Translations under genes and position numbers: made by a program
Assembly (NCBI GenBank): GCA_051313645.2
Contig: JBNRSN020000002.1
Coordinates: forward strand, 323,764,001-323,828,000
Direction of reading: 5' to 3'
Source of the DNA: Centroscyllium fabricii
Taxonomy: Eukaryota
DNA: 64,000 nucleotides
Shown: positions 1-64,000 of the stretch, one piece after another
Layout: each line of letters begins with the position of its first letter
Numbering within the stretch: the first letter of the stretch is position 1
The notes under the pieces: model-generated
Database searches by the model: none
Told to the model about the DNA's origin: nothing
Seen by the model: only the letters and a program-made list of their open reading frames with translations

Positions 1-26
1 TTGGGCAGGCGGGGCAGAGACCTGAA

Positions 27-857
27 GGGGGGATTTTCCTGGAGGTGCGGGAATCTTGCGGGGATTGGTCAGGGTGGCTTGCTGTCCCGCCTGGCCAAGG
101 GCCTGGGAAGCCGACGCTATTTTACTTTAATTGCTCAATTAAATCCCCGCGTGCAGGGTGCCCCTGGTAATTGCCACAGTCAAGTCGTCAATTACGGAGC
201 TCAAACAGCATTCTAGCAGGTTGTCAGACAGCTGCGGGGACTCTGTGTTTACAGTTCCTATGGAAACACTCCACTGTAACATCACAGTGGAGTGCAAGCA
301 ATGGGAAAGGCCAAGTGCTCTGAGTGACAGGTGGATGGGCGGGCTGCAAATCTTTGACAGCTAGGGGCCGGCTGTCACTGGAGCTGTCAGTAGAGCTTGA
401 AAGGTAAGATTTCTAAGTTTTTCCCCACAGCTGGTCTTCACCCAAGGGAGTGACTTACACCTCCAGGGTGTTACAGGCCTGGGAAGCATTTTGTTCCAGG
501 TCTTTCAACACTTTGATGGAGAAAGTTAGCAAGACCACTGTGCTCCCACTGGTTTTCACCAGCAGGGTTTTAGGATGGCGGGGTTTGGGTTGGAAGGGGT
601 TGAAAATTGCTAAGGGCCCTTAAAATGGCATTACAAATGCCAATTAAGGGATCTTAATGAGCTTAACAACCATCCCCACCAGCCACCGGCAGGAAAGATT
701 CGGGGCAGGGAGACAGGGCGGCAGAAAATTGAAAAGCGGTGGGGATCCAGCCGGGGGGGTGGGGGCGGGGCAGGTTGGTCGGGACCCACCGGTTCCACTA
801 TTTTGCCGTCTGACCCGCCGAAAACCCCGCCTCATTAGGACATGAAAATTTTGGCCT
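27..857 (-). mobile_element. Non-autonomous PIF/Harbinger-type element (MITE), ~830 bp
   Basis: G-rich imperfect TIRs (GGGGGGATTTTCC ... GAAAATTTTGGCC). Full-length similarity to the reverse complement of 9639-10431, to 59792-61408, and to both ends of 2394-6887. Confidence 0.75.
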
Positions 858-1589
858 TAGTGTGATCCACAAAGGAAGGACTTACTGTTTCCCTAAAGTA
901 AAGTATCAACAGGTGGTGTGGGAGGGACATCCATGATATGTATGATTATTCTAGGTTCTGGATGAAACAGGCTTGATGGGTCAAGTGGTCTTTTCCCATC
1001 TGGATTTTTTATGTTCTTATATAAATTGCAGCAGCAAATCTATTCTCCAGTAAGACTAGCTCATCACCATATATGTCCTCTCTTCCACCCCCATCCAATT
1101 CCACAATTAGCTGCAGACCACCACAATCTCTATCCCAATCTAAACAAACTATATTCCAATTCAGTCACTCAACCCAGCCAGAAAAGACTTTTCGTCAAGC
1201 TCACTGGTCAGTTCTCCAAATACCGCAAGTAATTTACCCATCATGTGAGGTCCCTTTGCTCACACACATCTGGAGCACTTCTCCATCTTATGGGGGGGTG
1301 GGCGGGGGGGTTACTTTCAACTTTGGTGGGGGCAGAAAACAAGTGGTACCGGATCAGCCACCTATTGAAGTCAATGGAAAGGAAAATCAGTCAAGCTGCA
1401 TAGTAGGTGGCGTATCCTGGCCACTTTCCCTGGCTGAACCAGACTGTTTACAACCTTCACATCCTGTTCGACCATAAACTAGGTTTCAGACACATTTTCC
1501 TTTCCATCACAAAGATTGCTTATTTCCGCCTCTGCAATATTCCCCATCTCCAGCCCTACTTCAGCCACAGAAACCTTTAAACACTTATA

Positions 1590-1935
1590 CAGGTTGAGCA
1601 CCGATGATCCAGCACCCGATGGTCCGGCAGCTTCAGTGGTTCGGCACGATTGGAAACCGGTGCTCTTCATTTTGCGGAGCAGCCGCTCGGTGGCGCCACC
1701 GTTTCCCGCGGAGGGTGAGCGAGCACTGAAGACGTCGGGCGTTTGGGTTTCTGGTTTTTTAGGTCTTGTAAGTGTTCTATCCCCGGGCTCCCTCCCGGAG
1801 AATGTTTTACCGCGCGCTCCGGGCCCTGGGGAGTGTTCTACCACGCGCTCCCCCCAAACCTTCAGTGGTTCCGAATTTTCAGTGGTCCGGCACCGGCCTG
1901 GTCCCGAGGGTGCCGGATTAACGGTGCTCAACCTG
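1590..1935. mobile_element. Tc1/mariner (pogo/Tigger-like) MITE
   Basis: Perfect 14-bp TIR CAGGTTGAGCACCG / CGGTGCTCAACCTG. TA on the left, GA on the right (mutated TSD). TIR shared with 9072-9604 and 63198-63640. Confidence 0.8.
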
Positions 1936-1959
1936 GACAAGCGTTTGTCACCTCCAGAC

Positions 1960-2390
1960 ATACTGCAATGCTCTCCTTGCAAGATTTCCATCCTCCACCT
2001 TCCAGAAATTCCTTCTGCACACGTCCTGTCCTGCACTAAGTGCTGCTCGCTCACTGCCTTCATCCTCACTGATATACATGGGCTCCTTACACCCAAACAC
2101 ATATTAAAAATCCTTGCCCTCTTCTTTATATCCCTGCAAGGCCTCATTCCACTCTACCTCTCCAATCTTCTCCAGCCTTATATTCCCCTCCCCCACACCC
2201 AACCTTTATTCCTGTGACTCCAGACTTTTGTACATCCCCCTCAGTTCACCCCATTATTGTTTGACAAAGCCATCAGCTGGCATCACCTACTCTGGGCCTC
2301 CCTCCTGAAATCTCTTCCTCTCCCCACTGCTCTCTTCTCCTTTAAAAATCTCTCAAAACCCATATTTTAGCAAATTTTTGGTCACCACTC
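1960..2390 (+). repeat. Degenerate L2-like LINE 3' fragment, apparently resuming at 6888-6990 after the Harbinger insertion
   Basis: Translation HGLLTPKHILKILALFFISLQGLIPLYLSNLLQPY resembles the L2 ORF2 C-terminus. An L2-like tail follows the element at 6888. Confidence 0.5.
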
Positions 2391-2393
2391 CAT

Positions 2394-5300
2394 GGGGGGA
2401 ATTTTCATGTCCCCGTCAGGCGATGTTTTGGGCGGGCGTGAGGTGAAAATTGGAAAATATTGGTTCCCGCCCTAGCCCGCCCATTCACCGCCGGTTTTGA
2501 ATTTTTGGGCGGCCTTTTTCACCGCCCCAAATCTTTCCTGCCGGTGCCCAGCGGGGATGCTTGTTAAGGTCGTTAAGGGCACTTAATTGGCATCTGTAAT
2601 CAGATTTTAAGGGCCCTTAGCCATTTTCAGGTGTTACACACACAAAACCCACCAAGCTAAACCCCGTCAGGTGAAACCCTTGTGTGAACTCACTCGGACT
2701 GCTGAGTATCTGTGTCCGGTCACACAATGAAGGCTCACATTTAATCAGCCATCATTCACTTCCGCAACCACATTGTTCTCTCAGTCCTGGGGATACTTGC
2801 AACAGGCTTCAGCACACCTGTGGAAGGTTGCATCCTCAAACACGTCTGCAGTGTGACCTGGGAAAGCCCTCTCACTTCCCGCCACCCGCCCCCCACTCCT
2901 CGGCTCAGTCAGTGCTTCCTCAGCCGAGGCTGCGAGCACAGCCATGGGAGCCATTTTCTTCCTTCCCTTCTTGGGATTACATGATCTCTACCAGGAGCAG
3001 ATGCGGCTACAGCAGCAACAGCAGCAGCCACACCAGGAGCCACCTCACCAGCAGCAGCCACACCAGGAGCCTGAGTCTCCTGCGGACCCTCCGGGGGCAG
3101 CATGGTCCAGAAGGCATCGGCGCATCGAAGGCCGTCGCCGCAGAAGATACTCAAGCCAGCGCCACCATTACGCGAGAACGTTGCTGGCTGGCAAGCAAGG
3201 ATGGAGCTCATCCTTGCAAGATTTTCTTAGCCTACTCAAGCCAGCTTGTGCTACTCTCCTCATCCTAACAGCGCATCCTCACTGACACACTACAATCAGT
3301 TCCACAGCTCATAACTGCATGAGTCCCACTACTGTAACGACATCTGTGGGGGGGGGGGGCATTGGTGGAGTGTGCTTCTGGGGCTGCCAAGTGCCTGTGA
3401 CTGCTTTCTGCTCTCACGCATGCACCCACGCCCCTGACGCACCACACATTTCTTTGATGCACACGGTCCCATCCAAACATCCATCCATCCATCACATGCA
3501 ATAATGAACACAGAAACAATAATGGTTGCAACTGCAATATGCTGTTTAATAACGACATTAAGCAAACATGGCCACATGCATGGTTGTTCAAGTGATGAGC
3601 AGCACTTATGAATCACTGCATTAATGCTGTCCCAGGCATCTCAGCTGCAGACATGCAGGTGTAAACGGTCAAAATGTCATTATCAGCAATGCTGAACCTC
3701 AGCCAGTCCAGTTTTGAGCTTGCAAATTCAAATCCATTGTTTATCATGTTCCCCCCCTCTCACGTGGTGTCCCTCCCTTTTCGAGAGTGGCACATATTCT
3801 GACCAACCATCGACTCTGCTGTGGGGGTCACAGTGAAATCAGGGTCCCTGATCAGCCAATCGAAACAGACATCCCCCCGGAGGTCGTCAATGCCTTCATT
3901 TGAAAAACGGAGAACAGCAGCAGCCATGTATAGAAAAGTTATGCAGCTGCTGTCGGGTTTCTTTATGCGCGTGGGGCTGCTGTGTATCCAAATGTCCTGG
4001 AGGTGCTTCACGGCAGCGCACCCGGACATGAGGCAGGAGCTGTGGAGGGCGGTGAGTGACAATGTCTGGTGCGTCTTCACCCACCTGATCTTGTTTGATG
4101 TGTGAGAGCTGAGGCATGCTGGCACCATGGCTCCTTGGCCATTCCATCAGGGTCAGGTGCTGTGAGGGGCCAGCTGCAGCCAGATGATGTTGGATGCATG
4201 GGTAATTTGGCCAGTTGGCCCATCTTTTCTTTGCCCACCTCCATCGCTTTAAAGTTTTGTTCATGTTAAAGTTCAGCCCTGAGGATTGTTTGCTGGTGTT
4301 GTGAAAACATCAGGTGGTTTGTTCAGTTAACCTGGTCATCGTTTGGACCACGCATCGTTCATACAGTCCCTCTGTTCGCTGGTGTGCGTCACCATGAAGG
4401 TAGGCCGATTTCATGGACCTTCACTCTGAACCATTGAGCTACAGTCTGTTATTGAACCTCATACGTCTTGCTGTAAGTCCTTGTGCCATGTTGCATCTGC
4501 ATCCTTGCATATCTGTGAGGCCTGCCCGATTGCTGTCCAGCCTGCATAAGACATCAATGTGGAAGGGTCATTCACAAGATGTCAGACATGACAACTGCAT
4601 CAGGTGGCACCTGGAGTGGTCTGCTGTCTGACCAGTGCTATGGACACCTGAATGTCTGTTACACTAACACCCAAGTGACTCCCGTTGTGCCTAAGGGTGC
4701 TTAAGTTTTCTTTTGTGAGTGCTCCTACGTGATGGTGGCCCTGTGGTGTCAGCAGATGTGGAGGCCCCCTGCTGAGTGCCCTGCTGCTCCTGTCTGGACA
4801 CCTTTGGCGGTCATCCTGTGGGGCGGCGAGCCTGTGGGGGTTTGCCACCAGTCTGCTGCTCCTGCGGCTGGGCAGGGTATGAGACTTCCATCTCAGGTGC
4901 ATGGGGACTCCGGCGGACCTCTGACCGAGGGCTCTGCAGCGGTGTGGACATGGGAGCACTTGGAGAGGAGCCCCCACTTCATTCAGCTGCACCACCAACC
5001 TCCCTCTCATGGGTCACCTCCCCCTCAGCGCCAGCAAGTGGCTGGACAGCACCTTGCTGCACTTCAGGGGGGCCATGGGGACCCGTTTCTGCAGTGGAAG
5101 TCCTACTGAGAGGGACTTCCATGAAGGTCTGGTTCCTCTGCTCAATAGATGCCACTCGCTGCTCAAGAGATGTGAATCTATTGTGCCCATGTCTTCGAAA
5201 GACTGGCGACTTATGTGCTTGATGGCCGTGGGCATCCTCTCCTCCACGGTCGCTATCCTTTCCATGGTGGTTGCCATCCTTGCCATGGTGATGCGATCAT

Positions 5301-6887
5301 GCACCACTGACTCCGCAAAGGAGCTTCTCATGCTTGCGACAGACTCCTCCATTCACATGACACTCACAGTTACCTGGGAGACAAAACCTGTCAGAGACGC
5401 CTGCATCTATGTCTGGAGTCCCATCATGTGTCCTCTGCCTGATGGATCCAAAGGCGCTGGGTCGACATGCAGCTCAGCTAAGCTGGGAGAGTCCTGCGCC
5501 CTCCGACTATGACTCTGCAATGCTGTTCCTGTCTCCACAATCTGCTGAGGCTCACTTGTGTTATGACTTGTCACCGGGTGATGCATACATGTAGCTCTAG
5601 GGGGGCCCACTGAGGTGCTAGTATCTGCGCTGGTGCCGGGTTGAGTCTGTGGTGCTGACGGTGCGCCCTCAGAGGTGGCAGGTTCCTCTGAGGACTGAAC
5701 AGGGGTGGCCTCATCCTCAGCTCTGCTTGGGCGTCCAGCTGTGGATGGGCCTGTGGGGCAGTAAAGGAAGAGGTTAGAGATATATCAGCAAGGTTACATA
5801 CAGATAGCATTCAGGAGCTGAACAGAGCTGCCTCTGCAGTGCTTTTACATTCATTGTGCCAGTCTCATCTGTTAGTTCTTAGAGAAAAAATGAAACCATG
5901 CTGTCACCAGCTTGACATTGCATGCCTGCCTCGCCGTCACCCACTCCCGGGGCTTGCCCCTCCCCAACGAGGTCCAGAACAGCCTCCTCCCAGGTGGTGA
6001 GCTGCTGGATGGTGGGGGGTCCTCCTCAGGTCCCAGTGCTGTGCCGCTTGTTGGCGGCTGTCTTTTCCTGCAATGCGGGAGAGAAGTGGAGGTTGAGTGA
6101 GAAGGAAGGAGTTGGTGCAGCGAGTGAGCAGCAAAGTTTGTTGGAGGGTGACAAAGATGCAGTGAGCCTGCAAGACCAAAGGCTCTCCCTGTGTGGTGCC
6201 AGATGTGCTGCAAGCATGAGAGTGAGAGGGAGTGTGAGGGCTGAATGGAGGGAAAGGAACTTGAGTGTGAGCATAGATAGAGAGGGAATGGTTAAGGTTG
6301 CTTGGATATGATGGGGAAGTGGGATGTGGAGGAAGGGAGTGGTGAAGATAAGTTGTGGTGAGGAGAGGTGAGGGGGATGAGATTGATGGTGAGGGGAAAT
6401 GAATACTTACTTTTGCAGTGTGGTGAAGGTCATGCAATCTCTTGCGACACTGTGCCCAAGGAGCTGACCCCCTCAGCCTCCTGCTGCCATGCAACCTTGA
6501 TCTGTGAGGGAGGTCTCTTCCTCCCTATGGGTCGTTGCCCCCTCGAGTAATGCGTCGAGGGAGGCGTCATCAAATTCGGGGGCCGGTCGTCCCCTCCCGC
6601 TGCCCGATGCAGCACCGTCACGCTCTGCCATCCTACTGAAGGCTTGTAGAATGCTGAGCAGTGCAGGAGGCGAGCTGTGTTCATTAAAAGAAAGTCAAAT
6701 TCTGACGTCATACTGTGCGACTTTCTGACTGGAAATCAGTGATTGAGAAGGCTTCCCGCAGGCGGGGAATTAATTGGGTACTTAGACTAAAATCTCGTGG
6801 GAAACGCAGGCACTTTATCGGGCGGGCCAAAAACCCGCCCCGACCAATCCCCGAGAGTTCCCTGCCATTCTGGAAAAATTCCGGCCC
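2394..6887 (+). mobile_element. 4.5-kb PIF/Harbinger-type element with Myb/SANT gene remnant and no recognisable DDE transposase core
   Basis: Termini GGGGGGAATTTTC ... GAAAAATTCCGGCCC. The terminal ~300 and ~170 bp match the ends of the MITE at 9639-10431. Internal Myb/SANT-like exons lie on the - strand. Confidence 0.8.
4700..6631 (-). pseudogene. Harbinger ORF2 Myb/SANT-like DNA-binding protein, multi-exon and disrupted
   Basis: Exon 6631-6411 reads MAERDG..RPAPEFDDASLDALLEG / KRPPSQIKVAWQQEAEGVS / QCRKRLHDLHHTAK with frameshifts, then a GTAAGT donor. The next exon from 6067 reads EKTAANKRHSTGT*GGPPTIQQLTTWEEAVLDLVG. Coiled-coil-like segment at 5352-5014. The 3' end is approximate. Confidence 0.7.
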
Positions 6888-7659
6888 TAATCTCTCCTTT
6901 TCTGGTTTGGAGTCCATTTTCCCTAGTGTATCTGTGAAATGGCTTGAGATGGTTTCTTTTTTACATTAACAGAATGTATAAATGCGAGTTAATGATGATC
7001 AAACATTTCATAAGAACTCACCACAGACCAGAGATCCAACCTCGGGCCTTGTAGTCTGTACAACATAGTGGCACACTTCAAAGAATTCTTTTTTTCTGCA
7101 CATTAAATATCAAATTAAAATAATATGAATTAGAGGTAACCAGTAACGTTCAGTGTAAACTATATTGTGGCATTGATATTACAGTGGTTGCAGTGACGTC
7201 ACTCAAACTATTTTCTTCTCAACGCCATCTGTTCTCAATTATGACATCATTTCCATGTAATATGAAACATATTTCATGGAGATGAAATCATGTGTGGTAC
7301 AAAACAAAAAAATAATAATCTTGTTGAATTTTACTTATTATGCTATTAAATTCCAAATGTAAAAACAGAATAGCAGAGCACAAAATGATACCTAACACTC
7401 AATGTGGAAAAGCCTTGCATGCAACTTGCTTGAGCACTAAACACAAGAATATCATCCGTCCAGGCTCATCTGTTTCTTATTCACACGCTAATACGTCCAA
7501 ACTGATTTTCAAATGGCAAGACATTTAGAACTCAACTGAAGTGCTTGAAATCTGGTGCATGAGATGTCAAAAAGGAAAGAATCCTAAATCTCATGCCAAC
7601 AAACGTGTTAATGTTTTGACAATCCAGACGAAACAATTCATTTTAAGTTTATGTTGGCA

Positions 7660-8093
7660 ACGCATTTATATAGCGCCTTTCGCGACCACCACACATCCCA
7701 AAGCACTTTACAGCCAATGAAGTACTTTTGAAGTGTAGTCACTGTTGTAATGTAGGAAACACGGCAGCCAATTTGCGCACAGTAAGCTCCCACAAACAGC
7801 AATGTGATAATGACCAGATAATCTGTTTTTATGTTGATTGAAAGATAAATATTGGCCAGGATGAACTCCCCTGCTCGTCTTCAAAATAGTGCCAAAGGAT
7901 CTTTTACATCCACCTGAGAGAGCAGACAGGGCCTCCTTTTAACGTCTCATCTGAAAGACGGTAACTCCGACAATGCAGCATGCCCTCAGCACGGCACTGG
8001 AGTGTCAGCCTAGATTTGTGTGCTCGCGTGGGACTTGAACCCACAACCTTCTGACTCAGAGGCGAGAGTGCGACCCACTGAGCCACAGCTGAC
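7660..8093 (-). mobile_element. tRNA-headed SINE, DeuSINE/SacSINE1-like
   Basis: The - strand head has A/B-box-like GTGGCTCAGTGG ... GGTTCAAGTCC, followed by a Deu-domain-like core and an L2-type tail (AAAGGCGCTATATAAATGC). Confidence 0.65.
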
Positions 8094-8136
8094 ACTTCAC
8101 AATGAATTAGGCCTATTCTTTCTTCATGGTTACCCT

Positions 8137-8236
8137 TACATAAGAACATAAGAAATAGGAGCAGGAGTAGGCCAATCGGACTCTCGAGCCTGCTCCGCCA
8201 TTCAACAAGATCATGGCTGATCTGATCCTAACCTCA
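8137..8236 (-). repeat. CR1-like LINE 3' tail fragment
   Basis: ACATAAGAACATAAGAAATAGGAGCAGGAGTAGGCC is the reverse of a CR1 3' end with a short terminal repeat. Similar to 11105-11200. Confidence 0.65.
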
Positions 8237-9071
8237 ATTTTATTTTTACTCTCCACCCCGCCCAAACCCATGTGATCACCTGGGAGAGTCGAAAAACCAG
8301 ATTAAAAAACCCAGTAGCCAATTTGTGAGAAAAAAATCAGGAAAATTCCTCTCCGACCCATCTAGGCGATCGAAAACTGGTCCAGGAGATCACATGGCCG
8401 ATCTGAACCTAGCCTCACATCCACTACAATACAGAAATGATATGCAGAAGTCTGACAATGTTAATAAAACTTAATAAATGTTTTACTGGTTAAATCTGCA
8501 TCTAAGATCTTGTGAAATGGAGCTCATGTGTTATTCTACCAAGATTCCGACCAAATTTTTCAACATTAAGCAAGTATACCAGGATTATAAAACAGCAACA
8601 AATAGCAGATACAAAATCAAGTGCATTTTCTTAGTAAGGTTTGTCACTGCATGTCCCATTTAGTCTCTCTTCCCTCCGTCATTCCATGCAAAACAGACAT
8701 ACAAGATGTACAATGGGAATGTACAAAGTCAAACAGGTACCTTACGCGAAGAAGAAAGTATGAAGTGGAGGAAAAGTCACTCTGTGTAGCTCACAAATTT
8801 CAACAAACAATTTGCAATTTGCTTTTATGGATTCTTCCCGTAATTTATTCAATCTCCTGAAGGAAGCAAATAATTGCAGATAAAATTTTCATGAGCAGAT
8901 TTTATCTGTCAACCATCTCCTTGGCCCCAAACATCAACTGAGCAAAAATGCCAGAATCTCAAGCTAACATTGCTATCGACATTATTCAGCACATCCTATA
9001 CACTGATGTCTCCACTCCATTGCACTGTATGTTTAAAATGGCATGAAATGCATCAATGAAAAAGAGAGATA

Positions 9072-9604
9072 CAGGTTGAAGACCGTTAATCCAGTAACTG
9101 AAAAGTCAGCAGCTTCAGTCGTCTGGCATAAATTGCCCCGACTGCCCTGCGCATGTGCAAAATGGCCACCGCGATTGATGCTTCGGCGAATGATCTGTGC
9201 ATGCACCGCTGAATGGCGAGCGCATGCGCAGATCATTCAAAATGGCCGGCAGAAGTTTTGAAAGATCTGTCCATGTGCCACCGAATGGCGAGCGCATGCG
9301 CAGACCATTGAAAACTTCCAGTGGCCATTTTGAATGATCTGCGCATCCGCTCACCATTCGGCGGCACACGCGCAGATCATTCAAAACTTTGCAGCGGCCA
9401 TTTCGCATGATCTGCGCATGCGCTCGCCATTTAGCGGCAAATGCGCAGATCATTCAAAATTTGCGGCGCCCATTTCCAATGCTCTGCGCATTCGCATGGC
9501 CATTTTGAATGGTGCGTGCATCCGCACTGGACGGCTTCATTCTTCTGGCTTTTTCGCGATACCGACGTGGGCCTGGCCGTGCCGGATTAACGGTGTTCAA
9601 CCTG
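9072..9604. mobile_element. Tc1/mariner-type MITE with internal direct and inverted ~70-bp repeats
   Basis: TA|CAGGTTGAAGACCGTTAATCC ... GGATTAACGGTGTTCAACCTG|TA (TIR plus TA TSD). Confidence 0.85.
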
Positions 9605-9638
9605 TACAGGGGTAAAGTTGTAAGCTAACAGACAACAT

Positions 9639-10431
9639 GGGGGGGAATTTCATGTCCCCGTGAGGCGGGGTTTTCGGCGGCTCAGCCGGCAAAATAGCAC
9701 ACCAGTGGATCGCAACCCCCCCCCCCCCCGCTGGATCCCCGCCACTTTGTCATTTTCCCCCACCCTGATTCTCCACCCCAAAACCTTCCTGCCGGCGGCT
9801 GGCAGGGATGGGTTGTCACCTCATTAAGGGCCCTTAATTGGCATGTTTAATGCCATTTTAAGGGCCATCAGCCATTTTGAGCCGTTTCCCACCCTAACCC
9901 CGTCACCTTAAACCAAGCTGGGTGAAATCCAGCGGGAGCACAGTGCTGGTCATCACTTTCTCCTTCAAGGTATTAAAGGACATGATGCCAAATGCTTGGC
10001 GTGCCTCCAGCACCTTAGAGGAGTAAGTTACTCCATGGTGGCTGCACCAGCTGTGAGCAAAAACTGAGAAATCTCAGCTTTGCACATTTGCTCACAGCCA
10101 GTACGAGCTGTCAAGGATTTGGAGCCGCCCGCCCACCTGTCAGTCACCAGCACTTGACCTTTCCCATTGGTTCCACTCGACTGTGATGTTACAGTGGAGT
10201 GTTTCCATGGGAACTGTCAACAACCAGTGCTGGAACTGTCAATCAAGCTCCTCGCAGCCGCGCTGCAGTCTGACTCGATTGAGTTAATTACCACCTGCTG
10301 CCGCCGGCGGGGATTTAACAACTCAATTAAACTAAAATTGCGTGGGCTTCCCAGGCCCTTGGGCAGGCGGGACAGGAACCCGCCCAGACCAATCCCCGCC
10401 AGGTTCCCGCACTTCCGGCAAAATCCCCCCC
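9639..10431 (+). mobile_element. Non-autonomous PIF/Harbinger-type MITE, same family as 27-857
   Basis: GGGGGGGAATTTC ... AAAATCCCCCCC termini. Colinear with the reverse complement of 27-857. Confidence 0.8.
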
Positions 10432-11206
10432 AGTGAATGTGGAGAAAAAGTGTGATCTAGAAGAAATGAGGATAATTCAAAAGCATTGATTGGTATTGGC
10501 AATTCACATAGTATCAGTGGGATTCAGTCGGTTATGAAACAGTGTGAATTAAATAAAAAATTAATGGAAAATGATTGGTATTGTGATTTTATGATTAATT
10601 TTAAAAAGTTATAGCCCAAAGTGGCATTAAAACAAGTGGGCCCCTCGGGATTATACTGAAGTTTTAAAATCACCTTTATACAGAAACTCAAATAATACAG
10701 GAATGGGTGATTTTTCATTTTCTCATATCTGGCCTTCTCTCCTGAAATTGTTCATCACTTTAGAAATTTTAAAAATAAATGGAAAGCTTTCATATAACCA
10801 CTGTCTCACATTTATCCTTCAAAACTTCATTATAATGTGAACATAATGCACCAGATTTTGCTGTCAAAATAACAGTGATGCGCAAATGGCACAGCAACTT
10901 CAGGCAAGGAGCAGATACATGTTTAAATCCCAATACCCAAAAGTTGCTGTCCAAGGTGCGCTGCTCTGCCGTTAGCTTCACAAAAATGGCATTTTGTTGT
11001 TTCTCCTTCAGCATTGAGATGCATTGATTGTCGTGAAGTTGCTGTATTTGTGCGGTAGATACAGACTAATCTCGCCACAGAAAGTTAAGTCTCGTCATTA
11101 CAAGCACAAGGAATACAGGAACAGGAGAAGGCCATTTAGCCCCTCGAGCCTGCTCCGCCATTCAATAAGGTCATGGCTAATCTGCCACCTAACTTCATAT
11201 ACCCAC

Positions 11207-11484
11207 TGTGATAAACCCTTTATCAGTTGTATATAGTTAACTACCATGTATTGCTATGTACCAATGTAAATACCTGTACTGTAAGGTGATGACTGGGACA
11301 TGCCCAGGTTAGCTCCGCCCACGACTCCTCCCTCCCTGGAGGAGGTATATAAGTGGCTGCACCCATCCCCCAGCCATACCTGGGGACAGTCGACTAGCTG
11401 GTGCATGTTCCAGTAGTAGTCAATAAAAGCCTTATTGTTTCTCTAACTAACTACTCATTTCCGAGGCTGTTATTTCAGGTCACA
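11207..11484 (+). repeat. 5' LTR (278 bp)
   Basis: TGTGA...TCACA ends, TATATAA at ~11347, AATAAA at 11422. Differs from the 3' LTR by 6 substitutions and one 8-bp indel (manual count). Confidence 0.95.
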
Positions 11485-11505
11485 ATTTTATTGACTACTT
11501 TGAAA

Positions 11506-14240
11506 ATGGATACTATGATCAAGCCAGCAACGTTTGAATTGGATCCCCGATCACCAGGAGCATCGAACGCCTTTACACACTGGCACAGTGTCTTCGATGG
11601 ATACCTAAGAGCAAACGCAGTGGTCGTGGTGACCGATGAGCACAAACGACGGCTCCTCAACGCCCGGGTGGGCCCTCAGGTGTACTCCATGATCGTGGAC
11701 GCCTCATCTTTTCAGGATGCCATCAGGATTCTCAAAGCTGAGTACAATCGGGCACCTAATATCGTCCACGCTAGGCATATCCTTGCCACCAAAAAACAGC
11801 AACCCGGTGAGTCAAGCGTGGAGTTCCTAAGAGCTCTCAGAATACTGTCGCGGGACTGTGACTGCAGAGCGCTAACGGCCCAGGTCCATGTAGACAGCCT
11901 CATTAGAGACGCTTATGTAACAGGCCTCAGGTCAGACTATGTGAGACAGAGACTGCTAGAGCAGAACGGCCTTGACCTGCAGGCAACCGCGGACCTGGGG
12001 AATGTGCTGGATGTGGCCTCACTGAACTTATCATCGTACTCGAGTAACTATATGGGCCCAGCCCCGCCATCTTGGACAACGCCGGCGCAACGACCGGCAG
12101 AATAATTAATTGCAGCTGCCCACGTGAAAATGGCAGCCAAATGTTACTTTTGTGGGCAGTCCCAGCACCCGAGACGTAACTACCCTGCCAGAGAAGCGGC
12201 CTGTTCGAAATGTGGGAAGAAAGGACATTACGCAAAGGTCTGTAAAGCAACCACGAAACCGAAACCAGGCAGCGCCGCGTGTGGAACATGGGAGCAGCCA
12301 TATTGGGCTCACCCATCCCCCACTCAGCACCCCTCGTGGCAGCAGTCGCCATATTGGACTCAGCCTCCCCCTCCACAGTACACCGCATGGCGGCAGCCAT
12401 CTTGGGGACCGGCCCCGGAGGACTACTCTCCGGATCAAGACGAATCGGAGGACCCAGTATTAGCATCGGTGACCATCGACCAGGACAAGACTCAGTCACT
12501 GGAAGAATCTGCGGATCAAGACGAATCGGCTGATCCGGTATTGGCATCGGTGACCCTTGATCAAAACAAGACCCAACCGCTGGAAAAATCAATGATGCCG
12601 GTGGAAGTTAACGGTCAAGAGGTGGTGTGCCTGTTCGACAGCGGGAGCACAGTAAGTTTCATAAATCCTAATACTGTAAAGCGCCTCTCCCTTAAAGTAA
12701 TCCCTGCGCGCCAGAGAATATCTATGGCTTCCAAGTCTGAATCTGCAGACGTCTCCGGGCGCTGCGCAGTAGCACTCAATGTCCAGGGCGCGATGTTTAA
12801 TGATTTTAGCTTTTACGTGCTGCCGCAGCTATGCGCCCCCTTACTCCTGGGACTGGATTTCCAGTGCCATCTCCAGAGCGTTACTATGGCGTTCGGTGGG
12901 CCCCTTCCCTCACTCACGGTTAGAAACCGCAGCCCAGCGCGGCACCCCCAACGCACTACCTGTGGCCTCTCGACCCTTAAGATCGCCCCTCCATCCCTCT
13001 TTGCCAACCTCACCCCAGACTGCAAGCCCGTCGCCACCAAGAGTAGGCGCTACAGTGCTGGGGACATGGAATTTATAAAGTCTGAGGTGCAGCGCCTCCT
13101 AAAAGAAGGGGTAATCGAGGCCAGTAATAGCCCCTGGAGGGCGCAGGTAGTGGTAGTCAAAACCGGGGAGAAGAACCGGATGGTTGTGGACTACAGCCAG
13201 ACGATAAACCGGTTCACCCAACTAGATGCCTACCCCCTCCCCCGGATAGCAGACATGGTGAATCAAATCGCTCAGTTTAAAGTGTTCTCGACCATAGATC
13301 TTAAATCTGCCTATCACCAGCTTCCCATCCGCTCAGAGGACCGGCTCTATACAGCCTTCGAGGCTGACGGTCGCCTCTACCACTTCCTTAGGGTCCCGTT
13401 TGGCGTCACGAATGGGGTCTCGGTCTTCCAAAGGGAGATGGACCGAATGGTCGATCGGCACGGGCTGCGAGCCACTTTCCCGTACCTCGATAATGTGACC
13501 ATCTGCGGCCATGATCAGCAGGACCATGACGCCAACCTCCAAAAATTTCTCCACACAGCTAAAACGCTGAACCTAACCTATAACACAGAAAAATGTGTGT
13601 TTAGCACCACCCGCCTGGCCATCCTCGGCAGCATTGTGGAGAATGGGGTCATCGGTCCCGACCCGGACCGCATGCGCCCCCTCATGGAGCTCCCCCTCCC
13701 CCACTCCCCCAAAGCCCTTAAACGGTGTTTGGGGTTTTCCGCTTATTATGCCCAGTGGGTCCCCAATTATGCGGACAAAGCTCGCCCACTACTCAAATCG
13801 ACCTCTTTTCCCCTTTCTGCAGAAGCCAACTCGGCGTTCTGTAGAATTAAAAACGATATTGCCAAAGCCACGATGCACGCTGTAGATGAATCTGTCCCAT
13901 TCCAAGTGGAGAGCGATGCATCGGACTTTGCCCTGGCCGCCACCCTTAACCAGGCGGGCAGACCCGTGGCCTTCTTCTCACGTACCCTCCAGGGCCCCGA
14001 GACCCGTCACTCCTCAGTCGAGAAGGAGGCCCAGGCCATCGTTGAAGCAGTGCGGCACTGGAAGCACTACCTGGCCGGCAAGCGTTTTACCCTGTTGACT
14101 GACCAACGATCAGTCGCGTTCATGTTCAACAACAAGGAATGGGGTAAAATAAAGAACGACAAGATATTAAGGTGGAGTATTGAACTCTCTGCATTCAATT
14201 ATGATATGTTGTACCGGCCCGGGAAATTTAACGCTCCCCC
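11506..14240 (+). pseudogene. Gypsy gag-pol: Gag, zinc knuckles, aspartic protease, RT, RNase H
   Basis: Single frame broken by TAA at 12103-12105. Motifs: CSKCGKKGHYAKVC knuckle, LFDSGS protease, DLKSAYHQ / PFGV / YLDN RT, ESDAS..EKEAQA..TD RNase H. Homology stops after YRPGKFN. Confidence 0.92.
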
Positions 14241-14689
14241 AGCCACCGACGACAAGGTACGCTCCCTGACACGTGGACCCAGTACCCCAGTACGCCCGCA
14301 CGGCACCTGCGAGCAGCACGGCGTGGCCTCCAGCTTGGATCCACAGCGCGCGCCCCCCAGAGTCAGAGGACGAAGGAGAGAGCGCGCCCCCTGCTGTCAG
14401 AACAAGGGCACCACCACCCAGAAGTAACAATTTAACAACCACCGCTCGTCAACCGGCACCGGCACCACTACAGCAACCGACACGGCCAGCCACCCCGCGA
14501 CCACGGACACCACGGACACCACCAGCGGTGTGACGATCAACGCGGATCACCAATCTGCCTGAACGACTCAACCTGTAATTAAAAGAACTTTTCACGTTTA
14601 TACCCCGTGGGACTTTTGTTTATTAAAGAATTTTTTTTCCTTCCTTTTCCTTTCACCCCGCCGGACTTTCGTTTTAAAGAAGGGGTGAA

Positions 14690-14959
14690 TGTGATAAACC
14701 CTTGTATATAGTTAACTACCATGTATTGCTATGTACAAATGTAAATACCTGTACTGTAAGGTGATGACTGGGACATGCCCAGGTTAGCTCCGCCCATGAC
14801 TCCTCCCTCCCTGGAGGAGGTATATAAGTGGCTGCACCCATCCCTCAGCCATACCTGGGGACAGTCGACTAGCTGGTGCATGTTCCAGTAGTAGTCAATA
14901 AAAGCCTTATTGTTTCTCTAACTAACTACTCGTTTCCGAGGCCATTATTTCAGGTCACA
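14690..14959 (+). repeat. 3' LTR (270 bp)
   Basis: Direct repeat of 11207-11484, preceded by the PPT. Confidence 0.95.
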
Positions 14960-17900
14960 CCCACCTTTGCCCCATATCCCTCAATAACTTTGGTTCACAA
15001 AAATCTATCAATCTCAGATTTAAAATGAACAATTGATTTAGCATCAATTGCCATTTGCAGAAGAGAGTTCCAACCTTCTACCTCCCTGTGTGTGTGGAAG
15101 TGTTTCTTAATTTCACTCCCGAAAGGCCGGGCTCTAATTTTTTTAGACCCCCCAACCAGGGGAAATAGTTTCTATCTAACTACCCTATCTGTTCCCCTAA
15201 ATATCTTGAAAACTTCAATCAAATCACCCCTTAACCTTCTAAATTCCAGGGAATATAACCCTAGTTTGTGTAATCTCTCATCATAATTTAACCCCTGAAG
15301 TCCGGGTATCATTCTGGTAAACCTACGCTGCACTCCCTCCAAGGCCAATAAACCCTTCCAAAGGTGTGGTGCCCAGAACTGCTCACAGTACTCCAGGTGT
15401 GGTCTAACCAGGGCTTTGTCTAGCTGTAGCATAACTTCTACTCCCTTGTAATCTAGTGCTCTAGGTATAAAGGCCAGCATTCCACCAGCTTTTGTGATTA
15501 AAATGTCATGAAGAGGTCTAGAAATAATGATCCATGTACCTGGACCCCCAAGATTCTTGGGACCGCCACTGTTTTTAGCTTTTCACCATTTAGAAAATAG
15601 CCTGTTCTATCTTTTTTAGGTCCAACGTGGATGACCTCACATTTGCCTACACTGGGCAAAACTGTGGCAAATGTATTTCAATCACTTAATCTATTAATAT
15701 CTCTTTGTAATTTTATGCTTTCATCTACATTGCTTACAATGCCACCTATCTTTGTGCCATCAGCAAATTTAGACATGTAGCCTTCTATTCCATCATCTAA
15801 GCTGTTAATCAATACAGTGAATAGTTGAGGCCCAAACACAGATCCCTGTGGGACACCACTAGTCACATCCTACCAATGAGAGTACCTGCCTATTATCCCT
15901 ACTCTCTGTCTCCTGCCGCTCAGCCAATTTCCTAACCAGGTCAATAATTTGCCTTCAATTCCATGGGCTTCAACCTTAGTTAACAGTCTCTTATGAGGGA
16001 TTTTATCAAATGCCTTCTGGAAGTCCATATAAATAAAATCTATCAACATTCCTTTGTCCGCTACTTTAGTCACCCCCTCAAAAAATTCAAGCAGGTTTGT
16101 CAGGCGTGACCTACCTTTCACAAATCTATGTTAGCTCTCTCTGATCAACTAAAAATTTGCAAGGTCACCCTATCCTTAATCATAGACTTTAGTAATTTCC
16201 TGACAACAGGGGCTAGGCTAACTGGTCTATAATTCCATGGTTTCCTTTTCTCTCCATTCTTAAATAGCAGAGTGACATGCACAATTTTCCAATCTAAAGG
16301 AACGGCTCCTGAATCAAGAGAATTTTGGAAGATTATAGTTAAGGCATCTGCAATGTGCTCACCTACTTCATTTAAAACCCTGGGATGAAAACTCTCTGTT
16401 CCTGGGGATTTGTCACTCTTTAGTGCCATAACAACATGATAATTGTTCATTACTGCCAATCACCACTCTGGCACTGAAAATTAATTATTGCAAGTGTGGA
16501 CTCTCATTCTTTCAGATATTAATTGTTGGAGATTTTAAAAATATTAAATTAAAAATTAACTTTTTTTTTACTTTTCCTGTCTTTTTTCTCTATCTAATTC
16601 TTCTTTTCCTCTTTTTCTTTCTCTTTCTGTACCTGATTTAATATTGAATTCACCCACTCTAATTTACACGTCTTTCTCAGTCCTCCCGCTGTTTATTTCC
16701 CCATCCTTCAATCTGATTGATTGAGGAGATACTGTTTGTTGCTCTGTTATCAGCAACGTTATCAGCTCGCACTTTCAGCAACTTAGTGCGCAAAACATAA
16801 CGCAGTTGGATGCCCTGCTACAATAAAAGCAGGCCCATTGTGTTCACTGTTCATAGTTTTAAATTGCCTACAATTATAAAAGAAAACATTTTTTATTCAA
16901 ACTTACTGAAATCAGCTTCACAATCATGCATCATTGCAACAAATATTATTTTGTATTTTTATTAATGAATATGAAACTAATAACAATGGTAACAATGATA
17001 TGGTGAAAATGTATTAAAATACCACAAGATATTTAATGATCATATGGGTCATTGGGATCAAAAGTCTGGTATCAATGTGTTTTCAAACTATAGTCTTTGT
17101 GGGCTTGCATACAAAATATTACCAATAAAAGGCCTTTATTGACAAACTGTGCCAAATGATAAGCTAAGAATGTGCATCTGGTTATTCTGTTAGCCCCCAA
17201 CAGTAATTCAGTGTGATCTGCAGAGCACTTGTCAATGTTTTATCATAGCACAGTAAAACATAAGTAGTATCATGCCATATACAGTTCCTAGAGAAAATAA
17301 AGACATGTGACCACTGAAACAGATATACAACTGCACAACACAATTTACTCTCATCAGCTGGTGAAAGAGTATAAATAGAAAGCAGATATTCGTAAAGCCT
17401 TTAGCCAAAAAGCTGAAAGAACATTGTGTTACTAAATTGCTTCCATTACTGTCTGCTAATTGACATTAGTTGGTAATAGTACACACTGTGCAGCAGCAAG
17501 TTTTCAGTTATAAAGAAAAGGCTATTTTATAATTACAAAAGGAAAGAGCTGTTTTCAATCTAAACATTTCCTTTCCTTAAACACTGGATAAGAATGTTTA
17601 ATTATGATCTCTCCTATTCGACAGCAGAACCTCCCAGTTTTCTTTCCTGAGAAAACAATCTGCTGGAGATCCGTCATGTTGGGCAACAGCTGGCCAGAAA
17701 AGACTCGCTTGGGTGACATATGCAGTGGCTCTGTACTCGGCCAGCTCTCAATATACTGTGTGGGGATCACCACCCTTCCCAATCCTGGATGCTGAAATTG
17801 GCACTCCAATAAATTTGAAAATGTTCAGTATGGGCTATGGTTCAGGTCCTAGCAGATATTGAACATTTTAATTGCATTGGCGCACTGAGAACAGCATTAG

Positions 17901-18039
17901 GACTCAGTATCACAGTAGCTGGCCAAAATCAGACACCCTGTTATATCTCTTGGGCAACTCATTCCTGAATGAGAAACCAAACATGGTGAGCCTCCAGCAA
18001 CAGTTTTTTCACTTTAAAAAGTTGAAATTTTTCTTTGAA

Positions 18040-18485
18040 AATCCTTCAAAATCATGAAGGGATTATCAAGAGTAAATAAGGAGGAACTGTTTCTAGTGAC
18101 AGAAGGGTCAGTAACCAGAGGACACAGATTTAAGCTAACTGGTAACAAGATCAGAGGCAGTATGAGGAGAATTTTTTTATGCAGCGAGTTGTTATGATCT
18201 GCGCTGCCTGAAAGGGTGGCGAAAGCAAATTTACTCCTAAGCAAGGATAGGAGGCAAAGTTATTTTCCACTAATTTTAATTCTAAGAAGTTATAGTTTTT
18301 TTAACTTTTAATTCTAAGAAGTTGTTTTGTCCCCTTACAGAATTGGATAAATACTTAAAGGGGAAAAACTTGCAGGGCAATGGGGAAAGGGCAGGGGAGT
18401 GGGACTAATTGGATAGGTCGTTCAAAGAGCCGGCACAGGCATGATGGGCAAAATGGCTTCCTTCTGTGCTGCATCATTCTACGAT
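18040..18485 (+). repeat. CR1-like LINE 3' fragment
   Basis: TTCAAAATCATGAAGGGATT...AACCAGAGGACACAGATTTAAG...CCTTCTGTGCTG, similar to 58110-58437. Confidence 0.75.
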
Positions 18486-21400
18486 TTGGTGAAGGTAGGG
18501 GAAATTGTTAACAAATATTTTGGCAGTGTTTATTTGATAATATTCTAGATTACAAATAATACATCTTCCAAGAATATTGTTCTTATAATAATTTATTTGT
18601 GGCAAATTATAAGTAATCAACATTTTATCCCTAACATGATTCTTAGCTTCTGAGTAATAAGGAAGTCTTTCTTTATTTGCATATGCAAATTAGATGTTAT
18701 TCGCATAATGTGTTGGTCATTTGCATGCAAATTCATAAAATTGATTTGCAAATATGGTTCAAAATCCTCCGTATGCATCAGCCCTCCACCCCCTCCCCCC
18801 CAAAGGCATGTATATATAGGAAGGCCAATTAAAAATAACCTTTACCTGTCCCAAGGGCATCCAAAAACAACCTCAGGATATCTACTGGAGCAACAATTAT
18901 ATTTGACAACTTTCACAAAGCTAGATAGAACCTACAGTCTGAGAAAAAATATTGTAAAAATTATACTTTCTAATTGACCCAATATAAACATGTTATTCTA
19001 ATTAGCATAATTAATGAATATGTTTCCCTGCTGACATAACAATCATTCACTTCAAGATTCATAATGGTTTAAATCACATGGCGGAAATCATTTTTTTCTA
19101 ATTAACCTAATTTGCCTATAAAGTTTGAAGTTGCCGAGTATCCATATGCTCCCAAAGGCATATAAAAAGATGGCATCTAATATTTTTAAAGAGGAATTAA
19201 AAAAATAACCTTTAATTGAAGCAATGACTGGGCCACCTCACCCATACACCACCACCTCCTGAATCCAACCACAAGTCTAGCCTCAGAGCAGGTAGGCTTT
19301 CCAAGTATACACTTACCCTGCATTATCAGACATCGCAGAGGATTATACACCAGTGTACAGATAAATTTAGCCCTATATATATTATTTCTTAATACATTTT
19401 TGAATCATGTTTCAGTAAACCGCTCTGTGGTCTTTGATTCCATGTACTGTACTATATTGAAACATAGGTAACATTAAACTGTAACTGGACAAGTCAATTT
19501 TAATTCTGCCCATCATACAGACAAGTAAAACGTATATGTAAATAACACTCAATTTACACAATTTACATCCCTAACACTGTACTGGGATCATTCTATAATA
19601 AGGCCCATCAGTGTGATTCCCATTTTGTCTTTCTCTTTCTTTCCATATAATAGCAGTTTCCTATTCACTTACTTGTAGATGTGTTTTTTAGTTGTTCCCT
19701 TTGACTACTGTTCTGCTATTGGTCAAAAACGAACGGTCTCAGTTGGAGCTCAAAACTCCATTAATATATTAGAAACTTCAGCTCAAAACTAAAGGAAACA
19801 ACCACCTTTAGGATTTTCATCAGTATATTTGAATATAAAGATCAAGAAATCTGGTACTGTACATAAAATCACCATTGGATATTACTACAGCATAGTATTG
19901 AAATCTATTTGTTCTTTTTATTGTGCATTTTGATTTTCTTGGTTTTGTTTCAGTACAGGCACAATGGGCCGAAAGGCCTCCTTCTGTGCTGTAAGATTCT
20001 ATGATTCTAATTTTACCCATTCATAATTCATTCTTATGGATTTTTGAGCAGGTTTCTCTTTATTTTCTTTAATTTATTTTTCATAGGTTATAATTGATTG
20101 TAGTTTTGTATTTTTCTTCTCATCTAGTTTCCTTTTTCTCCAGTTTTCACCAGTTTTTCCCCCCTCTTATTCTTAATTTTTTCACAGATTTTCATTATAT
20201 TTAAATGTTGTATTCTGTCCTTTTATATCATTTGTTTTTACTTTATACAGTTACACTTTTCTGCCCTGACACTAATTTATGATTTATCTGACTCTTTTGT
20301 TTTATTTATTTTCTCCTCTCCCCCACCCCCCCCCCCCCCCCCCCCCCCCCACCCCATCACCTATAGAGGATCTAGCAAGGGGCAACAGGGAGAAAAGTTA
20401 GAAAGATTAAAATCTAAAGGAAGACCACTAAAGAGTATAAAATGACTAGATCCAACATTGATAGAGAGCACGGTAAACACAGAACAAATGGGAGAGAGTG
20501 AGTCAGGGTGGGGAAACAAGCAACACGATCAAAAAGTACATGGAACAGTCAAAACAATGAGGGGATGGAGCAGCAGCTGCTTAACTAACAGACACCGAAT
20601 GATTTGAAGAAATAGGAAATCAGAGTGGACATAAATATCAAGGCAAAATAACACAGAGGTGGCAAGAAGCAAATGCACGAGGCACAAGGTTGGACACAGA
20701 AGAGGCCTGACATTAATAGGTGCTGGAGCAGCTCTACAATAACACAGGACTTGTACACGTTACTGCCACTACTGTGTGGCGATAACAGCAGCTGATGCTC
20801 TTCTTACTCCGACCAGTGTACTATATTGCATAAGAGATTTTTTTCCTGAAATACAGGGAAGTAGAGAAATTCATAATAAAAATACCAAACTCTTATTTTC
20901 TATTACCTATCCTGACTAAATATTCCATCGAATTATTTAATGCATAAATTATGATACTATTGTTAGATACAATGATATACAATAACAGGTGAAGTAAACT
21001 ATTTGTGGCTCACCAGAAATGCAATTGGTATTTCAATTTAATGTTAAAATAGTTTAATACAAAAGTAATTGTAGTTTCTTTTAATTCCATGCTTCATTGA
21101 GCTCTCTGTCTGTTTCAATTTTTAATATGGCCTGCAGTTTAAAAAAAAATCCATGCCAGACTCTGTATATAGTAATTTGGACATTTCAGCATTAGAGATT
21201 AACGGTTAATGATTCCCAACAACAAATAAAAAAGATTTTGGAGGTACTGCATGCCCTTATGTAAATAATATACTGGATCGGATTGACCCTTGATATCTTC
21301 ATAGATCTTACAGAGTACATATAATGTACAAGATTTTGTAATGTTATTATACATCATTATTAAATCATGAGTGGCCCCATTTAAATAATTTTGTATTCAG

Positions 21401-22038
21401 GTTTCCCATCCTCATTACTATGGACACAGTAGTATCCTATTATTTGCAATAGCTCAGAACAAACAAAATGTTAGATATAACCTGAACAAAATGGAGCAAC
21501 TATACTATTACTATGGCAGAGGCAAGCTGGAACAGCAAAAAAAATGTACATCAGAATTATATACATTTTTAAAATGCAGTAATTGAATTCAACTTCTTAC
21601 GTTTATGAGTTCCCTGGTATGTTGTAATGCTTTTTGATTGCAGGCTTCCATGTCTCATTGACACAGAAAATGCCAGCTGCATCCAGGGCGGACTGGCCAT
21701 ATAGAAATTGGAAGATTTGCCAAGTGCTCTTGTGAATTATTCCACAGCACTGTATTATCTACACTCCAATTTTTCTGAGAATCCCACACTCTTTTGGGAA
21801 GCCAGTTCACCCCTGTCTGCAGCTCATTATGCATCGCTCTCTCCTCCAACACAAGAGAACTCAGTACATACACAGGACTTAATTCTCTAAATGGTTAATT
21901 TTAATATTACACAAAAGTGATCTGTGGTATCGATTTTTTCCTAATTTATGATTCTGTAGCACTTCTCATACAGAGAGACCTATCAGCAAGTTCTGCAGGG
22001 TAGTGGGCAAGGAATGGATGTTGAGTGTGAAGAGATTG

Positions 22039-22211
22039 GAATAAAAACAGAAAATACTGGAAATACTCAGATGATCAGGCAGCATCTGTGGAGAGAGTTA
22101 ACGTTTCAGGTAGTCAGCGAATGGTCATCCACCTGAAATGTTATCTCTTGTTTCTCTCTCCACAGATGCTGACTGACCTGCTGAGTGTTGCCAGAATTTT
22201 CTGCTTTTATT
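22039..22211. repeat. Foldback (inverted) Penelope-like terminal repeat fragment
   Basis: AATAAAAACAGAAAATACTGGAAATACTCAG..CAGCATCTGTGGAGAGAG pairs with CTCTCTCCACAGATGCTG..CTGAGTGTTGCCAGAATTTTCTGCTTTTATT. Related pieces at ~40910-41050 and 53230-53550. Confidence 0.6.
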
Positions 22212-24349
22212 GCAATCTCTTCACTTTGCAGTATTTTGCTTTTGTGAAGAGATTGGAGTTGGGGTGGGCTGAGAACATGGTCAAAGAAACATATTTTTGT
22301 CAAGCTTTTGAAAGTGGAGAGGTAGGAGACAATATTGTGAAGTGGCAACAAAGATATAGTAGTTCCAGAAGGCAGGAGCACAATGGCTGAAGGTCCTCCC
22401 ACTGATGGTGGAATGGAGGGATTTGGAGAATGAGGTGCCAGCTTGTGCCAGAAGAGGTGAATATGTGCACTGTGTCCCAAGGCTGCAGGAAATCACTGAG
22501 ATAGGATGGAGTAAGGCGATAGAGTGATTTGAAACTAATTTAAAAGATTACTAAAAGTATACAGTTTTATTCATTTAGAAATGCTTAGGCACTTGGCAAC
22601 TTTGAACTAGATACCTGAGCATTTCTCAACTTGGCTTTGAAACAAGTTGGAGTTATACTACACACGGTGCAGAATTCGAGTGGGGTGACACTGCCTACTG
22701 AAGGTGATCACCCAACTCTTGCTTCGGAGTCAAATGCTCAATCTGATTTACAATGACACTTTTATGTCGATGCTCACCTGAAACTACTTCACATCAACGC
22801 AAAGGTCATAGCACAATAACAACCTTAAGCATAAAATCTTTCCATGTGTTTTCACATTTTACAAGCCTAAACTATTTTATTTTTACCTATCACACTGTGG
22901 TGTGCATTTCCTGTAAAAATTCGTGAATACTCGAAAACAACAACACGCACTGCAGAAATATTTTTTTTCTGCATGTTGCTCATATATAGTTTTGTGGGTT
23001 TGCTTCCCACGTGTAAGCGTCGTACGGCTGTGCTATTTTAGGTTATACTTTGTCACAAACCACAACATATAGGTGTTCGGAAAGCGCTCACCCTAAACTT
23101 ACAAAGAGGAAACCGGGCGTCTCCAAAGCCAGTTGAAGGTGAGCGCTGTGCACCATTTTACCTCAGATATCAGATGAAACGCGAGACTTTTGCTGAGCGC
23201 GCTGCGGCCGGCGGGCGGGTTGCTGATGCAGACAAACCCCCCGGACTCTGCGTCCTGTTGTGTTTCAGGCGGCTGTGGTTTGCAGCAGGCCCGCAACGAA
23301 CGCTTGTGCTAAAATGGCGCCAACGTGGGCGCATGGCGCTGCAGGCTTTGACATTTAATCATTCAAAAAAACGGCACCAATGTCCTTTAATCTTCATCTC
23401 CATGTTCATTAAGTTTCATACACTGATGCGCGTGTAACTGTTTTTATATAACTGACACAACGTTCGACTTCAGTGACTCGGTGAAGCTTTTGCGGTTGTT
23501 TCTCGGGTGATCACTGACTGGCCAATGTGCATCTACCTGAAGAGGAAGGGTTGTTCATATTAAACAGCGTGTAGTGCAATTAATTAATTAATGGAAACTT
23601 AAATATAGTTCGTTTTAATGAGATAACTGAAGTTTAGAAATGACTCTTCCGTGTTACCCGAGTTACTTTTGTGCTCCATAAATAAAGCGCATTAGGGCAG
23701 CTCCCCCGGCAGGGAGTACGTGGCCTTCTTCCCAGATACTTCACGGGCCAATTGGTGTCACTCTACCAATGGTGGAGTCCAACACCAAACACCACCTCTC
23801 CCCGCTATTATACAGCCAGCTGATGTGTCAATAATATAATATAATACAGAATGATTTGTATTACTGGTAATATAACACAGAATGATTTGCTATTACTGGT
23901 AACTGTTACTCTGATTTTACACACACTGAGCCACCAATGCACAAGAACTCGGCAAACGAATACGCCAGATCTCTTAGATGTTCACCACACCCTATATTGA
24001 TGAATAACAGTAAACGCTGGCCTTTTAATGTAGACATACAGTATTTATATATTGAGAGGAGAACCTGGTGATACAAACGTTTCTGATATAAGTTGTAGAA
24101 TATTTTCATTTATTTGAAAAGTCATGAATACAACTATCTCCCCAATGGTGAGATGGCACGAACGGTTCCAGTTCTTTATATACGATTATAGGAAGAAAGT
24201 TAAACACTTTAATCAATATTTCGGTGTACTATCAATACTCAATCAAACGTGACTGCATATATTATAAAGCATTGTTAACTATACGTTAGTCATTTTTATT
24301 TCTTAGCAAATTTGTATTTCCATGAGTCTGATGAAATGCGCTAATTTCG

Positions 24350-24732
24350 GGTACGTAGCATAGTGGTTATGTCACTGGACTAATAATCCGGAGACATGAG
24401 TTCAAATCCCACCACGGCAGCTGGGGAATTTAAATTCAGTTAATTAAATAAATCTGGAATAAAAAGCTAGTATCAGTAATGGTGACCAAGAAACTACCGA
24501 TTGTCATAAAAACCCATTTGGTTCACTAATGTCCTTTAGGGAAGGAAATCTGCCGTCCTTACCTGGTCTGGCCCACATGTGATTCCAGACCCACAGCAAT
24601 GTGGTTGACTCTCAACTGCCCTCTGAAATTGCCCAACAAGCCACTCCGTTGTATAATGGCGGCTCACCACCACCTTCTCTAGGGCAATTAGGGATGGGCA
24701 AGGGGACGCCCACATCCCCTGAAAGAATAAAT
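24350..24732 (+). mobile_element. tRNA-derived SINE
   Basis: A box TAGCATAGTGG, B box AGTTCAAATCC. The LINE-derived tail GGGCAATTAGGGATGGGCA..ACGCCCACATCCC matches the inverted LINE tail at 34010-34090. Confidence 0.7.
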
Positions 24733-37600: not shown

Positions 37601-40600
37601 TCTTACACACGCCAGAGCAATTTGTGTTCGATATAGTCATCTTGTGCTGTCAAACACATGGTCAAGTGCAGAAGCCAATCTTTGATACTGGACACAATTG
37701 TGTTCAATGGACTCCATCTATAATTCTATCTCACGCACACAGACATACAGCACAAAACGTGCATCATTTTTCTGGCTTAGCTGATGTATATTAATGAATC
37801 AATATTTTAAGATTAGAAATAGAATTTTACTAAGTATTGATATATTTTAAAAACATAACATGGCCGATAATAACACGCTAAGCTCTATTATTATAATGCC
37901 GGAATTACAAATATTAAAGACATCGTACCATTTTCTCCATATTTTGCCCGGCTGTTTGATGACACGCATTTTTAAATGAAAACTCTCTGCGCGTTATCTT
38001 CTTACCCGTGGAAAATTAATAAGGTTGTTTTGTCAGCTGACAACCTTTTTAAATATTATTTCACCAGGGAAATCAAAGCTTCGCCCCAGATTATAGGTCG
38101 GTATTTTTTGGATTTATGTGATTTACGGTAACCATGGCAACTAATGCTGACTGTTCGCCCCCCCCCCCAATTCTCCGCTACAAAAACTCGCAGTTTTAAT
38201 CAAACGGGTGGGTGTGGGCTTTTACTGCCCATCGCTGTTTGCCTGTTGATGAAGGGGAAGATGAAAGCGCACAGGTAAACAGTGAAGTTCAGGTTGAAAA
38301 ACATTTTTTTAAATTGTGGTAACAGTTTCTATGACAACAGTAATCATCGCTCCCCCTCGTTCCTTCCTGGTTTCAGTTGCATCCTTTACCAAGGACATCT
38401 CGCAACCGAAACCGCCCCAATCAGCAGCAGAAAAGCGCTTTAGAAAAAAAAGTTTGTAACATACACAAATCCTAACCGTCCTTGACAAATAAGCGAGACT
38501 CTAATCTAGGTTGAAAGTAGCTGATGTCCTTCAGGCAATAGAACTTGACCCAGGAAATTACTGAGTAAGTACGCAAGGAATTGAGGCGCTGCTGTTAATG
38601 TTGTGAACTTGTTGGGTTCATCGACTAACATTTAGCTCACAGGTATGACCTGACATCTTCCCAAATTACACCCGCGTTTGAATCAGAGTGGAGCTGGATA
38701 AAGCACACAGCTTAAGGTTCACGCATCTCGGTATAGCTAAACCTTGCATTGAGACTAAATATGGGAATCTCATAAGTTAATATGCATCTAACAGTGTGTA
38801 CTTCTCCACGGGCTTGGATACTAGGGTGCTTCCAAGTGGTTTAAATTAGGCCTTTGGAATCCTTACAGTTTAATTGATGTCTGTAGCATTGGAAATGTTT
38901 TCCTGTGTTTAATATGTAAATGCCATTCACGTGCTTTAAATACATGTACCGGTTTGGGTAGAAGTTCAGTTTTAATACTCAGTCCCAACATGATCCCAAG
39001 GATGTGATGGCAAGGACGGTGTATAAATTGAAAATAAATTTCCAAACATGGCCGAACATCCCACACTCGCCATCTTAAAGTTTCAATATCAATATGCTGG
39101 ATTTTTATTCCCAAGAACAATTATTGAAATGTATCTATTAAAACCGAACCTACTGATCCGTCTGTCAACGTTTACGTTAAACGCTTGTAAGATTAATACG
39201 CGCGCATTTAAGGGTCAATCTGTACACATCGAAGTTCTCTCCTTAAAGGTAACGGCAGTGTACACGGCCGGAAACCCTCGGTGACAGTTAGTGCATCGTG
39301 AACATAAAATTGCACTGTTTTCAGTGGAGCTGTTTTATAGGCAGCCAGTCATTTAATTGATGAATGCGATTGAGAAAACTATTAAATTGTTCTTTTAATG
39401 ATGCGATGTTGTGATTTGCGCGATACATTCAACGCTGTCCAAAATAATTCCATTGAAAATAAATGGGGAAACGCAAGCCTCCAATTTCACGACGCCTCAA
39501 AGAAATGATAAAGGCCAGTGCATTGAAATTAATTTGCATTAATGATATTGTAGTGAACTGAAATCGAATTTTCAGTGTAAAACAAAGAATGTCGGCCCCA
39601 AAGTTTCGTAATAACGCGTTGACACAAATAAAGCAAAATATGTGAGTTTGGATCTTCCTACTCGCGTCAAACGTGCAATAAACAAGAATTCGGCAACAGC
39701 CGCCGATGTACTAAATCAATAAAACTACAAACTTCTTAAAATATGTATTAAGTTTGATCTCCTTCATTCAACCGCTCTCAAACTCAGGCTTAATTGTATT
39801 ATTAATGTTAATAGTCAAAGACACTTGAATTGAAGAGGGTAGGGAGAATCAGAGATTAACCAGGTACAGAAGTCGCTCGCCAGGTTGTGCCGTTTCCAGA
39901 AAGGTCCTCGGCCTGAGGACTGGCTGACTTCCTTCTGGGTCACATTCAGCACCCGAGAAAGAAAATATTTACTTTACGTCAGTACTTTATGATCATTTGG
40001 GAATTAGAAGACATTCAATAAGAAAACTGTCAGAACCCGTTTAAAGCCTATTTAAAAGACTTAAGCAAATTGAAGTCTTATCAGATTAAAAACCACTACA
40101 AATTGAAGAGCGCTCCCGCCATCATAGCTCGCGCGGTTCTGTGAGGGTGAATCTTCGCCAAATCTCAGGGATAGACGTTCGTTTAATGCAACTAATGAGC
40201 AGAATACCGATTAATTGAAAGCTTTTCGACAGGAGGGGAATCCAAATATTTATTGCTGGGCTTTTTTTTTGTATTTTATGCAGCTTTGGTGAAATGGTAA
40301 ACACGGAGGTTGAGCTACTGAGAAAGGGAAGTGTCAGAGCCCCCGTGTCACTACAAATCCTTCCTTATTAGCCTCGTCACCGGTATTCACGAGTCAGATT
40401 AATCAGGCAAAGAGCTTTCCGACTTCAAATTTTGCAGCTGGGCGCAAACCTGCTTTGTTTATTGAATCAAACATGTTTAAAGAACTATTACTGGACCAAA
40501 TCGATCAGAAGACGACGCCTTTATGTTCGCAGCTCGTCTCCTCAAATTTTAAATAATTGTAACAACCAGCATTGTTGGGATCTAAAAAATGTTTATTTTT

Positions 40601-42099
40601 TTTGGCTGGAGAATTCAAATCAGAGGATATATCTCCATGCGTTTAAAATCAGCAGAATGTACCAGATTTGAATACATGTCTTGGTACCAACACCCATTAA
40701 AACATATATTTTACATTCATTTTTATTTCTTGGTTGTTTTAACACTTAAACTGTCTTGTGTTTTTTTAACGTATGCGATAATAATTAGACATTATTTATT
40801 TAACGTATTCGGCACTGTCGCATGCGGAGGAATAATTTCACATCTCTGTATTTAGCGCTTTCTTTCCAGCCTATTTTAATTGTTATTTGAACTGTAGAGA
40901 CGGCACATTAGAAATAGAAGAGAATGCTGGAGATCTGAAATACAAACCAAAAATGCTGCGAATGCACAACAGGCTGGCCAGCGTCAGAATGAGATATTCT
41001 ACCAAGGGTTACACCAGAAACGTTAACCTATAACCTGCAGCGCTTTTCCAATACTCTTGTTAGTTGTAAACAATACCTAAACATTTAATCTCACTCGTTA
41101 CACACTAAATCACGCTAGTTATCAAGAATAATAGCACTGCTTGAAAAGCTCATCCTTTGAATTAATGTTGCCCATGTATGACAACCCATGCATGGAATCA
41201 AGCGATTATCTTGCAGTTTCGGTGCAAACTACGAAACTACAGTAATCTGAATTGTACAGCTATTTCGTTTCTTTTTGCTTTGCGGATGGATATTAACATT
41301 GTATCGCAATAAAGATATAACGATGTGATGTGAATCCGTAAATTAAGAAAGGATTACCATTGCAACTGTAAAACATATAGTTGTTTGTGTTTTATTAATA
41401 ATGCCAATATTGATAACTTGTATCAAGAAAGCACTTAAATACTGGCTATGTCTTCCAAAGAAAAAGTAAATTACTACACATTCCAACGAGATGTGTATTT
41501 TTCCTAATTACTGAATTCTCCAGGTTTATTCTATCTTTATTGATGTTGCCAATCTGTTGTGCCGCACACCAAATATGAATCGATACATTGGCAACCTACT
41601 CAAACAGTAATAGGGTGATCAGAATGAATAGCTTCCCCTCCGCTTGATGTGATACTATTGTTTTATTTAATCAAGCTCTCAAAAGGTACGTTCCGTACCA
41701 GGGAGATTGAGCATAGTTTACCTGGTTTTTATTTTGGAATGGGCAATATTTATTGTGTAGGACAAATTTACCAACTTGTCTCCAAAAACTTTTTTAAAGC
41801 ACAGAAGTGATCGAACCACGGTTGGATATAAAGCTTCTGATACGAAGAAGGTGCTTAAGATATGTCGCCATCGGAAATGAATGTTACCGTAACCTGTTAC
41901 TGTTAACTGGCGTGTTTTTAATCTTCGATAACCCAGTGGCATTACAAATTAGTTGTGCAATTAATAATAACGTGCATGGGATTTTAAGTGACAATGAAAA
42001 TATGCAGTTTCTATTTTCTTGCTTTCAGTCACAATAACCCGCTTTGGCCGCGTTGCTTGCTGTCAGTGAGTGGAAAGCATCTCTTCAGGTGCATTCTGG

Positions 42100-42345
42100 G
42101 CGCTCACACGCCCCTCGGCCCTCGCGCGCTGCTGACGTCACAGACGCGGGCGGGGCGGGCACCGGCCCTGGCGGCCCTGATTGGTTGGGTGAGGTCCCGG
42201 CATTGGCTGGAGTCCCGCCCTCTCGGCCTTTTCACGGGCCGGGAAGCCGCGTCAATCTGCATGAGTGACAGGGAGGAGGCGGAGGCCCGCGGGGAGGAGG
42301 GACGGTGCAGGTTATCAGAGGCGGCTTCGCTCTTAAAGCCACTGG
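42100..42345 (+). promoter_or_regulatory. pitx2: Pitx2c internal promoter (small CpG island)
   Basis: CRE TGACGTCA at 42133-42140, GC boxes GGGCGGGGCGGG, two ATTGG (reverse CCAAT) boxes, TATA-like CTTAAA at ~42332. About 400 bp upstream of the Pitx2c ATG. Confidence 0.75.
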
Positions 42346-42729
42346 CGAACAGGCAGCGCGTTTGCGGCAGGAGCAGCGGCAGCCTGAGGATCCTTATCTG
42401 CAGTTACCTATCCCTGTCACTCGGACACACACACACACACACACACAGTGTCAGCCCGGAATAATTCATTCATTGTAACCTCACTGCTTCATCTCCTCTG
42501 GCACACGTTCATTTCTGCACGGGCTTTAATGAAGACAGCAGCTCGAAAGCGCATTTCGAAGAGCTGTGCAACTATTTACTGAAGGTTTGTGCACTGCAGC
42601 TCCTGGATCACCCCACCCCCCCAGATCATTGCATCCCCCATTGGACTTGTTTTTTTAGTGTAAGGTGGGCTGCGAGGAAATTTAATCCTCTGTGGAAACG
42701 TCGCTTCGGCTGCTTGTATTTGTTTATAG

Positions 42730-42913
42730 ATGAACAGTGCAAAAGATCCGTTGACTTTGGACCACCTTAGAAACAGCAGCCGCGGTAATAAACTGGTGCG
42801 GGATCAGACAGCTTTAGCCATGGCTTCGGGTTTGCAACCAGTACGAACAAGCGAGCCCAAGCACCGGCTCGAGGTTCACACTTTATCGGACACCTCCAGC
42901 CCTGACACGGGAG
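42730..42913 (+). CDS. pitx2: Pitx2 exon 4 coding part (Pitx2c N-terminus)
   Basis: MNSAKDPLTLDH..LAMAS..KHRLEVHTLSDTSSP matches Pitx2c. Donor G|GTAAGG, phase 1. Confidence 0.95.
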
Positions 42914-43637
42914 GTAAGGCCTTTTCGTTCCACATGACACCGCATCGATTGCACTCCCGTCGGACATTGTGCCACTTCCTTATTTTATGGCATAACTTTA
43001 TTGCGTCTCCGAAAAAGAAATGCAATGCGTTTTGGCATCAGCAATAATTTTCTTAGTACGAGATAATATGTTCAATTCTACACATGGTATATCTACAAAT
43101 TGCACCGTTTCTGATTTATATCTCTATGGATGTGCAATGAAATGTTATATGAAATATTGTTTGCTATAAATTAAACACTGGTAGGGATATTACATATTCA
43201 TTTAATTATTACAGTCTAAAATGGGGCTTTCATCCGCATGTGTAAGGAAAGATGTTTTGCATTTGCCAATGAAGGGAACAGCTTGTTTGTATTTTATTGA
43301 CCCTGAAAAAAACACGCAGTTGTCTGGGTATAAATCAGGCACTGAAATAAATTGTACCTGTCATTTTTGTTTCTTTATCACAAAAATCCTTGCATAACTC
43401 TACAAACGTACAAATAAAATCTATAAAACAATGCGCAACAATAAACTATCGTCGTTTAAAGGGGAAACAAATGTATTTAATGTAACCTCTTAACCGTGAG
43501 TTACTAGAATTTAAATCCGCAATATCGCTGGTCGTCATGCACTGGAAAGTACATTTGAGATGTGGGATATATAGCTCATTGTTTTTCGTTGGCACTTTCT
43601 TTCCTTGGATGTCTAAGTTCACCATTTGTTGAAGTAA

Positions 43638-43895
<258 letters not shown>

Positions 43896-44269
43896 TAATC
43901 TTGAATGCCTTCCCTGACCGTTCCCTTACCTATGAGCAAGAACATTTACAAAGTAATTTTGAAGACCAGATCTGAATCAGACTACAACATTAAATTATGT
44001 CAGAATATAATCATTAATACAATTGTGCGCATTGATAACTTTCTTGGAATTATTTACATTAAGCAAGATAGACTGTAATGTCTTGTCACAATCACATATT
44101 CCTGCCATCTCCTGATAGCATCTATTAATAAAAGGAGATAAGCAAAGTTTGGACCAGATCTTGTAATATTGCCCAGTGTAACAAGTCCATCGATATGTTC
44201 TTCTTTCTAAATTAAAATGTAATACTGATTTCACACTGGGATTCAGTTTAACATTAGTTTGCCGGTGTA

Positions 44270-44810
44270 GAACAGCAGTTGTGTAAACAATCCCGTGTAA
44301 CAGGCCATTGTGATATCTGTCTGAGCTCACATCCCAATACACAAATGTCGCTGCGTGCTGAGAAGGAGACGTCTCCCTGTGCTGAATGTGGATTGCGAGA
44401 ACTGTGAAAAAAGAGGATTTTCCTTATGGCTGACATGGTTCATTAGGTTTCACTTAGCACCTCCAACAATAGATAGATAAATACATACATATATATATGG
44501 AAAGTCGTTAGTTGGTGCAAAGTATCTCAATCGTTTATGATCCGCACCTCCGTAGAAACCCGTAAAATTCGCGTGTCGGCGGCGGATCTTTATTGATGAA
44601 GTGAAATCGGTATTCATGTATGTGTGACTGCCAAACAGGTAGTATATTGCGCAATCCAGTTGGTTATCAGGTTAGAGTGCAAGAAATGGAAACAGACCAC
44701 TCTGCATGTTTGTAAATAATGTATTGAACTGCAGACTAACTCTTTCCAATACATTTCGAACTATGCAATTTAAAAATAATTACATCTCGGAAAATACACA
44801 CCAGCGAAGG
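44270..44810. promoter_or_regulatory. pitx2: Candidate left-side asymmetric enhancer (ASE) with FoxH1 sites
   Basis: AATACACA at 44336-44343, TGTGGATT at 44387-44394 and AATACACA at 44793-44800, in the last intron where the mouse ASE lies. Confidence 0.65.
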
Positions 44811-45755
44811 GTAATGTGTTTTCCATTAGCCTTGTCTTTCCGAACGCATTAATGTATCCTTCAACACCCAGCGAATGGAATTTTGGTTATTGCTTTCACA
44901 CTGTACATTATGCTCTTACTGTGGTATGCCTGAATTATTCATTTACTAAACCTTCCAGATGACAAACAATGCGAGAAGCAGCATTGGATCACAACATTCA
45001 CAATCGATTATTGTCGCAATCACAGAGTTTAGCCACATTCGTAGAATCATTTGCGTTATTGGCTATATTTTGGATTACTATGTGTGTTAATCTGCTTAAT
45101 TTACCTTCACACTTATTCATTGTGTTTTTCTCTCACACAGAAACAGCATCAAAAATAAAGTACTCTAAATAACAAGTTTCCCAATAAGATGAATTGTACC
45201 GTTTTACGGCACCTTTTGTGATTGCCTTTCCGAATAGCCCGTTGAGATTAATTAATAAACCTCCCGGTTATATTGATGCTTCTTAATTATAAGTCTGAAA
45301 CAAATGTTAAGTGATTGCCCGAAGATTTTGTTGAAGAACATCATATTAAAAGTTGCTGATCTCATTTATTTATTCGGAACTTCGGCGATTAAATATTCCA
45401 TTAAAATTAATGATATGGTCTATGTTTTTGCATAAGTTATCTTCCCTATTTAAGTACTCAGTAGGTTAGTCTTGTAGTATATTTGTAATAAAAGACCCAA
45501 TACCTATTTCCATATCCGTTACACCAAATGTTTGTGACTTCCCTCTATGATTGAAAAACCACAGACCCATCTGACTGATTTATTAGGTCCCAAAAGGACA
45601 AGCTGTTTGCTGGAACACAATTATAATTGGACCGTTTCATGTGTACTTTATCTGTTATTATTTAAATGCACAGATGGTTTCGATGTGTGCTGATGAATCT
45701 TTTTTTTCATTCTGTTGCATGTTTCTGAAAACAAGACTGTTGTTTTCCCCTTTAG

Positions 45756-46319
<564 letters not shown>

Positions 46320-46860
46320 GAAATAAGATGAAACTTCTCAGACTGACGGACTCCAAGAAATAATTTAAAATATAATGGGCACTACAGACAAAACCACTGG
46401 ACCTGTGTAGCTAACCCCCACAGAGCCGACTTTCTAATTTAAGGGAAAAGCGCAAGTGTTATTTCCTCCCTTGACACCCCGTTTGCAAATATTTTTCATC
46501 AGATAAAGGGACGTTTGATCGTTAAAAGAAACACTCTGATTATTTGACTGGATATCACCTTTATTAATACTATATAAGCTTGTTATTTTTAAGTTCAGCA
46601 TTGTGATAATAAAAGAAATGTTTGGCGGAACGGATGTGTATATATCGAAATGTCAAATTAATTTTATAAAAGCAATTGTTAGTAATATCACGCCAGTGTT
46701 TTTGAAGTTACATAAAAAATAAAGCATGTCACGCGGAAGCTTGAAGGATTATTTCCGCTTAAAAGCGAGGGAATGTATATACTAACTGCAACTCTTGTAT
46801 GTTTCAAACACTGTCTATTATTATTAATTATTATTATTAAAAGTCTGTGTGGATATCAGT
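46320..46860 (+). other. pitx2: Pitx2 3' UTR with AU-rich tract and poly(A) signals
   Basis: AATAAA at ~46608 and ~46718, ATTAAA at ~46836, ATT-repeat tract, miR-21-type seed match ATAAGCT at 46574-46580. The end is approximate. Confidence 0.65.
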
Positions 46861-49800
46861 TTTAAGACTAGTACCTCTGGTTGTAAGGTTCAGTGATGTT
46901 TCGGGGGGAAAATAATGTACAACTTATCCTGTGTATAAAATTGGCTTCGGCGTTACCTGTTTCTTTTTCAAGTCAAAAAGAACTGAAGCATTGTGCTTTC
47001 CTGGGACGACAAATACACCGTAAAACCATTTTGTCTAATTGGATCGTTTTTGTATTGAAGTCTTTAATCCATAGAAGTACAACTTCTGAAAAAAAAATTA
47101 CAAGATACATAACAAAAAAAATTCAAAAGCGTTGTCCATCTCCTGACTCCATACAGATCTGACACGGAAACTCCTTTTTAACAGTGAAAGACGCGCAGCA
47201 CCAACACCAGTTTAATGACCATCTCTGGAGCGTTTGTGCACCTCAAAACTGATCACAGACATAATACAGGTCTCAAGGAACTCGGATATTGTTTTAGCAA
47301 ACAAAACAATCACGTGAAAATCAGGTTACCTGGTCAAGCTTCTGCCGGAGATAATTCCAAGATGTTATCGCATTATTAAACAAATGAAATAAATCAATAC
47401 ATTCCAATATATCGCGGATATAAATTACTGGTGAACATCGATTAGCAGCGCTGTAAGGTTAGTTTGATTTAAAACTGTAAGGATATTACTGACAGTTACC
47501 TTCGGGCTGAACTCCAAACATCTTATGTTCAAAAAGCCTATTTTCAGAAAGTACTCGATGGGTGCAGATCATAACCAGCATCAGATGCACCTTGGGCTTT
47601 TCCATTTTGTAACCGATTTGGGGTAAAAGGGCATTTTTCAGAATCACGGGTTCAAAGGCCATATTACATTTTTCGATGACTTTATTAGGCTGATTTTACC
47701 TTATTAAAGGTCAGACAGTTAGTGTTTGGTTATTAATAATGTTGATCTAGCATTCTCCTGTGTGAGGCCTGTTTGCACATTAAATCATACAGGATTATGT
47801 CGTGTAGGGTCCATAATGAGAGTGCAAATGAAGATAAATTATACAGTAGTATACCAGTCACATGATCTGATTGGGATGGGGGCTGTTATGCGAAACAAAA
47901 AGACGATTCTTGTTCAATAAAGCCCAGATACTTAGGACAGAAATGGAAGTGCTCCTAATTGATTGAACGTCATGCAAGAAAATACGTTATGAAAAATAAA
48001 AGCATTTTTTTACAAAATTAAAAGTTTTGTTTCAAAGTGTGCATTAAAACAGCAACCTCTCATCGGTAGATGTGTGAACTTTATGACACCACTTAAGACT
48101 GAGATCAAATATGTTTTTAACGTTTTATGAAAGATTGTATATTAACTCTTAAAAGCACCATGCCATTAATGGGAGCAAAGACAAAGTGGCTGGACGAAAA
48201 TACCTTCCAGTTTAGTTTCCATCCAGCACTGAGGTAGACAGTTTTGTGGATTGGGAGATCGTTGCCATTCAAACCCCTGGGGAAGGTTATGCAACGCTAA
48301 TTTACTGAAGTGTTAAAAAAAATCAACGCGCGCTTTTATGAGGTGCCTTCAGACATACCACAAAGTATTGAGACAGAGATGCTAACCAAAAACCGGATTG
48401 AACGCGTATCTACCTCAGCTTCGGTCACCTATTAAGTATATATTATATAAAAGTCAGCAACCAGACTAAAATGGCAGTCAGACAGGAGGTGCAAACTGCC
48501 GAGTTCCAAATCTAAAGGTTCAGAGTCCGTAAGGAGAATTAATAAGGAACATGATCAAACTTGGCAACAACCCTCGCCCTACTGGATAAATGGATTAAAA
48601 AAATAAAAATCAACGAGATGGATTAGATAAAAGTTTGAAGAGAAGTGTGGAAAGTTTAGAATATTGTTTCTATTTTTGGCGCCACGCGGCAGAGACGTCG
48701 CTCGCAGAGACGTGTGCGTTCAGGTCGAATGGAGCTCGTTGCGGGACTTTTGACTTTTTAAGGCTTTCGTTGTAAGTAAATTCAATTACGTTTCCCCAAA
48801 TGATATTTATCACGAGCGGTCTGGACGTGTTCCTGAATGGCCTGCGTAAATCAGGAACACTTTTACTGCCAATTGCTGTTCTGCCCGTGGGTTAGGAAAA
48901 TACAAAATGCTGATGAAAAATGTCGGGGAGAGTCGCTACCCTTTTCTTTCTGGACGCGCTAACAATGTGGACAATGTTCGGTTTATTAGAAAGCAAATTG
49001 TCAGTGTGCTTCGGTCTGTATAATCTCTAAAGGGACCGATTAAAAAAAATCACAAAACAAAATAACATCGACTTTCCCTTTTGATTAACAATGTTTTCAA
49101 ATCGACCCCCTTTTATTTTTTCCCAAACCATACGCACGATTAGGCGAAGCTGCAAAAGGCATTCTTCATATTTCTATTCCCTTTATCTCGTTTCTCCCTG
49201 GGCGGAATTGGTTCACATTTGATATATTTCAAACTGGAAGAAAGCAGACATTACGCTACCATAATGTTTGACTTTTTCTTCCCGCTGACGTCCCTCATAT
49301 TTGATGAAATCTGCAGCCTGTTACTCCGCCATTCTCTCTCGCTCGGAAACCCTAGGTTGCAGTGTTACTTATCCCGAAGCAAGTTCTCTCTTCTGAATGG
49401 GCAGAGATGGAAACACCACTTTCCAGTAAAGACGACCTCAGCGGGGAACAAACAATGGTGTCTGGGTTTGGGGGACCCAATACACATCCCAATCCACACC
49501 GGAGCTGCTCTGTGTTTTCAGTCCAGTCTGATTTAACACATTGCCGTCAATCTGCGGCAGGCAGCTCTCAGCAAACGGCACTGAGAGAGTTTAAGGACAA
49601 TTACAAAGAAAAGTAAGTGTCTTCAAAATGGTCTATTTTATTTTAATCCGACTCTATCCATTGACTCTAAAATAATGTTCAATAGTGTAAGGAATGTCGT
49701 GGGTTGGGTTTCTGTTCAGTTTATAGTTTCCGCTGAAAAGCTCTCGATAATAGATTGGGTCTGTTGTCACAGAAAGGGACATTGCAGCTCTTCCACCTGT

Positions 49801-51901
49801 AGATAAAGAATTATAGAATGGTAGCAATATGTTTCGTTCCGCAGTCTCTGTATAGGCCGTTGTTGTTTTGTGTTTGTTGATCAGTCTATTGTAACAGTTA
49901 CTTTCTATAAACAGAAACCTGCCGTGGCTTGTAAACCCAGTTTCTCTGCCAATATTGCATGTTCCTGGAAGAGACAAACGAGAAAGAGGGCACGGCATTG
50001 TATTAACAGGCGTTTTATTTAACCTTCCAGAAATGACCAGATGACTAGTTGTGTCACCATCGCCACCTCGCCAACTATAGGATAACCTTCAATATAGATA
50101 AAGGAACAAAGGGATTCTTTGAAATGAATTATAATAGTCCCCCGAGTGAGCTATACAGAGTAACAATTTACAGTTCTAGTCCTCCACTCCATTATATAGA
50201 TTCTGGCAATTAAAAGCAAGCTGCGAAAAATATTCACCAGTGTGGGTAGAGTTCCATTCTCCCAGTCCCATCTTGATTTATTTCGACCTATTTGTAAGAA
50301 TAAATGATTGGCAGGATGGGGGGCTCGATTAATAAGAAGGTCAACTTGGTCCTTGGCTCGAAGCTCGGTCTGCCGAAGCATTTGCCAATGTGATCTAATT
50401 AGGAAAATGTGACCCATGCGTTTAATTTTTTGATATTTTTCCTGTAATTCGAATAAGCAGGAATGTGTTAGTCAGCCGCTCCAGTGCGAGACCTTTTCTC
50501 CTAAATTCGATTGTAATTCCGTACAAAGTGTAGGTAAGAATGATGATAGGTAAAACACACGCAGAATCAGTAGCCCAGCGAAAGCGCACAATGATCACAA
50601 TCAACAATCTCCATACAAACCTGAGCCAATGTTCTTGTTATAAACGCCTGATCCGGGTGTGTGCTCCTTCGACGTTAGTTGGTCGGGTTTCTTACAGTTA
50701 CTGTATTTGTTTTGAACTGATTAGAAGAAAACAAGTTGAGCGATTCATTTTACATTCTCCCCGGGCCAGATATAGCAAAGCTATTCAAGGCCCCTTATTT
50801 AATTGGAATTTAAGTGCTTTTTGTTTCCAGGAGGGAACACAACCCTGCCTTTTTTCGATTAGTGCAAAAATAAGCTCACATCGGCATGCTTGGTTTGCAA
50901 GTCATGTCGGATGGCGTATTGAAGAATGTTCTGTGAAGAAGTCACAGCGACAACACGTGTTGCTGTCTGGCTGCAATTTCGGTTCAGTATCTTTCATATT
51001 CAATTTCACGGAAATGCGGCAGCTTTGGTCGCGGGGGTGTCAGAACGCCGACTCTCCGACATGACGACCTTTACAGCTCTTGAGCATTGACTCCATGCCT
51101 CATAATTTAAAGCGGTGGGTTAAAGGCTACAGTTTGCTAATTAACGTTGACCCGAATCAGAGCAAACTCTTGGGGTTCCACAACTGCAGATAGCAAGAGA
51201 CAAACGTTCAGCAGCAAGTTGTTATTGAGCACTTTAACGTCACATTCCCTTATTTGGCTTGCACACGCATATGCTTACCCGATGTTTGCAGAAATAAGCA
51301 AATGCTATTCCTTTTGTTGTATTCCCTTTGTTAACACATCTGTGTGTTTGTGTTGCAGGCCCACCTCAGTAACGGGGCACACAGCGAATGCTGCGGAGAT
51401 ACTGTCACACTCTGTGGATGCTGTAAACTCACGAGCAGCACTTGCAAAGTTTACATTAAATGGCACAGTAACATAAATATTTACAGCCTTAATGTCTGTG
51501 GTGTATTTAAAACAAAATTAAATCAACTTCAAAACAAATTCTTCCAGTAGGGATGCTGAACTCTTTCACTTTGAAATGTAACCCATTCAGTATTAAGACT
51601 GAAACCCGAGTGCTATTTAACAAAATACTGACTTCACCTTTGATTCTGTGTAGAATTAAATAAGTTGATACTGGCCTGGCCAAATTTGAATAAAAACAAT
51701 TGTTTTCTGAAATGATTGAAACTTGAAATTTTTGGTCGTTTTTCAGATCGAAACGATTTATCCCAGAGTGCTTGAATAGAGAAAGAATGCATTTTTAAAA
51801 GAGAAAAAGTTGTTAAGAATCTGGTACCAGATAGACGAGGAATCGAGTCATTTTGGAGTCCGATTCATATTAATGGCATTGCTATGCTTGATTGTAACGT
51901 G

Positions 51902-52100
51902 ATGTGGAGGTGCCGGTGTTGGACTAGGGTGGACAAATGCAAGAAGTCACACAACACCAGGTTATAGTCCAACAGTTTTATTTTAAATCACAAGCTTTCG
52001 GAGCGTCTGCCCCTTCGTCAGGTGAACGAGAAGCTGACTTAAAGAACGCACATAGCTTGTGATTTAAAATAAAACTGTTGGACTATAACCTGGTGTTGTG
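51902..52100 (-). mobile_element. Short Penelope-like element with partial inverted repeat and minimal hammerhead motif
   Basis: 13-bp flanking duplication TGATTGTAACGTG (51889-51901, 52101-52113), an internal inverted repeat, and a CUGACGA...GAAA core on the - strand. Confidence 0.7.
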
Positions 52101-52831
52101 TGATTGTAACGTGGTATTGAAGGAACTCGATTCACACTTGCTCTTTGCTTCTTGTAACCAGTGTTCGGACGGGCGATGCTCGAAGAATGATTTGACCTCC
52201 TAACGCGGGTCGGTGGTTCGCAATGCAAAGGGACACTTTACTATTTATTAGTGTTAGCGGAAAACCCAGACCTAAAGTGCAAAGTCGACGAGTGCCGCTG
52301 TTGCTTTAAGTTAGAATTGCAACCTTTAGTGAAGGAAACAGGAGTCGGGTTACACACGCTAGCGACGGTGGCTCTGGTCACTGAAGCTCTAACGCACGTC
52401 CATCTTGCCGATTAGTTGGGCCCTGCTCTCGCCGCCTCCTGTACACTGCGCGATGGTTTCATTCTCACATTGTGTTATTTAATTTTTACTCAGAAATACA
52501 CTAAATCCCTGATCAGAAAATACACCATTTTAAAACTGGAGTTAGGTCCAATTACTATATCTATATAATAAGAATACTTGCATATTTGTATTCAGAATAT
52601 ATTGAACAACTTGCCGGAGTAGCAAATCAGCAAAATTAGACCCTGAAGAGGAAATAGCTGATCGCCTCGAATCGCTGTAGCCTGCCCGAGTTCACTGGTG
52701 CAGGTTATATAGCAGGAGATACCAAACGGCCCTAATGGGTCAGAGTATCGGATGGGTGGAGTCAGACAATAGATGTGGGAGATCCCTTACTGTAGCTGGA
52801 GAAATAATACACTGTTACAGGGATAAAGTTA

Positions 52832-52975
52832 TAGTCCAACAGTCTCTCTTTCACCTGACGAAGGGGCAGAAGCTCCGACAGCTTGTGATTTAAAATAAAA
52901 CTGTTGGACTATAATCTGGTGTTGTGTGACTTCTTGCATTTGTCCACCCCAGTCCAACACCGGCACCTCCACATC
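52832..52975 (+). mobile_element. Second copy of the same Penelope-like element, opposite orientation
   Basis: Reverse-complement match to 51902-52025. Flanking duplication ACAGG(G/T)ATAAAGTTA (52817-52831, 52976-52990). Confidence 0.7.
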
Positions 52976-53229
52976 ACAGGTATAAAGTTAGGAGGCGATT
53001 GAGTAAATAGTACTCGGAGCTTACATCTAAAAGGATAGATCTGATCACCCGCACATTATACGGTTAGCAGCAGGTACATTCACCAACAGGTTCGCTTTTA
53101 TGAAAGTATCTTATTTTTTAATGCAGAACGCACCTGAGACATACAGTGTGCATAAAATGCACCCATCCTTGTCCAGTTGTCTGTTTCACCCATTCATGAA
53201 TCATTGGCGCCACTTTACAAAACTGATAT

Positions 53230-53552
53230 TCTGTTGTTATTTTAGATTTCCAGCTTCTGCAGTATTTTGCTAGCGTACTAGTGTTTGGTTCACTGCCACA
53301 CCTCTTCTAGGAATGCCCACCTTGAAAAAGTTCTGCTCTTCTCTTCGAAGGGATCTCCGTTTGGCTCTTCAACCTTGTCCATCTGTTCTTTCCGCACCCC
53401 CCCCCCCCCCCCCACAAGCTTTAATATCTATCCCCCCTCCCTCCCGGCTTCTCCAGGTTCGAAGAAAGGTCATCGACCTGAAACGTCAACTCTGCTCCTC
53501 TCTCCACCGATGCTGCCTGGCCTGCTGAGTTTCTCCAGCGTTTTCTGTTATT
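53230..53552 (+). repeat. Penelope-like terminal fragment with degenerate hammerhead motif
   Basis: GTTCGAAGAAAGGTCATCGACCTGAAACGTCAAC followed by CTCTCCACCGATGCTGCCTGGCCTGCTGAG. Same family as 22039-22211. Confidence 0.55.
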
Positions 53553-56500
53553 TTACAAAACTGGTTGGGTTTGCCGTAGAATGCTATAGGCGTGTTCCTG
53601 TAAAGTAGAAAGACACTTTAGACAAGAACGAAACAGTTCCGAATTATTTTCATCTGTTCTAAGCCGGAAAATGCACGGAAACGAATGGTTGTTGTGCTCT
53701 GATTTATGAAAACATAGCCACTAATTATGTTCGTTTTTATTATTGAGTCAGTGGTATTGAAACTCTAGGTTTTACAGAAAGGACAGAGCACACGGTACTG
53801 ATGAACATGTCCGTAGACAGCATTACTCTTTTTTAAGCGCGCTTTTGGTACAGAATTAAATGGTCTTTCCCATATTGTATGGAGCAAATGCGTGTGTGTG
53901 CGTGAATTCAGAGAACAGAAGAAATATGTCTTCCTCTATATTGTCTGTCCGACTCTTATTTAGTACATGTAAGATAATCCAATAGCGACGGACGTATGTG
54001 AGAAAGAGCAAGCGTGAGAGGTCCAGATAATATTACACTCAGTTAATAAACACCATTTCCAAGTGGAAAACAAATATATTATTCAGCAGAAGCAGTTGAA
54101 ATTAAAGTATAAGTGACAACCGAAAACAATGATTATAACAGGGCCACCACGATTCCTGAGCAATTTCACGGTTTTGAGCAACATGTATATTTCTACATGT
54201 AATGCTGTATATATCCTGTGCGCATACATCAAGTTAAAGCATTCTTGTAAGTGTGCAATGATTTCTAATATTGCAGATCATTTTGTGGATGTCTTAAAAC
54301 ATTGATAGAGTTACTACACAATTGAAAAACTCTATTTACAAGGAATTAGGAACATTGAAAGTATCTGGAAAAATACATGCATTTTTTTCTTTTGGTGATT
54401 TTCCATAAAACTGGAAAACCATCAGGGAGAACATTCACTTGTTCACAATTTGTGAAGACGAAGGTGCTCCCTTTCTTATCTTGGTCATGGTTGTTGAAAA
54501 ATTTGAGTGAACCGGTGGTAACAACTGTCATAATCATTGTCCAAAAACCTAAACATCTGTCATACCTTCTAGGTAATAATTACCTTCTGAATCTTTGCAT
54601 GTTCAAATGGCATAAATAATTTAGCTACTGCTTCCAATGTTTGCAATATTTTCTGTGCAGTAAATCCTAGAAAATGTGGCAAGTTCAAACAAGATTATTG
54701 TAATTTTTCATGAAAGTGTACTTTTGTGAGAATGAGTCATAAAGGTACTGTAAATGTTTTGTTGAATATATGTGTTTGTTTCTTCAACATAACACATACA
54801 TCACCTTATGAATCATTTTTCAGAAAGATACACTTTCATACAAAATTATATATATATATATATATACATAGCTGTGTTTTAGGTCACATACCTGTGGGTG
54901 GTGGTAAGTACAATACAGTAGTGGTGAAATATTGATACATTTTAAAGATTACCTGCATGTAGAATTTTATATCTTTTAAACCTATCTAAAAAAATCAACC
55001 CATCTTAAAAAAGTGTTAGATATTGTATACCCTCAGTAAAGCAAATTAGAATATTGGGTCAAATTATATCAGTTATTGCCTACTCATGGCCAATTAATGG
55101 TTTGTCCCAGTGGCTTACATTAAAAATAGGATGGCACTGAGATCTTCTGAAAAGTTCTTGTCAGACAGTAACGATCAACAATCCTCACCAATTGACCCTA
55201 TATAGATTCAGCTCTGTGTTTACCATGATATCCGGTGGTTCATGATATTCTAGTTTACACTGCTGCAGACCGAAAAGATTATATACATTCACAGAGCCAG
55301 AACATCAACAATGCCTTATGGTTGCTTAGAGAGGAAGATCAACAGTTCTTTTCTGTGTCAGACCAGGCATCCATGGACTCTGCTCTAATCATGAGCCAAT
55401 GGTAACTTTACATGTCAGTATGATTTACATTTTATTGATACTCCTGATCTTGCCCAAGTCTAAACTGGAATCATGCTGGTACAAAGTAGGTGATGTAAGT
55501 GGACTATTGGAATGTTATTCTGGCACTGCAGTTTTTTGGCATAGAAACTCAACTCCCTCTTTTATGAGTTTACTACTGTTATGAGTCCAAAGTCACTGCA
55601 ATGTTTACATTTCAGTTGTATTCTACATTGAGTGTCAAAATGATTCTGAATTCAACCAAAATCCAATCTATAATATGCATCCTAATTTTTCCAAACCAGG
55701 AAAAAAGCAGAATCATCTTAGATTTTGGGTATTTAACAATTATAGATCAAGATTGCCGAGTGACTGCAGGGTCTTCATTTTATTTAGTAGTATTTGTCTC
55801 CAAGTAACAGGGGATGGCAGTGTAGGGCTGTCAATTCATTGCAGTGGATTCTCCCTGTGCACCCTAATGACTAGATTAAAGGTCTCAGTTCTGCTGTGGT
55901 ATCAAAGAGCTATCAGCTGGATGCAGAGTGGGTTGTACCAGGGTCAATTCAGATATTATATTATGCACTGAATCCAGTATATAAATAGCTTAGGTGTGTG
56001 CAGGTTGAGTGGAGCTATTGATTTATATTGCTGGCGTTCAACTACACAGTTATAATATATGTATATTTGTGTGCGTGTGCATAGCTGCGTGATGAGTGCT
56101 TGCTTATGTACCATGCTGAAATGACAGATGTTGCAAGCGTACAAACTCAAACTCTGAATTCATGTATCCACAGGCACAGATTAAGCATTATGCATCATTT
56201 AATGGATGGTAGGCAGTTCCAAGAAAGTAAATGTGGCATAAATTCAGTGAGAATTTAGACAATTCTATTTCCAAATTGATGCTGGCATGAACTTGAAGCT
56301 GGATTGATAAATTTACTTCAACTACACTGGCTATTAAGAGGTCCAGTCTGACTTCTGATTGCTCATATGATTGGAACGCTGGAGGTAATGGCATCCCAGT
56401 CAATCTGTGTACTCATTTATTCTTTAGCTTCATCGAAGTCACCTTATTACAACCAAGAATATCATTTTGGCCAATCAGTATTCATCTCTTCATTGTTTTT

Positions 56501-57339
56501 CACAACAAATCAACATTTTGTCCATATCTCTTTCTCAATGTGAAGTTTCAGAAGTCAATGATTTATACACATATATCAGGTATCAATAGTTCTTTTCTTT
56601 TGATTTCACTCTGTTTAGGCCGAGGGCAACAAGGAAATAATTAGACAAATGATTCTGCAGCTTTAAAACTAGAACTCAAACAACCTTTATTTATTAATTT
56701 TCTGCCCTTTTCTTTTGAGGTTGTTGACTTAGGCTCGGTCACCATTCCATTCTCTGAGCCCCAAATACAGCACCCAAGAGCCCATACTTTTTGTGTGAGT
56801 CCAAATTCTGAATATTGGCAGGCTATTTGACTGTGGAGGGCATCATCACCAAGCCAAATCCTGTCATCATCTGACATTTGCACATGCACAGGGATCACTG
56901 GATAGTGATCTGGAGTGGAAACCCTGGATGATTTTCTCCTTCCCTGCGGTGAGTTGCAATAACCCAGCTCCTGATCTGTATGTTTCAGTTTCAAACATGT
57001 TTCATTTAATGCACAGAGCACTTATCCAATAGTTAGCTTCCAGCATGAGTTCATATTTGGTGCTTCATCTGCACAGTGACAGGATATTTCAAAGGATACT
57101 TCCAATGCAGTAAATGGTTGTAGCAGTTATGAGCTTAGTGGAAATCATTCACTCTTTTTATTGTAGGTAGTATAGATATGCATAGATGAAATGATAAAAT
57201 GATCTGCTTGTCAATGAATCCATGCTGGAAACAGGATATTGGAGGAGTGTGGTGTACATTAAGTGTACTGTTTCTGACCATTAATAAGGCCTGGACATTG
57301 TCCCAGAATTAAGAAATTATTTTAATCTGCACATTTGCC

Positions 57340-58437
57340 AGCAAAGTTGAAGCCCATAGAATAAAAGGGACAGTGCCAGCATGGATACGGAATTGGCTAA
57401 GTGACAGGAAACAGAGAGTAGTGGTGAATGGTAGTTTTTTCTGACTGGAGGAAGGTATACAGTGGTGTTCCCCAGGGGTCGGTTCTGGGACTACTGCTTG
57501 TCTTGATATATATTACTGACTTGGACATGGGTGCACAGGGCACAATTTCAAAATTTGCAGATGAAACAAAACTTGGAAATATAGTGAACAGTGAGGAGCA
57601 TAGCGATAGACTTCAGGAAGACATAGACAGGCTAGTGAAATGGGCGGACACGTGGCAGATGAAATTTAATGCAGAAAAGTGTGAAGTGATATATTTTGGT
57701 AGAAAGAATGAGGAGAGGATATATAAACTGAATGGTACAATCTTATAGGGGGTGCATGAACAGAGAGACCTGGGGTTTAGGTGCACAAATCATTGAAGGT
57801 GGCAGGGCAGGTTGAGAAAGCAGTTAAAAAGGCTTATGGAATCCTGAGCTTCATAAATAGAGGCATAGAGTACAAAAGTGTGGAAATTATGATGAACCTG
57901 TATAAAGCACTGATTCGGCCCCAACTGGAGTACTGTGTCCAATTCTGGGCACCACACTTTAGGAAGGACGTGAAGGCCTTAGAGAAGGCGCAGAAAAGAT
58001 TTACGAGAATGATTCCTGGAATGAGGGACTTTAGTTATGTTCATAGACTGCAGAAGTTGGGGTTGTTCTCCTTGGAGCAGTGAAGATTGAGAGGAGATTT
58101 GAGAGAGGTGTTCAAAATCATGAGGGGTCTGGACAGAGTAGAGAGAGAGAAACTATTCCCATTGGCAGGAAGGTTGAGAACCAGAGGACCCAAGTTTAAG
58201 GTGATTGGCAAAAGAACCAAAGGTGACGTAAGAAAAACCTTTTTACGCAGCAAGTGGTTAGGATCTAGAATGCACTGCTTGAAAGGGTGGTGGAGGCAGA
58301 TTCAATCACTGCTTTCAAAAGGGAGTTGGATAAGTAGCTGAAGGTAAAACATTTGCAGGGCTACGGAGAAAGGGCGGGGGAGTGCGACCAACTAAGAGCT
58401 GGCATAGGCTTGACGGGCCAAATGGCCTTCTTCCATG
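57340..58437 (+). mobile_element. CR1-like LINE, 5'-truncated
   Basis: GVPQGSVLG, SKFADETK, WQMKFNAEKC, LIRPQLEYCVQFWAP, then a CR1 3' tail. Confidence 0.92.
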
Positions 58438-58439
58438 TT

Positions 58440-58548
58440 GAGAGAGTGTGTGGGAGAGAGAGTGTGGGAGACAGTGTGTGTGTGTGAGAGAGAGAGAGAG
58501 ACTGTGAGAGAGTGTGAGGAAGAGAGAGTGTGGGAGAGAGAGTGTGAG
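58440..58548. repeat. GA/GT compound microsatellite
   Basis: Visible (GA)n/(GT)n mosaic. Confidence 0.85.
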
Positions 58549-58549
58549 A

Positions 58550-59435
58550 CCCCGCTGCCACGCGCCTTTACCAAATGTCAAGTCTGTCAGCGCTGAGCAG
58601 ACCCGACACGCAATGGCAGAGGAGGCAATTCAGGTCATTATGACCTTGTTAACTGAGGATTAACAGCAATTTTGAATTCACCTTTAGAATTTACCAGCTT
58701 GTCCATGGGGTCCACACTGCTCAGGGATCATGTCTGTTACGCTGGGCGGGAGTTGAATGGTGATGGAATCATTTCATTACTTGACAGCTTGAAATCTGCT
58801 ATAAAAGCTCCCATCTCACAGCTGTTTACTTTCCAAGTTCAGAAGCTGTTGCTTACTGGAAGACAGATTGAGCTTTATGCAGGTTGCAGTATTTGGAATA
58901 AACTCTCTATCCAGTGTCACCTCATTGGAACAACCTCTCACCATTGACAGATCGCTTCTATCATCTCAAGTTCACCAGCTGTCTAGTCAATCAGAATGGG
59001 TACAGTTTATACTCTCGCAGCTTGGTCCTCAGAATCTGACCACGATCAGCCGCAACACCAGCATCACCAGGCACACCAGCAGCACCAACAACAACACCAA
59101 ACTTCTTCACAATTACCTGATGCTGCACAGGACACAGGGCATCAGCACCCAACCACATTGCTGCCCAGGACACCAAGGATGGCCTCACCATGGCCAGATT
59201 TACTTCACTTGATGCTGCACACGTGGCTGCCACATGATGCCCCAGGTTGGCACCACCCCACACCATAAAGCATTCCTACAGTGTCCAAGCCATTCCTTTC
59301 ACACTCATCACCATTGTGGGGGGTACCGTTATGTCTCACCATTCACTGCAACTCACTAAGCCAGTTCCAAAGGTGCACACAAATCTGTCCAAGAACCCAA
59401 AGTGTTCAAAATAAAGATTTCAATGTTTGACAGCA
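58550..59435 (+). mobile_element. Probable Harbinger-type internal fragment with Q/H-rich ORF start
   Basis: ORF 58996-59268 (MGTVYTL..HQHHQAHQQHQQQHQ) parallels the Q/H-rich ORF at 2944 in the large Harbinger element. Termini not resolved. Confidence 0.4.
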
Positions 59436-59791
59436 CTAGTGTCTTAAATCTAAACAAAGCAAACTACGTAGGTATGAGGGGTGAGTTCACTGTGGTAGAT
59501 TGGGAAACTACATTAAAAGGTATGATGGTATACAAGCAATGGCCAGCATTTAAAGAATGAATACATAATTTGCAACAAATATACATTCCTTTAAGGCACA
59601 AAAACTCCACAGGAAAACTGGTCCAACCGTGACTAACAAGAGAAGTTAAAGATAGCATTAAATTAAACAAAGAGGCTTATAATTTTCCCAAAAAGGGAAG
59701 TAAGCCTGAAGATTGGGAAGATTTTAGAATTCAGCAAAGCAAGACCAAGAAATTGTTAAAGAAATAGAAAATAGAATATGATCGGAACATA

Positions 59792-61408
59792 GGGGGAGAT
59801 TTTTGCAAAGGTGTGGGAAGCTGGCGGCTTTTGGGCAGGTCAGCTTTCTGACACGAATGTTCAAGGGCCTGGGAGCCCCATGCAATTTTGGCTTAATTGG
59901 CCAATTAATTGCCTGCATGTCAGAGCCCCTGCCAATTGACTGATTCCAGTCAGAAAGCAGCGGGCTGCAGTTGACAGCCGGAGGTTTGATTGACAGTTCT
60001 AAGGACTGTATGTTGTTAGTTTCTATGGAAACAGTCCATTGTGACATCACAATGGAGTGCAACCAATTTCAAAGCCCAAGTGGGTTGAGTGACAGGTCTG
60101 TTGGTGAAAAATAAATTCACACGACCCCGAGTAAAAGCAAGAGACACACTTTATTGCTAACAGAGCTCTGGGAGAAAGGTTTGAGACCCTGCATCTGCGA
60201 AACCACTTTCACGGTTTAACAATGGTAACCGGGCTTCTTTTATACCCTTCAAGATGCCGCATAAGCAGTTTATTACATACAAATGTCATCCAATCACGCT
60301 CCCTTAGCAACAAGCCCCTTACCCAATCCTACATCTCTAACACTGACCGAATTATATTTATGCTTTAAGCTGAGTTTTCTCTTTATTTCCCTTCCAAAAC
60401 TAAAAACATACAGAGTCGTTGCACCACATTTGTTTTGTGGTTTTGAGAGGTCCCACTGAGATTGGTTCTTAAATGCAACCGTTGTGCTATCTTGATTACT
60501 GATCAACATTATGTCAGCGAGGCCATCTTGTCATGTGCCCATTGTCCCTTATTTACAAGGTTTACTTCTTACGGCACATTGGCATAATTCATTATGTTAC
60601 TGTCTTAAGTTTTATAATTATTTGTCACAACAGTTCCTCCTGTTGAGAATAAATTCATTGACATACGTTATACATATTCTTTAGCCATGGGGTGTTTGGT
60701 GGTGTTACGCGTGGATTGTAGTTCTTCCTCTTTATTGTCATCTGTGGTTAGTCATTTGCAAAGCTATCTATACACAGCAGGCTGCACCTGGCTATGAGTC
60801 AGTTACTTGCTTCTGTTACAAAGTTCATGTCAGCAGATAGCTGGCTTTGCACAGTGGTCAAGTCTCCCATCATGCTTTACTATGTCTGAAAAATCCACTC
60901 CAACAGGTCTAAGGACTCGCTGGAAAGCTTTCACAATGAGGGGCCATCTCTCTATGAAGCATTTCAGCATCTGTCAAGGTAAGTGTTTGGAAGGTTGTCT
61001 CCACAGCTGCTCCTCAGACAAGGGAGTCAGTTACACCTCCAGGGTGTTGAAGGCCTGGAAGGCATTCTGCTGTAGGTCCTTCAATGCTTTGAAGGTGAAA
61101 GTGACCAAGCCGATTGTGATCCTGCTAGGTTTCACTGGCGGGGTTTCAGGATGGTGGGTTATGGGTGGGAAGGGCTCAAAAATCACGAGGGGCCCTTAAA
61201 ATGGGATTACCCTTGGCAATTAAGGGCCCCTAATGAGCACAACGATCAACCCCACCAGTGGCGGGTGGGAAAGATTTGGGCCAGCTAGACACGCCGGCCG
61301 AAAATTGCAAAGCAGTGGGGATCCGGCGGGAGGGGTCGTGACCCCCTGGTTTTGGGATTTTAAGCCCCACCGGAAATGCACCCTCATGGCCCTCCAAAAA
61401 TTGCCCCC
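59792..61408 (-). mobile_element. Harbinger MITE (family of 27-857) containing a solo LTR
   Basis: TIR GGGGGAGATTTTTG / CAAAAATTGCCCCC. 3-bp TSD ATA (59789-59791, 61409-61411). Confidence 0.85.
60099..60905 (-). mobile_element. Solo LTR (807 bp)
   Basis: TGTTGG...CCAACA termini, 4-bp TSD GGTC, and on the - strand TATAAA (~60240) followed by AATAAA (~60152). Confidence 0.85.
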
Positions 61409-61561
61409 ATAGCGAGAGACTTAAAAACAGACTGTAAAATCTTCTATAGTAATATAAAAAGGAAAAGATTAGAGAAAGTAAATGTGGGTCCCTTACAGGC
61501 TAAGACAGGAGAAGTCATAATGGGGAATAAGGAAATTGCAGAGAAATTGAACAAATACTTG

Positions 61562-62420
61562 GGGCTGGATTTTACTCACCGAGATGCGTTGGGGCAGGAC
61601 TGCTGTCTTCTGGGTTCTCGGCCCGCCCTCAGCAACGTCTGACGCACAGATGCTATTTTCCCCTGATTGGCCTTGTAAGCCCCGTCCTGTGGGCTTGCCA
61701 GCCAAATAAGGGAAAGCCGGTGTCAGATGACGTCAGTTGATGACGCTTCATCTGCCGGTTTTCTTAAAGGCATATCTACCACAGTTGTTTGACAGATGAT
61801 TTGACAGTGTTTGACAATATTGGGGTGCTGTCAAACACTGATAATCACTGTCCAAAGGTGAGCCCTTGCACCCAGACTCTCCAATTACTCTGTCCTTAGG
61901 GTAAAACAGATGGCAGCTGCAGCTGAGATTGCAGAAGCCATCTGTCACTTCTCCCAATGAGATGAGGCTACACAAACACTTCACAGCTTGTCACCTGCAG
62001 AAACAGCTAACCACATTACATTCACAACATTTCCTTACCACTGATACTAACCAGTGGGCCATTGCATCCTTCACATCATTTCTGCAGCTGTCATCCAAAC
62101 ACCAACATAACAGACCCACAGCATGCCTCACTTACCCTGGCGGAGTTCCCCGATGTTGGGAAGCTTGGGCAGCAGCAGTTGAAAAATTGGAAAAAGCCTC
62201 TTAACTGCCTGTTAATTACCTGTTAACAGTCAGTTAAGTGGCTATAATCCTCATCCCACCACTGGAGGCGGGTCCCTACACAAAGTGGGGACCTGACTCC
62301 CGGGAAGATTGGATAGAGGCGGGTTGGGAGCGGGTTTGTGGGATCCGCTCCCATTTTTGGAGATTTTTCCAGCAGTCCCACCTCCAGACCTGCCTCCTCA
62401 GGGCTGGTAAAATCCAACCC
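61562..62420. mobile_element. Second Harbinger-type MITE family
   Basis: TIR GGGCTGGATTTTAC / GTAAAATCCAACCC, flanks TTG/CTG. Interrupts the CR1 coding sequence. Confidence 0.8.
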
Positions 62421-63197
62421 CTGGTGTCTGTCTTTACGGAAGAAGGCGCAAAAAACTTCCCGGAAATAGTGGAGAAACAAGGCTTTAGCAAGAATGAGGA
62501 ACTGAAAGAAATTAGTATTCATAAAAAAATAGTACTGGAGAAATTAATGGGACTGAAAGCCAATAAATCCCCTAGATCTGATGGCCTACATCCTAGGGTT
62601 TTGAAAGAGGTGGCTATAGAGATAGTGGTTTTCATTTTTCAAAATTCCATAGATTCTGGAATGGTTCCTGGGCATTGGAAGGAAGCAAATGTAACCCCAC
62701 TATTTAAGAAAAGAGGGAGAGAGAAAATGGTGAACTACAGATAAGTTAGCCTGACATCAGTAGCAGGGAAATTGCTAGAATCTATTATTAAGGAGGTGGT
62801 AACAGGGCATTTAGAAAATAATAATAGGATTGGGCAGAGTCAACATGGATTTATGAAAGGGAAATTGTTTTTGACAACTCTGTTAGAGTTTTTTGAGGTT
62901 GTAACTAGCAGAATAGATAAGGGGGATCCAGTGGATGTGGTGTATTTGGATTTTCAGAAGGCCTTCGATAAGGTGCCACACAAGAGGTTATTAAACAAAA
63001 TTAAGGCCCATGGGATAGGGGGTAATATACTAGCATGGATTGAGGATTGGTTAATGGACAGAAAACAGAGAGTAGGAATAAACAGGTAATTTTCAGGTTG
63101 GCAGGCTGGAACTAGTGGGGTACTGCAAGGATCAGTGCTTGGGCCTCGCTATTCACAATCTGCTTCAATGATTTGGATGAGGGGACCAAATATAATA

Positions 63198-63640
63198 CAG
63201 GTCCGACACCGTTAATCCAGAACCGGCGGGACTAGGCCGGGGCCGGACTAGTGAAAAATCCGAACAATTGAAGCTTCGGCGAGCACATGCGCAGACCATT
63301 CAAAATGGCCACCGCGAAGGCCGGTGGCCATTTTGAATGGTCTGTGCATGCGCTCACTGAAGCATCAATTGTTCGGGGAGAGGCCCGGGCATGCACCACC
63401 AAGCGCGGTGGCCATTTTGCGCATGCGCAGCCAAGCACGGCGGTCATTTTGTGCATGTGCAGCCAAGCGCAGCAGCCATTTTGCGCATGCGCAGACCAGT
63501 CTGGCAGTCGGGAAGAGGCCCGGGCATGTACAGCCAAGCGCAGCGACCGTTTTGCACATGCGCAGATCAGTTGGTCAGATTCGTTCCGGACGACTGAAGT
63601 TTCCGGATTACCAGTGTCCGGATTAACGGTACCGGACCTG
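63198..63640. mobile_element. Tc1/mariner-type MITE with internal GCGCATGCGC repeats
   Basis: TA|CAGGTCCGACACCGTTAATCC ... GGATTAACGGTACCGGACCTG|TA, inserted in the CR1 RT just before FADD. Confidence 0.85.
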
Positions 63641-64000
63641 TATAGCCAAGTTTGCCGATGATGCAAAGCTGGGTGGGAATGTAAGTTGTGAGGTGGATGC
63701 AAGGAGGCTTCAAGGGGATAGAGACAGGCTAAGTGTGTGGGCAAGAACATGGCAAATGGAATATAATGTGGAGAAATGCGAAGTTATCCACTTTGGTAGG
63801 AAATATGGAAAAACAGTATTTTTTAAATGGTGAGAGATTGGGAAATGTTGGTGTTCAGAGGGACCTGGGTGTCCTTGTACATGAATCGCTAGAAGCTAAC
63901 ATACGGGTACAGAAAGCAATTAGGAAAGCAAATGGAATGTTGGCCTTTATTACAAGAGGATTTGAGTATAAGGGTAAAGACGTTTTACCGCAATTATACA

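Follow-up and report, generated by a model that had tools for sequence, protein, structure and literature searches.

A covarying LTR/post-LTR helix, very likely serving to self-prime reverse transcription, in a non-chromovirus clade of Ty3/Gypsy retrotransposons

The retrotransposon copy and its surroundings

The 64,000-nt stretch of Centroscyllium fabricii DNA analyzed here (the window) carries a dead copy of a non-chromovirus Ty3/Gypsy LTR retrotransposon at positions 11207-14959, the features of which all lie on the forward (+) strand. The copy is bounded by 5-bp TSDs, CCCAC on the left (11202-11206) and the same 5-mer on the right (14960-14964), and TSDs of this length were also present in 4/4 full-length relatives checked. 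Comparison of the LTR pair delimits a 5′ LTR of 278 nt (TGTGA...TCACA, 11207-11484) and a 3′ LTR of 270 nt (14690-14959), the latter preceded by a polypurine tract (14676-14689). The two LTRs differ by six substitutions and one 8-nt indel, which is an insertion within the first 20 nt of the 5′ LTR relative to the 3′ LTR. The inserted bases (within 11208-11226) read as an inverted copy of the adjoining TGATAAA, as if produced by a template switch.

A single gag-protease-RT-RNase H frame extends from an ATG at 11506 to 14241, with a stop codon breaking it prematurely at 12103-12105. An in-frame tandem duplication of 81 nt (12420-12581), its units 78% alike, was noted in the stretch that separates the zinc knuckles of gag from the protease. 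Given that matches from the proteins of four relatives tested end at 14241-14268, we consider the integrase to be missing from the window copy. It is present in 34/36 relatives and placed after RNase H in the clade alignment; of the order gag-PR-RT-RH-IN, PR-RT-RH was seen in the window copy and IN only in relatives.

The element is inserted in an older interspersed repeat, which makes up its flanks (11102-11206 and 14960-15050) and has a further copy at 8142-8224. Contigs bridging both flanks skip ~3,750-3,840 nt and represent the empty form. In two sequencing runs of one organism, ~119,000 and ~98,000 contigs match the element and its flanks at a likeness of at least 80%, numbers that suggest a large family and are not to be read as a copy number. 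Elsewhere in the window, 45756-46319 (+) is the final coding exon in a paired-like homeobox gene with an OAR motif, presumably Pitx2, as which it reads; the retrotransposon shares its strand, sits ~31 kb upstream, and is possibly intronic. Two further repeats were noted, a MITE-like element with 23-nt terminal inverted repeats flanking palindromic units, four to five in number and 72-73 nt long (9070-9606), and a 71-nt inverted repeat with arms 56 nt apart and 87% complementary (22027-22224).

An LTR/post-LTR helix across the clade

Immediately past the 5′ LTR of the window copy, a 1-nt spacer (A, 11485) is followed by the putative primer-binding site TTTTATTGACTACT (11486-11499), which begins TTT and lacks TGG. 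This site is the exact 14-nt reverse complement of AGTAGTCAATAAAA (11415-11428) within the LTR, with 57 nt separating the two. We refer to the pairing as helix P1, the LTR segment (the primer arm) being its 5′ strand and the primer site its 3′ strand. The arm contains the sole AATAAA/ATTAAA of the LTR (11422-11427), so that a first-pass annotation of this DNA, which had described a 14-mer past the LTR as the perfect complement of an LTR stretch that includes the poly(A) signal, was exact in this respect. It had also read the element as having no tRNA-type site, which agrees with the non-TGG start and with an LTR complement correctly oriented for minus-strand synthesis, and had placed no complement past the 3′ LTR, where we found the identical arm copy (14890-14903) to be without a partner downstream. 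None of 20,000 dinucleotide-shuffled LTRs gave a match of at least 14 nt to the first 25 nt past the LTR, and comparing window positions with their own preceding 278 nt gave such a match at 45 of the 12,735 sampled (0.35%). The leader as a whole folds only modestly better than shuffled sequences (z = −1.7).

Relatives were gathered as 54 loci, namely 48 metagenome loci found via a degenerate gag-start pattern, five gag-start loci out of 16 recovered from contaminated genome bins, and one (L095, with the helix) from 14 further regions of eukaryote-contaminated assemblies. One further candidate, L107, was excluded as a relative: its gag match is weak, and its 14-nt complement lies 121 nt off and may be an LTR terminal inverted repeat. 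The prokaryote genome bins G001-G005 (L049-L064) hold many eukaryotic Gypsy elements, with 86 and 123 matches in two of the bins, pointing to heavy host contamination.

The clade itself is broad, with 1,568 of 7,997 scored candidate proteins passing E ≤ 1e-30 against the window element. Among the matches listed, the closest named proteins come from Scyliorhinus, Hypanus, Narcine, and Mobula (best 80-84% over RT/RH), followed at ~60% by Trichuris, Trichinella, Actinostola, Oculina, and many assemblies, such that the named matches span sharks, rays, corals, an anemone, and nematodes. Scans of a viral collection gave no confirmed relative of the element. In an RT tree (a quick search with 36 rows, none of them a named Tf1 or sushi sequence, leaving out L021 and L061, which have no usable RT), all helix-bearing loci form one long-branched group (SH-aLRT 100), and within it the window copy and L050, its nearest non-elasmobranch relative, share one branch (SH-aLRT 99), the elasmobranch branch. 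The RT scores 164 bits to Ty3 vs. 590-820 bits among clade members. A chromodomain was absent from the 20 Pfam families matched by 37 clade alignment members (0/37 at E ≤ 0.01) and from the precomputed domains of 120 matches listed.

Scoring the helix as in register where at least 10 of 12 pairs form, anchored one base past the CA of the LTR, we found it kept in the same register at 42/54 loci. Five further loci (L016, L020, L026, L034, and L036) retain a decayed yet recognizable helix, five (L007, L011, L015, L017, and L048) have none, their upstream LTR apparently having been lost, and two (L013 and L045) are too short to score. The first pair, invariant elsewhere, is changed on both sides in the decayed L020, where the primer site begins ATTAG and the arm ends TAAT. 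The layout is constant, consisting of 9-10 variable nt, TAAA, RCC, a loop of 24-76 nt to the CA of the LTR, the spacer, and TTTA with the complement of the variable part; the conserved motif at the end of the arm is TAAA|RCC. The spacer is A in nearly all scored loci and T in four, in a search that was itself anchored on CA-N-TTT.

While the layout is constant, the paired bases are not. The 41 scored sequences, window copy included, reduce to 23 distinct primer-site 13-mers in 15 families by gag identity, variants that are non-independent and include some decayed sister copies. Over positions 1-13 of P1, 290 of the 299 cells in these 23 variants are Watson-Crick, two are G-U, and seven are mismatched, with all four Watson-Crick pair types occurring at each of positions 6-9, 11, and 13. 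These are the compensatory changes between post-LTR site and LTR segment that the first-pass annotation had proposed looking for. Pairing drops sharply past 13 bp, with position 14 paired in 16/23 variants (cross-family level 0.56) and position 15 in 8/23 (0.29), by which point it has reached the cross-family level. Positions −12 and −13 still covary, being paired in 22/23 and 21/23 variants.

Among 13 family representatives, positions 5-11 are paired in 90/91 cells against a permuted mean of 46.7, and positions 12-14 in 35/39 against 18.6, values matched by 0/20,000 permutations in either case (tests that kinship among loci inflates); positions 15-20 are at chance. Clean two-sided swaps are also visible between close relatives (L001 vs. 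L005, L005 vs. L039), and the window copy and L050 have an extra A:T pair in common, present on both strands. The helix is a real, covarying, clade-wide structure.

An out-group of Gypsy elements from outside the clade behaves differently. Of 12 such loci examined, four had a usable LTR pair, and in all four the sequence past the LTR begins TGGCGACGAGG, and its best complement in the LTR measures 4-6 nt. Among the elements examined, the helix is limited to this clade.

Probable primer function, transcript start, and the poly(A) signal

Self-priming in some form is very probably what P1 provides, judging from the sequence comparisons. We favor a primer over mere structure because the helix begins where minus-strand DNA must start, because it is nearly devoid of G-U pairs, and because its length is close to the distance between polymerase and RNase H sites in Ty3 and CaMV, the RNase H of which cuts 11-13 nt from the polymerase site (PMC11363490). 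The 13-bp length likely reflects the grip of a Ty3-type RT.

The scarcity of G-U pairs was assessed against a second, candidate stem (P2), an RCC..GGY pairing of 3-6 bp that begins at the base following TAAA in 17/23 variants and, in the window copy, would join GCCTT (11429-11433) with GAGGC (11463-11467), adjoining the predicted cut. The summed length of P2 is 94 vs. 62.7 in shuffled loops (0/500 shuffles match), and in the window copy it is not part of the minimum-energy fold, which prefers another inner stem. G-U pairs make up 2/292 of the pairs in P1 vs. 8/73 in P2 (Fisher p = 6e-5), a contrast somewhat biased by the choice of P1 registers on Watson-Crick score. Such scarcity is what one would expect were each cycle to copy the site anew, as DNA, from the primer.

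We propose that the RNase H of the RT would cut at TAAA|RCC (after 11428, leaving a 3′-OH) beside P2, a cut site placed by analogy with Tf1, whose RT cuts its own duplex. DNA synthesis would then run through U5 back to the cut, strand transfer would jump to the 3′ LTR using the ~15-30 nt between cut and poly(A) site, and plus-strand synthesis would recopy the arm into the primer site, keeping the pairs strictly Watson-Crick. Taken together, the reading in which the covarying 13-14 bp helix stands in for the tRNA site and, as is likely, provides a primer for the minus strand out of the element's own RNA, with an internal arm and a buried AAUAAA, is one to which we would give about even chances. 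Two other uses of the arm were discarded: an 11-nt primer starting from the conserved A(−11) is ruled out by the covariation at −12 and −13, and a splice-acceptor role for the arm's T-rich AG by the unspliced sequence already pairing through this AG, which several families lack.

Where the transcript starts bears directly on this proposal. In the window LTR, a candidate GC box (CCGCCC, 11315-11320), a putative TATA box (TATATAAG, 11346-11353), and an Inr match (CCATACC, 11374-11380) are found in order, with the A at 11376, 30 nt after the TATA box, as the predicted start. In 128 kb (both strands of the window), three TATA boxes are followed by an Inr at +28 to +33. The TATA box precedes the arm by 69 nt, in line with the ~70 nt noted in the first-pass annotation, and the predicted start by 39 nt, so transcription in the window family would begin near 11376 and place the arm ~40-53 nt inside the RNA. 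Around these features (11368-11417), we also noted two hairpins, CCCCAG/CTGGGG over the Inr and CTGG/CCAG just before the arm, which might either frame the primer helix or be in competition with it.

The chief alternative is ordinary Tf1-type self-priming, in which the replicating transcript would start at the first base of the arm, its first 13-14 nt would be the primer, the TATA box would be used by other transcripts, if by any, and proximity to the cap would be the main reason for a silent 5′ poly(A) signal. This is a serious possibility that we nevertheless place clearly below even. Cleavage measured from the 5′ end of the RNA would produce just such a sharp, near-constant length of 13 bp, as in Tf1, whose primer is its first 11 bases, with RNase H cutting between bases 11 and 12 (PMC7175516); the fixed length fits such a cleavage as well as it fits the RT grip. 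Relatives are also without the window's TATA box: TATAWAW/TATAA was found ~30 nt from the arm in 0/22 relatives, and near the window's distance of 70 only in L008 (62 nt). In L050, the LTR before the arm measures only 59 nt, too little for a TATA box plus 30 plus 39 nt, and several relatives have compact LTRs of 118-163 nt. The arm itself carries an Inr-like T-A-G-T run, with YR peaking at −11 (12/23 variants), and in Tf2 the replication-competent RNA comes from just one of its starts (PMC5341516).

Against a start at the arm, the YR peak at −11 lies inside the covarying region, and with −12 and −13 themselves covarying, a start there would be too late. A start at −13 would fall on a pyrimidine (T or C) in 19/23 variants, and YR occurs at the −13 boundary in only 3/23, which makes a start exactly at the helix boundary non-canonical for Pol II. 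In the window copy, the 14-bp boundary (11414/11415) is a T|A dinucleotide and thus a possible start. The textbook GC box-TATA-Inr arrangement, 39 nt upstream of the arm, speaks for 11376. We therefore favor, by a modest degree and on sequence grounds, an arm internal to the transcript in the window family; across the whole clade, the odds are lower. The internal position put forward by the first-pass annotation is accordingly favored by the promoter spacing of the window copy, an arrangement that the relatives do not share. Contig ends of L020, L028, and L040, which fall 13-16 nt before the predicted cut, were considered as start sites and set aside as artefacts, given they lie ~55, 55, and 77 nt inside the end of the LTR. 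Lengths of ~55 and 77 nt are common assembler word lengths.

An improbable alternative, to which we give little weight, draws the primer from the arm copy in the 3′ LTR, of the same RNA or of a dimer partner. The RNA would circularize on the primer site and be cut after AAUAAAA near its 3′ end, leaving the 5′ R whole for strand transfer. The 3′ copy is equally complementary, and the scheme would explain why the arm is internal while sparing the 5′ template from cleavage; however, a local partner lies 24-76 nt away in 23/23 variants and is predicted by folding to fill the site almost fully, and our literature search turned up no precedent.

On a comparably unlikely view, the helix serves solely to silence the 5′ poly(A) signal, or else to regulate translation of gag (7 nt downstream), and priming takes another route. 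Occlusion is indeed predicted to be 5′-specific, given P1 would form once the primer site is transcribed and would bury AAUAAA at the 5′ end only. When the window copy was folded, the mean unpaired probability of AAUAAA came to 0.49 before transcription of the partner and to 0.01 in the 5′ context, against 0.39 for the 3′ context. A(A/T)TAAA also lies within the arm in 15/23 variants (10/13 family representatives). The other eight variants, however, keep the helix with GTTAAA, TTTAAA, CATAAA, or CTTAAA in the arm instead, and four of these carry a poly(A) signal unpaired in the loop, so masking cannot be the sole purpose of the helix. A purely structural stem should accept G-U pairs, as P2 does; the helix starts precisely at the required minus-strand origin, and no alternative primer site is present. 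The earlier suggestion that a hairpin hides the 5′ poly(A) signal is in line with the predicted folding of the window copy and does not hold for every variant of the clade; masking is thus likely an added effect in most families rather than the invariant.

A bolder version of the preferred reading, in which an internal arm supplies the primer, would have the poly(A) signal recruited as primer clade-wide, with a 5′-only helix that silences premature polyadenylation before being cleaved at TAAA|RCC, within the capped leader and at a distance from the 5′ end, to give a primer of 13 bp matching the RT footprint. We regard this as tentative and rather doubtful. If true, this dual use would constitute a mode of self-priming independent of the transcription start position, and an internal arm would show one way in which an LTR element avoids 5′ polyadenylation while making its primer.

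Finally, priming by a host tRNA half or small RNA, with the LTR match incidental, has a parallel in the half-tRNA priming of some Copia lineages (PMC6317226), yet is exceedingly improbable: no mature tRNA 3′ end fits a site without TGG, and one host RNA family cannot follow 23 different 13-mers, each matched by its own LTR arm, which effectively excludes a host tRNA primer. No tRNA genes were found within the 64-kb window, and Rfam gave no match near any family threshold.

Comparison with known elements and priming systems

The four TGGCGACGAGG out-group loci (L055, L058, L062, and L064), which we take to be Mag C/SURL-type animal Gypsy elements, resemble the window clade in having a single gag-pol frame and a similar size and in coming from the same assemblies. 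They differ from it in their tRNA-type site, the lack of an LTR complement, an RT identity of only ~30-33%, and a separate long branch. The Cigr-1 clade of Ciona and molluscs, with elements of ~4.2 kb and a single polyprotein, is similar to the window element in size and in its single frame. Cigr-1 and MolGy clades are given in PMC6238403 and PMC8556966.

Literature searches covering titles and abstract openings, with most subscription journals and Repbase outside their coverage, returned neither self-priming in a non-chromovirus animal Gypsy clade nor a primer overlapping a poly(A) signal, and earlier mention of either is possible. As far as the accessible text of these sources goes, self-primed reverse transcription has been linked with Tf1/sushi-related chromoviruses and with a single Copia lineage of plants. 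If our reading is true, a large non-chromovirus animal clade would represent a further, probably independent, origin of self-priming, and such elements would escape tRNA-fragment control and be missed by tRNA-based PBS annotation.

Non-tRNA priming takes several forms elsewhere. Skipper has a polypyrimidine stretch at its site (PMC5006619), and hairpins are described in GalEa and in bivalve TRIMs (PMC6934838). Several chromoviruses use hairpin priming (PMC3601003), Tj1 has been proposed to self-prime in the manner of Tf1 (PMC4600332), and in Tf2 the self-primer is included only via an upstream start (PMC5341516). In plants, self-priming is predicted for Tcn1 (Gypsy) and for TAR/Houba/Osr-1 (Copia) on evidence like ours, an LTR complement of at least 10 nt starting 0-5 nt past the 5′ LTR; these belong to other lineages and hosts, and the accessible text of that report mentions neither poly(A) overlap nor start mapping (PMC6317226).

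The closest likeness is to the Tf1/sushi chromoviruses, including Tf1 and Tf2 of Schizosaccharomyces pombe and Tj1 of S. japonicus, which, like the window clade, lack a tRNA site and have a post-LTR site to which a segment of the LTR is complementary. The window clade also shares with this group an RNase H cut predicted where the duplex ends. Tf1 has a further stem beside its cut, as would the window clade in candidate P2. The helix is very likely a self-primer, a variant of the Tf1 type. The primer is 11 nt in Tf1 vs. 13-14 nt here, the arm in the window clade ends TAAA and usually holds a poly(A) signal, and its predicted position in the window family is internal to the transcript rather than at the 5′ end. 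Although the clade appears to work like Tf1, we have not filed it with Tf1/sushi, given the absence of a chromodomain (0/37). The occlusion of the poly(A) signal, in turn, recalls the poly(A) hairpin of HIV-1, where AAUAAA is occluded in a stem near the RNA 5′ end. In HIV-1, both strands of the hairpin lie inside R, such that it can form at both ends of the RNA, and a tRNA primes; in the window clade, by contrast, the pairing partner lies outside the LTR, is present only at the 5′ end, and is itself the primer site.
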